Below are positions 1 through 64,000 of a DNA stretch of 64,000 bases, one piece after another. Each line of letters begins with the position of its first letter. Positions within the stretch are counted from its first letter, which is position 1. A program made the position numbers and the translations under genes. This DNA comes from Candidatus Latescibacterota bacterium (GTDB lineage Bacteria; Latescibacterota; UBA2968; UBA8231): positions 1,104,631 through 1,168,630 of the forward strand of contig CBDCNM010000001.1 in NCBI GenBank assembly GCA_965219385.1. The letters are read 5' to 3'. The notes under the pieces are model-generated. The model was not told the DNA's origin. It saw only the letters and a list, made by a program, of their open reading frames with translations, and ran no database searches.

Positions 1-66
1 TGTCCTCTCAACTTGCCCCTCCCGTCCTCGAGGTCCAAATAGTTACGGGTATTTCGTGAAGTACTG
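1..66. mobile_element. MITE family A, partial copy (right end only; truncated by window start)
   Basis: CCCCTCCCGTCCTCGAGGTCCAAATAGTTACGGGTATTTCGTGAAGTACTG closely matches the right ends of the full copies at 26695-26882 and 48446-48689. Confidence 0.75.
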
Positions 67-96
67 ACAACACCCACAGACCATGCCGGTTCCTTT

Positions 97-1263
97 TCAA
101 CCCGTGCTGCCCCACTTGTATTTTTTCTCCTTCCAGCTGAATCTTCCCAGACTGCCCAGAATCCCCACCACTACCACGTAGTAAGGCTGTGTCAGGGTCC
201 ACAGGGGAAAGCAGCCCAGCAAATCCCGCCGTCCGAATATTTGCATGGACCTGTATACCAGGATGATTTCGGCGCACACCTTGGCCCCCCAGCAACCCCC
301 GGCCCAAACCACTCCCAAGCCTCCCCCCAACACCATGACCGGAGATAGAGCCAGGAGCGAATTCATGATAAACGCACTGGCCAGATAGCTAAAAAAAAGC
401 GGATCCAGGTAGATCTGGTAAGGGGCGTTTGAAGCCCAGCGCAGGCGCTGGCTGAGCAAATCCCGCCAGGAACCAGAGGCCGGGTGGACTACAAAGGTTT
501 CGGGCGCGGTAGCGAACACCATCTCCCAACGCTTCGTGCGCCGGATCAGCTGTAAAAGAAGAACATCGTCTCCCGAGGTCCTGTGGCGGACCTTTTCGTA
601 GCCCCCGACCTCGTGAAAGGCCGCCTTGCGATAGGCCAGATTCTGACTGGAAGCCCCCATGGGACGGCCCCGGCCGACACTGCCCGCGGCACAGCCCATG
701 AGGCAGAGAAAGTCCATCCCTTCCCACCCCGTTCTGGCGTTCACAACATCCCCCGGAGTGCCTATCTGTGAAAACCCGGCGACCATGCCCACCCCCTCGC
801 TGAAACAATCTACCATCCCCTGGACCCAGGTTGGAGGCAGGCGACAATCGGCATCCGTGGTCAGGATAATCTCTCCCCGGGCAGCCGCAACTCCCAGGCT
901 CAAGGCATCCTTTTTTGACCCCCCGATGCCCCCACCGGCACTCAACAGCCGCACCCCGTTCCCCGATCCAGCTCTGCGGCGAACAATCCGTGCCGTGGAG
1001 TCCGTGGAACCATCGTCCACCACAATGACTTCGCAAGCCTCCGCAGGATAGGTCTGGACCGCTAAGTCATCGAGGCAGGCACCGATGTGATCGGCTTCGT
1101 TGCGCGCGGCTACGATGATTGAAACCTGGGGATTCGCCCCATCCCCCCGCCGGCACGGCTTCAAGCCCGTGGCAAACCATCCAAGGGCGAGGAGGTACAG
1201 AGCCGTACACACCCCGAGCAGGAGATCGAAATAGGCTTGGAAGCTCTCCAGAAACTGCGCCAT
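97..1263 (-). CDS. Glycosyltransferase family 2, membrane-associated
   Basis: N-terminal TM, VSIIVAARNE, VIVVDDGSTD, TTDADC (DxD), SGDD, QRLRW, C-terminal TMs. Confidence 0.92.
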   Translation of the reverse strand: MAQFLESFQAYFDLLLGVCTALYLLALGWFATGLKPCRRGDGANPQVSIIVAARNEADHIGACLDDLAVQTYPAEACEVIVVDDGSTDSTARIVRRRAGSGNGVRLLSAGGGIGGSKKDALSLGVAAARGEIILTTDADCRLPPTWVQGMVDCFSEGVGMVAGFSQIGTPGDVVNARTGWEGMDFLCLMGCAAGSVGRGRPMGASSQNLAYRKAAFHEVGGYEKVRHRTSGDDVLLLQLIRRTKRWEMVFATAPETFVVHPASGSWRDLLSQRLRWASNAPYQIYLDPLFFSYLASAFIMNSLLALSPVMVLGGGLGVVWAGGCWGAKVCAEIILVYRSMQIFGRRDLLGCFPLWTLTQPYYVVVVGILGSLGRFSWKEKKYKWGSTG

Positions 1264-1290
1264 AGAAAAAAGGGGAAGGAAAAGGGGACT

Positions 1291-2370
1291 TCAACCTTTA
1301 ATTTCCTTGACCATCGAGAACATACCCCGGTAGCCCTCCGAACAATTCCGACACATGTCCACACTCGTGCGTCCGGCGAGGATTTGTCGGCGGAAGTCCA
1401 TATAGGTCCGCCCCTTCCAGATTTCCTTGAAGGAACTCGCCCCGGCAAAAGCCTGGCCCATTTCAAAGTCCACATCCTTGTCGAAACAACAAGGCGCCAC
1501 AGCTCCATTCCAATTGACCATAGAGCTGTACCAGAGGACCTTGCACCCCCGTGCGGGCTGCCCCTTGACCACCAATTCCGCTTTATCCGTACTTTCATAC
1601 CGCCGCAGTTCCTCTGTTTCGGGCAGAAAAATCTCGGCCTCTTTGGAGGTGTAGACCTGCGCGGTCTTTAGCAGAAATTTATCCGTGGGCGCCAGGAGTT
1701 CACCGGCGATGCGCTCGGCCTCGGCCAGGTCCTTCTCGTTGTGTTTCATCACGATAAACTGCAGGTTGATAAGCGGATGTCGAACCCCTGCCCGTTCTCT
1801 GGCCTCTACCAGTAAGCGAACCCCTTCAAAAACTCGCTCGATCTTGCCGCCTACCCGGTAGCGTTCGTAGGTCTCCTGATCCACCCCATCCAGGGAGACG
1901 ATGATCTCGTCCAGACCCGACTCGACTACTTCTCTGGCTTGTTCCTGGTTGCGGATATAGTGGCCATTGGTGCTGGTCAGGGTGGGAATCTTTTTGTCCC
2001 GGGCATAGCGAACCATTTCGCAAAAGCAGCGATTGATGAAGGGTTCCCCCTGATTCCACAGCATCAGGAGGATCAGATTCTCTCCAACCTCGTCAATGAG
2101 GGATTTGTAGGCATCCAGGTCCATTTTGCCCCGCGCCCGCGTCATCTGGCCATTGCCCGACGGGCACAGGGGACACTTCAAATTGCAAAAATTGGTCGGT
2201 TCGACCATGAGCATAAAGGGCTGTCCCCACACCACCGGCCGGCAGCTGAGCCAGGAGACCCCCATTGAACTTAGGACCTTAGTGAAGTTCCACAACCGCT
2301 TCCAGGAAAATGCATACCCGTACTGCCGGATATACCGGAATATAGATCTAGAAGAGCCAAGATAAGCCAT
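1291..2370 (-). CDS. Radical SAM protein with SPASM/twitch domain
   Basis: CNLKCPLC (CxxxCxxC), WNQGEP, C-terminal C...PCC...CRNC cysteines. Start placed at ATG 2370 after an AAAGGA SD; the ORF extends to 2388. Confidence 0.9.
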   Translation of the reverse strand: MAYLGSSRSIFRYIRQYGYAFSWKRLWNFTKVLSSMGVSWLSCRPVVWGQPFMLMVEPTNFCNLKCPLCPSGNGQMTRARGKMDLDAYKSLIDEVGENLILLMLWNQGEPFINRCFCEMVRYARDKKIPTLTSTNGHYIRNQEQAREVVESGLDEIIVSLDGVDQETYERYRVGGKIERVFEGVRLLVEARERAGVRHPLINLQFIVMKHNEKDLAEAERIAGELLAPTDKFLLKTAQVYTSKEAEIFLPETEELRRYESTDKAELVVKGQPARGCKVLWYSSMVNWNGAVAPCCFDKDVDFEMGQAFAGASSFKEIWKGRTYMDFRRQILAGRTSVDMCRNCSEGYRGMFSMVKEIKG

Positions 2371-2597
2371 GAACATTCCTTTCCGCATCCCGGGGATTTC
2401 CTCATTGTTTCCAGCGAAACCACCCCAGGCGCCCCATCACCGTGAACATCAAAACATAGGGAATATAACAAATCTAGAAGAGCCAAGATAAGCCATGAAC
2501 ATTCCTTTCCGCATCCCGGGGATTTCCTCATTGTTTCCAGCGAAACCACCCCAGGCGCCCCATCACCGTGAACATCAAAACATAGGGAATATAACAA
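2346..2597. repeat. Perfect 126-bp tandem duplication (2 copies)
   Basis: 2346-2471 is identical to 2472-2597 and spans the GT2 3' end, the intergenic spacer and the rSAM 5' end. Confidence 0.95.
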
Positions 2598-3628
2598 AGT
2601 TCCAGCAAAGGCAAAAAGGACAAGAGGCGGCGCTCCTGGCGGAGAAACATAAAACCTATCAACAAAGCGAAATCGCCCGAAAACCGGAGCCCCCAGATCC
2701 CCATCAGGAGCCCGTTCCAGTCACCCTCTACCACCATGCGGATCAGACCGGCGGCCAGCACCAGGTGGAATAAGTACACCCATAGAGCCAGAACCTGAGC
2801 CATTCCCCTGTAGTTTCCGGCCTTGGCCGCATGCCGCAATTTCTGCTGCGCGATTTCGCTCCAGCTCCGCGGCCCTGGTCGGCAGGCAACGGCTGCTTCT
2901 GGTTCCCGATTGTAGACCATCTTCCAGGCGGTTCGCTCCCCCACCAGCCGCATGAAGTACACGTCGTCACCGCCGATGAGGTGTCCAATGGATTTAAACC
3001 CTTCGACCTCGTGGTAGACCTGACGACGGTAGGCCAGGTTGCGTCCGGTGCAGGCCAGCGGCCGTCCCATACCCATACTACCTGCGCTCAGGGCCCCCAC
3101 CGCAATATTGTCCAGGGCCAGCAGATCCTGTCGCCAGGTGCAGCCCTCCTCGGGAAAGGCGTAACCTGCCACCAATCCTGTATCTGGGGCAAATTTATTC
3201 GCCATTGAACCAACCCAGGTGCGAGGAGGACGACAATCCGCATCCGTGAACAGCAACACTTCCCCGGAACTGGCTTCTATCCCCTGGGCAAGGGCGCTTT
3301 TCTTGGGGCACTTGAATTGCAGGTCCGAACGCGCTCTGACCAGTTTCAAGCCGTCGAACTTGTGCTCCAGCACCCGCTCGACCGTGTCGTCCTCGGAGCG
3401 GTCATCCACCACGATCACCTCGAATTCGCCCTCGTATTCTTGCTCTTTGAGGGCCTGGGCACACCCTCCTATTGAAGCAGCTTCATTGCGCGCTGCAACC
3501 ACGATGCTGACACTGGGCTTGTGGCCGTTTGACAGCGGGATCCGACGGCGCAAACCGATCGACAACCACACCAGGGCGATCAGGTACACCCCCCCTGAAC
3601 CGGCCAGAAGCAGATCGAATAAACCCAT
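2528..3628 (-). CDS. Glycosyltransferase family 2, membrane-associated (paralog of 97-1263)
   Basis: VSIVVAARNE, VVDDRSED, FTDADC, GGDD, QKLRH motifs. Confidence 0.92.
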   Translation of the reverse strand: MGLFDLLLAGSGGVYLIALVWLSIGLRRRIPLSNGHKPSVSIVVAARNEAASIGGCAQALKEQEYEGEFEVIVVDDRSEDDTVERVLEHKFDGLKLVRARSDLQFKCPKKSALAQGIEASSGEVLLFTDADCRPPRTWVGSMANKFAPDTGLVAGYAFPEEGCTWRQDLLALDNIAVGALSAGSMGMGRPLACTGRNLAYRRQVYHEVEGFKSIGHLIGGDDVYFMRLVGERTAWKMVYNREPEAAVACRPGPRSWSEIAQQKLRHAAKAGNYRGMAQVLALWVYLFHLVLAAGLIRMVVEGDWNGLLMGIWGLRFSGDFALLIGFMFLRQERRLLSFLPLLELCYIPYVLMFTVMGRLGWFRWKQ

Positions 3629-3640
3629 GCTCAATGGTTT

Positions 3641-5400
3641 TCAAAAATAACCGTAGCGCAGATCAAAAGAAAAATGCTGCTGCCGACCATCTCCGTACCC
3701 CGAGCGGTTTTTCAGGGCCACGTTCGGCCCCCATCTCGGAGGCAGGGGTACATGATCGCCCCATTCGAGCCTGTAACCCGTCTCCAGCCGCAATTGCGGC
3801 CAGACCCGCCAGGTCATGCGCCCTCCGATCTCGGTCCACCTGCTCACCACGCCGTCCAGGAACTGCTTGGTTTCGGTTTCGTCGCCGGCTCGTCTACCTA
3901 AATGCAGATCCCCCCCGACGTTGCGGATACTGCCGTCCGCCCGCACCTCGTTATCGCCGTGTCGGGTGCGGCTCAACTCTACAGTGGCCTCCAGGTTCCG
4001 GGTAAAACGCCGCTTTAAACCCAGGCGCCAGCGATCGCTGTTGGGACCCAGTACATGCCCAAGGGGCGCGGTGAAATGCCTGAAGGTGTTGATGGGGATT
4101 TTGTGGGTAAACACCCAAGGCTCAAGGCGCACGTATTCCATCCGCAAATCCGCGTCTCTCAACCTTAAAGGGTCCACCCAGAGCAATCCTGCCTGCAGCG
4201 AGAACTTGTTGACAAAATCATCCGAGAAGATCCGCAGTTTTCTCATATCGTCAATCACGTAGGCCAGGTACAGCCGGAGCCCTTTACCCGGGTGGACGTC
4301 CAGATCCACCCCCATCATCAAATTGTCTTTGTCGCCCAGATAACTCTGAGCCGCCTGATAGGGCATGATGGGATTCAGGTAGGTGAGTTCCAGCCCGCGA
4401 TCACCGTATACCAGAACCTCCTGGAATCCCAGGTCGAGCCAGGTGGCCAGGGCAACCTCCAGGCGGTGGGCCGCAAGGTACTTTTCGCGCTCCAGACGAC
4501 GACCGACGCCATGGACAATATAAGAGGTCGTGGAATCGAGCAACCCCCGGCACAAGGGGGTGTCGGTCCGATCTGGGCAGGGCCGCAAGACCCCGGCGAT
4601 GCCAACCAATTTAAACACCCCGTAGCGCGCCCTCAGCCGCAGCATGTCAAACGAAGGCGCATTGTTGCTGAGACCCAGATTATCATCTGGAGCCGGTCCC
4701 CAGGATACCACATCTTTGCCCAATTCCACTCTGAATAGAGGCAGTGAAAAAACCATATAGGCCTTGGCCTCATGATAGTCTGCCAGGGCGCCCTTGGGCT
4801 GGGGGAGTTCCAGGCGGCGCTCGAACACATCGTCCCTCAAAGTATAGCTGCGGCTTCCCTGCTCCCGGGTTTGTTCGAAGCTTACCCAAAACCCGATCCT
4901 GTCCTCGAAATAACCGCGCATACTCCCCCCTAGGCGCTGCCGGAAGATCTGCTCAGTTGCACCGCGGGTGCGCCCCTCGAACACGTCGGTTTGCTGGCGC
5001 ACCCGCAAGTCGGCCCAGAGTTCTCCTTGCTCGTGGGCGTAGCGCAACAGGGGCTGGCCATTCCCGAAGCGCTCGCCCATTGTTTCATACTCTGATCTAT
5101 CCCTTGCGCCCGGCCCCTTGATCTGATCCTGGAATTCCTCCAGCAAGAGCAGCAATTCCCGTTTTTCAATCCGGCTCAATCGCCTTCCCTTGTCCCCCTC
5201 GGCGGCGATGCTGGTCAGTGCACGGGCCATTTCCAGACGACTGAAGGGTTTTATGCCATCTCCCACTCCGTACAGGAACCCCTTGGCTTCAAAGCGTTCA
5301 ATAAACCCATAGCCCCAGTGATCCAGAGGCACGTTTACCGAATTATCCCCCCGGCTTTCGCTGGCTGGGCCGACCCCTATCAGCAGGATAAAAACCCATC

Positions 5401-5422
<22 letters not shown>
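3641..5422 (-). CDS. Outer-membrane beta-barrel, capsule assembly Wzi-like protein
   Basis: Signal peptide, VPLDHWGYGFIERF N-terminus, WGP...LSNNAP, LGHxLGPNS and C-terminal aromatic YGYF. Start set at ATG 5422 to avoid overlap with eno. Confidence 0.7.
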
Positions 5423-6725
<1,303 letters not shown>

Positions 6726-6743
6726 ACCTGTCTAAGAGGGCTT

Positions 6744-8036
6744 CTAAGAGCGTTTGCCCTTTCTGTGTTCGGCAAACAGGCTTTCATTCTGTCCGGTAAT
6801 ACCGGAATAACGGACCAATGCGTACTCTATCCCCCTGATCAGCCGCAGGATCAATTGGCCCATCATCACGGCCCCCAGCAAGGCCAGGCCCACAGGGGCC
6901 GGTAGCACTTCCAGCAAAACTGCGGGTATAACCAGCGCCAGTTCATCCAGGTCCATCAGATAACCCATTTTCACATTGGCGCTTTTGAGCGCATTATTGC
7001 CCAAAAAGTGACGGATTACATACAGACTCCCCATTCGGGCGACTGGACGTGCGATGAGCAGCAGCAGGAGTACCCCAAAGAATATCCCCATATCCACTTC
7101 GCCCTGGATCAGCCCGTTGCCCAGAAGCCAGCCAGCGATAAAGAGCAGGCCTTTTTTTATACACCCGTGACCACGTTTTATGACCTCGAGCACGTCAAGG
7201 CGGCGCAGGGTCGCGTTCATCAACCAAATTCCAGCGACCAACCCGACCCACATTGGCTCCAGGCCGAGGCTGGCCGCCATACCGCTCCCCAGCAATAAGG
7301 TCCCTGCAAATAAGAAAAAGAGCTGTCCGGATTCCACATCTCTGGTCAGAAAATCTCCGGCCAGTCCAATCACAGCCCCCAGCACAAGGCTCCAGAACAA
7401 CTTGTCCACCAGACCCTCTACCATGATGCCCCTGCCCGTGGCAGCAAAGGAATGGTCTATCTGGAAGGTTACCTCATGCAGCTGGCTATTGCCCAAACCC
7501 GCCAACAAAATACCCAGATAAGTGGCCAGAGGAAGCTGCCAACTCCCTTTGCGCAATGGGGATTTACCCACTATTCCCTGTCTTATAAGAGAAGCCCCTC
7601 CCAACACGCATATGCCGCAGATTACCATCAGGGAAGATGTATCCACCGCTGGCTTGCCCGCTTGCAGAAGCTTCCAGGCCAGGAGAATCAGGCACGCGAC
7701 AAACCCGGCCTGGATCGCCTCCAACAGCAACGGCACAGGGGAATTGCGGCGCAACAACCTCAAGTCGAAGCCGCATCCCGCCACCAGTCCAAACCAACCG
7801 GCGAAAAATACCAGGACAAACCGGGTGCTCTCGGCAAACAGATCCTGCAGTGGGGCAAAAAAGCTACTGCCCCCCAGAATCCCCACGACCCCATAGTGCA
7901 GCCTGCCCTCCAGCAGGGCCTGGGGCGTTGCGGCCAAGCCCTCCCTGGCGCGTGCGGCTCGCACCAGCATATACAACCCTGCGATCAATGTCAATCCAAC
8001 CACAAACCGCCCTAGTTCTACCACAGCATAACCCAT
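6744..8036 (-). CDS. Polytopic membrane protein, possibly cation/H+ antiporter-like
   Basis: 430 aa with about 11-13 hydrophobic segments; the family assignment is tentative. Confidence 0.55.
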   Translation of the reverse strand: MGYAVVELGRFVVGLTLIAGLYMLVRAARAREGLAATPQALLEGRLHYGVVGILGGSSFFAPLQDLFAESTRFVLVFFAGWFGLVAGCGFDLRLLRRNSPVPLLLEAIQAGFVACLILLAWKLLQAGKPAVDTSSLMVICGICVLGGASLIRQGIVGKSPLRKGSWQLPLATYLGILLAGLGNSQLHEVTFQIDHSFAATGRGIMVEGLVDKLFWSLVLGAVIGLAGDFLTRDVESGQLFFLFAGTLLLGSGMAASLGLEPMWVGLVAGIWLMNATLRRLDVLEVIKRGHGCIKKGLLFIAGWLLGNGLIQGEVDMGIFFGVLLLLLIARPVARMGSLYVIRHFLGNNALKSANVKMGYLMDLDELALVIPAVLLEVLPAPVGLALLGAVMMGQLILRLIRGIEYALVRYSGITGQNESLFAEHRKGKRS

Positions 8037-8048
8037 TGCCGGTTGCCC

Positions 8049-8915
8049 TCAACTCACTTTCTCGCCCGTGTCCAGGTCCAGGTTGTCCAAGGTGGCAAAG
8101 TGATCGTCAAACCCGGACCTGAATGCCTCAAGTGCCTGTTCTCCCAAATGATCGGCCTGGTTCAAGAGGACGGGATCCGGAGGCAGAGGGCGGGCTACAG
8201 CTGCCATGGTATCCCACCTTTCCACGCTCCCCAGCCAGTCGCCCAGAAGTTTGCCAACCAGAGGCCTTGTACAATAACCCACCATGGATACAAGACCTTT
8301 TTTTCTGGTTGGACGGGTGTTGCCAGTCAGCTGGAAGATCCAGGGAAGCCGCCCAATCCATTTTTTTTGTGAATCAATCCCTTTGCTTATCTGGACCTCC
8401 TGCGCCTCTTCCCCGTAGAAGAGCTTGCCCACCGCGCCCAGCAACCCAGGGCCGTCCGGTCGCCGGGGGGGATAGTGTATGTTCACATCCCACAGAAAGT
8501 GTAGATCTTCCCTTTCCAGCAAATTGCAGTCGATCCCATGCTCCAGCCGCATATGCCAAAGATTCCGGCGGCTGGCGAAGCGTCCCGAAAGCCTCTGCAA
8601 AAACGCATCTATCCGGGCATTCACCCATGGATGCAAAGCTACATCGGTGTACAGGTGCAAAGCCCACCCCGCGACAAAGGCCCATTCGACCTCGTCCCGA
8701 GTTTCATCCCGGAGTGCGCGCAGAAAGTCCCCGGTATACTCGTGGTGCAGCCGTTCCGAAAAACGCCTGGGGGCCCCGGGGAAAAAACCTAAATCCGGAG
8801 CCACCGAGCCGGCCAGAAAAGCCGGCCACATGGGGTTGTCTGGAGCCGTTTCCCTGGGAAAAGTGCCCGGATAAACCCGTTGCGCCAGCCAAAGATGAAA
8901 AAAACTGCCTGCCAA
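8049..8915 (-). CDS. Zinc-dependent phospholipase C/P1-nuclease-fold protein
   Basis: N-terminal H, FLAGSVAPD, HH, GWALHLYTDVALHP, HMRLE metal-ligand pattern. Confidence 0.75.
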   Translation of the reverse strand: MAGSFFHLWLAQRVYPGTFPRETAPDNPMWPAFLAGSVAPDLGFFPGAPRRFSERLHHEYTGDFLRALRDETRDEVEWAFVAGWALHLYTDVALHPWVNARIDAFLQRLSGRFASRRNLWHMRLEHGIDCNLLEREDLHFLWDVNIHYPPRRPDGPGLLGAVGKLFYGEEAQEVQISKGIDSQKKWIGRLPWIFQLTGNTRPTRKKGLVSMVGYCTRPLVGKLLGDWLGSVERWDTMAAVARPLPPDPVLLNQADHLGEQALEAFRSGFDDHFATLDNLDLDTGEKVS

Positions 8916-8963
8916 GTCCGTTCTTCCCCACCAGGCGGATTTTCCGCTCAGGCTTTCATTAAG

Positions 8964-9095
8964 AGCCTATACGAAAATCCCCACCTGGACTGCGAGCAGG
9001 GCGGCCGGGACTGCGAGCAGGCGCAGCAGGCGAGGTGGTGACCCACGCCCCTTCTCGCTCGCTCTCGGGCCGCAGAGCGAATTTCCGTATGGACT
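8964..9095. mobile_element. Putative MITE family C (132 bp)
   Basis: Imperfect 15-bp terminal inverted repeats (AGCCTATACGAAAAT / ATTTCCGTATGGACT, 12/15) flanked by a TAAG direct repeat; internal 14-bp direct repeat GGACTGCGAGCAGG. Confidence 0.5.
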
Positions 9096-9112
9096 TAAGA
9101 AGCCGTCCAGGC

Positions 9113-9550
9113 TCAAAAAGGGAGATCGTCTTCTTCCTGCTGGGGAGGCTGAGACGGCCCCTCTTCCATGGCGGCTGGGCCAGGATCGCCGGCCCCACCC
9201 CCCGAGTCTCCGCGACTGTCCAGCATCTGCATGTCGTTGACCACGACCTCCGTGGTATACCGCTTCTGCCCATTTTGGTCGTCCCAGGAACGCGTCTGCA
9301 GTTTGCCCTCGACATAGAGCTTGCTGCCTTTTTTAAGGTACTGCCCGGCAATTTCGGCCAGTCTGCGCCACAGAACCAGACGATGCCATTCGGTCCGCTC
9401 CTGGCGTTCCCCACTGGTCTTGTCCGACCAGGATTCAGTCGTAGCTAGGCTAAAATTGACCACCGGCACTCCGCTGGGTGTATATTTTACTTCGGGATCG
9501 GATCCCAGATTGCCGATCAGGATGACTTTGTTGACCCCGCCACGAGACAT
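9113..9550 (-). CDS. ssb: Single-stranded DNA-binding protein
   Basis: [25 protein letters not shown], acidic DDLPF tail. Confidence 0.98.
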
Positions 9551-9792
9551 AAATGCGCTCCTTTCGATGATTCCAGATCCAAGATCTGCCTACAATCCTA
9601 GTTTTTACTCATGTAGCTCATATCTTAATAACTGTCCCCCGGTGCAGTCAAGTTACACGAAACCGTCGAGCGCCTCCGGACCCTGCAGGATTTCTCTCAG
9701 ATTCTCCATTCAGGCTGTCCTATCAGACCCTCAGGTCGTTCTACCCGGGCGATTTCGGGAATCCGAAACTACAGGTTAATACATTATTTTTC

Positions 9793-9821
9793 TTGACTTT
9801 CCAGTCCCTCTTACTTATCCT
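9793..9821 (+). promoter_or_regulatory. Sigma-70-type promoter upstream of ftsA
   Basis: TTGACT-17 bp-TATCCT. Confidence 0.45.
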
Positions 9822-10008
9822 AAGGAAGTAGACTCTGACGGCTCTTTCGATACAGGTTCTCCCGCCTGTTTAAGAAGCCTTCTAAAGGGTTGTTATAGAT
9901 TTTCACCAGCAATGTAGTCGTTTCTTTCGACACCACTGCCCTGCTGGAATCACCTTCCCTCCTTGCAGACTCCTCTCAGAAACCTCTTCTTAGGCGATAA
10001 GCCCGACT

Positions 10009-11223
10009 ATGGTAGGATCTCCAATTGTAGTCCTGGACATAGGCACTTCCAAAGTGCTTTGTCTGGTAGGTGAAATCCAGGCGGATGAAAGACTCAAAAT
10101 CCTGGGTATGGGCAGCAGTCCCTGCTCTGGTCTGCGCCGCAGCACAGTCATTGATATGCCCAAGGTGGTACAAGCCATCCACAGTGCCACCAGTGAAGCG
10201 GGACGCACGGCAGGGCTGAAAATAACAGGGGCCTTTGTAGGCCTGGCCGGCGAAGATATTTCCGCTCGTACCAGCCGCAGTACCGTAGCTATTTCGGGCA
10301 CCTCTAACCCTATTGACGAAGAAGATGTTCGGAGAGCTCTGGCAACCGCGGAACAAGCCTCTCCTCCAAGCAACTCCACTGTCCTGCACCGCTTTGTGCA
10401 AAGCTATGCCGTAGACGGCGAGCTTGTTCAGAACCCGCTGTGGCTCCACGGCAATAGGTTGGAAGTCGAATCCTTGAGCCTAACAGCGTCCGGGGCCGCC
10501 TGCACCACGCTCCAGAGAGCGGCAACCGAAGCCGGTATTGAAATCGCCGGTTTCATCTTCGAGACCGTTGCCGCGGCTGCGGCTGTATCCTCGCTCGACG
10601 AACGCGAAATGGGTGCCGGGATCCTGGATATTGGAGCGGGGACTTCGGACCTAGCTCTCTTCTATGGCCCTCTCCGTCACGTTGCGGAGATCCCCTTTGG
10701 TGGAGACGACATAACCAAGGATCTGTCCATTGTCCTGAGCATGTCCCCCCGGGAAGTCGAGCAGCTAAAAGAGGATTACGGCCGCGTGTGCTGTCCCCCC
10801 GAAGATGCGGATAATACGGTGACCTTCCGCACCACGGCAGGACGCAGTTATACCATCACCCAGCAACAGCTAAGCGCTATCATCGAAGCCCGGCAACAAG
10901 AAATCCTCGAGTTCGTCCGCCTGGAACTGGAACGCAACCACTATGGCCAGATGCTGGCGGCAGGTTTGATTTTTACCGGTGGGGGCACCCTCCTGCAAAA
11001 CATTGTCCAGCTAGGTGAAGAAGTTCTGGGGCTACCTGTGCGGATTGGCACTCCCCAGAACATCATTTCTTCCGAAGCGGTTCAGGATCCTCGCTTTGCC
11101 ACCGCCATTGGTTTGCTGCGTTTTGCCATGGATGAGCACGCCCAGGAGGCCGGCTATATACAACCTTTTTCCTCAAGCGAGACCCTTCTGGACAAAATCA
11201 GCAGGATTTTCAGCTTCCTCTAA
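10009..11223 (+). CDS. ftsA: Cell division protein FtsA (actin-like ATPase)
   Basis: LDIGTSKV, DIGAGTSD, PFGGDDITKDL, LIFTGGG, PVRIG..DPRFATAIGL, amphipathic C-terminal helix LLDKISRIFSFL. Confidence 0.9.
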   Translation: MVGSPIVVLDIGTSKVLCLVGEIQADERLKILGMGSSPCSGLRRSTVIDMPKVVQAIHSATSEAGRTAGLKITGAFVGLAGEDISARTSRSTVAISGTSNPIDEEDVRRALATAEQASPPSNSTVLHRFVQSYAVDGELVQNPLWLHGNRLEVESLSLTASGAACTTLQRAATEAGIEIAGFIFETVAAAAAVSSLDEREMGAGILDIGAGTSDLALFYGPLRHVAEIPFGGDDITKDLSIVLSMSPREVEQLKEDYGRVCCPPEDADNTVTFRTTAGRSYTITQQQLSAIIEARQQEILEFVRLELERNHYGQMLAAGLIFTGGGTLLQNIVQLGEEVLGLPVRIGTPQNIISSEAVQDPRFATAIGLLRFAMDEHAQEAGYIQPFSSSETLLDKISRIFSFL

Positions 11224-11252
11224 AACCTTCTGCCAGACCTTGTGCTACGGGC

Positions 11253-11281
11253 TTGACAGCCCTTTGTTCAGGGACTATATT
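11253..11281 (+). promoter_or_regulatory. Sigma-70 promoter of tRNA-Thr
   Basis: TTGACA-17 bp-TATATT about 33 nt upstream of the tRNA. Confidence 0.7.
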
Positions 11282-11314
11282 TTATCTACAACTTGCTGAC
11301 ATGCAATGAGTTAC

Positions 11315-11387
11315 GCCACCCTAGCTCAGCTGGTAGAGCAACTCACTCGTAATGAGTAGGTCGCCGGTTCGACTCCGGCGGGTGGCT
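11315..11387 (+). tRNA. tRNA-Thr (anticodon CGT); CCA not encoded
   Basis: Acceptor stem GCCACCC/GGGTGGC, D-arm AGCTCAGCTGGTAGAGC, anticodon arm ACTCA-CTCGTAA-TGAGT, T-loop GGTTCGACTCC; followed by CCG. Confidence 0.96.
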
Positions 11388-11395
11388 CCGGTTAT

Positions 11396-11432
11396 TGCAA
11401 GGCACCTGGATTTACTTTCCAGGTGCCTTGCA
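11396..11432 (+). terminator. 15-bp stem hairpin downstream of the tRNA
   Basis: TGCAAGGCACCTGGA / TCCAGGTGCCTTGCA perfect inverted repeat; weak U-tract. Confidence 0.6.
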
Positions 11433-11493
11433 GTTGTTGGCAACCTCCAACCTGCAGGGTTTGCCGTTCACCTCATTTTTTCTTTTCTTGATG

Positions 11494-11531
11494 CGGGTTT
11501 TTTAGTCTTGTCCGGGTTTTTTAGTCTTGTC
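11494..11531. repeat. 19-bp tandem duplication
   Basis: CGGGTTTTTTAGTCTTGTC x2. Confidence 0.85.
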
Positions 11532-11589
11532 AAGGAAAAGGAAGAAACTCAGAAATGGACTTTGGCGAAGGCGATGGTTAGGTCGGTGC

Positions 11590-12003
11590 ATGGAACTTGC
11601 TGACCTGCCCACTCTGAATGCCGGACTCAATGCCCTGAGTGGTTTTTTTTTGTCCCTGGGGTATCTGTGCATCAGGCAGGGGCGCTCAACTAGTCACAAA
11701 CGCTGGATGCTGGCCGCTCTGACCTCCTCGGCGCTTTTTCTTTTTTTCTACCTGATCTACCACTACCAAGTTGGTTCCGTACCCTACCCCCATCACGACT
11801 GGACCCGCCCCCTTTACTTTGCAATTCTCATTCCACACATTATTTTGGCTGCCGCCATGGTACCGTTTATTCTCTTGGCGGTCTGGCACGCCTTACACAA
11901 CCGGTTCGACAAACACAAGCGCCTCACCCGCTGGGTCTGGCCCACCTGGATGTTTGTCTCCATCAGCGGGATCGCCATCTACCTGATGCTTTACTGCCTT
12001 TAG
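11590..12003 (+). CDS. DUF420 family membrane protein
   Basis: LPTLNAGLN, HKRWML, FYLIYH, YFAILIPHIILA, HKRLTRW, WMFVSISG. Confidence 0.88.
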   Translation: MELADLPTLNAGLNALSGFFLSLGYLCIRQGRSTSHKRWMLAALTSSALFLFFYLIYHYQVGSVPYPHHDWTRPLYFAILIPHIILAAAMVPFILLAVWHALHNRFDKHKRLTRWVWPTWMFVSISGIAIYLMLYCL

Positions 12004-12030
12004 CAACCAGAGAGAAAGCTAAGAAGGCTT

Positions 12031-12795
12031 CTAAGAGACTGTTTTGCGGTTGGCAACCAGTACCGCCCCTGTAACGGTGCATGCGGTCCACAAAATGGTC
12101 ACCCCCAGAGCCAGGATGAAGTCCTCCCTAGTAGCCAGAACGGATAAAGGTTCGTAAAAAGCGCTCCTGATGATGGTCATGGCATAGGTGAGCGGATTGA
12201 AGCACATGATCCAGTTCAGCCATACCGCGGAACCTTCGAGCGGGAAAAGTGCACCTGAGAGCAGCCAAAGCGGTATCAGTACGACACTCATAACCGCGTG
12301 ATATCCCGCGGCGGTATCCATGGTCCAGGCGATGATGAACCCCAAACCGGTAAACCCCACCCCCACCAGAATGAAGAGAAACACCAGGTTGACCACGCCC
12401 CCAACGGACAGCTCAATCCCCGCCAGGGGTGCAAACAGCAGGAAGATGGTAGCTTGTATAAGGGCGATGGCCGTTCCCCCCAGCAATTTGCCCAGTACCA
12501 TGCTGAGGCGGGATACCGGCGCCACCAGGACCCCTTGCAGGAAACCGGCCGCGCGATCTTCAATCAGGGTAATGGTGGAGAACACAGCCGCGAAAAGCAG
12601 CAACATGAGAATGATACCAGGGTAGAAAAACTCGCTGTAACTACTTTCATCCGAAACACTTTGGAAGCTCCGGGCAAATCCAGAGCCCATAAAAAACCAG
12701 AACAGCAGGGGCTGGGCAAGACTGCCGAAGAGGCGGGTGGGCTGGCGAAAAAAACGGCGCAGTTCACGCTGGCTCAGCACGACAATGCCGTTCAT
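12031..12795 (-). CDS. ABC-2 type transporter permease
   Basis: RELRRFFRQ, FFYPG, DRAAGFLQGVLVAP, LSGALFP, NPLTY. Confidence 0.92.
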   Translation of the reverse strand: MNGIVVLSQRELRRFFRQPTRLFGSLAQPLLFWFFMGSGFARSFQSVSDESSYSEFFYPGIILMLLLFAAVFSTITLIEDRAAGFLQGVLVAPVSRLSMVLGKLLGGTAIALIQATIFLLFAPLAGIELSVGGVVNLVFLFILVGVGFTGLGFIIAWTMDTAAGYHAVMSVVLIPLWLLSGALFPLEGSAVWLNWIMCFNPLTYAMTIIRSAFYEPLSVLATREDFILALGVTILWTACTVTGAVLVANRKTVS

Positions 12796-13754
12796 GAGAC
12801 GCCCCTTTCACCAGGAGCGAGGTGCTCCCCGGTGAGCTGCACAAACACGTCATCCAGTGAAGGATGTGATAAGGTCAGTTTCTTTATGCGGCTTTGAAAT
12901 CTCTGCACAAGAGCATCCAGACTGACCGGCTCTGAAAGGGCCAGGCGCAAAGAATCGTCTACGATACGGCCTTCCAGCATGAAAGATTCCCGCAGGTCCC
13001 GTTGCAATTCATCCAGTTCATCTCCTTGAATACTCAGAACTTCCCGGCCTATACTGCGTTGTAAACTCAAAGGATGGTCATAGGCCAGTAGATTGCCCTG
13101 GTGCAGGATGGCCACGCGGTCACAGCGCTCCCCCTCATCCAGGAGATGGGTCGTCAGCAATACCGTAAGTTCCTTCTCCGCCCGCAACACCTCGATTGCA
13201 CGCCAGAACTCCTGGCGCGCCAGCGGATCCAGACTGGTGGTGGGTTCATCCAGGATGAGGATGCGGGGACGTGGCAACAAGGCCTTGGCCAGTTCCACTC
13301 GCCGCGCCAGTCCACCCGACAGGTTCTCTACCAGATCGTCGCGTCGATCGCTCAGACCCATTTCCCCGAGGATGGAATCAACCCGATCCTTGAGTTCCCG
13401 GCGGGGTATATGGTACAGCAGGCCGGTGGCTCTGAGGTTTTCACCTACCGTCATCTTGCCGTCCAGAGCCGGCTTCTGAAATACTACCCCCAGAAAACGG
13501 CGCACGGCATGAGATTTTTTAACCAGGTCCAGTTCGCCCAACCGCACCGACCCCGAAGAAGGATGCAGAACGGTCATAAGGATGCGCAGCAGGGTCGACT
13601 TACCGCTGCCATTGGGCCCCAATAAAGCGACCATCTCGCCAGTGCGAATATCCAGGGTGATGTTCTTCAGGGCTTTCTGTGGAGCGGTTTTTCGCGTACC
13701 TGGATAGGTGTGGGAAAGCTGGGAGATGGTTATGAGAACCTGGGGATCGACCAA
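12792..13754 (-). CDS. ABC transporter ATP-binding protein
   Basis: Walker A GPNGSGKS, signature LSGG, Walker B ILDEP, H-loop; start set at TTG 13754 after a GAGGCAGGA SD-like sequence. Confidence 0.92.
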   Translation of the reverse strand: MVDPQVLITISQLSHTYPGTRKTAPQKALKNITLDIRTGEMVALLGPNGSGKSTLLRILMTVLHPSSGSVRLGELDLVKKSHAVRRFLGVVFQKPALDGKMTVGENLRATGLLYHIPRRELKDRVDSILGEMGLSDRRDDLVENLSGGLARRVELAKALLPRPRILILDEPTTSLDPLARQEFWRAIEVLRAEKELTVLLTTHLLDEGERCDRVAILHQGNLLAYDHPLSLQRSIGREVLSIQGDELDELQRDLRESFMLEGRIVDDSLRLALSEPVSLDALVQRFQSRIKKLTLSHPSLDDVFVQLTGEHLAPGERGVS

Positions 13755-13918
13755 TCCTGCCTCATATCTTGCTGAAATGCGGACGGACCAGACCGCCGCC
13801 ACGCACGGCCGGCCCATCCTTTACCGATAAGCCCAGGCAAAATAAACAGGAATCTACCTTACCGTCAAGAACATCCAGATGTTGCCATCCAGACCATTCC
13901 GCACACAAAGCCAGGGGC

Positions 13919-13948
13919 TTGACAGGATCGCTACCTCCTTGTTACTAT
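13919..13948 (+). promoter_or_regulatory. Sigma-70 promoter for the mltG operon
   Basis: TTGACA-18 bp-TACTAT. Confidence 0.5.
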
Positions 13949-13982
13949 TTTTATATAGCCCTTCATCCGATCATCCATTTAC

Positions 13983-15023
13983 ATGTCCAAATCCAAGATT
14001 AAAACCCGGCGCCTGGTGCAATACATCGCCCTACTCGGTCTTTCCGATTTCCTGCTGTTGATGGTGGGCGGGGTTGTGATCTCCCTCAACCAGCCCACAG
14101 GCCTCGAACATCCGCAAGCAATTCACATCCAGACCGGTATGAGCGCCCGCAGTATAGGCGAATTGCTGGAAAATCGCGGTCTGATCCGCAATGCCAGGTT
14201 TTTCGAATGGACGGTTCGCTGGCAGGGGCTGGCCCACAAACTGGAAGCGGGCACCTATCGCCTCGACGGCACCAAGTCCACCCTGGGGGTAGCCATGGAG
14301 CTACTCAAGGCCCCTGTCAAGGTGCAGCGGATTACCCTGCCGGAAGGCCTGACCCGGGAAACAATAGCCGGCCTCCTGCAACTCCATACCTCTCTGGATT
14401 CTTCCCGTTTCACCAAGCTGACCGAAGATGCGGCGTTCATTCACCAACTGGGTATAAAAGCCCCTACTCTGGAGGGCTACCTCTTCCCCGAAACCTATTT
14501 CTTCGACGAGAAAACCACGGAAAAGGACGCCATTGAGCGCATGGTCGGCGAATTCCACAAGGTCTTCGCCGATTCGCTCTACCTGCGTTTAAATGCCCTG
14601 CACCTCACCCTACACCAGGTCGTTACCCTGGCTTCTATCGTCGAGCGGGAAGCCGTCGTCTCCGAGGAACGCCCCGTCATTTCCCAGGTGTTCCAGAAGC
14701 GCCTGAAGCTCAACCGCATGCTGGAATCGTGCGCCACCGTGGAGTACGCCCTCGGGGTCCACAAAAAACGTCTCACCAGAGACGATCTGAAGGTAAAATC
14801 CCCATTCAACACCTATCTCCACCGGGGCCTCCCCCCCGGCCCGATTGGCAATCCGGGCAAGTCCTCGATCCAGGCCACCCTGTACCCGGCCGACACGGAT
14901 TACCTCTACTTCGTCGCCCGCGGCGACGGCCGTCACGTCTTCAGCCACACCCATGCCGAGCACGAGCGCGCCAAGCGGGCCATTCGCCTGGCCATGCGGA
15001 ACGCCCGCCAACGGGTAAACTGA
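13983..15023 (+). CDS. mltG: Endolytic transglycosylase MltG (YceG)
   Basis: N-terminal TM, LEGYLFPETY, LASIVERE, SPFNTY, GLPPGPIGNPG, YLYFVA. Confidence 0.95.
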   Translation: MSKSKIKTRRLVQYIALLGLSDFLLLMVGGVVISLNQPTGLEHPQAIHIQTGMSARSIGELLENRGLIRNARFFEWTVRWQGLAHKLEAGTYRLDGTKSTLGVAMELLKAPVKVQRITLPEGLTRETIAGLLQLHTSLDSSRFTKLTEDAAFIHQLGIKAPTLEGYLFPETYFFDEKTTEKDAIERMVGEFHKVFADSLYLRLNALHLTLHQVVTLASIVEREAVVSEERPVISQVFQKRLKLNRMLESCATVEYALGVHKKRLTRDDLKVKSPFNTYLHRGLPPGPIGNPGKSSIQATLYPADTDYLYFVARGDGRHVFSHTHAEHERAKRAIRLAMRNARQRVN

Positions 15024-15045
15024 ACCACCCGGAAAGTTCCTGTCC

Positions 15046-17295
15046 ATGTCCATTCTCAACGCCCTCAATCCCGCTCAGTACCAGGCTGCCCGGATTGTCG
15101 ATGGGCCCCTGCTCATTCTCGCCGGCGCCGGATCCGGCAAGACCCGGGTACTCACCTACCGCATTGCCTTCCTGATTCATGAGGTGGGTGTACCTCCCTG
15201 GAATATCCTGGCCGTGACCTTCACCAACAAAGCCGCCGGAGAAATGCGGGAGCGCATCGAACAACTGGTCGGCAGTGTCACCCGGGATATCTGGATGGGC
15301 ACTTTTCACTCCATTTGCGCTCGTCTCCTGCGCCTTGAAGCAACCTCTTTGGGACTGGATGCCCATTTTACCATCTACGACGAGGAGGACCGGAGAGCCC
15401 TGATGCGGCGGATCTTGAAATCCCTCGACATCTCCGCTGACGATCTGGCTCCTCGCGCGGTGGTCGCGCAGATCAGCCGGGCCAAAAACGCGATGATTGA
15501 TCCGCATCAATTCGCCCAGGAAGCCGGCTCCTCCATCCAGCGGCAAATAGCCGAAATCTACCCGCTGTACGAGGCCGAACTGCGCCGCCACAACGCCTTT
15601 GACTTTGACGATTTACTGGTAGTGCTGGTGCGCCAGTTACAGCAGCACCCGGACGTCCTGGCGAGGTATCAGGAACGTTTCAAATACATTCTGATCGATG
15701 AGTACCAAGACACCAATCGCCCCCAGTACCTGCTCACCCAACAGCTTGCCTCCAGGTACTGCAATATCTGCTGTGTCGGGGACGACGATCAGTCCATCTA
15801 TCAGTTCAGGGGCGCTGATATCCGCAATATCCTGGATTTTGAGCGCGACTATCCCGAAGCCCAAACCGTGCGCCTGGAACAGAATTATCGTTCGACCGCC
15901 CGCATCCTATCCGCAGCCAACGCAGTCATTCAAAACAACCAGAACCGCAAGGGCAAGCAGCTGTGGACCCAGAGCGAGGAGGGCGATCGCATTCAACTGG
16001 TCGAATGCGACACCGAGCGCGGGGAAGCCCGCTTTGTGGTCGAAACCGTTCAGCGCCTCGTCCGCCAGCAGGGCTTATCTTTGGGAGAAGCGGCTGTCCT
16101 GTATCGCACCAACGCCCAGTCCCGCGCCCTCGAGGAAGAATTGCAACGGGCGGGTATGCCGTACGTAATAGTGGGAGGTATCCGCTTCTACGAACGCAAA
16201 GAAATCAAGGACATCCTGGCCTATCTGCGCCTCCTGGTCAATCCTTCCGACAACATCAGCCTCCAGCGTATCATCAATGTGCCGAAGCGCGGTATCGGCG
16301 CCACTTCACTCGAACGTCTGCAGACCCATGCCCGGCAACGGCAGCTGGGCCTTTTTGAAGCCCTGGCCGCCATCGACCAAGTGGACGGGCTCAATTCCCG
16401 AACCCGAAAAAATCTGCAGGACTTTTACGCCCAGCTGCAGACCCTCGCAAAGCGCAAGCGGGAATTGGAACTGCCGGCTCTGGGTGAGGAGATCCTCGTC
16501 CAGACCGGCTACCGCCAGATGCTGCAGGACGAAGACACCCCCGAGGCCGAGGTCCGGGAGCAGAACATCAACCAATTACTGGCCTTCATTGCCGAATTCG
16601 CCGCGGACAATGAAAACCCGACCCTCGAGTCCTTCCTGGAAGAAACCACCTTGCTGGCGCCCGTTGATGAGGTAGAAGATACCGGTCAGGCCCTCACCTT
16701 GATGACCCTGCACAGCGCCAAAGGCCTGGAATTTCCCCTGGTCTTCATCTGCGGTATGGAAGAAAACCTCTTCCCCACGGCCCGGTCCGTGGAAGAGGCC
16801 TGGGAGAATCCCCAGGCCATCGAGGAAGAGCGCCGGCTGCTCTACGTGGGCATTACCCGGGCCCAGCTACACCTTTTCCTGACCTATGCCGACAGCCGCT
16901 ACTCCTACGGCTCCCTGCAGTGGAGTACCCCTTCTCGTTTCCTGGACGAAATTCCTCAAGATCTGCTCGACGCCCAAGTGGTTGGATCCAGGTTGCGCTC
17001 CTCCCCCCGGAAAACATTCCCCACCCCTTCTTCCCGCAAGAAACCTGCTCCAAAGGGGGTGCACTACGAGTGGGAGGAGTCCCCCTCCACAAAACACATA
17101 GATACAGAATCCGGCGATTGGGTCGACCAAGACGATTTCCTGGCCAAGGGCAAATGGGTGCTGCACCCCACCTGGGGGCGGGGCCAGATCGTCGCCCGCG
17201 AGGGCAGCGGCACCGCTATGAAGCTGTCCATTCGCTTTGGCGCCAATCAGCTGAAACGCGTGGCCGTGGCCTTTGCCCAGCTGGAGCCGGGCTAG
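15046..17295 (+). CDS. pcrA: ATP-dependent DNA helicase PcrA/UvrD
   Basis: AGAGSGKT, DEYQDTN, VGDDDQSIY, LEQNYRS, TLHSAKGLEF, EERRLLYVGITRA, C-terminal Tudor-like domain. Confidence 0.96.
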   Translation: MSILNALNPAQYQAARIVDGPLLILAGAGSGKTRVLTYRIAFLIHEVGVPPWNILAVTFTNKAAGEMRERIEQLVGSVTRDIWMGTFHSICARLLRLEATSLGLDAHFTIYDEEDRRALMRRILKSLDISADDLAPRAVVAQISRAKNAMIDPHQFAQEAGSSIQRQIAEIYPLYEAELRRHNAFDFDDLLVVLVRQLQQHPDVLARYQERFKYILIDEYQDTNRPQYLLTQQLASRYCNICCVGDDDQSIYQFRGADIRNILDFERDYPEAQTVRLEQNYRSTARILSAANAVIQNNQNRKGKQLWTQSEEGDRIQLVECDTERGEARFVVETVQRLVRQQGLSLGEAAVLYRTNAQSRALEEELQRAGMPYVIVGGIRFYERKEIKDILAYLRLLVNPSDNISLQRIINVPKRGIGATSLERLQTHARQRQLGLFEALAAIDQVDGLNSRTRKNLQDFYAQLQTLAKRKRELELPALGEEILVQTGYRQMLQDEDTPEAEVREQNINQLLAFIAEFAADNENPTLESFLEETTLLAPVDEVEDTGQALTLMTLHSAKGLEFPLVFICGMEENLFPTARSVEEAWENPQAIEEERRLLYVGITRAQLHLFLTYADSRYSYGSLQWSTPSRFLDEIPQDLLDAQVVGSRLRSSPRKTFPTPSSRKKPAPKGVHYEWEESPSTKHIDTESGDWVDQDDFLAKGKWVLHPTWGRGQIVAREGSGTAMKLSIRFGANQLKRVAVAFAQLEPG

Positions 17296-17370
17296 TTGCG
17301 CAAATCCCCTCTGCCCATTAAATTTTGTGATTCACATCCATTGATCGTCTCACGGTTTTCAGGCCAACTC

Positions 17371-18705
17371 ATGAACCCCCAACCCACCCCTTCCCGGCCG
17401 CGCGTAGCCTTTCAAAACCTAGGCTGCAAGCTCAATCTCTACGAGGTCGAAGCCCTCAAGAACGGCTTTGCTCAGGACGGTTACGAAATTGTGCCTTTCA
17501 GCACCACGGCCGATATCTACGTGGTCAATACCTGCACGGTTACAGGCTCGGGAGATGCGGATTCGCGCAAGGTGGTGCGCCGGGCCCGGCGCACCAACCC
17601 CGACGCCACGGTGGTAGCAACGGGGTGCTATGCCCAGCGCCGTCCCCGCGACCTCGAGGAGGCCGGGGCCCACCTGGTGGTGGCCAACGACCACAAAGCC
17701 TTCTTGCTGGATCGCCTCAAAGCCTACCTGGACGGAGGGCCCGTCCCCAGGGTGGACCCGCAACAGCGCCCCCAGACCACGGCCTTTCTGCAAATCAAAG
17801 GAGCCGTCCAGCAGGGCCGCACCCGGGGGACTCTGCAGATTCAGGACGGTTGTGATGAGCATTGCACCTACTGCATCATTCCCCAGGTGCGCGGTCCGGG
17901 CGTCAGCCGGCCGGCAACCGAAACCCTGGCCCAGGCCCGGCGCATGGTCGAAGCCGGGTATCGCGAACTGGCCCTTACCGGGGTGCATTCGGGCAGTTAC
18001 AGCAGCGACCAGGGCCGGCAAGACGGACTGGTTTTTCTCCTGGAGGAACTGGAAAAAGTCGAAGGACTCGAGCGCATTCGCCTCAACTCTATTGAGCCCG
18101 GCTATGTCAGCGATGCTCTGATCCGCCATGCCGCGGCCTCGGGCAAATTCTGCCGCCACTTTCACATCCCTTTGCAAAGCGGAGACGACCACATCCTCAA
18201 ACGCATGGGTCGCCACTACACCCGGGCCTACTACGCCGAGCGCCTGGAAAAAATCGCCACCTTGATCCCCGGCTGTGCTCTGGGCGCCGATGTGATGGTC
18301 GGGTTTCCAGGGGAACAGGAGGAGCACTTTGAAAACACCTGTGCCCTGATCGATGCTCTGCCCGTGACCTATTTACATGTATTTCCCTTCTCTTTGCGCT
18401 CCGCTACCCCGGCCGAACGCCTGGCGGGCCACCAGACCAATCAGGTCAAGCGCGAGCGCGCCGGCCGGCTCATCGCCCTTGGACAGCGCAAGCGCCTGGC
18501 GTTTCATCAGGGATTCGCGGGCCGCCGGCTCAAGGTTTTGCTGGAGGACCGCCACGACAAAGCCACGGGCCTGGGTGTCGGCCTGAGCGACAACTATATC
18601 AAAGTGGTGTTTGATGAGGGCCAGGTCGCCCCCAATCAACTGGTAGAGGTCGAGATCACCCGGGCGCGCGAGGACCTGGTATTCGGGGAGCTGACTGCCG
18701 CATGA
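17371..18705 (+). CDS. mtaB: tRNA t6A37 methylthiotransferase MtaB
   Basis: LGCKLNLYE, NTCTVT, ATGCYAQ, QDGCDEHCTYC, HFHIPLQSG, HVFPFS. Confidence 0.9.
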   Translation: MNPQPTPSRPRVAFQNLGCKLNLYEVEALKNGFAQDGYEIVPFSTTADIYVVNTCTVTGSGDADSRKVVRRARRTNPDATVVATGCYAQRRPRDLEEAGAHLVVANDHKAFLLDRLKAYLDGGPVPRVDPQQRPQTTAFLQIKGAVQQGRTRGTLQIQDGCDEHCTYCIIPQVRGPGVSRPATETLAQARRMVEAGYRELALTGVHSGSYSSDQGRQDGLVFLLEELEKVEGLERIRLNSIEPGYVSDALIRHAAASGKFCRHFHIPLQSGDDHILKRMGRHYTRAYYAERLEKIATLIPGCALGADVMVGFPGEQEEHFENTCALIDALPVTYLHVFPFSLRSATPAERLAGHQTNQVKRERAGRLIALGQRKRLAFHQGFAGRRLKVLLEDRHDKATGLGVGLSDNYIKVVFDEGQVAPNQLVEVEITRAREDLVFGELTAA

Positions 18706-20069
18706 GCATGGCATCATCGAACCTACTGCAAGAAAATCCGGCTACGACAAAGACCGCTGAAAAGGTCTACATCGAGACCTACGGTTGCCAGATGAATGCA
18801 GCGGACAGCGAACTGGTCTCCAGCATCCTTGCCGATGCCGGCTTTCGCATCGTCGAAACCCCGGACAAAGCCGACATCATCCTGCTCAATACCTGTGCGG
18901 TGCGCGAGCGCGCCGAAGAGCGGGTCATCGGTCGCGCCAGCCAGCTGCACGGCTTGCGCACCCGCACCCCCAATCTGATCATCGGCATCCTCGGCTGCAT
19001 GGCCCAGCACCTGGCCAAAACCCTGCCGCAACGGGCCCCCTTCGTGGATCTGGTGATGGGCCCCGACTCCTATCGCCGCCTGCCCCAGATTCTCGCCGAT
19101 ACAGCGGATGAGACCCTGCTGGATCTGCGTCTTTCGCGCAGCGAAGACTACACCGGAATCGACCCGATCCGCAAGGTCGGCACCAACGCCTGGGTGACCA
19201 TCATCCGCGGCTGCGACAAGTTCTGCACATTTTGCATAGTGCCCTATGTCCGGGGCCGCGAACGCAGTGTGGATTCGACCGAAATCATCCGTCTGGTGGA
19301 AAACATCGTTGCCGAGGGGTTCCAGGAAGTCACCCTGTTGGGCCAGACCGTCAATTCCTACGACGACGGCAAGCTGGATTTTGCCGGCCTGCTCCAGGCC
19401 GTTTGTGCGGTAGAGGGCATCCAGCGGGTTCGTTTCACCTCGCCCTATCCCAGGGATTTCACCGACGCCGCCATCGCCCGCATGGCCGCCCTGCCCCAGG
19501 TCTGCCCCAGCCTCCACCTGCCCGTGCAGAGCGCTTCCAACACCCAACTTGAAGCCATGCGGCGAGGCTACACCATCGAAGAATACCGCGGCCTGGTCCG
19601 CAGGTTGCGGCAGGTCATTCCGGATCTGGCCCTGACCACGGATGTCATCGTGGGTTTTTGCGGCGAGACCGAAGAGGACTTCGAGCAGACCTGTACCCTG
19701 ATGGAGGAAATCCGCTTCGACTCGGCCTTCATGTTCAAGTATTCCGAACGCGAGGGCACCTATGCCCACAAAAAGATGGCCGACGATGTACCCGAGGAAA
19801 TCAAGAAGCAACGCTTGCAGCGGATCATCAATCTGCAGGAGCGCATCTCCTACGAGATCAACCAGAACGTGGTGGGCAAGCAGGTGAAAGTCCTGGTGGA
19901 AGGGCCTTCCAAGCGCCAGACGGACCAGGGGCGCAACAACTTCGGGCGCTCCGCCCAGGGCAAGGTCGTGGTCTTTCCCCAGGATGCAACCCCCAACACC
20001 CTGGTACAGGTGCAGATAACCAGAGCCACCTCCCACACCCTTTTCGGAGACCAGATCGAGGTCTCCTAG
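18702..20069 (+). CDS. miaB: tRNA i6A37 methylthiotransferase MiaB
   Basis: ETYGCQMN, NTCAVRE, GCDKFCTFC, GRERS, LHLPVQS, TRAM domain. Confidence 0.95.
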   Translation: MSMASSNLLQENPATTKTAEKVYIETYGCQMNAADSELVSSILADAGFRIVETPDKADIILLNTCAVRERAEERVIGRASQLHGLRTRTPNLIIGILGCMAQHLAKTLPQRAPFVDLVMGPDSYRRLPQILADTADETLLDLRLSRSEDYTGIDPIRKVGTNAWVTIIRGCDKFCTFCIVPYVRGRERSVDSTEIIRLVENIVAEGFQEVTLLGQTVNSYDDGKLDFAGLLQAVCAVEGIQRVRFTSPYPRDFTDAAIARMAALPQVCPSLHLPVQSASNTQLEAMRRGYTIEEYRGLVRRLRQVIPDLALTTDVIVGFCGETEEDFEQTCTLMEEIRFDSAFMFKYSEREGTYAHKKMADDVPEEIKKQRLQRIINLQERISYEINQNVVGKQVKVLVEGPSKRQTDQGRNNFGRSAQGKVVVFPQDATPNTLVQVQITRATSHTLFGDQIEVS

Positions 20070-20770
20070 CCGGCCTCCTGGAGCAGTTCCCGGGTGAGAT
20101 TGAGAAGGCGCTGGGCGTCTTCCTCTCCCACCTCAGCGGTGTGATCGTAGCGGGCCCGATTGCGGATTTCGAGGCCGGCCCGCATTTCGCGCCCCAGGTC
20201 CCGGCTCACAATGCCTGGCAGCACAAGATGCTGACCGAAAAGATTGACCACACCACTGTGAGAGGTTGGCAAATTTTCGACCTTTCCTATGAGGAGGGTT
20301 TTGGCCACCAGCTCAACTGCGTTGTAAGCCAGGTCGGCAGCCTGCCGGTAGTCGCCGTTCGCAAAGACGTATTCTGCGACCCCAAGGTAGGATTTGGCCA
20401 GGTCGATCCGCCCTGAAAATTCGGCTTCGTAAAGATCCTCTTCTGCCATTGAATAAAGATCCTTTCCCCGGCGGAGAGCCTCGTGGACAAAAAGCCCGCT
20501 GGGCTGGAACCGCCGCCAGAGAGGAAGTACCACCGGTTCTACGCTCTCTCCCGTCTCCAGGCCGATCTCGAAGGCCACTCCTGCAGCAATATCCCGCAAC
20601 CGACACACATCGCCCAGCGCAAGAATCAACAGGTCCACATCGCTCTCTGGATGCGGCTGGCCAGTCGCAATGCTGCCAAAAAGCACTACTTGGGCAACCT
20701 CTTCCCTGGCCTGGCGCAGGAGTTCATCAACGAATAGCCGGGCCGCGGTCTCTTTAATTGTCTTTTGCAA
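20066..20770 (-). CDS. Fused minimal nucleotidyltransferase (MNT) - HEPN domain protein
   Basis: N-half LFGS..G....SDVDLL (MNT); C-half AYNAVE..AK, PTSHSG, RNRARY (HEPN, Rx4Y). Confidence 0.85.
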   Translation of the reverse strand: MQKTIKETAARLFVDELLRQAREEVAQVVLFGSIATGQPHPESDVDLLILALGDVCRLRDIAAGVAFEIGLETGESVEPVVLPLWRRFQPSGLFVHEALRRGKDLYSMAEEDLYEAEFSGRIDLAKSYLGVAEYVFANGDYRQAADLAYNAVELVAKTLLIGKVENLPTSHSGVVNLFGQHLVLPGIVSRDLGREMRAGLEIRNRARYDHTAEVGEEDAQRLLNLTRELLQEAG

Positions 20771-20895
20771 CCTGAGTCATTTCAAGTGCCTGCCGATTCC
20801 TTGTGGTCCATTGGGCAGGTTGCCTCTATGCCCTTTTTGTTTCATCTTTAAAGAAAGAACAGATTATCGCCGACACCACCTGAAAAAACATCCAT

Positions 20896-21684
20896 TTGTC
20901 GAATTTTCTTGAAATCGCCCATCGGGCCGGCGCCGAACTGATGCGCCACTATGGCCATGCGCAAACCACGGCAAAGCAAGACCTGGATTTTTTGACCCAG
21001 GCAGATCTTGCTTCGGAGGGCTTGATTGTGGAAAAACTGGCGGGAAATTTCCCCGATCATGCCCTTGTAGCAGAAGAAAGCGGGGCTTGGGCAGGGCAAA
21101 GTGAGTGGGTCTGGTACATTGATCCGCTGGATGGAACCAGCAACTTCTTGCGCTGCGATCCCCACTTTGCCGTGGCTCTTGGCCTGGTGCGCAACGGACA
21201 CCCCTATCTGGGGGTGGTCTACAATCCGGCCCGAGACCAGCTCTTCAGCGCCGCGCCCCGGCTTCCCGGTGGCGAGGCCCGGTTCAACGGACGCTGTATC
21301 CAACCCTTGCCCGCGGCCGAATCCCTGGCCACCGCTTCCCTGGGCACGGACTGGCCCTGGTCCCTGGACCTGAGGCAACACACCCTGGCGCTTTTGCAAC
21401 ACACCGTCCCCCGCGTCAGACAGATCAAGATCCGCGGCTGCGCGGCCCTGGATCTGTGCGATGTCGCCCAGGGCGTCCTCGATGCCTACCTGCATCCGGG
21501 TTGCCAGCCCTGGGATCTGGCTGCGGCTTGGGTGGTCAATGCAGCGGCCGGCACGGCCTTGTTGGGCCCCGAACGACCGTGGGATCTCGGCAATCAGCCT
21601 ATCGCGGCCTGTGCCCCGTCTTTGGTCGAAGAAATACAGCCCCTCACACGGCTGCTTGCAAACCAGCCGCTTCACCCGCTCTGA
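20896..21684 (+). CDS. Inositol monophosphatase family protein
   Basis: T.AD..SE, EE, WYIDPLDGTSNF, GCAALDLC.VA.G..D, WDLAA. Confidence 0.93.
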   Translation: MSNFLEIAHRAGAELMRHYGHAQTTAKQDLDFLTQADLASEGLIVEKLAGNFPDHALVAEESGAWAGQSEWVWYIDPLDGTSNFLRCDPHFAVALGLVRNGHPYLGVVYNPARDQLFSAAPRLPGGEARFNGRCIQPLPAAESLATASLGTDWPWSLDLRQHTLALLQHTVPRVRQIKIRGCAALDLCDVAQGVLDAYLHPGCQPWDLAAAWVVNAAAGTALLGPERPWDLGNQPIAACAPSLVEEIQPLTRLLANQPLHPL

Positions 21685-21752
21685 GAAGCCGTCTGAAAAC
21701 CCCCGCTGTATCCCCTGGGGGATGCCAGGTGTCGTTCGCCCACCACTCCTCC

Positions 21753-23966
21753 CTATCCACTGGCGCACCTCGCCTCGTAGTAGCGCTTGAGCTGGTGGAA
21801 GGCAGCCGCCATCTTCACCGGCCTCGTGCGCACCCCTGTGGGAATCTCGCGGCTCCAACTCAAAGACAGGTAACGCCGGGCCCGGGTGATACCCACATAA
21901 AGCAAACGCAAACGTTCGGCGATGATTTCCATATGGGCGACCTCGGTTGCGGAGAAGATTTCTGTCTGGCCTACCCCGGTCAACTCCAGCAGGGCGGTCC
22001 TGGCCTCGGCCCCCGGGTCGCCTCCCAGAAACCCGTACTCGCCCAGAAAATGGTCCTCAAGGACGTGGGGAAACCAATCCCCGTCCACGCCCATCAAATA
22101 AACCAGATCCCACTCCAACCCCTTGGCTTTGTGCATGGTGGTCAGAGTAATTCGCCCGGGCCGGGGCTCAAAGGGAAGATCCTCGGGCAGGAGCACCCTG
22201 GATTTGCCGCGTACTATCTGGTCCAGTTCGTGGGCTAAATCTGGCAACCGCCAGTCCAGGTTTTGCTCGGCGCTGCTCCGCAGGTATGCAGCCAGCTTCT
22301 GGGACCGGGCCAGATCGGCCTCCATGAGTATATCCTGAGCTACGGTCATTACCAGCTGGTCAATGGGCAGAGAGGATGCCCGCAGCCAACGCCGCAGGTA
22401 ATCAGCCAGGACGCGGATATCTTCCATGTCCTCAGGGGGCACGTCACCCACCAGGGGCAGAGCGTTTCCGGGGCGCTCATCCGGTCCGGGAAAGAGAAGG
22501 ACCTCCGGCCGGTAACAACTGCGCAGCAACATGGCCACATTTTCTGCATCTCCCCGCCCTTCCTCTCCGGGCATCACCTCACTCAGACCGGCATATAATA
22601 ATTCTAAATAATTGCGCTGTAAAGGGTTAGAAATATAGGATAATACCTGGCTCAAGATCTCGGCCACCTGCCGTTCCGGCCGGGTGCTCTGCAGCATTTC
22701 GTCAAATGGAACCCTGGATTCCCTCAGGTACTCGGCCAGATCGTAGCCGATTCTATTGGTGGGCACCAGGATGGCCAGGGTTTGTTCGGGATTCTTTTCA
22801 GCGTACCGCCTGGCGCGCCGGGCAATGTCCTGGAGTTCCTCCACGCGGTTGTTGTACTCGCGGAAGGCCACACTGCTGGCCTCGTCAGCCGGATTCTGCT
22901 GGGCATCGCCCGGATCCGTGGCTCTGATCCGCTGCCGCCGGAAGGCCTGTTGTGCCACGGCAATCAGGGGATGGTGGTCGCAGGTCCACTCCACCAGATG
23001 GTTGGCCAGATCCATGATCCGCCGGGCGCTGCGCCCCGAAACCGCCATTTCCATGGTATCGACCTCGGACCTTTCTAGAAAACGTCGCAGATGGCGTGGA
23101 TCCGCCGCGGTGAAGCTGCTCATTATGGATTGATTGGGATCCCCCACCCGTATCCAGTTGCCTTTCTCGCCCGCCAGCAGGCCCAAAAGCTCTTCTTGCA
23201 GCGGTATACTGTCCTGGGCCTCGTCCTCGAGGACGAGGGGCCAGCGCCGCTGCAAGCGCTCCCTCAGATCCGGGTGGTTTTCCAGCAGGTTCACGGCCGT
23301 GGCCACCAGATCGTCGAAGTCGAGGCCCCCGATGGTCTCCACCTGCAGCTGGTAGATCTGGTAGATCTGGGCGCCGATTCTCAGGAATTGATCCACCTCT
23401 CCGCTGCCGACCGCTTGAATCGCATCCAGTAAAACCTCCGGCTTGATCCGTCGGTTCTTGGCGGCACTGATGACAGTCCGAGCGACGTTCTGGGCGATCC
23501 TGCGCCACTCCGGCTCCCAGTGTTCGTCGTAGTACTCGCCCGGTGCCAGGCGCCCCCAGGTCCGGGTGTTCTGACTGTTCCAGATGCGCACGGACTTTTC
23601 GAGCAGGTTGGCACTGGCGCGCTCGTCCAGCACCTCGAAATCTGCGGTGGTGCCGGCCAATCCCGGGTTGGCCTGGACGATTCCGTAGGACAGACTGTGC
23701 AAGGTCCGCACATCGTAGCCAATCTGGAGCAACCCCATATCGTCCAGACGCTCGCGGATTCGGGATTTGAGATGGTCCACGGCCGCATTCTGGTAGGTGA
23801 CCACCAGCACCTGCCCTCCCGAAGTCAGCCGCCGGGCGATCAGCTGAGCCGCAAGCGCCGCGATAGTGGTGGTTTTACCGCTTCCCGGCACCGCGGACAC
23901 CCCCATCATCCCCCCCTGGTACTCCATGATTTCTCGCTGTCCCCGACGCGGGCGAAAGGCGCTCAT
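21753..23966 (-). CDS. UvrD/REP-family (SF1) ATP-dependent helicase
   Basis: AVPGSGKT, DEAQD, VGDPNQSI, TMHKAKGLEWD, RLLYVGITRAR. Confidence 0.92.
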   Translation of the reverse strand: MSAFRPRRGQREIMEYQGGMMGVSAVPGSGKTTTIAALAAQLIARRLTSGGQVLVVTYQNAAVDHLKSRIRERLDDMGLLQIGYDVRTLHSLSYGIVQANPGLAGTTADFEVLDERASANLLEKSVRIWNSQNTRTWGRLAPGEYYDEHWEPEWRRIAQNVARTVISAAKNRRIKPEVLLDAIQAVGSGEVDQFLRIGAQIYQIYQLQVETIGGLDFDDLVATAVNLLENHPDLRERLQRRWPLVLEDEAQDSIPLQEELLGLLAGEKGNWIRVGDPNQSIMSSFTAADPRHLRRFLERSEVDTMEMAVSGRSARRIMDLANHLVEWTCDHHPLIAVAQQAFRRQRIRATDPGDAQQNPADEASSVAFREYNNRVEELQDIARRARRYAEKNPEQTLAILVPTNRIGYDLAEYLRESRVPFDEMLQSTRPERQVAEILSQVLSYISNPLQRNYLELLYAGLSEVMPGEEGRGDAENVAMLLRSCYRPEVLLFPGPDERPGNALPLVGDVPPEDMEDIRVLADYLRRWLRASSLPIDQLVMTVAQDILMEADLARSQKLAAYLRSSAEQNLDWRLPDLAHELDQIVRGKSRVLLPEDLPFEPRPGRITLTTMHKAKGLEWDLVYLMGVDGDWFPHVLEDHFLGEYGFLGGDPGAEARTALLELTGVGQTEIFSATEVAHMEIIAERLRLLYVGITRARRYLSLSWSREIPTGVRTRPVKMAAAFHQLKRYYEARCASG

Positions 23967-26047
23967 GCCACCTCCTGCAAAACTTGATGAACCGCCTGGA
24001 GGAGTGGACTATCCTGGGGCTCGCCTTTGCCCTGCAGCTCACTGGTGCACAGGTAGATCCCCTCCGTGCAACGCCGGGAAAGCCCCTGGACCAGACGGAA
24101 CAAGCTCTGGTTGCGGATCTTAAAATCGACCGCGTCCGTCCACCGAGCTCCCGGCTCCCAGCGCCGGGAGAGTACGTGGTGGTTGGTCAGCGGCTGGTGC
24201 AAAGGTTCCCACCAGCTGATCGAACCGATGTCCAGCCAGAACTGGAAGCGAACCTTGCGGTTGCTGAGCAAGTAGGTATAAACCGGCGCCACCAAGGCGA
24301 TGGACTCGGGCGCCGCCTCCACGTCCTCCTGAAACGCCAGGTGCTGAGCCGCCACCACCCCCGCCAGGACCATCTCGACATACCGCCGGCCCAGGTGCTT
24401 GCCCTCCAGCCCCATGGCCGGTCCGGCCTGGCGGAAGGCAGTGGCCGAGGCAATCAGTTTGCTGTACACCGCAGCGTCCTCCGGGCTCAGGTCCAGGGTT
24501 GAAAGGACCTCTCCGAAAAGCCGGCGCAGGAAGTGGTCGAATGCCATGGGTTCTCCCTCCCCATAGGCCTGAAGCCACTCCCCGAGCCGGTCGTAACGCT
24601 CGAGCACCGTCCCTCCGATGCGCTCCTGCATTTCTGCGTTCAACTTCTCCCGGGGCAACAGTTTACCCCCTTTGGGATCGTAGAGGTAACGGGTGGCCAG
24701 CGCCGCCCGGAGCGGATCCAAAGGGGCCAGCGCCAACCCCAGAGCCTCACCCACATCAAAAGCCTGAGGTCGCAAACCCCAGGCCGGATGCGCCAGACTC
24801 GCCAGACTCAGACAGGCTCGGGCCACGGGTTCCTCGCGCAGACTTTCGAAGCGCCGCACCACGGCAAAGGGGATATCCGCGGCTTTGAAGGCCTCGCCCA
24901 GCATGAAACGCAAGACTCCATCGGTGTAGGGGGCAACCACCGCGATTTCCCCTGGAGCAACTCCTCTGTTTATCAGATCGAGGGTTCTGCGGGCGACCTC
25001 TTCGATCATCTGCGCCCGGTAGCGGGTCTGGACCAGGGCGGCAATGGCCCGCCGCGGCTCTCCGGCTGAAGGTATTTCCACATCCTGTTCCAGACACCTT
25101 CCCAGACGAGTGGCAAAAGCGGAGATGTGCGGATTAAACCGCTCTTCTGGTTGCCGGCGAACACATTCTTTGCAGGCCTGGCGGAGTTGCAGGGCTCCCA
25201 CAACATCCACCCCCAGAAAGACCCGAAAACCCCCGTCCTGGTCACAGGCCAGTAAGCTCGAGTCGCATATCGCTAGCAGACGGCCGATCAGATCCTGGGC
25301 TACGGGCAAGGTTTCGTCGAGTTGGTCCACCAGAACATGGCGGAAGCGCTCGCTAAAATACCGCCAGAAAGCTCTCTTTTCCACTAGGTGATGGTGGAAG
25401 ACCTCAATGACGAGAGAAAAATCCAACAGGCCATATTGCACGGCGTGGCCCCGGAACAACTCGATGCACTCTTGGGCCTGGGTATAATACCGCAGGCGGG
25501 TCTCCTCTCCGGTCCAGGCAGCGCGCAGCCGGCCCTCAATTTCACCGATTGGGTAGCCATTGACCGCCGCCTTATTGAGGTTGTCGAGCAGTTGGGAGAG
25601 AATCCTTTGCGGCCTCATGGCCAGACCCTCGAAATAACCCTGAGCAAGCTGAGGTACTATAAGCTGGCTCATGAGGTACTGGGCCGTCTCGTAGTTGAGG
25701 AAAACAGGAGGGCGCTGGGGGGCGGCAAACCCTGCTTCCACAGCCACCAGAGGCCAGAACAAGCGCACCAGCCGGCACGCCAGACTGTAATATGTGTGGA
25801 GCTCTACGGAACCATAGGGCCCCAGTTCCATCCGGGCGATTTCTTCCCCGTAGCGCGCCCTGGAGGCAGGATCCGGCAACAGCACCAGAATGGAATATCC
25901 CGGGACCCCCGAATCCAGCAGATGGCGCAGGCGTCCCAGCAGGGCTGCGCTCTTGCCGGATCCTGCCGGCCCCTCGATGAAACAGGTGTGGTTGTGGTCC
26001 ATCGGGCTTTCTACGATTGGGATAAAACCGCGATCCATGTTTCCCAT
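23963..26047 (-). CDS. Degenerate UvrD-like P-loop protein, probable partner of the adjacent helicase
   Basis: Walker A GPAGSGKS, degenerate Walker B VLVDQLDE, GLLDFS; no recognisable motifs V/VI; 4-bp ATGA overlap with the helicase. Confidence 0.7.
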   Translation of the reverse strand: MGNMDRGFIPIVESPMDHNHTCFIEGPAGSGKSAALLGRLRHLLDSGVPGYSILVLLPDPASRARYGEEIARMELGPYGSVELHTYYSLACRLVRLFWPLVAVEAGFAAPQRPPVFLNYETAQYLMSQLIVPQLAQGYFEGLAMRPQRILSQLLDNLNKAAVNGYPIGEIEGRLRAAWTGEETRLRYYTQAQECIELFRGHAVQYGLLDFSLVIEVFHHHLVEKRAFWRYFSERFRHVLVDQLDETLPVAQDLIGRLLAICDSSLLACDQDGGFRVFLGVDVVGALQLRQACKECVRRQPEERFNPHISAFATRLGRCLEQDVEIPSAGEPRRAIAALVQTRYRAQMIEEVARRTLDLINRGVAPGEIAVVAPYTDGVLRFMLGEAFKAADIPFAVVRRFESLREEPVARACLSLASLAHPAWGLRPQAFDVGEALGLALAPLDPLRAALATRYLYDPKGGKLLPREKLNAEMQERIGGTVLERYDRLGEWLQAYGEGEPMAFDHFLRRLFGEVLSTLDLSPEDAAVYSKLIASATAFRQAGPAMGLEGKHLGRRYVEMVLAGVVAAQHLAFQEDVEAAPESIALVAPVYTYLLSNRKVRFQFWLDIGSISWWEPLHQPLTNHHVLSRRWEPGARWTDAVDFKIRNQSLFRLVQGLSRRCTEGIYLCTSELQGKGEPQDSPLLQAVHQVLQEVA

Positions 26048-26152
26048 GCCTCAGTAAATAAAACAAGTTAGAAAAATAACACCGCCGATTCACAGCTTGC
26101 ATGGCGGGGACTCCTGGCCCGCGGTTTTGTACCCCCGTTGCCTGGCATGTAC

Positions 26153-26181
26153 AAAAAAAGGACAGGTATGAAACCCTGTCC
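26153..26181 (-). terminator. Intrinsic terminator after the PTS IIA gene
   Basis: Minus strand GGACAGG-GTTTCATA-CCTGTCC followed by TTTTTTT. Confidence 0.75.
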
Positions 26182-26211
26182 ATAGAAATATTACCTGCGG
26201 AAAACCCCGAT

Positions 26212-26673
26212 TCAGCCCTGCTTGCCGGCCTTGAAAATCTCGACCACCTCCGCGGCATTGGCCGCCTGCATCAAGCTCTGGCGCACTTCTTTGTGCTGCA
26301 GCAAACGCGACAATGCGGCAAGAAGCTCCATGTGTTGTTTGTGGTGCTTTTTCGGGGTGGCCAGCAATGCCACGATGTGCACCGGCTTTCCATCCACAGC
26401 TCCAAAATCAATACCTTTGCTGGAAATGCCGACCGCGAGTATCTGGCGCTGGATGGAATTCTCGTGGACGTGGGGCACCGCCACCCCATGCCCGATTCCG
26501 GTGGAGGCCTGCTGCTCCCGCCGTATCAGGTCGGCGAGAAAGCTTTTGTGGTCCTGGATGGCCTCGTCGTCCTCGAGCACGCGCCCCAGTTCCCGGATGG
26601 CCGCAATATTGCGCTTGGCCCCTAAGTTCACCAGGACGTTTTTCTCGCTCAGGATGCGCCCCCACTTCTCCAT
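26212..26673 (-). CDS. PTS IIA (PtsN/fructose-type) domain protein
   Basis: RE...STGIGHGVAVPH phospho-His motif, GIDFGAVDGKPV, HMELLA. Confidence 0.92.
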   Translation of the reverse strand: MEKWGRILSEKNVLVNLGAKRNIAAIRELGRVLEDDEAIQDHKSFLADLIRREQQASTGIGHGVAVPHVHENSIQRQILAVGISSKGIDFGAVDGKPVHIVALLATPKKHHKQHMELLAALSRLLQHKEVRQSLMQAANAAEVVEIFKAGKQG

Positions 26674-26694
26674 GCATCAACTCCTTGGGACTAT

Positions 26695-26882
26695 CAGTAC
26701 TTCACGGAATCGGCGGTCGGCCATGCGGGGCTTGTGCCTCTGGCGTTTTATGAGGCCCAGGGCGCTCTTGCCCCGCTCCCCCTTCCCGCTGCTACGCCGG
26801 CTCGCAGCTCCCACCGCCCTGCCGGCAACATCCCCTCCCGGCCTTGAGGGCCAAATAGGTACGGGTATTTCGTGAAGCACTG
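26695..26882. mobile_element. MITE family A, full copy (188 bp)
   Basis: TIRs CAGTACTTCACGGAAT / ATTTCGTGAAGCACTG, flanking ACTAT direct repeat, homologous copies at 1-66 and 48446-48689. Confidence 0.85.
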
Positions 26883-26887
26883 ACTAT

Positions 26888-27035
26888 CAATAGTTCGGAC
26901 ACTTTTTCGATTTTGAGCGGATTTCCATGGCATCAAAACTCGTAAGTGCTTATTTATCAACAAGTTGAGAATTTCAGTGCCGATTTTCCTAAGTCTTTAT
27001 TTATCAACGACTTACAAAAAGTGTCCACAGTATTG
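26888..27035. mobile_element. MITE family B (148 bp, AT-rich)
   Basis: 20-bp TIRs CAATAGTTCGGACACTTTTT / AAAAAGTGTCCACAGTATTG (17/20), CTAT direct repeat on both sides, two internal WATCAANNNNTTR matches. Confidence 0.75.
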
Positions 27036-27090
27036 CTATCTTAGAAGCCTTATTATAGGAACCGCAAAGATACGAAACCCTTTTGGAAAG

Positions 27091-28968
27091 TCAAGGCGCT
27101 CCTTTTAAGAGCTGTACTCCTTTGAGTAGTTCCGCGGCCTCCTGGTACTTGCCCATACGGCGTAGGATTCGCCCCATCAAGCGGTAGGACTGCACCTGCC
27201 ATGGATCGATATCGCGGGCGGCTTGGGCGTGTCGCAAAGCCTCTTTTAAACGGTTTTCTTTATAATGGACAATCGCCACATTGAGGCGCATGCTACGGGA
27301 GTCATAGGCAATTTCAGCCGCTTTTTGATAGGCCTGGAAGGCACGCTCGGTATGGCCCAGTCCGTGCTGCTGTTCGCCCAGCATGAACCAGTAATGGGCC
27401 TGAATCTTGCGCACCCAGGGATCGCGGTAGAGGTCGGTCTTTCGGGCATTTTCAAGCTTGATATGCCCTTTCACCGTGTCGGGTAAAACCGGATCGGGGC
27501 TGATCTGATAGCACAGACCCAGCGGAACAAAGGTGTGATCTTTCAGCGGCTTGTTGGTCGGATACAGGTAGAAAACCGGGCGTTGCCCCCGGCGGATCAA
27601 CTGCGCTTCTCTCTGGATCCTGATTTTGTTTTGCCGTCCAGGACTAAATCGATGCTCGTCTGCTCTCAGCAAATCCGTCCCCCGGCCGATCCGACTGTAA
27701 TAGGCAACATCGGGGCGCATCCCCTCTACCCTCACCAGGTAGTCGAGGAGAAAGGCGGCGGTGTCCCCAGCGGCTAACAGCACGGCATCCCGGGGCAATC
27801 CCTCCAGGATATCGCGCCCGTACTGATAGGGGATCCAGTTGCGACTGCGATCCGATTTTTGGTAATTCCCCACCAGGACCACCAGGACCACCAGGGTTCC
27901 CACCACCACCGGCGCCAGACTTCCGGGCAGCACCCGAACAAGACGCCGGGCAATATCCTCCAGTCCAAACCCCAAAAAGATAGCCAGCCCCAGAACGCTC
28001 AGCAAAAAAAATACACCCAGTCCATTGGGATCGCGGTGGTAGTTCCAGGCCGCCCCCAGATTTGCCAGGATGGTCAGCCCCGCCACTATCGCTGTACCAC
28101 GGTCCCGCTTCCATGCCACCCATCCCCCCCACACCGGTAGGACCACCAGCAACGGATGAAACTCCTCCATTATCTGGAACCCCCAACGCTGGGCATTGAG
28201 CAACGCCCCCTCCCAGGGTATGGCGCCAAAGGACGGCCGGTACAAAGCACCGCTGAGGTGGCCCCAGAGCTGATCCAGGGTATCGAGGGGATCCCAGTGA
28301 AAGCCCGGCCCCCTTCCATTGCGCAACGGCAGATAGAGCACCAAGCTGTAGCCCCCAACCGCGGCCAGCAGGGCCTTTCCCAGCAGAATCGGGCCAGGCC
28401 ACCGGCCTTTCCAGCGCCACCCCAGCAGGATGGCCAGCCCGGGCCAGACCAGTACGTGGCTCAGGTGCGTGGTCAACCCCAGCCCCATCAAAAAGCCCAG
28501 CACTACAAACCAGCGGTCTTCCCGCTTTTCCACGGCCTGGATCCCAGCCGCCATGACCACTACCACTGCAAAGGAACTCAGACCGTAGACCTCGGCTATG
28601 ACCGCCTGGCTCCAGAATGTGCTGGAGAATCCAAAACCAAGCCCGGCGGCCAGCGCCGTCCATGCCTGACAGCCACGCCAGTGCAAAAAAAGGGTCAGGG
28701 CGGTAGCGGTCAGGGCCCCGGTAAAAGCAGTCGCCATATTGATCTTGTAGGCGACTGAAGCAAAGGGCAGAAAGGCCGAAAACAGACGCCCTACCAGGCA
28801 AAAAAGCGGATACCCGGTGGGATGTGGCGTGCCCAGAAAATGGGTGGCGCCGATGAGTTCGCCGGTACCTTCTACGTACACCGTGGGACACAGAGTCAGC
28901 AGGTAGAACAGGAAGGAAAAGGCAAACGCGGCCGGCCCAACCCAGTATTTTTCTAGCCAGGGTGGAAT
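27091..28968 (-). CDS. DUF2723/TMEM260-like GT-C protein O-glycosyltransferase with C-terminal TPRs
   Basis: YLLTLCPTV..GTGEL, GTPHPTGYPL, WSQAVIAEVY, LYLPLR, RPDV, TPR-like C-terminus. First canonical start is GTG 28881, but the open frame extends to ATT 28968. Confidence 0.8.
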   Translation of the reverse strand: MPPWLEKYWVGPAAFAFSFLFYLLTLCPTVYVEGTGELIGATHFLGTPHPTGYPLFCLVGRLFSAFLPFASVAYKINMATAFTGALTATALTLFLHWRGCQAWTALAAGLGFGFSSTFWSQAVIAEVYGLSSFAVVVVMAAGIQAVEKREDRWFVVLGFLMGLGLTTHLSHVLVWPGLAILLGWRWKGRWPGPILLGKALLAAVGGYSLVLYLPLRNGRGPGFHWDPLDTLDQLWGHLSGALYRPSFGAIPWEGALLNAQRWGFQIMEEFHPLLVVLPVWGGWVAWKRDRGTAIVAGLTILANLGAAWNYHRDPNGLGVFFLLSVLGLAIFLGFGLEDIARRLVRVLPGSLAPVVVGTLVVLVVLVGNYQKSDRSRNWIPYQYGRDILEGLPRDAVLLAAGDTAAFLLDYLVRVEGMRPDVAYYSRIGRGTDLLRADEHRFSPGRQNKIRIQREAQLIRRGQRPVFYLYPTNKPLKDHTFVPLGLCYQISPDPVLPDTVKGHIKLENARKTDLYRDPWVRKIQAHYWFMLGEQQHGLGHTERAFQAYQKAAEIAYDSRSMRLNVAIVHYKENRLKEALRHAQAARDIDPWQVQSYRLMGRILRRMGKYQEAAELLKGVQLLKGAP

Positions 28969-28969
28969 T

Positions 28970-31444
28970 TTAGCCCCCTCCCCATACCCAGAGCGCCCGA
29001 CTCCGTTGCAGTCCTTGGGCCCAAATTGGCCACTGAGTCACCAGGGCGTGGATCACTACAATCGCCACTCCTTGCAAGGTCCAGGCTTTAAAACGGCGCC
29101 CAGCCACCGGGGAAGGCGTTTTCTCCCCGCACCTCTGGCCACGGCCCCATACCAGCAAAAATACCCATAAAACAAGACCCCCTGCGCTGCCCCACGCCCC
29201 CAGCCGGAAGCTGAGCGGACGGTAGCGGAAAATGACTTGATTTGCCCCCGGGGCCACTGCGACGGCGCGGAAGACGTGGTTGGCCCGCAAAATCCTCTGT
29301 TCCCGTCCATCCACCCAGGCCTGCCACCCCGGATAATAGGTATCGCTCAGGACCAGAAAGCCACCCTGGTGATCTTCCAGTTCGATTTCGACTTCTTCCG
29401 GGCTGTACGAGACTATGTTTACTCCTGCCCTACCACGACCGCCTTTGCGGTCCGGGAGGATCGATGGTTCTTCCTCCAGAACCACCTGCCGACTCGGCTC
29501 GAAAGCAGGATTTTGCAGGTACTGGAGCCGCTTCTCGGCGTCGGGGATCAGCCGATAATCCCCTACCAGGTAGGCGCGCGGCAGGGCCTGGACATTGCGA
29601 TATACCTTCACGTCTCCGTCGAATCCAAGCTCGAGCCCGGTCTGATTCAGGGGCTGGTAGCTCACTAGGTAATCTATTCCGGCCAGTGAAACAAAGGCCG
29701 GATACCCCCGGGCGAATTGCCAGTGGCGCCGCAGGTGCAATGGACTCCACCCCGGCAGGACGTTGGCCAACCCATACAAGCTGCCGGTATAATAGCGCAG
29801 GGTCCCGGGATACTGGCGATAGGAGCGTTGCTCGTGCACCCAACCCGAATGCCAGTCGTAGGGCGAATTTTTTTCCGATACCAGACTCAGCAGGCGCGGC
29901 TGAACCCCATTGGACACCTCGGCATCCTCCAATATGAAAGCAGCCGAATGCGGTATTTTTTGATACACCTGGGGGTCGATCAATGCATTAAACCTGTGGC
30001 CAAAACTAAATAAATCCCCGTACACCACCAGCACCGCGCCCAGGGCCAGAATCCGGTGTTTCTTCCCCCCGCCCCCCCGGTGTGCCAGGATAACCCCCCC
30101 CGCTCCCAGCACCAGGACACAGCGCAACAGGTCGAACTGCAAATCCTGCTGGTAGTGAACCAGGATGCCTCCCCATTTCTCTTGGAGCCCGGCCGCTTCG
30201 GCCAAAACAACCTCGCGGTTTAACCAGGCCATGCTCCCGGCTATCAGCGCCGTGAAACCACAAAGGTACCACCAGCCCTTATGACGCTCCCCCGTCCCCG
30301 TCCGCAAGACCCGGTCCAGCCCCAGGCCGCTGAGCACGGCTATGCCAAAGGCAAACCACTGCAGGAAACGGGTCGGGATCCGAAAAAAGTTCAAGCCCGG
30401 TACATTGTATAAAACCTCGTATACCGCGGTAAAACGTCCCAGCACTAAAATCAGGGCAAGGCCGCAGAGGGCACCGAAGAATCCACTGCACCCATCCCTG
30501 CGTTCCCTGAGCGCTACCAGAGACAGCAACAAAGGCAATATCCCCATGTAGGCACACAGCTGGATATAAAACCCGGCTTCCCTGCCCCAGTAGGATCCGG
30601 TGGATGAATTGCCGAAAAAATTCGGCAACAGCAAGGTGATCAAGCGCTCCGGCGGCAACGACATACTCACAAAGCGCCTAAAGTCTACTCCCTCGCTGCG
30701 CCCCGACAGGGCCACCAGTTCGACGGTGGGCACCAGCTGCACCGCCGCCAGCCCCGCCCCGATGAACGGAATTGCCAGCAGCAGCGCCCAGAATCTCCAG
30801 CCCGGGCGCTGTTCCAGGCCCCGGTAAATCCCATACAGCAGGCCCGCACCCACCGAGTACACAGTGGCCTGCGCATGACCGGCCAGGAACTGCCCCCCCA
30901 CTACACCTGCCGCCAGCAACAGGTATGTACAGCGATTGCGTCGAAGGGCCAGTTCAATCAGGAAGAAGAAAACCGGCATCCAGGCACACACGTCGAGATA
31001 GTTGAACGACATGGCGCGGACCACCAGAAATCCGCTGCACGAATAGACCAGCCCTCCGCACAGAGCCGCAATCCGGATGCAACCCACCAAGCGCAAAAAC
31101 CCGTAGGTACCCATGCCGGCCAGCCAAAAGTGAAAAATGAGGTTGTAGTTCAGGGCGGCAAAGGTGGGAAGCAAGATGGCCGTCAGAAGGTTGAAAAAAT
31201 AAAGAGGACCGGCCTGCCCTTCGGCAAACAAAGGAAATCCGTAGTTGATTTCAGGGGTCCACAGCGGCAGGGTTAAATCTTTGAGAGCCCGGGCAAAAAA
31301 ATGCCGGAAAGGATAGTTTTGGACCATCACATCCTGGACGAAAAACGCACCTTGCAGCAATGCGGCTTTCGCGAAAAAGGCCACTACCCCCCCGGCCAGG
31401 ACGCCTGCCACCCCCAGCTCTTTTCCTACCTCCCGTCTATTCAC
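28970..31444 (-). CDS. YfhO-family multi-pass membrane protein (GT-C-like)
   Basis: LPLWTP...GFPLFA, LAGHAQ, LAAVQLVP, FRIPTRF, LPRAYL, LVLSDTYYPGWQAWVDG, RAV.V.PG. Confidence 0.85.
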   Translation of the reverse strand: MNRREVGKELGVAGVLAGGVVAFFAKAALLQGAFFVQDVMVQNYPFRHFFARALKDLTLPLWTPEINYGFPLFAEGQAGPLYFFNLLTAILLPTFAALNYNLIFHFWLAGMGTYGFLRLVGCIRIAALCGGLVYSCSGFLVVRAMSFNYLDVCAWMPVFFFLIELALRRNRCTYLLLAAGVVGGQFLAGHAQATVYSVGAGLLYGIYRGLEQRPGWRFWALLLAIPFIGAGLAAVQLVPTVELVALSGRSEGVDFRRFVSMSLPPERLITLLLPNFFGNSSTGSYWGREAGFYIQLCAYMGILPLLLSLVALRERRDGCSGFFGALCGLALILVLGRFTAVYEVLYNVPGLNFFRIPTRFLQWFAFGIAVLSGLGLDRVLRTGTGERHKGWWYLCGFTALIAGSMAWLNREVVLAEAAGLQEKWGGILVHYQQDLQFDLLRCVLVLGAGGVILAHRGGGGKKHRILALGAVLVVYGDLFSFGHRFNALIDPQVYQKIPHSAAFILEDAEVSNGVQPRLLSLVSEKNSPYDWHSGWVHEQRSYRQYPGTLRYYTGSLYGLANVLPGWSPLHLRRHWQFARGYPAFVSLAGIDYLVSYQPLNQTGLELGFDGDVKVYRNVQALPRAYLVGDYRLIPDAEKRLQYLQNPAFEPSRQVVLEEEPSILPDRKGGRGRAGVNIVSYSPEEVEIELEDHQGGFLVLSDTYYPGWQAWVDGREQRILRANHVFRAVAVAPGANQVIFRYRPLSFRLGAWGSAGGLVLWVFLLVWGRGQRCGEKTPSPVAGRRFKAWTLQGVAIVVIHALVTQWPIWAQGLQRSRALWVWGGG

Positions 31445-32618
31445 GGCGGACTCCTATTTGCCTTTCCAGCGGCCCGGAGATGTTGCGCTCGCCGTGCAGG
31501 CAGTCCCAGATCAAGCTTGCCGCCAGGGCGTGCCCCTGCGCGTTCCAGTGACTTTCCCGGTAATAGAGTTGCCGCGTTCGGGACGCTTGTTTGAATGGTT
31601 CGTACAGATCCAATACGGGAATGCCATACCGCTTTGCAAGTTCCGCAATCTTGCGATTGGGTTTTTGCAGATCGAACTCGCCGATGAGCCCGTGCAAATC
31701 GCGTTTGTAGCGCCAGTTCCCTTCCTCGGCCTGCACGATAGCCGGCACGTAGACCAGCAACATCTCGGCGCCTGCCTGTCTGATACTGAAGTGAAAAGCC
31801 TGAAGCAGTCGGCCCGTCAACTCCCACATACCCTCCAATCTGGAATCGCCTTTCGTCCCGTAGAGGGCCTCGTAGTAGCGTTGTTGCCGATCCTTGGAGA
31901 CCGCGGGCGCCAGGGCTTTGTCGATCAGGGCGAAGAGGTGCCAGTGCTGGCCGAGGTAATAGCGCAAGCGCGCGGGCCAGGGCCGCGACGCCCGGACCTT
32001 CTCGTCCCAGAAAACCGCCTTTTTCACCGGTACCCCGTGCAGACGCAAGCGCTGGTCCCGCCCTATCTTGAAAAAAGGTTTATTGCCGCGTTCGGCACCG
32101 ATTCCCCTGGGCAGGGCATTGTTCAACAAATCGTTGGCATAAAAAAAGACCAGCACTCTGTCAGGTTGGTAGAATTGCCCCAACTTTTGAAATAACAGCA
32201 TTTCCTGATCGGTGCCGTACCCCGCCACGCCAAAATTGATCACCTCGAAACCCGCTTTACCTCCGGTGCCTTGGCCCATCTTTTCGAGTTGCTTGCTCAC
32301 CGATTCTTCAAGCTGCACTCCCCACCCCTCGGCAAACGAATCCCCAAAAACCAGCAGGCGGTAAATTTGTGCCGCCTTTTCCCTTTTGTATTTTCGATCC
32401 CGAAGACCATCTGCATTGATGTGGTATTCTACCTCGAACTCCGGCTTCACCAACCATCCCGAGGCACGGGGAATGTGGGCCCAGCCCAATTCGCGATCAA
32501 ATTGCCAGACCCTGGGACGACGATATAGCTGCGGTTTTATCCAGCTCAACAGGACCTCGCCCAGCAACAATCCTACCAGAAGACTCGCCAGGCCCAGGGC
32601 GATTTTTGCGCTTCTCAA
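31437..32618 (-). CDS. SGNH/GDSL hydrolase (AlgX/AlgJ-like), N-terminal membrane anchor
   Basis: FGDSF (block I), INFGVAGYGTDQ, FYAND, ESHWNAQGH. Confidence 0.88.
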   Translation of the reverse strand: MRSAKIALGLASLLVGLLLGEVLLSWIKPQLYRRPRVWQFDRELGWAHIPRASGWLVKPEFEVEYHINADGLRDRKYKREKAAQIYRLLVFGDSFAEGWGVQLEESVSKQLEKMGQGTGGKAGFEVINFGVAGYGTDQEMLLFQKLGQFYQPDRVLVFFYANDLLNNALPRGIGAERGNKPFFKIGRDQRLRLHGVPVKKAVFWDEKVRASRPWPARLRYYLGQHWHLFALIDKALAPAVSKDRQQRYYEALYGTKGDSRLEGMWELTGRLLQAFHFSIRQAGAEMLLVYVPAIVQAEEGNWRYKRDLHGLIGEFDLQKPNRKIAELAKRYGIPVLDLYEPFKQASRTRQLYYRESHWNAQGHALAASLIWDCLHGERNISGPLERQIGVRRE

Positions 32619-32811
32619 CCCCCTTGTACTCCCAAATTGGCTACCAGGTGGGATGGTTCACCGATTCTAGGTGAAATTACTCTGCTCCAACAAAGCTGTC
32701 AACCAAGTGAGAACGGTTGCTCTCATTTTTCTCTACCCCTATATTTGATAACACCTTACAACAGCTTACTAGCCTCTATATACAGGCTGATTCAGGACGA
32801 GAACCCACTTC

Positions 32812-33927
32812 ATGAGACGCGTGCTGGTCACCGGCGGAGCTGGTTTCATCGGGTCAAATACAGTTGACCTTCTGCTTGAAAAGGGGTATGAGGTCCGCAT
32901 TCTAGATAGTCTGCAGGAACGCGTCCATCCACGTGGATGGCCCTCCTATACTCCACCGGCCGTAGATTGTATCCAGGGCGATGTGTGCAATCGACGGGAC
33001 TGGGAAAAAGCCCTGGATGGGGTCGAGGGCGTTATGCACCTGGCTGCGTACCAGGACTACATGCTCGACTTCGGTACCTTCTTCCAGGTGAATACCGTAG
33101 GCACCGCCCTCCTCTTTGAAGTGATTGTCGATCGCAAACTCCCGGTTGAAAAAGTGGTCCTGGCTTCCTCCCAAGCGGTATACGGGGAAGGCAAATACCT
33201 TTGCCCTGATCACGGGATCGCCTATCCTTCTTCGCGCTCGGCCGCCCAACTGGCTCGGGGTGAATGGGAGGTCCAGTGTCCTGTTTGCAGTGGTCCAATG
33301 GAGCACCAGCCTATTACCGAAGACACGGTGAATCCACACACCGCCTATGGTATCTCGAAATACGCCCTGGAGCTGGCGGCCCACAACCTGGGACGCAAAT
33401 ACGATATCCCCACCGTCAACATGCGCTACTCCATCGTCCAGGGGCCACGCAATTCCTTTTACAACGCCTATTCGGGCATCTGTCGGATTTTCATCCTGCG
33501 GTTGCTGCACGGCCAGCCGCCGATCTGTTACGAAGATGGGGGGGCCCTGCGCGACTATGTGTACGTGGGAGATGTTGCCCGCGCCAACCTCCTGGCCCTC
33601 GAAGACGAGCGGGCCGACTACCGTTCCTTCAATGTAGGAGGACAAAAGGCCACTTCTGTACTTGAATACGCCCTTCTTGCGGCCCGCGTCTGCCAGACAG
33701 ATATCAGACCAGAACTCCCCGGGGATTACCGCTTTGGCGATACCCGGCACACCGTTTCCTCCTGGGAGGCGCTCGCAGGGCTGGGCTGGAGGCCTGAAGT
33801 GCCGCTTGCAACCGTCATTGCCGAGTACGTCGAGTGGGTAAAGGAACAGCCCGAACCAGAAGATTTTTACGCCCGCGCCGAGCACGTGATGCGGGCGACC
33901 AATGTCATCCGCCAGGTCAGTGTATGA
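32812..33927 (+). CDS. NAD-dependent sugar-nucleotide epimerase/dehydratase
   Basis: VTGGAGFIG, ASSQAVYGEG, YGISK, RDYVYV; inserted CxxH...CxxC loop. Confidence 0.93.
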   Translation: MRRVLVTGGAGFIGSNTVDLLLEKGYEVRILDSLQERVHPRGWPSYTPPAVDCIQGDVCNRRDWEKALDGVEGVMHLAAYQDYMLDFGTFFQVNTVGTALLFEVIVDRKLPVEKVVLASSQAVYGEGKYLCPDHGIAYPSSRSAAQLARGEWEVQCPVCSGPMEHQPITEDTVNPHTAYGISKYALELAAHNLGRKYDIPTVNMRYSIVQGPRNSFYNAYSGICRIFILRLLHGQPPICYEDGGALRDYVYVGDVARANLLALEDERADYRSFNVGGQKATSVLEYALLAARVCQTDIRPELPGDYRFGDTRHTVSSWEALAGLGWRPEVPLATVIAEYVEWVKEQPEPEDFYARAEHVMRATNVIRQVSV

Positions 33928-34643
33928 AAGCCATGATCCTCGCAGCCGGTCGCGGCACCCGCCTTCGCCCCCTCACCAATACCTGCCCCAAGCCCATGAT
34001 CTCGATCGCCGACAAGCCACTGCTCGAGTACGTCATCCGCATTTTGGCCCTGCATGGCTTCGACGAGCTGGTAATCAATCTGCACCATCTTCCGGAAATC
34101 ATTCAGGAGTATTTTGGGGACGGCAGCGCCTGGAATGTAGACCTCAACTACTCTTTTGAAGAGGAACTGCTCGGCACCGCCGGTGCGGTGCAAAAAGCGG
34201 CGGGTTTCTTCGATGAACCCTTCCTGGTCTATTACGGCGACCAGCTCACCAATGCCGATCTCTCCGATTTTTGGCAAGCCCACAAAAGGGCAGGGGTCCA
34301 GGCCAGCCTTGGGTTGATATGGAAGAATGACCCTACCTCCCACGGGGTGGTACAACTGGATCGGCACAGGCTTGTTCGCCGTTTTATCGAAAAACCTCAG
34401 GCCCATCAAGTCTTCGACAACTACCTGGTAAACGCCGGCATCTACATCCTCGAGCCCGAGATCCTGAACTGGATCCCCCGGCCCCCCTGCGATTTTGGTT
34501 ACGATGTCTTCCCGGACTTACTGGCCGGTGGACAAGCCATCTATGGACACCACCTGAAAGGACAATTACTTTCTACCGATACCATGGAACGCTACCGCCA
34601 TACTCAACGACAAATAGAAGCCCAACACTTCATCCTTCCCTGA
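33924..34643 (+). CDS. Sugar-phosphate nucleotidyltransferase
   Basis: MKAMILAAGRGTRLRPLT..PKPM, E..LLGTAG, YGD, FIEKP, VNAGIY. Confidence 0.92.
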   Translation: MKAMILAAGRGTRLRPLTNTCPKPMISIADKPLLEYVIRILALHGFDELVINLHHLPEIIQEYFGDGSAWNVDLNYSFEEELLGTAGAVQKAAGFFDEPFLVYYGDQLTNADLSDFWQAHKRAGVQASLGLIWKNDPTSHGVVQLDRHRLVRRFIEKPQAHQVFDNYLVNAGIYILEPEILNWIPRPPCDFGYDVFPDLLAGGQAIYGHHLKGQLLSTDTMERYRHTQRQIEAQHFILP

Positions 34644-34653
34644 CCAGCCCCCA

Positions 34654-35502
34654 ATGCAACGGCTCCAGCTTGGCGATATCGAGATCATCCACATTTGTGC
34701 AGGTCATTTCCGCCTGGATGGAGGGGCCATGTTCGGCGTGGTACCCAGGCCGCTGTGGGAAGTCCAGGCTGCGCCCGATGCACAAAACCGCATTGCAATG
34801 GCGTGCAACTGTTTGTTGATCCGCAAGCAGGGTGAGCTGACCCTGATCGACACCGGGATCGGGGATCGCTTCACGGCCCGGGAACGGGAACTTTTTGCCA
34901 TTGACCCGGATATCCATGTCCTATCCTCTTTGCAAATGGAGGGCATCCGCCCCGAGCAGATCACCCAGGTGGTGATCACGCACCTCCACTTCGACCATGT
35001 GGGGGGAGCTTTGAGCCGCACGGATCAAGGCCTGAAGGCCACCTTTCCCCAAGCAATCCACATAATCCAGCAGGGCGAATGGGAAGATGCCCTCCAGGGG
35101 CGCAGCATCATGCGCTCCAGCTACCGCCCGGAAGATTTGCAAGCCCTGGAGACCAGCGGACGGATACGCTTTGTGGGGGGCGACACCGACCTCGGTTCCG
35201 GGATCTCTACCTTTGTCACCGGAGGACACACCGAGAACCACCAGGGAATCACCATTCGCACCGAAAGCCAGACAATCGCATATCCGGCCGACCTCCTCCC
35301 CACCCGCAACCACCTGCGGCCTTACTGGAATATGGCCTATGACATGTTCCCCTACCAGACTCTGAGGCGGAAGCAGGAATTCTTGCAGCAGGCCTGTGAA
35401 CAAGAGTGGATCATCGCCTGGAACCACGATCCCCAAAAACTCTGGAGCCGATTGCACCTAGACGACGCCCATTATATTGCCGAAGATCTGGAAAGCTGCT
35501 AG
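34654..35502 (+). CDS. Metallo-beta-lactamase-fold hydrolase (YtnP-like)
   Basis: LDGGAMFGVVP, THLHFDHVGG, GHT, ADLLP, HDP. Confidence 0.9.
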   Translation: MQRLQLGDIEIIHICAGHFRLDGGAMFGVVPRPLWEVQAAPDAQNRIAMACNCLLIRKQGELTLIDTGIGDRFTARERELFAIDPDIHVLSSLQMEGIRPEQITQVVITHLHFDHVGGALSRTDQGLKATFPQAIHIIQQGEWEDALQGRSIMRSSYRPEDLQALETSGRIRFVGGDTDLGSGISTFVTGGHTENHQGITIRTESQTIAYPADLLPTRNHLRPYWNMAYDMFPYQTLRRKQEFLQQACEQEWIIAWNHDPQKLWSRLHLDDAHYIAEDLESC

Positions 35503-35630
35503 AGAGCCCTTCCCTGATATCGGGATGGCATATAGTTCTGGCAACACCATTTTTTCCATTGCCTGCCGCTCGCGTATTTAATGGATTTTGCCGTACAAAC
35601 CCTTCATTAATCCCTGGAGTCACCCTCACC

Positions 35631-35867
35631 ATGTCTCTGGAAGTCATCGAAATATCCGAGGAACACAAACAATTACTGGACAAACTGGGCGAGTTGGTCC
35701 CCGATCTCAATCCAGAGTCCCCGCAAAGTCTACAACGCATCTTCGGCCTTGGCCTCATTGCCCTGACCATGCAGATAACCAACAAAGCCCGTCGACAAGA
35801 TCAGGACAAACTGGTGGAAGAACTGGGCGTTCTGGCACGGAAAGTGGTCAAAGCTGAAGAGTGGTAG
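35631..35867 (+). CDS. Small hypothetical protein (78 aa)
   Basis: GGAG SD upstream; helical, protein-like composition. Confidence 0.6.
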   Translation: MSLEVIEISEEHKQLLDKLGELVPDLNPESPQSLQRIFGLGLIALTMQITNKARRQDQDKLVEELGVLARKVVKAEEW

Positions 35868-36131
35868 AAATGGCATCTCCAGAACTTTTTGTAGAAGGTC
35901 TGGTTGCGCCGGGTTGTCCGCGGATACGTCCCCCCTACACAATTCGGTCTCCAGCGGTGCCTTCGAGCTGCACGTGCGCCTGATCCATCCCGCGAACAAC
36001 GGCTCTCTACTGTGGATCCTTTGCTCGACTCCCCGGCGTATATTTCGTGGGCCACCACACTCTTTAGGGGAGGCCCACCCCAGCCCCATGAGCGCATCTC
36101 TCCACCCCATCAACGACGGAGGATACCCCCC

Positions 36132-36230
36132 ATGCACACACAAACGATCCATCTCATCTTGGCGGCTCTGCTCGGCCTGAGCCGGGCGCGTGCAGCATTG
36201 GCGCAAGGCGATGAGGAGGTCATGTCATGA
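36132..36230 (+). pseudogene. Signal-peptide-only ORF (32 aa), probable truncated secreted-protein gene
   Basis: GGAGG SD; MHTQTIHLILAALLGLSRARAALAQ-GDEEVMS*; ATGA overlap with the next gene. Confidence 0.45.
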
Positions 36231-37717
36231 TCCGCTTGAGAAGCTCCTCATACCCTATCCCGTTCAGCCCCAGGCTCGCCCGGCGGGCCAGCGGCTGGTT
36301 GGTAGTGCTCTTGCTGTTGCCCGTCGGACTTGCCGGGCAGGAGGCCCCGCAGGTGACCCTGTACACGCCGGACGGTTCGCAGCAGCGCACGCTCAGCACG
36401 CCGATGGTGGTGGACGTGGGCCTGCCCAGCCCGGTGACGGCGCCCGTCTCGACGGTGACCGGCACCGGCACCGGTACGCAGACCACGGTGGAGGCCGTGG
36501 TCCGTGAAGGGACCGGCGGACAATCGGCGACCAGCTATGCGGCTGAAAGGATCTGGGCCCTGGCGGCCGACACGTCGGGCAATGTGTGGGTGGCGACGAA
36601 TGCCGGTCTGAGCCGCTTTGATGGCCAGCAGTGGACCACCTTCACCGAGGCGGACGGCCTGGCGGACGACGAGATCATTTCGGTAGCCGTGGATGGTCAG
36701 GGCCAGGTGTGGGCCGGGAGCTTGAATGGTCTCACCCGGTTCGACGGCCAGCGCTGGACCCGCTACCGGCTTGAGGAGAGAGGAAGACGCCGGGTCGCGG
36801 TAGCGCCGAATGGGAACGTGTGGTGTCTCGGCGGTGAAGGGTACCTCCTGGCGCGCTATGACGGGCAGGCCTGGCGGACCTACGCCGCCGCCGATATGGG
36901 CATCGAGGGGCGCGGCGATATTACCGAAGTTACCGCGCTGGCGGTTGATGGGTCGGGCACCTTGTGGGCCGGCTTTCTATTTTACGAAGTCACGTCGCAG
37001 GGGCAATTACGGGGGCCTGTCGGGCATACCCTGCTCACCTTTGATGGGGCGCAGTGGACCTCGTACCAGCTCGACGCCGGGATGATCTTCCCGGACAGCC
37101 AGGGCCGCGTCTGGACAAATTGTGCGGGGGGACTGTGTGTCAAGGAGGGTTCGACCTGGAAACGCTACGCCGAAACCGGGACCGGCGACAACACACGCTG
37201 GGGTGTTTATGGTATGACGGAGGACGCGGCGGGCCGACTGTGGATAGCGGGCAACTATTTCGGCGTGCTGGAGGGGACCACCTGGACCGGGTTCTACTAT
37301 GAGGAGTTCGGGGCTACTCATGCCCCGGTCATTGACAGCCGGGGCGATCTGTGGATCAGCTCCCGCAAGGGCCTGTACCGGTGGGCCCAGGCCGATCAGC
37401 CCACGGCCATCGAGTCCTCGGCGCCGCCCGGCGAGCCGCGCTCCTTCCACCTGGAGCAGAATTACCCCAACCCCTTCAACCAGACCACTCGCATCGGCTT
37501 TACCCTCAAGCAGCGGGCCGCGGTGGCGCTGCAGGTGTTCAACGCCCGCGGCCAGAGGGTGGCCACCCTGCTGCAGGGCACCTGGCCGGCGGGAGCCTAT
37601 CAGACCGCCTGGGACGGGCGCGATGGGCAGGGCCAGGCCGTGGCCAGCGGACTGTATATCTACCAGTTGTACGCCGGGGGGCGACAGGCCACCCGCAAGA
37701 TGATGCTGGTCCAATAA
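36227..37717 (+). CDS. Secreted beta-propeller (two-component regulator propeller repeats) with FlgD-Ig/T9SS-like C-terminal domain
   Basis: Signal peptide; repeats D..G.VWV.T..GLSRFDG..W; C-terminal LEQNYPNPFN...WDGRD..G..VASGLYIY. Confidence 0.85.
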   Translation: MIRLRSSSYPIPFSPRLARRASGWLVVLLLLPVGLAGQEAPQVTLYTPDGSQQRTLSTPMVVDVGLPSPVTAPVSTVTGTGTGTQTTVEAVVREGTGGQSATSYAAERIWALAADTSGNVWVATNAGLSRFDGQQWTTFTEADGLADDEIISVAVDGQGQVWAGSLNGLTRFDGQRWTRYRLEERGRRRVAVAPNGNVWCLGGEGYLLARYDGQAWRTYAAADMGIEGRGDITEVTALAVDGSGTLWAGFLFYEVTSQGQLRGPVGHTLLTFDGAQWTSYQLDAGMIFPDSQGRVWTNCAGGLCVKEGSTWKRYAETGTGDNTRWGVYGMTEDAAGRLWIAGNYFGVLEGTTWTGFYYEEFGATHAPVIDSRGDLWISSRKGLYRWAQADQPTAIESSAPPGEPRSFHLEQNYPNPFNQTTRIGFTLKQRAAVALQVFNARGQRVATLLQGTWPAGAYQTAWDGRDGQGQAVASGLYIYQLYAGGRQATRKMMLVQ

Positions 37718-37727
37718 GGAGACGACC

Positions 37728-40196
37728 ATGATCCGTACTACCCTGACGTCCCGTATGCCTACTCTGCGGCTGGTGGGCACCCTCTTGACCTGGGCGATGC
37801 TGGCCGGGCGGCCCACCGACGCTCAGGCCGAATTTCGCATTGGGGTGTGGCAACCCGGCGGGGTTCTACCCGCGGATACCCTCTTTACCCAGGACACGGT
37901 CGACGATCTCGATGCCCTGGGGGTGGACCTGCTGATCAATACGCCGACGCAAGTCGGAGTTGCCAGTGGTGGGTACCAGGATTTCGAAGAGAGCATAATG
38001 GAGCAGTGGAGCGGTGCGGAGCCGCCGGGTTCGAGGGGGTTCGTCGTCCAATTCGCGCCGGAAGGCCACAGCCGAGGATATGCTTGGTACTTGGAGCGGT
38101 ATGCGGGTTCGCTTTGTGATCGCAACCTCCACAATCCCATGACGGGATCCGAGAGGATGGACCTTGGTGAGACCGTGGACTTATTGGTGACCAAGTGGCG
38201 CGCGTATGATGCGTTCTACGGCTACCGCATCGGCCATGAGAGCACCCCTTGCGGTGGGATCTACAACGCGGCGACCTATGCCAACATGGTCACGGTGATC
38301 GACTCCATCCGGGCCCACGATACCACCCGCCGCATCCTGGCCATCGGCAATACCCGGTCCAGAGCATGGACCTCGGCGGAGCAGAACGCGTTCCGCACCC
38401 ATTTCTTCCGCCCCGCCAGCGAGTCGGGCCCGGCCAATATCTTCATGCAGGCAATCTATGAACTGGGGCCCCACCATGATAGCGAGACGGAGGTCCAGAC
38501 CGAAATCGATCAGATCGTCGCCGGCTTGAACACCATTGGCACCATGGTGCGCACGGCGATTGCCGAAGACCGCAGCAAGGCCGAGTGGCACTTCATCGCC
38601 AATGTCGGCGATCACTGGAGAACCCGAACCACCCCGTGCGACCACCCTTTTCGCCGGGTCCCGACGGTGGCCGAGCTGAAAGCACAGGTATACCTCGCTT
38701 TATCGCGCGGCGCGACCGGGATCACCTACTATTTGTACACCTCTTCTGAGCCCACTAGTTGTGTCGACAACTACCGGTATAACGGGTTGGTGGAATACCA
38801 AGACCCGGCCAATGATAATCAAAGGGCTCGAAGGATGCCGCACTGGAATAGGGTGAAAACGGTCAATGATACCCTGCGCACCCTGGGCGATACCCTGAAT
38901 CCGCTGACCTGGATGGCGGGCTTCCCCGCCGCCAGCCTGTCGGCTTCGACCTTGATCGACTCGGTGTGGGCCAGCGCCGATTCGGCGGCGGCGGGGCGGT
39001 TGGAGTTCGGCCAGTTCCACAACGCCGAGGCCGACTACCTCCTGGCCGTCAACCGCGACAGCCTCTGGACCGGGGGCCGCCGGACCCTCGACCTGCGCTT
39101 CGATACCGCCCAGATGCAGTCCGACGGCGCCGGAGAGGGGTACTACTTCGTCGAGGAAATCGTCACCGACGCCCTGGATACGCTGGTGGCCGATGCCCAC
39201 AGTCACGTCTGGGTCACCCAGCAGACCCTGGCCCCGGGCGATGCGCGGCTCTATCGGATCGAGCCCGCGCTGATCATCTCAGGGCCCGAACAGGTCGAGT
39301 TCGCCGAAAACAGCATGGACACGGTGGCCACCTACGGGGCTACTGATGCGGACGGCAACCCGGTGGCGGTGACGCTGGAGGGCACGGATGCCGGCCGTTT
39401 CACGATCTCTGGGGACACCCTCCGCTTCCATAGTGCGCCCAACTACGAGGGGCCGGCCGACAAGGTCGGCAACAACGTGTACAACGTAACGGTGACGGCC
39501 AGTGACGGGTCGTTGTCGGCGTCGCGGTCGGTGGCGGTGACGGTGACCGACGTGGCCGAGCCGCCGGAGCCGCCGACGATTGAAGCGGTGGCCCCGGCGG
39601 CGACCCATGGGCATGAGCGGCTGGATGTGCGTTGGACGGCGCCGGCCAACGCCGGCCGGCCGGCGCTGGAGGGGTTCCGGGTGGAATACTGTAGAAGACG
39701 CTGCAAACCATTTGAGAGCCCTTGGCCCGGCCACCAGGAGGTGGCAGGCGACTCGGCCACCAGCACCACGCTGACGAGGCTTCTCTCCGACCGCCAATAC
39801 CATGTGCGGGTGCGGGCCTGGAATGAAGAAGGCGACGGGGCGTGGGCGACAGCGACCGGTAGAACGAACGATCCCCCAAGGTGCAAGCGGGCGATGGCCT
39901 CGGACTCGGACTCCGTGCGGGTGTTCGCGGCCCAGGCCGCGCCCAACCCGTTTAATCTCCGCACCACGATTCAGTTCCAGGTGCCGGCCAGCGGGGCCGT
40001 CTCTGTGACGATCTACGACCTGACGGGGCAGGTCGTGCGCACGGTTGCGCCGGCGCGCTATCTCGAAGCCGGGTGGCACACCCTGGTCTGGGCCGGCCGG
40101 GACGATGCGGGGGCGCCGGTGGCCTCGGGGGTGTATCTGTATCGCTTGACCTGGGGCGAGCAGGCCCTGGTACGCAAAATCACCCTGCTGAAATAG
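37728..40196 (+). CDS. Secreted multidomain protein: glycoside-hydrolase-like TIM barrel, cadherin, FN3, FlgD-Ig/T9SS-like C-terminal domain
   Basis: YGYRIGHE, PT.AEL.AQVYLAL.RGA.GI.YY, cadherin (FAEN..PNYE.P.D..NNVY), FN3 (WTAP..YHVRVRAWN), PNPFN..VASGVY. Confidence 0.75.
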   Translation: MIRTTLTSRMPTLRLVGTLLTWAMLAGRPTDAQAEFRIGVWQPGGVLPADTLFTQDTVDDLDALGVDLLINTPTQVGVASGGYQDFEESIMEQWSGAEPPGSRGFVVQFAPEGHSRGYAWYLERYAGSLCDRNLHNPMTGSERMDLGETVDLLVTKWRAYDAFYGYRIGHESTPCGGIYNAATYANMVTVIDSIRAHDTTRRILAIGNTRSRAWTSAEQNAFRTHFFRPASESGPANIFMQAIYELGPHHDSETEVQTEIDQIVAGLNTIGTMVRTAIAEDRSKAEWHFIANVGDHWRTRTTPCDHPFRRVPTVAELKAQVYLALSRGATGITYYLYTSSEPTSCVDNYRYNGLVEYQDPANDNQRARRMPHWNRVKTVNDTLRTLGDTLNPLTWMAGFPAASLSASTLIDSVWASADSAAAGRLEFGQFHNAEADYLLAVNRDSLWTGGRRTLDLRFDTAQMQSDGAGEGYYFVEEIVTDALDTLVADAHSHVWVTQQTLAPGDARLYRIEPALIISGPEQVEFAENSMDTVATYGATDADGNPVAVTLEGTDAGRFTISGDTLRFHSAPNYEGPADKVGNNVYNVTVTASDGSLSASRSVAVTVTDVAEPPEPPTIEAVAPAATHGHERLDVRWTAPANAGRPALEGFRVEYCRRRCKPFESPWPGHQEVAGDSATSTTLTRLLSDRQYHVRVRAWNEEGDGAWATATGRTNDPPRCKRAMASDSDSVRVFAAQAAPNPFNLRTTIQFQVPASGAVSVTIYDLTGQVVRTVAPARYLEAGWHTLVWAGRDDAGAPVASGVYLYRLTWGEQALVRKITLLK

Positions 40197-40449
40197 AGGC
40201 GCCGACCTGAGCGGGGCGGGCCGCCGCCGGGTGGGTCGGCCGGGCCCTGCTGGAATCTCCCCATCTGGATGGTCGACCCAATATAGCCGAATGGCTGGAA
40301 GAGACGCGGCAGCCCAGGTGGACATGGAGGGCCCTCCGTCTCTCGCCCGAAGCGGGACTTTTTCTAATGCCCGGGTGCTCAACATTCTTAGCAGCGCGAT
40401 CCTCCGAAATGAATGTCGATTCCCATTTTGGCAATGTATATTTTTTATT

Positions 40450-40470
40450 TCTCATTTTTGAAAAATGAGA
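40450..40470. promoter_or_regulatory. Perfect palindrome; candidate activator or repressor site
   Basis: TCTCATTTTT-G-AAAAATGAGA in an AT-rich tract upstream of groES. Confidence 0.5.
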
Positions 40471-40631
40471 TAACTTAAATATTAACAAAATTTTATTTAT
40501 AACAATAGCTGTACGTTATATTTATAATTATCATATTGGGGAAAACCCCTGCCCTCCCGGATTTGATATCGCCTGCCCCTACAATCTCCAACAACTTGTA
40601 TTCATTTAACTTACCAAAAGACGACCCGTCC

Positions 40632-40647
40632 TGGCACGGATCTTGCT
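40632..40647 (+). promoter_or_regulatory. Sigma-54 (RpoN) -24/-12 promoter of groESL
   Basis: TGGCAC-GGATC-TTGCT is an exact match to TGGCAC-N5-TTGCW, about 70 nt before groES. Confidence 0.72.
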
Positions 40648-40718
40648 GTATGATATCCTGCTGGTTATTCCCGCGTTTATCTATTTACCATCACAATTGG
40701 CAAAGGAGAGAATATCTC

Positions 40719-41015
40719 ATGGCTAATATCAACATCAGACCACTGGCGGATCGCGTCCTGGTCAAGCGCCTGGACGATGAAGAAGAGCAGAAAGTGGGAG
40801 GAATCATCATCCCGGACACCGCCAAGGAGAAGCCGCAGGAGGCCGAGGTCGTGGCCATAGGTCCTGGCAGCCTCGAAGATGGCAAGCGGATCGCCCCCGA
40901 AGTCAAAGAGGGCGACAAGGTGCTGATCGGCAAATACTCCGGCACCGAGGTCAAAATCGAAGGCGAAGACTACCTGATCATCCGCGAAGACGAACTTCTG
41001 GCCATCGTAGAGTAA
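40719..41015 (+). CDS. groES: Co-chaperonin GroES
   Basis: [44 protein letters not shown]. Confidence 0.98.
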
Positions 41016-41043
41016 AGAGTAACTAGAGGAAGGATATACCATT

Positions 41044-42669
41044 ATGGCTGCAAAACAAATTGCCTTTAGAGAGGAATCGCGCGAAAAAATCCTGTCGGGT
41101 GTACAGCAACTCAGCAAGGCGGTCAAGGGCACCCTTGGCCCCCGCGGTCGCAACGTGGTCCTCGCCAAAAGCTGGGGCTCGCCCACGGTTACCAAAGACG
41201 GCGTGACCGTCGCCAAGGAAATCGAACTGCCCGACTCTTGTGAGAATATGGGCGCGCAGATGGTCAAGGAGGTAGCCTCCAAGACCAGCGATGTGGCCGG
41301 GGACGGCACCACCACAGCCACGGTCCTGGCCGAAGCCATCTACACCCAGGGCTTGAAAGCCGTGGCCTCCGGGTACAGTCCCATGGAGATCAAGCGCGGC
41401 ATTGAAACAGCGGTCAACCTGGTCGTCGAGAGCCTGCAAGGCCAGAGCAAGGAAGTCAGGGACCACAACGAAGTCGCCCAGGTCGGCACCATCTCCTCCA
41501 ATGGCGATAGCTCCATCGGCGCCATCATCGCCGATGCCATGGACAAAGTAGGCAAGGACGGCACCATTACCGTCGAAGAAGCCAAGAGCATGGAGACCTC
41601 CCTGGACGTGGTCGAAGGTATGCAATTCGACCGGGGCTATCTGTCCCCCTACTTCGTCACCGATCAGGAGAGCATGGAAGCCGTTCTGGAGGATGCCTAT
41701 CTCCTCATCCACGAGAAGAAGATCTCCAACCTCAAGGACCTGCTGCCGCTGCTCGAGAAGGTCTCCAAATCCAGCAAGCCTTTGCTGATCATCGCCGAGG
41801 ATGTCGAAGGGGAGGCCCTGGCCACCCTGGTCGTCAACAAGATACGCGGCACCCTGAACATAGCCGCGGTCAAGGCCCCGGGCTACGGGGACCGCCGCAA
41901 AGAAATGCTTCAGGATATCGCCATCCTGGCCGGGGGTACGGTGATCACCGAGGATCTAGGCATTTCCCTGGAGAGCATCCAGCTCTCCGATCTGGGGGAG
42001 ACCAAGAGCGTCGTCATCGACAAGGAGAACACCACGATCGTCGAAGGCGCTGGACAAACCGCCGACATCAAGGGCCGAGTCGAACAGATCCGCAACCAGA
42101 TTGAGGAAACCACGTCGGACTACGACCGCGAAAAGCTCCAGGAACGCCTGGCCAAGCTGGCCGGCGGTGTCGCCGTCATCCGCGTTGGCGCTGCAACCGA
42201 GACCGAGATGAAGGAAAAGAAAGCCCGGGTCGAGGATGCTCTGCACGCCACCCGGGCGGCGGTGGAGGAAGGTATCGTGCCGGGCGGCGGCGTGGCCCTG
42301 ATTCGCGCCAACAGCGCTCTGGAAGACGCTACCGGCAACAACGACGCCGAGATCCAGGGTATCAATATCGTGCGTCGCGCTCTGGAAGAGCCGTTGCGCC
42401 AGATCGCCGACAACGCCGGACTGGAAGGCGCTATCATCGTTGAAAACATCGCTTCCAACGAAGGCAACTACGGATACAACGCGGCCACCGAGGAATATGG
42501 AGACCTGGTCGAGATGGGCGTCATCGATCCGACCAAGGTCGTGCACACCGCCCTCAGCAATGCCTCCAGTATCGCGGCCTTGCTGCTGACCACCGAAGCC
42601 ATGGTCACGGAGGAAAAAGAAGAGGAAGAAGCCAGTGGTCACGCTCATGGCCACGGCCACATGCACTAA
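41044..42669 (+). CDS. groEL: Chaperonin GroEL with His-rich C-terminus
   Basis: [41 protein letters not shown]; ends [10 protein letters not shown]. Confidence 0.99.
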
Positions 42670-42690
42670 GCCTTCCGTGGCAATCCGACA

Positions 42691-42725
42691 AAAGGGGCGA
42701 GGGGATCGATATCCCTCGCCCCTTT
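42691..42725 (+). terminator. Hairpin terminator after groEL
   Basis: AAAGGGGCGAGGG / CCCTCGCCCCTTT 13-bp stem. Confidence 0.75.
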
Positions 42726-42757
42726 GCCGTTATCCTTCTACTCAAGGGAGTTGAAGA

Positions 42758-43879
42758 ATGTCCTCTCCATCTATTTACCAACAACTGGGTATCCGCACCT
42801 TCATCAATGCCCGCGGGACCATCACCACTCTGGGCGGTTCCATTATGCCGCCGGAGGTGATCCAGGCCATGGTCGAGGCCTCCAGGCACTTTGTTCCGCT
42901 CAACGAACTCCACGAAAAAGCCGGCGATCGGATCGCCGCGCTCATCGGCGCCGAAGGCGCTTTCATCTGTGCCGGGGCGGCCAGCGGCATGGTGCTGGCC
43001 GGCGCCGCCTGCCTTACGGGAGCCGATAGCGAAGCCATTCAAAGACTGCCCGATGTCGGCGACCGGCCCAACGAATTCATCATCAGCTTGGTAGATGGAC
43101 ACACTTATATTCACCAGGGATTCCAGATCTGTGGTGGTGTCCTGGTCAAGGCCGGTACACCTACCCAGGTCAGTGCGGATGATTATGCCGACAGCATCGG
43201 TGAAAAGACCGCGGCTCTGGTTTTCTTTCTGGGCAGTCAGCCCAAAGAACAACTCCCGGAGATCATCGAGGTTGCCCACCAGCACCAGGTGCCGGTAATC
43301 GTCGACGCCGCGGCCCAGTTGCCGCCCCGGTCCAACCTGCAGGAGCTGACGGCCATGGGGGCCGATCTAGTGGTTTTCAGTGGGGGCAAGGGCCTGTTCG
43401 GGCCTCAATCCACCGGCCTGATCCTGGGACGCCGGGACTTGGTCCGGGCCTGTGCTCTCAACAGCAATCCCCACTCTGCCATAGGGCGCGGCATGAAGGT
43501 AGGCAAGGAGGAAATCATGGGCCTCCTGAAGGCCGTCGAACTGTTCGTGCAACAGGATGAAGAGGCTGTAATCCAGGAGTGGGAAAAACGCTGTCAGGTC
43601 ATTGCCGCTGCCGTGCGGCAGACAAAGGGCATAGAAGCGATATACCTCCCCCCCTATACCAACAAGTTTCCTCCGGCCAGTCCATTCCTCAACCTTCAAT
43701 TCGCCCTCAACGCTCCCCTGAGTGCACCCGAGGTCCTCAAGGCCCTGGAAGAGGGGGGGGAACCTTCCATCCTGGTCAGCGGCGCGCAGAACTCCCTGAC
43801 CATGGGCCCACAAACGCTCCAGGAAGGCGAAGCGGAGATCATCGGCCGCAGGCTCGAAGAGATCCTCGGACAGGCCTGA
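42758..43879 (+). CDS. SelA-like PLP-dependent enzyme (DgaE-like)
   Basis: INARGT.T.LGGS, VIVDAAA, FSGGK(PLP)GL.GPQSTG, IGRGMKVGKEE. Confidence 0.85.
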   Translation: MSSPSIYQQLGIRTFINARGTITTLGGSIMPPEVIQAMVEASRHFVPLNELHEKAGDRIAALIGAEGAFICAGAASGMVLAGAACLTGADSEAIQRLPDVGDRPNEFIISLVDGHTYIHQGFQICGGVLVKAGTPTQVSADDYADSIGEKTAALVFFLGSQPKEQLPEIIEVAHQHQVPVIVDAAAQLPPRSNLQELTAMGADLVVFSGGKGLFGPQSTGLILGRRDLVRACALNSNPHSAIGRGMKVGKEEIMGLLKAVELFVQQDEEAVIQEWEKRCQVIAAAVRQTKGIEAIYLPPYTNKFPPASPFLNLQFALNAPLSAPEVLKALEEGGEPSILVSGAQNSLTMGPQTLQEGEAEIIGRRLEEILGQA

Positions 43880-43977
43880 ACCGCGGTCCCGGTGAATATT
43901 GACAGGCAGGATCGTTTTATTTATTTAGAATCTAGAGTCAACCGCCCTCGTCGCCACTTCAACAAGGAGCCGTCGCC

Positions 43978-44283
43978 ATGACCGAAGACAAAACCGTGCT
44001 GTCCAGCGAAGAAGTAGATGAAGAATTGCAAACCCTCCAGGGCTGGAGCCGGGATGGCATCGTCATCTCCAGGGATTTCGTCATGGCCAATTTCAAGGAT
44101 ATTACGGCTTTCCTCAACCACCTGGTCAAGACCATCACCGAGATGAACCACCATCCCGATTTTGGCCTGGACACCGGTTCCAAGACCATATCGGTCTCCG
44201 TCACCACCCACAGCGAACAGGCGGTCACGCGCTCCGACATCGACTTTGCCCGGGCTCTCAACGCCTGGCGGCCCGGCACCTGA
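43978..44283 (+). CDS. Pterin-4-alpha-carbinolamine dehydratase
   Basis: GW, F..F, NHHPD, TTHS...VT..D..FA. Confidence 0.88.
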   Translation: MTEDKTVLSSEEVDEELQTLQGWSRDGIVISRDFVMANFKDITAFLNHLVKTITEMNHHPDFGLDTGSKTISVSVTTHSEQAVTRSDIDFARALNAWRPGT

Positions 44284-44295
44284 GCAGGATAGGGT

Positions 44296-47200
44296 CTATT
44301 CCCTGACCAGGACAAACTTGCCCTGATGGGCCTGGGTGGCGTTGACCACCCGGTACAGGTACACTCCACTATGCACGACTTCGCCTGAGGCGTTAGCACC
44401 GTCCCACTGCACCCCACCATCCTGGTCTTTCTCTTCCAACACCCGTACCAGCCGTCCCCCCAGATCGTAGATATACACCCGGGAATCCGGGGTTAGTCCG
44501 CCAAATTTAAGCCCTCCCCGCGCTGGCAGGAAGGGGTTCGGAAAGACCCTGACCGCATTCAAGTTCGCCGCCGCGTAGCTTATCGAAACCCTGGCATTGA
44601 TGGCCCGGCCGGCTTCGTCCGTCAGCCCCTGGACCCGGATTCGATACCGTCTACCCAGTGGTTGGAGCGGGGTGGACTCTTCGAGGTCCAGCATCACTTT
44701 ATTTAACTCCAGCAGCCGGATCCGGCGGACCCGGACCCGGCTGTCCGTGAACACAAAGGCCGCCAGAGTATCCGCAGGCAGGACCACGGGACCGCTGAAT
44801 TCCAGGCTGATCCGGGTACTGGAAAGCGCCTCTGCTCCAAGCAGACGAACCGCTTCCCTGTGGGGTTTCAACTCGAACTCCACCTGCTGGGATTCTTCTT
44901 CCAGCGGGGTTCCCGGTGGATTCGGCAGGTTCTGTATAAAAAGGGCAAAACGCCCTGAATCGGGCAAGGTCCGGGTAAAACTCAGGACCACCCGCCGCCG
45001 TGTCCGATCGACAAAAACCGAAGAGGGACTCCCCACCTCGGGCGCCACCCTGTAGCGGTACGAGGTCTCGTAGGAAATATCCATAGCAGTAGAAAAATGG
45101 ACCGCAAGCTGGTGTCTCGAAATACGCTCAACGGCCAGCACCCGGGAGGCTCCCTCCACCCGCACCGCAATCGGGGCAGTACGGCTGCCTTCCACCTTTA
45201 AACTGGAGTTCAGGGCGGCGATGCTATAGGTATAGGTCACGGATTCAGCCACTTCTCGGTCTTCGAAGAGGGTATCCTCGATGGTGCTCACCAGAATCTC
45301 GTCATCCCGGTAGATCCGATAAGCTCCGGCCCCTTCGACCGGACTCCAGCCGAGCACAATCCGGGTTTTGTCGCGGGCGTAGGCGGTAAAACCGGGGGGT
45401 GCAACCAGAGCGCCCGGCGCCTGTTCGAGGGTAAACACCCCGACCCGGCCACCGGTATTAAACGCCAATTCGGGTGTCCCATCGCCATCCAGATCCCCGA
45501 CCGCCGGCCGAAAGGTATCCGTGGCCGGCGCGTGCCACACCGGCTCGTAGGCATCCACGGCTGTGGAGCGGAATACGTACAGGTGGGGCACCAGAGCCAG
45601 GACGAACTCCACCCGTCCGTCCTCATCCAGGTCTACCACCGATATACCATTGCCACTGGCCTTACCTCCCAGAACCTCGACTTGCCATTCGGCGCCAAAG
45701 GTATCGTCATCCAGGGCCTGGTACACCTGGACCTCCCAGCGGGTGTGCTGGGGCGCAAAGGGATCCTGGAACAAACGAGCGGCGATGAACTCGACGCGTC
45801 CATCTCCATCCAGGTCGACGCCTCCTCCGACCACCCGGGCATCGGCCTTGTCCGCCATCTCCTCGCGCCAGATCGCGCGCAGGGCATTGTCCGCAATGCC
45901 CTCAAAAACAAAAAGGTCACCATCCCCATCCCCGCAGAGCAACTCCCCCTGGCCATCCCCGTCCAGATCCCCTATCACCTGGCGCTCCCCTAAATCATTG
46001 GCGCCCTGGGTGGGGTTGGAAAGGGAGGCGATTTCGGCAAATTGGTCATTTCCGCTAGATTCGAATACCTGAAACAGGTTCGAGCGGCTGGAACGCAGAT
46101 ACATCTCGGGCCGGCCATCCCCGTCCAGATCCCCTACCTCCCCCCCCCACACATCCCGTTTCTCCCAGATAAGCCGGTCGGGAAAACCCCCTTTGGCGCT
46201 GCTCTCCAACAAGCGCACCCGCTGCGCGTCGACCGCCATGACCTCGTACAGGCTATCCGCATCCAGATCGTGGATATTCCAGGGAATGTAAAGACGGGAG
46301 GACGAATAGACCCGTTCGGGACCTCCCCCTTTGTAAGCAAAATAATCAGCGGCATTGTAATTCCTCCCGTCATATCCCATCTGCACCAATTCGAAATCAC
46401 CATTCCCATCAAAATCGCTCAATACTCCCAGCAGGTACCCATTTGGCAAGCGCGCGATCTCCTGGAACCGCTCCAGTGCCAGGGCCTTCGCTCCCATCTT
46501 GAACCCCGCCACGTCAACCACAGTGGTTTTGTCCTCTCCGGTCCGGGCCTTCACCTGGATGCGATAGTCCCCCGGTGCCAGTTCGACCGGCAGGCGCACC
46601 CGCTGCGCCGTGTGTTCCGGAACAGCCGGAATCCGGTAAAGCGCCTCGCTCTCGCCTTCCCTGAACAGGCAGACCCTGCCCCCCGCCGGCACATCGGTAT
46701 CCCATTCCACCAGGTACTCCCAGGAGGGCCCCTCCAGTGCCCGGGACAGGCGCAGGTGGCGCACCCGGGGTCCCCTGTGCGCCACCTGCACGGCCACCCG
46801 CTCTTCCAACCAGCGGCCCTGCCACAGTCCCCGGGCCCGGAGTACATAAGGTCCCGGTTGTAACCCTCCGGTGTTCCACACCGCCTGAAACACCCCGGGC
46901 CCATCGATGTCTTCTCGACCGAGGATCTGCCAGGACAGGGGATTTTCCCCGCCCCCCCAGCTCAGTTGGTAGCGGGTAAATCCCTCACCGGCGAGAACCA
47001 CCCGCACCTGGCTGCTGCTGTCCACCACGGTCCCGGTGCCCGGCGCTGCAATATGCAGACCCGGAACCCGGTCCAGGTGCACGGCGGCAATCTGGGCCAG
47101 ACCGGCTCCGGAGCGAGAATCCCAGTCGGGCACACCGGTATTCTGGGCCGTGAGCAGCAGAGCGCCCTTGACGCCCTGGGGCATGAAATGGGGATTGCGC

Positions 47201-48417
47201 GCCAGGATCAGCGCCGCCAGACCCGAGACGTGAGATGCCGCCATTGAAGTGCCCGAGCGGGTCGCGTACCCGGCGTTCGGCGCCAGGCTAAGAATCTGGT
47301 GGCCCGGCGCTGCCAGGTCTATACTGTTGCCCGGATTGGAAAAGGCAAGGATTCGTCCCAGCGGATCCACCGCCCCTACCGCGATGGTCTCATCGAGACG
47401 GGCGGGCATAAAGACCGGCCCCTGGCCCTCGTTCCCGGCCGCGGCCACCAGCACACACCCGGCCTGGGCCGCGTAGCGGACCACATCCCTGATCAGGGGC
47501 GAAAACTGGGGAGCGCCCCAGCTCATGTTGAGGATATGCGCCCCGTTGTCCACGGCGTATACCACGGCGGCGGCAATATCATCGTCTTCCAGGAACCCGC
47601 CCTGGGGCAGATTGAATCCGGCCCTGAGCACCATCACCTGCACCCCCGGCGCAACCCCGGCAATTCCCCTGCCATTGTCCACCGTGGCCGCTATGATCCC
47701 GGCCACGTGGGTGCCGTGCCCGGACTCGTCCCAAGGTTGGTTATCCTGCTCCAGGTAATCCCCTTGTCCCGGCAGACCCGGGGCATCGCTGAAGTCCCAT
47801 CCAATCCAATCGTCCACATAGCCATTTCCATCGTCATCTACCCCGGTGCTTCCCTCCGCCTCGACCGCGTTGACCCAGACCTGGGAGGCAATGTCGGGAT
47901 GATCCCACTCCAGGCCCGAGTCAATGACCGCCACCACGACCTCCTCGGCGCTTTCCAGCTCGGCGCCATTCCATCCCATGGCCTCCAGGTTCCACTGCTG
48001 GGTAAAAAGAGAATCGTTGGGATACCCTCCTGGTCTGCGCAGGTAATTGGGCTGGGCATACTCTACCAGCTCGAGGCGGGCGTAGTCCCGGGCAATGACG
48101 TGCGGATCTTGGGTGCTGGACAATCGGAGCCGGCGCCACCGGTGCAAAGCCGGTGCGCCGGCGACCTTGGCTGCCGCCCCCCTGCCCGGGTCGGGGGGAA
48201 ACAGACGGGTCTCCCCGACCAGGCCATAGCGATTCTTCAAGGTCTCCAGAGCTTCGAGACCTGCCCTGGTGGGTTTGGCAGCTCCCCCGCTGACCCGGAT
48301 CAGGATCTCGCCGGGTGCATATTCGGGGAGGACATCGTCAGCACCCCCTGCAACCGTCCAGGTCCCCATCCCCAGTGTGATCGCTAAAAGCCGTAGTTTC
48401 CGCTGCAGCAAATCCAC
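44296..48417 (-). CDS. Secreted S8 subtilisin-like protease with FG-GAP repeats, FN3/Ig domains and FlgD-Ig/T9SS-like C-terminal domain
   Basis: VAVIDSG, HGTHVAGII, AAAGN, SGTSMA triad; repeated GDLDGDG; VFPNPF..WDG...SGVYLY. Confidence 0.9.
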   Translation of the reverse strand: MDLLQRKLRLLAITLGMGTWTVAGGADDVLPEYAPGEILIRVSGGAAKPTRAGLEALETLKNRYGLVGETRLFPPDPGRGAAAKVAGAPALHRWRRLRLSSTQDPHVIARDYARLELVEYAQPNYLRRPGGYPNDSLFTQQWNLEAMGWNGAELESAEEVVVAVIDSGLEWDHPDIASQVWVNAVEAEGSTGVDDDGNGYVDDWIGWDFSDAPGLPGQGDYLEQDNQPWDESGHGTHVAGIIAATVDNGRGIAGVAPGVQVMVLRAGFNLPQGGFLEDDDIAAAVVYAVDNGAHILNMSWGAPQFSPLIRDVVRYAAQAGCVLVAAAGNEGQGPVFMPARLDETIAVGAVDPLGRILAFSNPGNSIDLAAPGHQILSLAPNAGYATRSGTSMAASHVSGLAALILARNPHFMPQGVKGALLLTAQNTGVPDWDSRSGAGLAQIAAVHLDRVPGLHIAAPGTGTVVDSSSQVRVVLAGEGFTRYQLSWGGGENPLSWQILGREDIDGPGVFQAVWNTGGLQPGPYVLRARGLWQGRWLEERVAVQVAHRGPRVRHLRLSRALEGPSWEYLVEWDTDVPAGGRVCLFREGESEALYRIPAVPEHTAQRVRLPVELAPGDYRIQVKARTGEDKTTVVDVAGFKMGAKALALERFQEIARLPNGYLLGVLSDFDGNGDFELVQMGYDGRNYNAADYFAYKGGGPERVYSSSRLYIPWNIHDLDADSLYEVMAVDAQRVRLLESSAKGGFPDRLIWEKRDVWGGEVGDLDGDGRPEMYLRSSRSNLFQVFESSGNDQFAEIASLSNPTQGANDLGERQVIGDLDGDGQGELLCGDGDGDLFVFEGIADNALRAIWREEMADKADARVVGGGVDLDGDGRVEFIAARLFQDPFAPQHTRWEVQVYQALDDDTFGAEWQVEVLGGKASGNGISVVDLDEDGRVEFVLALVPHLYVFRSTAVDAYEPVWHAPATDTFRPAVGDLDGDGTPELAFNTGGRVGVFTLEQAPGALVAPPGFTAYARDKTRIVLGWSPVEGAGAYRIYRDDEILVSTIEDTLFEDREVAESVTYTYSIAALNSSLKVEGSRTAPIAVRVEGASRVLAVERISRHQLAVHFSTAMDISYETSYRYRVAPEVGSPSSVFVDRTRRRVVLSFTRTLPDSGRFALFIQNLPNPPGTPLEEESQQVEFELKPHREAVRLLGAEALSSTRISLEFSGPVVLPADTLAAFVFTDSRVRVRRIRLLELNKVMLDLEESTPLQPLGRRYRIRVQGLTDEAGRAINARVSISYAAANLNAVRVFPNPFLPARGGLKFGGLTPDSRVYIYDLGGRLVRVLEEKDQDGGVQWDGANASGEVVHSGVYLYRVVNATQAHQGKFVLVRE

Positions 48418-48445
48418 TCCTGCTGCTTTCTTCCCTTGTGCAAAT

Positions 48446-48689
48446 CAGTAGTTCACGGAATCGGCGGACAGGACCGTGCGGGACTTGTGCCTCTGCCGTT
48501 TTATGAGGTCCAGGGCGCTCTTGCCCCTCGCCCCCTTCCCGCTGCTACGCCGGCTCGCAAGCCCACCCCACCAGGCAGGCCTGAGTCCCAGAGCCCCCTT
48601 TCCCCGCTCCCCCCCCTATAAAACCCCGACGGCAACATCCCCTCCCGTCCTTGAGGTCCAAATAGGTACGGATATTTCGTGAAGTACTG
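48446..48689. mobile_element. MITE family A, full copy (244 bp) with longer interior
   Basis: TIRs CAGTAGTTCACGGAAT / ATTTCGTGAAGTACTG, AAAT direct repeat on both flanks; homologous to 26695-26882. Confidence 0.85.
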
Positions 48690-48834
48690 AAATAGACTAT
48701 ATTATGCTATAATTATTTAACACTCTTTCTGCCAATGAGGACGGCGAGCGATTCTGCTTATTGATTCGACTGGTCAGGTGCAATACTAGCGCACCCAACC
48801 AGTACGCGCAAGCCGTCACCAATCGAAAGCCGCC

Positions 48835-49980
48835 ATGCCTGAAAAAACCTATGGTGTCCTGCTGCTGAGTTTCAGCAAACACAGCCATCAGAGCAGCTTT
48901 GTCCCCCTCTACCAGCGAAATCCCCGCACCCGCATCGTCGCGGTTGCCGACGAAGCCGATATCGAACCCGAGCTCAAAGCCGTGGACCAGGAATGGGCCC
49001 GCTGCCTGGGGGTTCCCTATATCGAGGGGATGGATCGCGCTCTTGAACTGGAAGAAGTAGATATAGTCAGCATAGGCCACGAAATCGAGCGCCGCGCCGA
49101 CCTGGCTCTGCGGGGGGCCGCCGCCGGCAAACACCTGTGGATCGACAAGTTCATCGGTACCACCATCGAGGAGTGCGATGCGGTGGTCGCCGGAGTCGAA
49201 GCAGCCGGAGTTAAATCCATTATTCCCAGTTATGCCTACGGCGAGTTGGTGCGCCAGAGCCAGGAAATCCTCAACAGTGGACGCCTGGGCGAGTTGCTGG
49301 GCCTGCACTCCGACATCATGTTCGGCAAAGGCTGGCCCCGCCCCATTGCAGATACGGGAAAAAAAAGAGGGTTCCTGCCTCCCGGACGCTGGAAATTCCC
49401 CGATATCAAGCGCGAACTGCTGACGGTTGGAGCCTATTCGGCCGGCCTGGTGCAGAAATGTCTGGGCCGACTTTCCCATGTGTACGGCCAGGCTGGCGCT
49501 TATTTCTTTCCCGAACACGACGCGCATCGCGCCGAGGATTTCGGCACCTTGACCATGACCGATGAGGCCGGTCGAATCGCCACCCTTTGCGCCGGGCGCA
49601 TCGGGGTTGCCGCCCACCCTAATGGCGGCCCCTGCCAGGCCCACCTGATCGGCACCAGGGCCAGCGTCCTGGTCGACGCCAAACGGCCCATGATGGATGC
49701 CTTTTTGCGCCATACCATCCTCGATGCCTCCTACGAACCTTCTCCTGAAGATCCCATGCAGTGGCACAGCAGCCCCCCCGGGCTGGGGGCTTCCCTAACA
49801 GCAGATACAGCGGGGCTGAGAGCTGGATTGGAAGATCTGGTCGAGGCGCTCGACGAGGATCGCTCTCCTTCCTACACGGTCCGGGATGCTCGGGACAACA
49901 TGGAAATACTCATCGCCGGGTACCTGTCGGTGAGGGGCGGGGAAATCGTGCCCCTACCTCTTGAAAGGGAGGTGCAATAA
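48835..49980 (+). CDS. Gfo/Idh/MocA family oxidoreductase
   Basis: Rossmann-like N-terminus, VDIVSI, AAAGKHLWIDK, SGRLGE, EDFG. Confidence 0.8.
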   Translation: MPEKTYGVLLLSFSKHSHQSSFVPLYQRNPRTRIVAVADEADIEPELKAVDQEWARCLGVPYIEGMDRALELEEVDIVSIGHEIERRADLALRGAAAGKHLWIDKFIGTTIEECDAVVAGVEAAGVKSIIPSYAYGELVRQSQEILNSGRLGELLGLHSDIMFGKGWPRPIADTGKKRGFLPPGRWKFPDIKRELLTVGAYSAGLVQKCLGRLSHVYGQAGAYFFPEHDAHRAEDFGTLTMTDEAGRIATLCAGRIGVAAHPNGGPCQAHLIGTRASVLVDAKRPMMDAFLRHTILDASYEPSPEDPMQWHSSPPGLGASLTADTAGLRAGLEDLVEALDEDRSPSYTVRDARDNMEILIAGYLSVRGGEIVPLPLEREVQ

Positions 49981-50894
49981 TGGCTCCCCCACCCATCATC
50001 CTGGTCGCTTTACCTGCCCAGCAGGAGCTAGTACAAACCCTTTGTGACCAGGTCGAGATTGCCGCTGTATTCAACCCGGGACGGGCGACTTTGCGAGAAG
50101 CACCCGCACCGGTTTTTGCGGATTGGGATGCCCTGCGGCGGCACACGCCCCCCGGCCTTTGCTGTTTCCTGGCCCCTTACCCATCCCTGAAGCAGGACCT
50201 CCTCAGCTGTCTCGAGCAAGGCATCCACGTCCTCAGCGCCGGTCCCATACCCCTTTCCCGCAGCGAATTCGACACCGCCTGCCAGCGGGCCGGCGAACAC
50301 CGGATCCACCTGCACTGCGGCGGCCAGTACCTGCACTCGGCGCTGTTGCAACAGTTCGTGGTCCAGCGCCGAAAACCAGAGTTTGGCGCCCCGGTGTACC
50401 TGCGCCTGGTACAGGGGGGAGGGCAGGGCCTGCTCGCGGCCTGGTGGAGTGTTTGCGAGGCCCTGGAACTGGCCCGGGACTTGCTTGATGACCCCCTGGA
50501 CGGGATCCATATCACCGCTGCGAAACAAGGCAATAAGCACCACGCCGTATTGACCGGCTCCTCGGCAAACAGAGCCAATTCACAGCTGGTCGTCGTCCCG
50601 CATCATCTTCCTCTCCACCCCGATATCACCCTGTTGGGGACAGGAGGCCTGCTCTCCAGTCGCAGCACCCACAATGCGGCTGTGCTGGTCGGCCAGGCGG
50701 GCGTCGAGTTTCACCACCCCCCCTCCCTCCGCTGCGAAACGGCCTGGCTGCTGCATTTCCTCGATCGCCTCGCCGACCACTCCGAACCCCTGTTCCCGGA
50801 TCGGCCCACTCTCGCCCTCCACCATCGCATCCTGCGCTCCCTGCGCCGGTCCCTGCGCCAGCAACAACCGCTCCGGGTTGCCGTCCCGCGTTAA
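49980..50894 (+). CDS. Divergent Gfo/Idh/MocA-like protein
   Basis: CLEQGIHVL, FGAPVYLR, ITLLGTGG; 1-bp overlap with the upstream gene. Confidence 0.55.
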   Translation: MAPPPIILVALPAQQELVQTLCDQVEIAAVFNPGRATLREAPAPVFADWDALRRHTPPGLCCFLAPYPSLKQDLLSCLEQGIHVLSAGPIPLSRSEFDTACQRAGEHRIHLHCGGQYLHSALLQQFVVQRRKPEFGAPVYLRLVQGGGQGLLAAWWSVCEALELARDLLDDPLDGIHITAAKQGNKHHAVLTGSSANRANSQLVVVPHHLPLHPDITLLGTGGLLSSRSTHNAAVLVGQAGVEFHHPPSLRCETAWLLHFLDRLADHSEPLFPDRPTLALHHRILRSLRRSLRQQQPLRVAVPR

Positions 50895-50903
50895 AGAAGC
50901 CGC

Positions 50904-53900
50904 CTATACGGAGATTCCGGCCTTGAATCGCGCCAGCAATTTTTCGACCTCGCGCCGGACCTCGGCCGCCGTCCTCTCTTTGATTTCCTCGTACCCCCGG
51001 ATGCCGTCCGGCGCCTTGACAAGCCTTACAGCCAGGTTGTAGTTCCCCTCTTCCACGCCCTCCAGCACCTCTTCCACCAATCCCCGGTACCACCCGATTA
51101 GTTCCCGTTCCAGCCGGCGGCACGAGGTAAAACCGAACGGATCCAGGCCCGTGCCCCGCAATCCTTTCAGTCTGGCCAGTCCCTTGAGGAAAGGTCTGGA
51201 CCAGGGGCCCAGCTTCAACTTCCCCAACTTCAGCCACCGCAAGGCAGGTGGATTCAAGCGGTAGAATACCCTGGTACGCCCCTCGAAAAGTTCGTGCACG
51301 CGGCTTTCCATCCGGGGTCCGGTGGCCAGCCGGGCCACTTCGTACTCGTCCTTGTAGGCCATGAGTTTGTAAAGATGAAAAATGACCGCCCGGGTGAGTT
51401 GAAAGCCGCAGTCGGGAAAGCGCTGCTCGCGGTGCCACACCCGGCGAACCAGCTCGAGGTAGCGGCGGACATAAGCGCTGTCCTGGTACTCGCCCAGTTC
51501 GCAGAGCCGCACACTGAGCTGGCGTCGGCCTTCCTCGTCCAGCCGAATTTCGTTCAGGGCTTCCTCGTGCAGCTTCAGATGCTCGGGGTAACCAGCCAAC
51601 CGCTGCCGGTTGGCCTCTATGACTTCTCCGGGACCGGGCTCTCGGCGGCCCAGCACCTGCTCCAGCTTGCCCGGGTCGGCCACGGCCAGGCGTCCCCAGC
51701 GGAAGGCCTGGATGTTGTTCTGCACCCCTTTGCCGTTGAGTTCGATAGCCGTTTCAATGGACCTGGCTTCGAGGGGAATGGCACCGGCCTGATAGGCCGC
51801 ACCGAGGAGCAGCATATTGGCGTAGAGGATATCGGCAAAAAGCTTTTCGGCCAGCCAGTAGGTGTCCAGGTACACATTCTCGGTCTTGCGGGTACAGCTG
51901 TCGATCAGTTCTTTCAGGCGGGCGGGATCGGGAAATGAGTCTTCCTGGTGGCGGTTCATGCGCGCCGTGGGCACCTGGGTCGTGCTGATCAAAGCCACGC
52001 TGCGCTCCGGGGCCGCGTAGTTCAGATTCTGGGTTTCGGCCGCGCGCAACAGGTCGAATCCCAGGTAGAGATCGGCCGAGCCGGGAAACAGGCGATTGAA
52101 AACCGGCTGTGCCTGGGCGCTCAGCACGATAGGGGCTTCTACGGGGCCCCCCTTCTGCGCCAGGCCGGTATTGTTGGACAGGTACACGTACTTGCCCTCC
52201 ATCATGGCCGCATACGCCAGCAGATGGGAGATGGTGACCACCCCGGTGCCCCCGCGCCCCATGGCAAAGATGGTATACGCTTCTTTCAAGGGCTTCTTCC
52301 GGGGCTCGGGCAGGTCTTCGAGGGGCTCGGGCCGGCGGCGCCTCAATCCCGCACCCCGGGCCGGCTTCACGGTCGTAAAGGAAGGACATTCGCCGTCCAC
52401 ACACAGTTCATCCTGGGTGCAGTTGGCCTGGCGAATCTGGGTCTTGTCGCCGAATTCCGTGTCCACGCTGTAGAGAGCAGCGCAGCCCTCGGATTGCTGG
52501 TAGCAGTCTCCGCAGCCTTCGCAGATCTCTTCATGGATCAGGACATAGCGCTCCGGCGCCAGGCCCTGGCGTCTGCGCCTGCGGTTCTTCTCCGTGGCGC
52601 ATTCCTTGTCCAGGATGAGAACCGTGGTGCCCTGCACTTTTTTGAAGTGATCCAGGGCTTCGGCGTGGCCTTCCATGCCGTAGACCTTCACCTGGGGGTG
52701 ATTCAGCTCGCGGTAGCGCTCCGGCGCCTCGCTGACAATGCCCACCTGCTTGACGCCCGCGCCCAGGAGCTCCTGCACCACCTCCTCAACCGGGCGCTGG
52801 CCGCCGGGATTTTGTCCCCCGGTCAGCGCCACCACGCCGTTGTAGAGCAGCAGAAAGGTAATGTTCACCTCGGCCTGGACACAGCTTTGAATAGCGCCCC
52901 TGCCGCTGTGAAAATAACTGCCATCCCCCAGGTACTGAAAGATGTGCTGATTGCCGTTGAACTGGGCCCAGCCACTGTATATGGATCCCCCGGCACCCAT
53001 GGTGGGGATGTAGAGCACCCCATAGTCATAGGCTTCCATGGCGCGAATCGAACTGCATCCAATGGCCCCGCCGGGCTTTTCCTGGAGATCCCTGAAACTG
53101 TTGTAGGGACACCCTCCACAGGACATGGGGGAAACCGTCGGCACCTGGGGATACGGCCGGTTTTCCAGCCGCCCCAGAGAGGGTCTCGCCTTTTCTTTTA
53201 GGTTGGGCCACAACAGGCGGGCCAGCACCTCGGGGTCCACTTCGCCGTAGGCCGGCACAAACGGCTTGCCCTCCTCGTCGTACTGGCCCCATACCCCCTC
53301 TACCCCGCTGCCCAGGAGCGCAGCCTTGACCCCTTCTTCGACAAAAGGGCCGGGCTCCTCGACCACGTAGACCCGGCGCAGGTCGCGGGCGAACTGGCGG
53401 ATGATCCCGGTATCCAGTGGATAACTCACGGCCAAGTGCAACACCGGGACCTTCGCCCCTATGGCCTCCAGGGCCTGGCGCAGATCCGTGTAGCTCTTGC
53501 CCGTGGCCACGATGCCGATTTCGCCGCCCGCCTCCTGGTCCACGATGCGGTTGAGGCGGTTGAGGCGCACGTATTCCTCGACCAGGGGCCATTTGCGCTC
53601 CACCAGCTCCTGTTGCATGGGCAGGGCTCCGGTGGCCATTACGATCGGATTGAAACGCTTCTGGTAGGGCTTTCCCCCCTCTTCCTCGGGCAAAAGGATT
53701 GGGCCCCGGACCTTATCCAGGTCTACCGTGCTGGCGCCATCGCAGACGGGGGTGACCAGTTTCAGGGCCGCGACCACCCCGGTGTAGCGCGACAGGGCAA
53801 TGGCGTGTTTGCCCAGGTGGATGATCTCTTCGATGCTGGATGGGTAGAAAATCGGCACCATACTGCTGCGCAGGGCCCAGTCGCTGCTGCCCGGAGAGAC

Positions 53901-54335
53901 CGAACTTTTGGAACGGTGATCCTCCCCGGTGAGCAGGACCATGGCCCCGCGTTCGCCGCTGCCGGCCAGATTGGCCAGCCAGACCTCGTCCGGAATCCAC
54001 ATGGTGCCGTGGGCCTTGCCGTACCAGAACGCATCCACATCGCCGCTGGCGGCGTACTGAGTCCCGAGCATGGCCGAGGCCGCGGTTTTTTCATTGATGC
54101 CGAACTGGTGGACGGTGCGTCCCAGCTGGTTCAGCAAATCGAGTTGCTCGACAACCTTCAGGTCCAGACCGCCGAGGGGAGAGCCTTCGTACCCGGACAC
54201 GAAGGTCTGATTGACGTGTCCTTCCTGGTGGTCGCGGCGCTGTTTTTCCACCAGCAGGCGCACGATGGCCTCCATGCCGGTGAGAAAGACCGTACCCTCT
54301 TCCTGAAGGTATTTGTCCTGAGTGCTCAAATTCAT
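50904..54335 (-). CDS. Indolepyruvate:ferredoxin oxidoreductase family protein (fused alpha-beta, long form)
   Basis: FVSGYEGSPLGG, INE, CGGCP, GDGSYFHSG, MTGGQ-like ALTGGQ, ICEGCGDC, C..G.CPSF, GGTGVVT, GLAQKGG, KLMAYKDEYEVARL. Confidence 0.92.
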   Translation of the reverse strand: MNLSTQDKYLQEEGTVFLTGMEAIVRLLVEKQRRDHQEGHVNQTFVSGYEGSPLGGLDLKVVEQLDLLNQLGRTVHQFGINEKTAASAMLGTQYAASGDVDAFWYGKAHGTMWIPDEVWLANLAGSGERGAMVLLTGEDHRSKSSVSPGSSDWALRSSMVPIFYPSSIEEIIHLGKHAIALSRYTGVVAALKLVTPVCDGASTVDLDKVRGPILLPEEEGGKPYQKRFNPIVMATGALPMQQELVERKWPLVEEYVRLNRLNRIVDQEAGGEIGIVATGKSYTDLRQALEAIGAKVPVLHLAVSYPLDTGIIRQFARDLRRVYVVEEPGPFVEEGVKAALLGSGVEGVWGQYDEEGKPFVPAYGEVDPEVLARLLWPNLKEKARPSLGRLENRPYPQVPTVSPMSCGGCPYNSFRDLQEKPGGAIGCSSIRAMEAYDYGVLYIPTMGAGGSIYSGWAQFNGNQHIFQYLGDGSYFHSGRGAIQSCVQAEVNITFLLLYNGVVALTGGQNPGGQRPVEEVVQELLGAGVKQVGIVSEAPERYRELNHPQVKVYGMEGHAEALDHFKKVQGTTVLILDKECATEKNRRRRRQGLAPERYVLIHEEICEGCGDCYQQSEGCAALYSVDTEFGDKTQIRQANCTQDELCVDGECPSFTTVKPARGAGLRRRRPEPLEDLPEPRKKPLKEAYTIFAMGRGGTGVVTISHLLAYAAMMEGKYVYLSNNTGLAQKGGPVEAPIVLSAQAQPVFNRLFPGSADLYLGFDLLRAAETQNLNYAAPERSVALISTTQVPTARMNRHQEDSFPDPARLKELIDSCTRKTENVYLDTYWLAEKLFADILYANMLLLGAAYQAGAIPLEARSIETAIELNGKGVQNNIQAFRWGRLAVADPGKLEQVLGRREPGPGEVIEANRQRLAGYPEHLKLHEEALNEIRLDEEGRRQLSVRLCELGEYQDSAYVRRYLELVRRVWHREQRFPDCGFQLTRAVIFHLYKLMAYKDEYEVARLATGPRMESRVHELFEGRTRVFYRLNPPALRWLKLGKLKLGPWSRPFLKGLARLKGLRGTGLDPFGFTSCRRLERELIGWYRGLVEEVLEGVEEGNYNLAVRLVKAPDGIRGYEEIKERTAAEVRREVEKLLARFKAGISV

Positions 54336-54608
54336 ATCTACCAGGTAGTTATAAACAGAATTGATCAGGATAAAAAAATCATAATGAGTATACACTCCAG
54401 GCACAAAAGCCGCAAGACACCATCCTCATCCACCCAGGCGGACGGCCTGGCGGACGACGACATAACATGGTCAACTTGCTACCAGGTCATAAGTATACAT
54501 GTATTTAGTTGCGCTGGGAGGACGAGTGGCCTAGTGCGAACCGTAATTTAGTTCATCGGGTCCATTCACCTCAGCTACCCGGCCATCCTCTAGCAGGAGC
54601 AGACGACC

Positions 54609-56270
54609 ATGCACCGCGTTAAGAGTTGCATTGCCCTGGGATTGATCTACCTGGGCCTGGGCCTGTCGGCCGGGGGGGCGCAGACCGACCCTGCCCCGGA
54701 GGAAGTTGTGAGGGTGCCGGATCCCAGGCTGCGGGCGGTGCTGGAGCGTCGGCTCGGCCCACCGATCACTGCTGTCGCATTGGCGCGGTTGACCGTCCTG
54801 GAGGCACCGAATGCGGGCATTGTCGCGTTGACCGGGTTGGAATTTGCCACCGGACTGACCCGGCTGGATCTGGGGGTGGACTCCACGGGGTACAATCACA
54901 ACGCCATCTCCGACCTGGCGCCCCTGGCCGGCCTGACCGGCCTGACCTCTCTGCATCTGGAGCGCAACGACATCTCCGACCTGGCGCCCCTGGCCGACCT
55001 GACCGGCCTGACCTCTCTGCATCTGGAGCGCAACGACATCTCAGAGGTGGCGCCCCTGGCCGGCCTGACCGGCCTGACCTCTCTGGATCTGGAGCGCAAC
55101 GACATCTCCGACCTGACGCCCCTGGCCGGCCTGACCGGCCTGACCTCTCTGCATCTTTCGGACAACGACATCTCGGATGTGGCGCCGCTGTCGGGCTTGA
55201 CCGGCCTGACCTCTCTGCATCTGGAGCGCAACGACATCTCAGAGGTGGCGCCCCTGGCCGGCCTGACCGGCCTGACCCATCTATATCTTAGAGGCAACGC
55301 GCTCACGGAGGTGTCGGGGCTGGCCGGCCTGACCAACCTGACTCGGCTGAGTCTTAGCTACAACGACATCTCGGATGTGTCGGGGCTGGCTGGCCTGACC
55401 GGCCTGACCGTGCTGTATCTTAGGAACAACGACCTCTCGGATGTGGCGCCCCTGGCCGGCCTGACCGGCCTGACCTCTCTGCATCTTTCGGACAACGACA
55501 TCTCGGATGTGGCGCCGCTGTCGGGCTTGACCGGCCTGACCCGGCTGGATCTTTCGGACAACGACATCTCGGATGTGGCGCCGCTGTCGGATCTGACCGG
55601 CCTGACCCGGCTGGATCTTTCGGACAACAACATCTCGGATGTGGCGCCGCTGTCGGATCTGACCGGCCTGATCTCTCTGCATCTGGAGCACAACTGGGTG
55701 GTGGATGTGTCGCCGCTGTCGGGCTTGACCGGCCTGCGCAATCTGTATATCGACCGGGATGTGGATGTGTCGCCGCTGTCGGGGCTGACCGGCCTGACCG
55801 TGCATTTTATGCTCCCGCCTATCCGGTATCCCCAGCTGGGTTCGCTCAGTGATCTGGTCGAGGCGTACGAGGACGCGCTCGCGGCGGGGCGCGTGACGAG
55901 CGCTGTCGTTCCCGTTTCCGGGGGCTGCCCCAGGACTATTCTCCCTGGGGCTTTCCTTACATGGGACCCGTCCAAGCCGGCCCCGTCGATTTATGTGAAC
56001 ATTGGAATCTACACGATAGAGAGCGTTGACGTGGTTGTCCGCTTTCTTGCAGACCACGGCATCTCCATCCCCCCGCGCCGCATCTGGAAGGACGAGGACG
56101 CCTACCCTCCGGGGCTGATTGGGGCTTGTGTGCCCGTGCCGCTGCTGGTGCCCCTGTCCGAACTGCCCGGCGTCAGCAGCAGAATCAGGAAGGTGTATCC
56201 ACCCGTGCTCCTCGCTCCCGCTGTAATTGAAGAGGAATCCTGGGGTGCGATAAAGAATCGTTTCAAGTAG
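54609..56270 (+). CDS. Secreted internalin-like LRR protein with propeptide-like C-domain and SWGAIK terminal motif
   Basis: Signal peptide, VPDPRLRA LRR N-cap, 13-14 22-aa LRRs, C-domain homologous to the pre-protease domain of the next gene. Confidence 0.9.
   Translation: MHRVKSCIALGLIYLGLGLSAGGAQTDPAPEEVVRVPDPRLRAVLERRLGPPITAVALARLTVLEAPNAGIVALTGLEFATGLTRLDLGVDSTGYNHNAISDLAPLAGLTGLTSLHLERNDISDLAPLADLTGLTSLHLERNDISEVAPLAGLTGLTSLDLERNDISDLTPLAGLTGLTSLHLSDNDISDVAPLSGLTGLTSLHLERNDISEVAPLAGLTGLTHLYLRGNALTEVSGLAGLTNLTRLSLSYNDISDVSGLAGLTGLTVLYLRNNDLSDVAPLAGLTGLTSLHLSDNDISDVAPLSGLTGLTRLDLSDNDISDVAPLSDLTGLTRLDLSDNNISDVAPLSDLTGLISLHLEHNWVVDVSPLSGLTGLRNLYIDRDVDVSPLSGLTGLTVHFMLPPIRYPQLGSLSDLVEAYEDALAAGRVTSAVVPVSGGCPRTILPGAFLTWDPSKPAPSIYVNIGIYTIESVDVVVRFLADHGISIPPRRIWKDEDAYPPGLIGACVPVPLLVPLSELPGVSSRIRKVYPPVLLAPAVIEEESWGAIKNRFK
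54900..55800 (+). repeat. 66-bp tandem LRR-coding repeat array (about 13-14 units)
   Basis: Recurring CTGACCGGCCTGACC...AACGACATCTC units; several are nearly identical at the DNA level. Confidence 0.92.
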
Positions 56271-56359
56271 GGCGGCCGTAGCTATGCCATATTCTACCAT
56301 TGTTCAGCGGGTCCATTCCCCTCGGATCGCCCGCCAACTTCTATCAGGAGCAGACGACC

Positions 56360-59300
56360 ATGCCCAGTGTTAGGACTTTCGTTGCCTTGGGATTGATCTA
56401 CCTGGGCCTGTCGGCCGGGTGGGCGCAGACCGACCCTTCCCCAGCGGTCGTGACCGTGCCGGACGCCCGGCTACGGGCGGTGCTGGAGGATAGCCTCGGT
56501 CTGGCGGAGGGGGCGTCCATCACCGCGGTGGCGTTGGCGCGGTTGACCGTCCTGGAGGCGCCGGATGCGAGCATCGTCGCGTTGACCGGGTTGGAATTTG
56601 CCACCGGGCTGACCCGGCTGGATCTGGGGCCGGGCCCCGGGAGATGGCCCTGGGAAAACAGCAACGCCATCTCCGACCTGGCGCCGCTGTCGGGCTTGAC
56701 CGGCCTGACGTGGCTGAGTCTGTCGGGCAACGCGGTGGTGGATGTGTCGTCGCTGTCGGGCTTGACCGGCCTGACCTATCTGAATCTTGAGGACAACCCC
56801 ATCTCGGAGGTGTCGTCGCTGTCGGGCTTGACCAACCTGACCGATTTGTATCTGGCGCTCACCCCGCTGTCGGAGGCGTCGTCGCTGTCGGGTCTGACCG
56901 GCCTGACCGTGCATGGTCTGCCCTGGCCGTACCGGTATCCCAAGCTGGGTTCGCTCAGTGATCTGGTCGAGGCCTACGAGGACGCACGCCCGACAGGGCG
57001 CTCGGGAGCCAGAAGCCCGGCGCCGCCGGCCCCCTCCGTCCGGGTGAAAATTCAAACCGACACGCGGTCGCGCGTTGACGCGGTCGCCCGCTTTCTTGAG
57101 GACCAGGGCATCGCCGCGGACACCTGGCAGGGCGATAGCGCAAGCGTCATTCAGGGGCTGCTTTGGGCTCGGGTGCCCGTGTCGCTGCTGGTGCGCCTGT
57201 CCGAACAAGCCGGTGTCCTCAGCGTCGAGAAGGTGTATCCGTCCATCCCTCTGCAGAACAACGGCTCCTCCGAGGGGGCGTCATCGAGAACGCCCGACAA
57301 GGCGCACGGGGCAGCGGCGTGGCGCAATGCCGGCATCGAGGGCGCAGGTATCCGCGTGGGGGTGATCGACGGAGGCTTCCAAGGCTTCAGTGACAGGTTG
57401 ATTTCCATGGTGGACACGGTCCGGGCGCGATGCTACGCCGGTGAGGGTGCGACTCCAACAACCATCGTTTTAGAAGACTGCGAAACTAGTGATTGTGCGA
57501 CCGCGCTCCAGAATTCCAGCTGCGAAAATGACACTACCCACGGCACCGATGTCACGGAGGCCCTGCTCGGTATCGCGCCAAAGGTGTCTCTTTACATAGC
57601 GAATCCAAAAAGAAATACAATGAGAGACGCCGTTACCTGGATGATCGGTGAGGGGGTCCAGGTCATCAATCATTCAAGAGGCATGCTATGGGACGGGCCG
57701 GGCGACGGGACATCGCCGGCTCCGAAAAGCCCGCTGAAATCGGTGGACGCCGCCGTGGAGGCCGGAATTATCTGGGTCAATGGGGCGGGAAATGATGCGA
57801 AGCGCACGTGGTTTTCAAGATCATTAGTCTTCAATGCGGATGACTACCTGATGTTTGATGGTACCAATGCCAAGGGCAACGAGGTCTTCTTGCCATCAGG
57901 TCAGGAATACACATTTCAGTTGCGCTGGCAGGACACGTGGCCTGGTGCGAACCGTAATTTAGACCTCTATCTTTATGGTAAGGACCACGAGAGGGTCATG
58001 TCTATGGTGGCGCAATCAGTAGAGCCCCAGAATGGAGGGATGATGCATACTCCATTGGAGGTCTTAGAATACACCCCCACAACGCCCTTCTTTAGTTATT
58101 GCTTGAGCGTAAAAAAACTCGATCCGGAGGACGACAATCCGGAGTGGGTTCAGTTGCAAGTGTTCTCGACCATGGTCGACTCCCTGAAGCATAACACGGG
58201 GGCCGGCAGCATTAGCAATCCGGCGGAGAGCAACAACCCGGGCCTGCTGGCCGTCGGTGCCGCCGACTTGTCCGTTCCCCCCATGATCGAAAGCTACAGC
58301 TCTCGCGGCCCCACCCCCGAAGATAACCGCACCAAGCCGGACCTGGTCGGCGCCGTTGACCAATTGTCCGGAACGAGCTATGCCGCGCCGCGCGTGGCCG
58401 GGCTGGCCGCGCTTGTTATCCAGCACATGGACGGCGACCCCAGCTACGACTCCCCGGACAAGATTGCCACGTACCTGAAAAACAACACCCTTGATCGAGA
58501 CGGCGACGGCGTCGCCGACGATCCGGACAACATCTGGGGGCACGGCTTTGCCCAACTTCCCGAACTGCTGGCCGCACCGGGCGGGCTGACCGCCGAGGCG
58601 GTGAGTGGAGAAGGGGAAGGGATCCGTGTCGGTTGGAACGCCGTGGCGTCGACGAGCCCAGAGGTGACGGGGTACCGGCTGGAGTTCCAGCAGGCCCAGG
58701 TCGGGACGGAGGATTCGGAGGGTTGGTCGGACTATGCCTTGCTGGCCACGATCACCAACGGGAGCACCACCTACACCCAGACCGTCGACGCGATGGGCCT
58801 CCCCTTGTATACGGGCTACCGCTACCGCTACCGGGTGCGGGCGCGCCCCGCAGGGGAGTGGTCGGCGGATTTTCCCGAAAACGGGGTGATTCCCCTACCG
58901 GGCTTGCTGAGCGGCGTGCGGGTGGAAGTGGTCAATGGCCAAGCAAAGACGATTTGGGACTGCCCGTTGGCCAAGTGTGACCCGTCGCCCGGCGAGCCGC
59001 TCCCGCCGCTCGACGTGGAGTATCAGAGGAAGACCGGGGACCTGGATTGGGGGCTGTGGCAGCCCGTGTCCACCACTGGGTTGAGCACGGACGCACCGGC
59101 CAGAGGCGCAAGGGGGTCGGCCGGGGCCTCGGGTGGGTCGCTTCCCACGTCGTATACGGTGCCGGTGGCGGAGCTGGACAGCACGGTGACGTACCAGTTC
59201 CGGGTGCGGCTGGTCAACGCAGATGGGCAGGCGAGGGCGGCGTCGAAGGCGGTGGCGGTGGTGCCCTTGGAGGTGCAAGGGGCGGATGGGCAGGCGAGGT

Positions 59301-62300
59301 TGAGTTGGACCGATCCGGGCTACGCCCTCATCACGCAGTGGCAGTATCGCACCAGGGCGGGGGCCGCCGCGTGGGAGGAGTGGGAGAATATAACCCCTGG
59401 CGGGGGAGCCACGACGTCGTATACGTATACGGTGCCGAATCTGACCAACGGGGTGGGCTACCAGTTTCAGATGCAGGCGATGGAGGGGACGGCGCCAAGG
59501 GTCGTCTCCTTCATCGTGGCGGCCACGCCGGGGCGGGCGCCGGATCCGGTTCGGCACCTGCACGCGGCGGCGGGGAATGGGCAGGTGACGCTTTCCTGGA
59601 GGGCGCCGGGGTCGGATGGGGGCCTGGCGCTGACGGGGTATGAGTATCGTCAGAGCGCCAACTCAGGGCGCACCTGGCCGCCGGACTGGACGGCGGTGGC
59701 GCCGCCGCTGGCGACGAGCCTGACGCGGACGGGCTTGGAGAGTTGCACGTTCTACACCTTCGAGGTGCGGGCGCGCAACCCGGCCGGTCCGGGCGACGCG
59801 CGGCGCGTTTCGGTGCCGCGGCCGTATTGGTCCGGTTCGCTGGCGGCGGATACGACGTGGAGCGGCCGGGTCTGTGTGGACGGGGACGTGACCATCCCGG
59901 CGGGGGTGACGTTGACTCTGGCGGCGGAAACGGAGATGGCGTTCCATCCGGGGGGGGATGCCACGGGCGGGGGGGACGACCCCGCCCGCCCGGAGCTGAT
60001 CGTGGCGGGGACGCTGAGCGCCGGCACCGGGGTCACCTTCCGGTCCGTCGATATCAACTTCCCGTCCACCTCCGATTGGTCCGGCATCCGGGTGGACAGC
60101 GGGGGTAGTGCCGATCTGAGCGGGGCCACGGTCCGGGACGGGGCTCGCTGTGTGCAGGCCCATACGTCGGGTACGGTGACGCTGACGAACACCACCTTGA
60201 GCCCCTGCGGCCAGTCGGTGTCGTTGAGTTCCCGGAGGTCGCAGGTGGGGGTGGGGCTGACGGCTACGTTGGAAGGCGAGACGGAGGCGGTGAGCGCTGC
60301 GCGCTGGCAGTGGCAGGGGCGCAATGACCGCGATAGTGCGCCGGCCTGGGCGGATCTGGCCGGCGCATCGCAGTTGGTTAGCTACACGCCGGTGGCCGCG
60401 GACATCGGTCATCGGTTGCGGGCGACGGTGCGATACGGGCCCGGTTCGAGCAGCTATTCCAACTACGCCCAGAGTGCGGCGACCCGGGTGGTGCAGGGGC
60501 CGCCGCCGACGGGTTTTGCGGTGTGGCCGGACCATGAGGCGGTGTTGCTGCTCTGGGACGATTCCGCCGAGGCGCCGATTACCCATTGGCACTACGGGGT
60601 GAAAGAGGGCACGGAGTACGCCTGGACGGAGGTGGCCAATAGTGAGGTCCCTGCCACCGAGTATGGCGGTCGTATGATCCGGTATCACCGGATAGGCGGC
60701 CTGAGCAATACCGTAGAATATCGCTTCAAGCTTCGGGCGCAAATGGATGCGGGGCTGGGGGCGTCTACGGAGGCCGTGCGGGCGACCCCGGTCCAGCCGC
60801 AGGTCGCCTATGGGGCCTCGAGCTACGAGGCGCGGGAAGGGGGCGCGGCGGTAGAGGTGGGGGTGGCCTTGTCGGCCCAGACGACCCGGGCGGTGCGCCT
60901 TCCGCTGACGGTGACGGCGGATTCGGGCACGGAGGCGGGCGATTACACGGTGGAGGGGCTGAGTGCGGGGGCGGCGGGCGCTTACACGGTGTCGTTTACC
61001 CTTGGCCAGTCCACCCAGACCTTTACGCTCAGGGCCAACGCAGACGAGGACGAGGACGATGAGACGGTGAGCCTGGGGTTGGGGACGCTGCCTTCGGGGG
61101 TGCGTGCGGGTACGCCGGCAAGGGCGACGGTGACCCTGCGGGACATTGACGTCAACGAGCCGCCGGTAATCACGGGCGGGCCCACGGCGGTGTCGTTTGC
61201 CGAGAACGGCACGGACTCGGTGGCCACCTATCGGGCGACCGATCCGGAGGGGGCCGCGATCCGGTGGGCGTGGGCGGGCCCGGATGCGAGTGCGTTTACA
61301 ATGCGGGGAGACAGCCTCTACTTTTTTGCGCGGGCGCCCGACTACGAGAATCCGACCGACGCTGACCAGGACACGGTCTACCAGGTGACGGTGACGGCCA
61401 GCGACGGGTCGTTGTCGTCGGACCCGGTCGAGGTGTCGGTGACGGTGACCAATGTTAATGAGCCGCCGCAGATTGAGGGGCCCACGGCGGTGTCGTTTGC
61501 CGAGAACGGCACGGACTCGGTGGCCACCTATAGGGCGACCGATCCGGAGGGGGCCGCGATCCGGTGGGCGTGGGCGGGCCCGGATGCGAGTGCGTTTACA
61601 ATGCGGGGAGACAGCCTCTACTTTGCGCCGGCGCCGGACTACGAGAATCCGACCGACGCTGACCAGGACACGGTCTACCAGGTGAGGGTGACGGCCAGCG
61701 ACGGGTCGTTGTCGTCGGACCCGGTCGAGGTCCGGGTGACGGTGACCAATGTTAATGAGCCGCCGCAGATTGAGGGGCCCACCGTGGTGTCGTTTGCCGA
61801 GAACGGCACGGACTCGGTGGCTACCTATCGGGCGACCGATCCGGAGGGGGCCGCGATCCGGTGGGCGTGGGCGGGCCCGGATGCGAGTGCGTTTACGATG
61901 CGGGGGGACAGCCTCTACTTTGCGCCGGTGCCGGACTACGAGAATCCGACCGACGCCGACCAGGACACGGTCTACCAGGTGAGGGTAACGGCCAGCGACG
62001 GGGCGCTGTCGTCGGACCCGGTCGAGGTGTCGGTGCGGGTGACCGACGTGGAGGAGCCCGGCACGGTGACGCTGTCGTCGAGCCAGCCGCAGGTGGGCAC
62101 GGCGGTGACGGCGACCTTGAGCGACCCGGACGGCGGGGTGCGCGGTACCCTGTGGCAGTGGCAGGCGAGCAACACGTCGCCGGCCTCTTGGTTGAATCGG
62201 GGCTCGCCCGGTGCGTCCAGCAGCTACACGCCGCCGGACGCGGACGTGGGCTACGTGCTTCGGGCCCGGGCCCGCTACACCGACGTCCATGGTTCGCAGC

Positions 62301-64000
62301 AGGCCGAGAGCGCCCCCCCGACCGACCCGGTGCGGGCTCGGCCGGGGGGGACCGTCTCCTACAGCGCCGCGTCGTACGTGGCGACCGAAGACGGCGACAC
62401 CGCCACGGTGCGGGTGAACCTGTCGCCGGCGCCGACCGAGGCGGTGGCCGTGAAGGTGACGGTGCGACCGGGCCCGAACACCGAGGCCGGCGACTTCGCC
62501 GCTGTCGACCTGGCGTCGGACAGCACCGTGTCGTTCACGGCCACCGCCGCCTCGGACTCGTTCAAGATCGTGGCCCGCTCCGATGCGGACAGCGAGGACG
62601 AGACGGTGCTGCTGGGGTTCAAGGAGCTGCCGGCCGGCATCGGCCCCGGCGCGCCGGCCACGGCCACGGTGAACCTCTTGGACGCGACCCTGAAGGTGGT
62701 CGGGCCCGCCCGGGTCTCCGTCGAGGAGGAGGGCAGCAGGTTGGTGGCCCCGTACCGGGCTACCGACCCGTGGGACGGTCCGGTGGCGCCGGTCCGCTGG
62801 TCGCTGACCGGCGCCGATTCTACCTGGTTTCAGATGCATGGCAACACCCTCGAATTCGTCAGCGAGCCCGACTACGAGCAGCCCCTGGACGACGGCACCG
62901 ACAACGTCTACGACGTGAATCTGCAGGCCGTCTACGGGGGGGCGTACCACTCGGCCCCGTTCCCCGTGGCCGTGACCGTGACCAACAAGGACGAGCCGGG
63001 CACGGTGAGCGTGTCGCCGTCGAGCGCGCAGGTGGGCCGGGAGTTGCAGGCGACGCTGACCGACCCGGACGGCAGCGTGTCTGACACGCTGTGGCAGTGG
63101 CAGTACCGGGCCGAGGCCACATCGGCGTGGGATGACCTTACGAGCCCGGAAGCGCGGTTTTCCGCGTATAGGCCGGTGGCGGCCGATGCCGGGCAGTACC
63201 TGCGGGCGACGGTGGGCTACACCGACGGGCACGGGCCGGGCAAGAGCGCACAGAGCGGGGCCACCGATGCGGTGCAGGAGGCGTCAACCGTGACGATCGT
63301 GGGGCCGGACAGTGTTTGGTTTGCCGAGAACGGCACGGACTCAGTGGCCACCTATCGGGCCACGGATGGGCAAGGGGCCCGGCTGGCGTGGCGGTTGGGG
63401 GGGCCGGATGTGGGGGCTTTCACGGTGGAAGGGGATACCCTTTCCTTTACGAGGGCGCCCGATTTTGAGGGGCCGACCGATGCGGGGGGCGACAACGAGT
63501 ACCACGTCACGGTGACGGCTGGCGAGGGGGCGGGGTCTAGGTCGGAGGCGGTGGTGGTGACGGTGACCAATGTGGATGAGCCGCCGCCGCCCGTGGGGGT
63601 GAGCGATACCACCTTTGCCGAGAACGGCACGGGGGGGGTGGCCACCTACACGGCCACCGACCCGGAGGGGGCCGCGATTGACTGGTCGTTGGGGGGGGCG
63701 GATGCCGACACCTTGCAGATCGATGCGCAGGGCCGGCTGTCGTTCCGGGCGGCGCCCAACTATGAGGCGCCGGCCGATGCCAACCGGGACCGTGTCTACC
63801 AGGTGGCGGTGGTGGCCAGTGACGGGGCGTTGTCAGCGTCGCTGGCGGTGTCGGTGCGGGTGACCAATGTGGAGGAGCCCGGCACGGTGACGCTGTCGTC
63901 GACTCAGCCGCGGGTGGGCACGGAGCTGACGGCGGAGCTGCACGACCCGGATGGGATCGAGCCGGGGGCGCGCTGGCAATGGCAGCGTCGGGCCGATGCG
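56360..64000 (+). CDS. Giant secreted LRR - S8 subtilase - FN3 - Calx-beta - cadherin protein (3' end beyond window)
   Basis: ATG 56360 with AGGAG SD; the frame appears open to 64000 (no ORF-track entry in this frame); catalytic D 57368, H 57539, S 58376 (VIDGG, HGT, GTSYAAP); FN3 and cadherin repeats. Confidence 0.9.
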   Translation, partial: MPSVRTFVALGLIYLGLSAGWAQTDPSPAVVTVPDARLRAVLEDSLGLAEGASITAVALARLTVLEAPDASIVALTGLEFATGLTRLDLGPGPGRWPWENSNAISDLAPLSGLTGLTWLSLSGNAVVDVSSLSGLTGLTYLNLEDNPISEVSSLSGLTNLTDLYLALTPLSEASSLSGLTGLTVHGLPWPYRYPKLGSLSDLVEAYEDARPTGRSGARSPAPPAPSVRVKIQTDTRSRVDAVARFLEDQGIAADTWQGDSASVIQGLLWARVPVSLLVRLSEQAGVLSVEKVYPSIPLQNNGSSEGASSRTPDKAHGAAAWRNAGIEGAGIRVGVIDGGFQGFSDRLISMVDTVRARCYAGEGATPTTIVLEDCETSDCATALQNSSCENDTTHGTDVTEALLGIAPKVSLYIANPKRNTMRDAVTWMIGEGVQVINHSRGMLWDGPGDGTSPAPKSPLKSVDAAVEAGIIWVNGAGNDAKRTWFSRSLVFNADDYLMFDGTNAKGNEVFLPSGQEYTFQLRWQDTWPGANRNLDLYLYGKDHERVMSMVAQSVEPQNGGMMHTPLEVLEYTPTTPFFSYCLSVKKLDPEDDNPEWVQLQVFSTMVDSLKHNTGAGSISNPAESNNPGLLAVGAADLSVPPMIESYSSRGPTPEDNRTKPDLVGAVDQLSGTSYAAPRVAGLAALVIQHMDGDPSYDSPDKIATYLKNNTLDRDGDGVADDPDNIWGHGFAQLPELLAAPGGLTAEAVSGEGEGIRVGWNAVASTSPEVTGYRLEFQQAQVGTEDSEGWSDYALLATITNGSTTYTQTVDAMGLPLYTGYRYRYRVRARPAGEWSADFPENGVIPLPGLLSGVRVEVVNGQAKTIWDCPLAKCDPSPGEPLPPLDVEYQRKTGDLDWGLWQPVSTTGLSTDAPARGARGSAGASGGSLPTSYTVPVAELDSTVTYQFRVRLVNADGQARAASKAVAVVPLEVQGADGQARLSWTDPGYALITQWQYRTRAGAAAWEEWENITPGGGATTSYTYTVPNLTNGVGYQFQMQAMEGTAPRVVSFIVAATPGRAPDPVRHLHAAAGNGQVTLSWRAPGSDGGLALTGYEYRQSANSGRTWPPDWTAVAPPLATSLTRTGLESCTFYTFEVRARNPAGPGDARRVSVPRPYWSGSLAADTTWSGRVCVDGDVTIPAGVTLTLAAETEMAFHPGGDATGGGDDPARPELIVAGTLSAGTGVTFRSVDINFPSTSDWSGIRVDSGGSADLSGATVRDGARCVQAHTSGTVTLTNTTLSPCGQSVSLSSRRSQVGVGLTATLEGETEAVSAARWQWQGRNDRDSAPAWADLAGASQLVSYTPVAADIGHRLRATVRYGPGSSSYSNYAQSAATRVVQGPPPTGFAVWPDHEAVLLLWDDSAEAPITHWHYGVKEGTEYAWTEVANSEVPATEYGGRMIRYHRIGGLSNTVEYRFKLRAQMDAGLGASTEAVRATPVQPQVAYGASSYEAREGGAAVEVGVALSAQTTRAVRLPLTVTADSGTEAGDYTVEGLSAGAAGAYTVSFTLGQSTQTFTLRANADEDEDDETVSLGLGTLPSGVRAGTPARATVTLRDIDVNEPPVITGGPTAVSFAENGTDSVATYRATDPEGAAIRWAWAGPDASAFTMRGDSLYFFARAPDYENPTDADQDTVYQVTVTASDGSLSSDPVEVSVTVTNVNEPPQIEGPTAVSFAENGTDSVATYRATDPEGAAIRWAWAGPDASAFTMRGDSLYFAPAPDYENPTDADQDTVYQVRVTASDGSLSSDPVEVRVTVTNVNEPPQIEGPTVVSFAENGTDSVATYRATDPEGAAIRWAWAGPDASAFTMRGDSLYFAPVPDYENPTDADQDTVYQVRVTASDGALSSDPVEVSVRVTDVEEPGTVTLSSSQPQVGTAVTATLSDPDGGVRGTLWQWQASNTSPASWLNRGSPGASSSYTPPDADVGYVLRARARYTDVHGSQQAESAPPTDPVRARPGGTVSYSAASYVATEDGDTATVRVNLSPAPTEAVAVKVTVRPGPNTEAGDFAAVDLASDSTVSFTATAASDSFKIVARSDADSEDETVLLGFKELPAGIGPGAPATATVNLLDATLKVVGPARVSVEEEGSRLVAPYRATDPWDGPVAPVRWSLTGADSTWFQMHGNTLEFVSEPDYEQPLDDGTDNVYDVNLQAVYGGAYHSAPFPVAVTVTNKDEPGTVSVSPSSAQVGRELQATLTDPDGSVSDTLWQWQYRAEATSAWDDLTSPEARFSAYRPVAADAGQYLRATVGYTDGHGPGKSAQSGATDAVQEASTVTIVGPDSVWFAENGTDSVATYRATDGQGARLAWRLGGPDVGAFTVEGDTLSFTRAPDFEGPTDAGGDNEYHVTVTAGEGAGSRSEAVVVTVTNVDEPPPPVGVSDTTFAENGTGGVATYTATDPEGAAIDWSLGGADADTLQIDAQGRLSFRAAPNYEAPADANRDRVYQVAVVASDGALSASLAVSVRVTNVEEPGTVTLSSTQPRVGTELTAELHDPDGIEPGARWQWQRRADA
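61150..62050 (+). repeat. Three near-identical tandem cadherin-coding units (about 297-300 bp)
   Basis: GTGTCGTTTGCCGAGAACGGCACGGACTCGGTGG recurs at about 61190, 61490 and 61787; more diverged copies at about 62700, 63300 and 63600. Confidence 0.92.

Follow-up and report, generated by a model that had tools for sequence, protein, structure and literature searches.

Two adjacent genes on the forward strand lie at the end of the window, by which we mean the whole stretch of 64,000 nucleotides that was analysed. Gene 1 (54609..56270, + strand, 553 aa in the ORF listing) encodes, in order, a signal peptide, an LRR N-cap, about 13 internalin-like 22-residue LRRs (counted with a regular expression; LRR_4 6.7e-58 and LRR_8 1.9e-54 in Pfam), a post-LRR domain common to both genes, which we term X, and a C-terminal SWG tag. 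Gene 2 (56360..64000, + strand) encodes a giant predicted protease and has its 3′ end beyond the window. The N-terminus of gene 1 (54609..54680, + strand; MHRVKSCIALGLIYLGLGLSAGGA, with Q following), picked by eye from the sequence, is a predicted Sec signal peptide. Upstream lies a leader (54549..54608, + strand) with a Shine-Dalgarno-like CAGGAG, defined from alignments. A reading of the locus from sequence only had proposed that the two genes share about 60 nt of 5′ leader, and this is borne out by alignment: the stretches of about 60 nt before each ATG are of high identity, their final 18 nt, with CAGGAGCAGACGACCATG within, are identical, and the leader recurs throughout an alignment of 8 family genes. 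A search of 54350-56500 found neither a sigma-70-type promoter nor an intrinsic terminator, and the intergenic region with the gene 2 leader (56271..56359, + strand, from alignments) folds as RNA no better than shuffled sequences (z 0.49).

The coding parts are shared as well, as had also been claimed. The N-termini, comprising the signal peptide, N-cap and first LRRs, are 64% identical over 186 aa (E 4e-54), and X with its flanking LRRs is 47% identical (E 8e-47), with only 2 of 53 DNA positions differing between 55824-55876 and 56933-56985. The X domain of gene 1 (55824..56201, + strand, aa 406-531, alignment A3) is of a tag-type subtype, marked by an insert of 20 aa and by a Cys that precedes VPVP, and that of gene 2 (56933..57241, + strand, aa 192-294) is of an S8-linked subtype that lacks the insert. 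The statement that gene 1 ends right after X needs correction: 22 residues follow its ...KVYP, and the last 17 (PAVIEEESWGAIKNRFK; 56217..56267, + strand) form the conserved C-terminal tag.

Immediately behind X in gene 2 comes an S8 catalytic domain (57278..58570, + strand, delimited by Pfam PF00082, motifs and alignment A5), which proved to be intact, as first read. It scores 64.1 bits against PF00082 (cut-off 21.8), and the motifs GVIDGGF (D337, 57368), HGTDV (H394, 57539), GAGNDAK (oxyanion N478, 57791) and SGTSYAAP (S673, 58376) stand in family order, with the catalytic D and H invariant in the 28 sequences of A5. The modelled domain matches subtilisins with VIA Z of 28-30; about 243 residues of subtilisin BPN′ and its relatives align at an rmsd of about 2.4, indicating a subtilisin fold. 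Profile, triad with oxyanion Asn, and modelled fold thus agree in predicting a peptidase of family S8. Inserted in it is a jellyroll-like beta-sandwich (57803..58270, + strand, boundaries approximate; strands at model residues 301-454). The rest of the gene in the window (58600..64000, + strand) consists of fn3, cadherin-like and other beta-sandwich repeats by Pfam (fn3 4.5e-21; Cadherin 1.8e-7, its 31.9 bits barely over the cut-off of 28.8). The open frame runs on to G000:C1:1176187, giving 5092 aa from stop to stop, and past a C-run with a likely frameshift come fn3 (18 stretches in Pfam) and a FlgD_ig-type C-terminal domain (2e-11, last 211 aa), the CTD-like part of which matches the PorU model at 2.3e-8. 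The genome has a T9SS (PorU 656.9 bits, cut-off 420; SprA 633 bits, cut-off 200), and gene 2 is therefore, by its sequence, a predicted T9SS cargo whose sorting domain is reached only across the C-run frameshift.

We modelled X of gene 1 with a pLDDT of 89, as an N-terminal helix and a beta-alpha-beta-beta-alpha-beta core. Among 48161 chains its best VIA match was the N-propeptide of Tk-SP (PDB chain 3afg_B; Z 8.1, 94 aligned), and the stand-alone inhibitor POIA1 (1v5i_B) aligned over 71 of 76 residues (Z 7.5, rmsd 2.3). Subtilase prodomains and POIA1 account for at least 11 of the 50 VIA entries listed (Z 6.1-8.1); these top 50 include two PCSK9 prodomain chains, a PCSK9 chain that contains the prodomain, and the prodomains of 8gko, 8c4x, 9ues, 3bgo_P, 4yn3_B, 4zoq, 3t41 and 3whi. 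For X alone, ACT and other ferredoxin-like domains tie with the prodomains (Z 7.3-7.7), so the modelled fold appears common to prodomains yet not unique to the I9 family, and Foldseek gave no match for X alone at E<=1e-3. An Ig domain and an LRR cap, the two alternative folds to be considered, are ruled out by the predicted topology together with the prodomain matches.

Sequence profiles recognise much less. None of 53 alignment members of the X family matched Pfam PF05922 (I9) or PF18425 (CspB_prodomain) at E<=1, no Pfam match to either was found for P0003 or P0004 (PF05922 at E<=10), and an X profile found nothing among PDB sequences. The language model offers a lead, in that CspB_prodomain clusters make up 22 of the 30 named ESM-Atlas matches to the ESM features of gene 1 X (score 0.91).

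The position of X gives a further view of its identity. A profile built from the 8 genomic X copies retrieved 170 representatives at E<=1e-3. An S8 Asp motif follows X within 90 aa in 39 of 173 distinct X domains, and in 13 of the 56 best matches Pfam confirms an S8 domain directly after X; some relatives instead have 4-13 tandem X copies without a recognised protease. In the model of X and S8 of gene 2 (pLDDT 83, pTM 0.78), mature subtilisins align over about 243 residues, from model residue 125 on, whereas unprocessed pro-subtilisin E (3whi_B) aligns over 312 residues (model 43-554, chain 6-365) and pro-Tk-subtilisin (2zwo_C) over 317, propeptide included. X of gene 2 is thus predicted to sit on S8 in the canonical propeptide pose. 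The linker expected in the active-site cleft (residues 112-125) has a pLDDT below 50, and AlphaFold's placing of X on S8 may reflect mere resemblance to solved pro-subtilisins. Gene 1 has X without a catalytic domain, so there the domain does not stand as a propeptide in cis. Taken together, sequence context and models identify X as a probable subtilase prodomain of the I9/Csp structural type, in line with the propeptide-type domain proposed at the outset.

The closest structural relatives of the module are the Csp subtilases of Clostridia (CspB, CspA and CspC), which have the same order as gene 2, a prodomain followed by a subtilase with a jellyroll insertion. The best 10 Foldseek matches of the X+S8 model were all Csp chains (4i0w_B at 4e-18), CspC (6mw4) aligned with a TM of 0.61 over 595 columns, and by VIA the CspB chain 4i0w_B aligned over 389 residues (Z 29.3) compared to about 243 for subtilisins that lack the insert. 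The S8 domain of gene 2, jellyroll insertion included, is accordingly Csp-like in its model. Identity to Csp proteins is only 14-17%, however, and these spore proteins are intracellular, about 550 aa long, and carry no LRR, giant adhesin-like tail or T9SS domain. According to the available text of the CspB report, its prodomain is retained once autoprocessing has taken place and blocks the active site (PMC3567191); X might likewise be retained in gene 2.

The C-terminal tag of gene 1 belongs to a wider set. It follows the pattern xAVExxSWGxIKxxF, and no NCBIfam or Pfam model covers it. Among 17894 stop-to-stop ORFs of at least 120 aa, the motif [STNR]WG.[IVLM]K was counted 58 times, and 47 of these occurrences are at most 12 aa from the C-terminus. 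Gene 1, which encodes a signal-peptide protein, ends in ...EESWGAIKNRFK, which places [ST]WGx[IVL]K no further than about 12 residues from its C-terminus. About 47 secreted proteins of the genome carry the tag, on unrelated domains, and about 50 carry T9SS-type tails; the short proteins and gene 2 have separate C-terminal sorting tags, SWG in the former and a T9SS-type domain in the latter. Both gene products are probably exported. Closely related N-terminal modules with two different tails make a natural contrast, and a sorting role for SWG is directly testable.

The pair in the window is one instance among several, since the genome has 8 X copies at 3 loci, with the short genes upstream of a long gene on the same strand. 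Looking for LRR-propeptide genes next to LRR-S8 genes in related genomes, as the sequence-only reading had suggested, brought the total, this genome included, to 5 loci at which short genes directly precede an LRR-X-S8 gene, spread over 3 genomes and 2 genera. In the other genus, one genome (G165) has about 7 short genes directly before a gene for a 1097-aa LRR-X-S8 protein, and a second (G161) has a short gene before one of 1111 aa. In the tree of X domains, 33 of 36 tag-type domains fall on one side of a branch with support 84/92, and their sisters are LRR-X-S8 domains from both genera. Gene 1 keeps all 9 of the nearly invariant family positions of X, as tag-type domains do, and the tag-type features (the insert, WDPSKPAPS, and the Cys before VPVP in 27 of 36) are kept across distant genomes. 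The tag-type domains form an old clade with an insert and cysteine of its own, and with the short architecture present in other genomes gene 1 is no lone recent truncation. Its family is one of old, multi-copy, recombining paralogs with a signal peptide, variable LRRs, X and an SWG tag.

A mechanism can be proposed in which the Csp-like S8 module of gene 2, with its jellyroll insert, would be folded and capped in cis by X, unusual here for the LRR head N-terminal to it, and gene 2 might process itself. The short family would be exported by Sec and sorted by a C-terminal signal unlike that of the protease. The reading that we favour, tentatively, is that X of the short proteins docks, as a prodomain would, on S8 of the adjacent giant protease, and would therefore make the short protein a trans inhibitor or an exchangeable LRR-bearing cap. 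The conserved synteny and the retention of the family and tag-type positions agree with it. An obligate pairing of inhibitor and protease is, in contrast, argued against by several genomes: a single-contig, 91% complete genome (G018) has 2 tandem short LRR-X-tag genes but no X-S8 gene, its nearest S8 relative being 35% identical and 1.7 Mb away; two others (G053 and G057) show the reverse, X-S8 without short genes; and one paralog, B1, has LRRs and the tag without X. The number of short genes beside a protease gene, between one and seven, would also be odd for the stoichiometry of a dedicated inhibitor. A fuller version of the docking reading has the short proteins as diversifying, exchangeable LRR-prodomain caps that rival the cis prodomain on one Csp-like protease chassis, would switch the activity or target specificity of the giant surface protease, and would be brought to the surface by the SWG tag as the chassis is by the T9SS domain, along separate routes. 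Taken whole, we regard this as quite unlikely.

Similar arrangements are known elsewhere. Trans-acting prodomain-like regulators of subtilases are known from fungi and plants, and stand-alone inhibitors of the I9 type include yeast PBI2 and plant SPI-1 besides POIA1. To our knowledge, all characterised stand-alone prodomain-like proteins are subtilase inhibitors. POIA1, classed as I9-type in MEROPS, has the same beta-alpha-beta-beta-alpha-beta fold as X, though X has no detectable sequence membership of I9 and differs from these inhibitors in its additional N-terminal helix and, in the tag type, in the 20-aa insert with its Cys. The sequence-only reading did not recognise the arrangement as one already described; prodomain-like inhibitors that stand alone and are encoded next to subtilase genes have, however, been published. 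According to the available text of the report on SUB1-ProM of Plasmodium (PMC6993865), this inhibitor gene is syntenic beside subtilase genes, its selective inhibition was measured, and similarity to the cognate propeptide is predicted for its core. Gene 1 resembles it as a separate prodomain-like gene adjoining subtilase genes, but is known here from sequence and models, and SUB1-ProM is a eukaryotic single gene without LRR array or SWG tag, compared to a multi-copy, recombining family. If the docking reading is true, what is new here is a bacterial prodomain-like regulator fused to a variable LRR array, which would aim or regulate a surface protease and is kept in multiple copies beside a giant LRR-prodomain-S8 protein in an uncultured Latescibacterota lineage.

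A serious possibility, if a doubtful one, is that the short proteins are independent LRR binders, secreted or on the surface, which arose when the 5′ module of the protease gene was duplicated, and in which X persists only as a stable structural or stalk element linking the LRR array to the SWG tag, without interplay with the protease. The architecture of B1 works without X and G018 keeps its short genes where no X-S8 gene was found, and the occurrence of the SWG tag on so many unrelated domains makes it an independent sorting module. Moreover, each of the 16 database homologues of 304-968 aa is an LRR protein for which no Pfam S8 domain is listed. Between copies in this genome, X has a dN/dS of 0.66-1.81 for the short ones, no different from the 1.07-1.42 of broken long copies, and constraint on X of the short copies may be relaxed. 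Against such independence stand the full set of nearly invariant positions in tag-type X, the insert, WDPSKPAPS and cysteine kept in distant genomes, the position of short genes directly ahead of LRR-X-S8 genes at 5 loci, and the inhibitory role of the characterised stand-alone relatives, SUB1-ProM among them (PMC6993865, available text). Were the short proteins unrelated to the protease, they would be an ordinary, fast-evolving LRR paralog family.

The variability of the LRRs raises the question of whether the short genes serve mainly as a reservoir of LRR cassettes, from which gene conversion would vary LRR heads, including that of the giant protease. Conserved blocks would flank the LRRs for this purpose: 5′ of them the leader, signal peptide and N-cap, and 3′ of them the RYPxLGSLSDLVEAYEDA block in X. 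Gene 1 is a mosaic in 60-nt windows, its closest paralog being first B1 (92-96%), then B4 and the long copy B5 (93-96%), then B1 again (95-100%); the 53-nt block at the start of X is near-identical in genes 1 and 2; the LRR array differs in length between paralogs of 426 to 558 aa; and on contigs from other samples LRR repeats are joined in registers that differ, a weak observation given the short anchors. Mosaicism would nevertheless be seen in any young tandem paralog family, and the short genes come with leaders, start codons and signal peptides of their own, plus a dedicated C-terminal tag, and therefore look expressed rather than silent, so that we hold a mainly cassette role to be unlikely. 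A further reading, in which gene 1 and its relatives would be partial copies of the protease gene, functionless in themselves and in decay, is very unlikely: dN/dS is near 1, two of three long copies are broken (B5 has lost the Ser region through an internal deletion, C2 has an in-frame stop) and the short copies B2 and B4 have frame breaks that may be homopolymer errors, but the frame of gene 1 is intact over 553 aa, an X that is 98% identical occurs in another assembly (P0155), the tag-type clade with its conserved signature is found in two genera and many metagenome proteins, and gain of a C-terminal sorting tag is unlike decay.

The LRRs themselves resemble those of Listeria internalins, which also have 22-residue repeats and an N-cap. 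The internalin profiles NF033188 and NF033189 gave 321 bits (cut-off 1050) and 253 bits (cut-off 1600), placing gene 1 outside class 1 internalins, and the matches suggest LRR likeness only. Gene 1 has no LPXTG or GW anchor. Internalins have an Ig-like inter-repeat domain after the LRRs, whereas those of gene 1 are followed by the predicted alpha/beta prodomain fold.

Alignments bear out the sequence-only reading of two adjacent genes with a common leader, signal peptide, LRR N-cap, LRRs and post-LRR domain. Gene 1 (54609-56270, + strand, 553 aa) and gene 2 (from 56360, + strand, open at the window end) lie head to tail and have a leader of about 60 nt in common. The signal peptides, N-caps and first repeats are 64% identical over 186 aa (E 4e-54), and the domain following the LRRs, here termed X, is present in both. 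The near-identity of the DNA at 55824-55876 and 56933-56985 also holds (2 of 53 positions differ), as does the claim of an intact S8 domain in gene 2, which matches Pfam PF00082 with 64.1 bits (cut-off 21.8) and has D337, H394, N478 and S673 in place, each within its usual motif. The statement that the gene 1 protein stops right after X was wrong: X is followed by a short motif, the SWG tag (56217-56267; xAVExx[ST]WGx[IVL]KxxF, strictly C-terminal), and the C-terminus reads PAVIEEESWGAIKNRFK. A scan of 54350-56500 for sigma-70-type promoters and for terminators found none, and the leader RNA folds no better than shuffled sequences.

In the whole genome (G000, with contigs C1 and C2) the frame of gene 2 covers 5092 aa from stop to stop, and Pfam places fn3 and cadherin-like repeats downstream of the S8 domain. 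The frame breaks at a C-run (G000:C1:1176090-1176200) inside a proline-rich linker that is itself built of C-runs, and the frame after the break encodes fn3 and a FlgD_ig-type C-terminal domain (Pfam, 2e-11). This break, just ahead of the T9SS signal, is probably either a homopolymer error or a real frameshift. Of the T9SS itself, the genome encodes PorU, the sortase (656.9 bits; cut-off 420), as well as SprA, the translocon (633 bits), and the C-terminal-domain part of the PorU model has about 49 further matches in the genome, one of which is the end of gene 2.

Neither Pfam nor NCBIfam has a match to X, and a profile search of PDB sequences gave a chance-level glyoxalase match alone (E 1.7). 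With a profile built from the eight copies of this genome and searched against 1.84 billion representatives, 170 proteins pass E<=1e-3, and 30 of them also pass E<=1e-10. Among the 56 best matches, Pfam places Peptidase_S8 directly behind X in 13 and LRRs ahead of X in many short proteins; a few proteins have 4-13 tandem copies. When 173 distinct X domains were sorted by what lies behind them, 39 had the S8 Asp motif within 90 residues and 36 had the C-terminal tag, the other 98 being unclassed, mostly because the contig ends at that point. An alignment of the eight genomic copies, used as a profile against metagenome contigs, found no match, and against genome contigs gave five weak matches in MAGs of Acidobacteriota and Acidimicrobiales; these are partial, covering 28-29 residues, and we do not count them as relatives. 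Five metagenome proteins (P0008, P0017, P0020, P0026 and P0028) have 4-13 tandem matches to the X core without a recognised Pfam domain, and look like arrays of prodomain-like modules. Four members of the X-S8 family (P0035, P0037, P0098 and P0143) have the LRR array C-terminal of the protease rather than ahead of the prodomain, so that LRRs have either become attached to this protease family on more than one occasion or been moved.

A model of the gene 1 X domain with its tail, built from a 53-sequence alignment (pLDDT 89), has an N-terminal helix and a beta-alpha-beta-beta-alpha-beta core. Foldseek with X alone returned nothing at E<=1e-3; among its top rows above that threshold are the pro-form of Tk-SP, prodomains of PCSK9 and that of CspB. 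When X is structurally aligned to 48161 representative chains, the Tk-SP N-propeptide comes first (3afg_B; Z 8.1, 94 residues aligned). The 50 matches listed also include POIA1 (Z 7.5, rmsd 2.3, 71 of 76 aligned), two prodomain chains of PCSK9 and one PCSK9 chain that includes the prodomain, and the prodomains of an Aspergillus protease, PAM protease, Tk-subtilisin, subtilisin BPN', cucumisin, a lanthipeptide protease, EpiP and pro-subtilisin E. Interleaved with these at equal Z are domains of the ACT and other ferredoxin-like types, so the fold alone is not specific. Among ESM-Atlas features of X, CspB_prodomain clusters account for 22 of 30 named hits (score 0.91). The possibility that X is an Ig-like domain (of the internalin inter-repeat kind) or an LRR C-cap, against which the sequence-only reading had asked to be judged, was rejected given the alpha/beta model and the N-terminal helix, which is also present in relatives without LRRs; the prodomain reading survives.

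The position of X agrees with its fold. A model of gene 2 residues 183-745, covering X and S8 (pLDDT 83, pTM 0.78), aligns over 312 residues with unprocessed pro-subtilisin E (3whi_B; model 43-554, chain 6-365) and over 317 residues with pro-Tk-subtilisin (2zwo_C), whereas mature subtilisins align over about 243 residues and from model residue 125 onward. X is thus modelled at the propeptide site, in a pose to be read with the caveat that AlphaFold has seen pro-subtilisin structures and that confidence in the X-S8 linker is low. The whole model matches best to the clostridial Csp proteases (4i0w_B, 4e-18), and the alignment of 389 residues with CspB explains the beta-sandwich insert in the gene 2 S8 domain as a Csp-like jellyroll. 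The prodomain of CspB remains bound and occludes the active site (PMC3567191). By modelled structure and by position, X is a subtilase prodomain whose sequence family lies outside Pfam.

We searched 167 other genomes of the phylum for X and found it at E<=1e-6 in four (G018, G053, G161 and G165); G057 gave a match of 4.4e-6 in a smaller search. G165 and G161, which belong to another genus of the same family, repeat the short-then-long arrangement. In G165 about seven short LRR-X genes, most of them ending in the tag, share the strand of the 1097-aa LRR-X-S8 gene that they immediately precede, and in G161 a short gene is followed by a 1111-aa LRR-X-S8 gene. G018, a single contig, encodes a tandem pair of short LRR-X-tag genes and lacks an X-S8 gene; the nearest S8 relative there is 35% identical and far away. 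In G053 and G057 the X-S8 genes are 51% identical to gene 2, and short genes are absent. A database search with the X region of gene 1 found 16 proteins of 304-968 aa, all with LRR Pfam domains and none with an S8 Pfam domain.

In a tree of 75 labelled X domains, 33 of the 36 tag-type domains (those followed by the SWG tag) lie on one side of a branch with support 84/92. Copies from both genera are intermixed in this group, and LRR-X-S8 domains, again from both genera, form its sister groups. The two G018 copies are placed elsewhere, beside another LRR-X-S8 protein (100/99). Three label changes are needed, compared to about 25 with shuffled labels. Tag-type domains have a signature of their own, namely an insert of 20 aa that contains WDPSKPAPS and, ahead of VPVP, a Cys found in 27 of 36 tag-type and 1 of 39 S8-linked domains. 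Given the clade, its signature and its recurrence in other genomes, the short genes are an old paralogous lineage, and gene 1 is not the lone recent truncation that the sequence-only reading had allowed for.

The window pair is one of three LRR-X loci in this genome, and gene 2 is the only intact giant among them. At locus B, four short genes lie upstream of a broken 781-aa long LRR-X-S8 copy, B5 (G000:C2:4330409-4332751), which has lost the middle of S8 including the Ser region, mid-S8 being joined to a part whose counterpart in gene 2 comes about 800 aa later. At locus C, one short gene lies upstream of a long copy (G000:C2:573129-576932) in which an in-frame TAG stands at the position of a Gln codon of gene 2 (W*W vs WQW). 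One short gene of locus B, B1 (G000:C2:4337900-4339351, 484 aa), starts with the leader and signal peptide of the family, continues with a long LRR array and ends in the SWG tag, X being absent altogether. In successive 60-nt windows of 54569-54938 the closest paralog of gene 1 changes from B1 to B4 (another short gene of locus B) together with B5, and back to B1. Such mosaic similarity of the 5' modules points to gene conversion between short and long members, and on the sequences the paralogs appear to recombine. Of 10 sequencing runs listed, none was of RNA; contigs from four runs were short fragments with many repeat-register joints on short anchors.

Pairwise dN/dS of X (NG86) is 0.18-0.41 when long copies are compared with each other, 0.66-1.81 for pairs of short copies and 0.85-1.65 for mixed pairs. 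We rejected these values as a sign of positive selection, since the S8 and downstream parts of gene 2 give equal values against the two broken long copies (1.07-1.42); the short copies evolve fast, in a way that fits positive selection and relaxed constraint alike.

We tentatively favour, at somewhat below even confidence, a joint reading in which the X of gene 2 acts in cis and that of the short proteins putatively docks on S8 in trans. In gene 2, X would chaperone and cap a Csp-like protease module from within the same chain. The short proteins would be exported by Sec and sorted via the SWG tag, and their prodomain-like X may dock on the S8 domain of gene 2, making them inhibitors or exchangeable LRR-bearing caps. 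In favour of this joint reading are the fold and modelled pose of X, short/long adjacency conserved at five loci in three genomes of two genera, the retention in gene 1 of all nine nearly invariant family positions, and the precedents of SUB1-ProM (PMC6993865) and POIA1. Against it stand the exceptions G018, G053 and G057, the paralog without X, the many short genes per protease gene, the proteins with tandem X copies and the dN/dS near 1. The main rival, only slightly less likely, takes the short proteins for LRR binding proteins that act on their own, with X serving just as a structural module. It is unlikely that the short genes are a reservoir of LRR cassettes, and quite improbable that they are plainly decaying.

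The principle of a stand-alone prodomain-like protein encoded beside a subtilase gene is already described, SUB1-ProM being such a protein (PMC6993865). A literature search for bacterial LRR-subtilase-propeptide systems gave plant and unrelated papers only. What is new here is a prodomain-like domain fused to a variable LRR array, an LRR ahead of the prodomain within the protease itself, a multi-copy recombining family of LRR-X proteins, and closely related N-terminal modules that end in one or the other of two different C-terminal sorting signals.

The SWG tag differs from gene 2's T9SS domain. Scanning all stop-to-stop frames of at least 120 aa (17894 frames, 4.69 million residues), we found 58 occurrences of [STNR]WG.[IVLM]K, 47 of them within 12 residues of the C-terminus, where fewer than one would be expected by chance as estimated from the 11 internal occurrences. 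Nearly all tag carriers have a signal-peptide-like N-terminus. Seven of 16 scanned carriers have Pfam matches, to the mutually unrelated HmuY, FGE-sulfatase, PD40 propeller, Cache and CBM9, and nine have none; LRR domains likewise occur among tag-bearing proteins. Given its placement and its unrelated carriers, the tag acts like a general signal for sorting or anchoring at the C-terminus. Neighbouring genes in G165 also carry it, as do the short genes in G018. The strings SWGxIK, TWGxIK, WGxIK, TWGRIK and SWGRIK were found in no paper, and literature on T9SS and Latescibacteria held nothing relevant to the tag, which is thus undescribed within the searchable literature. Thirteen ORFs, most of them about 320 aa long, form a family with the common ending ...RGLLVGPGGE.PD.AVES.TWGRIKA...; the single member that was scanned has no Pfam match, and the family lies at G000:C2:4105850-4116349 and at scattered loci, with seven members in one cluster.
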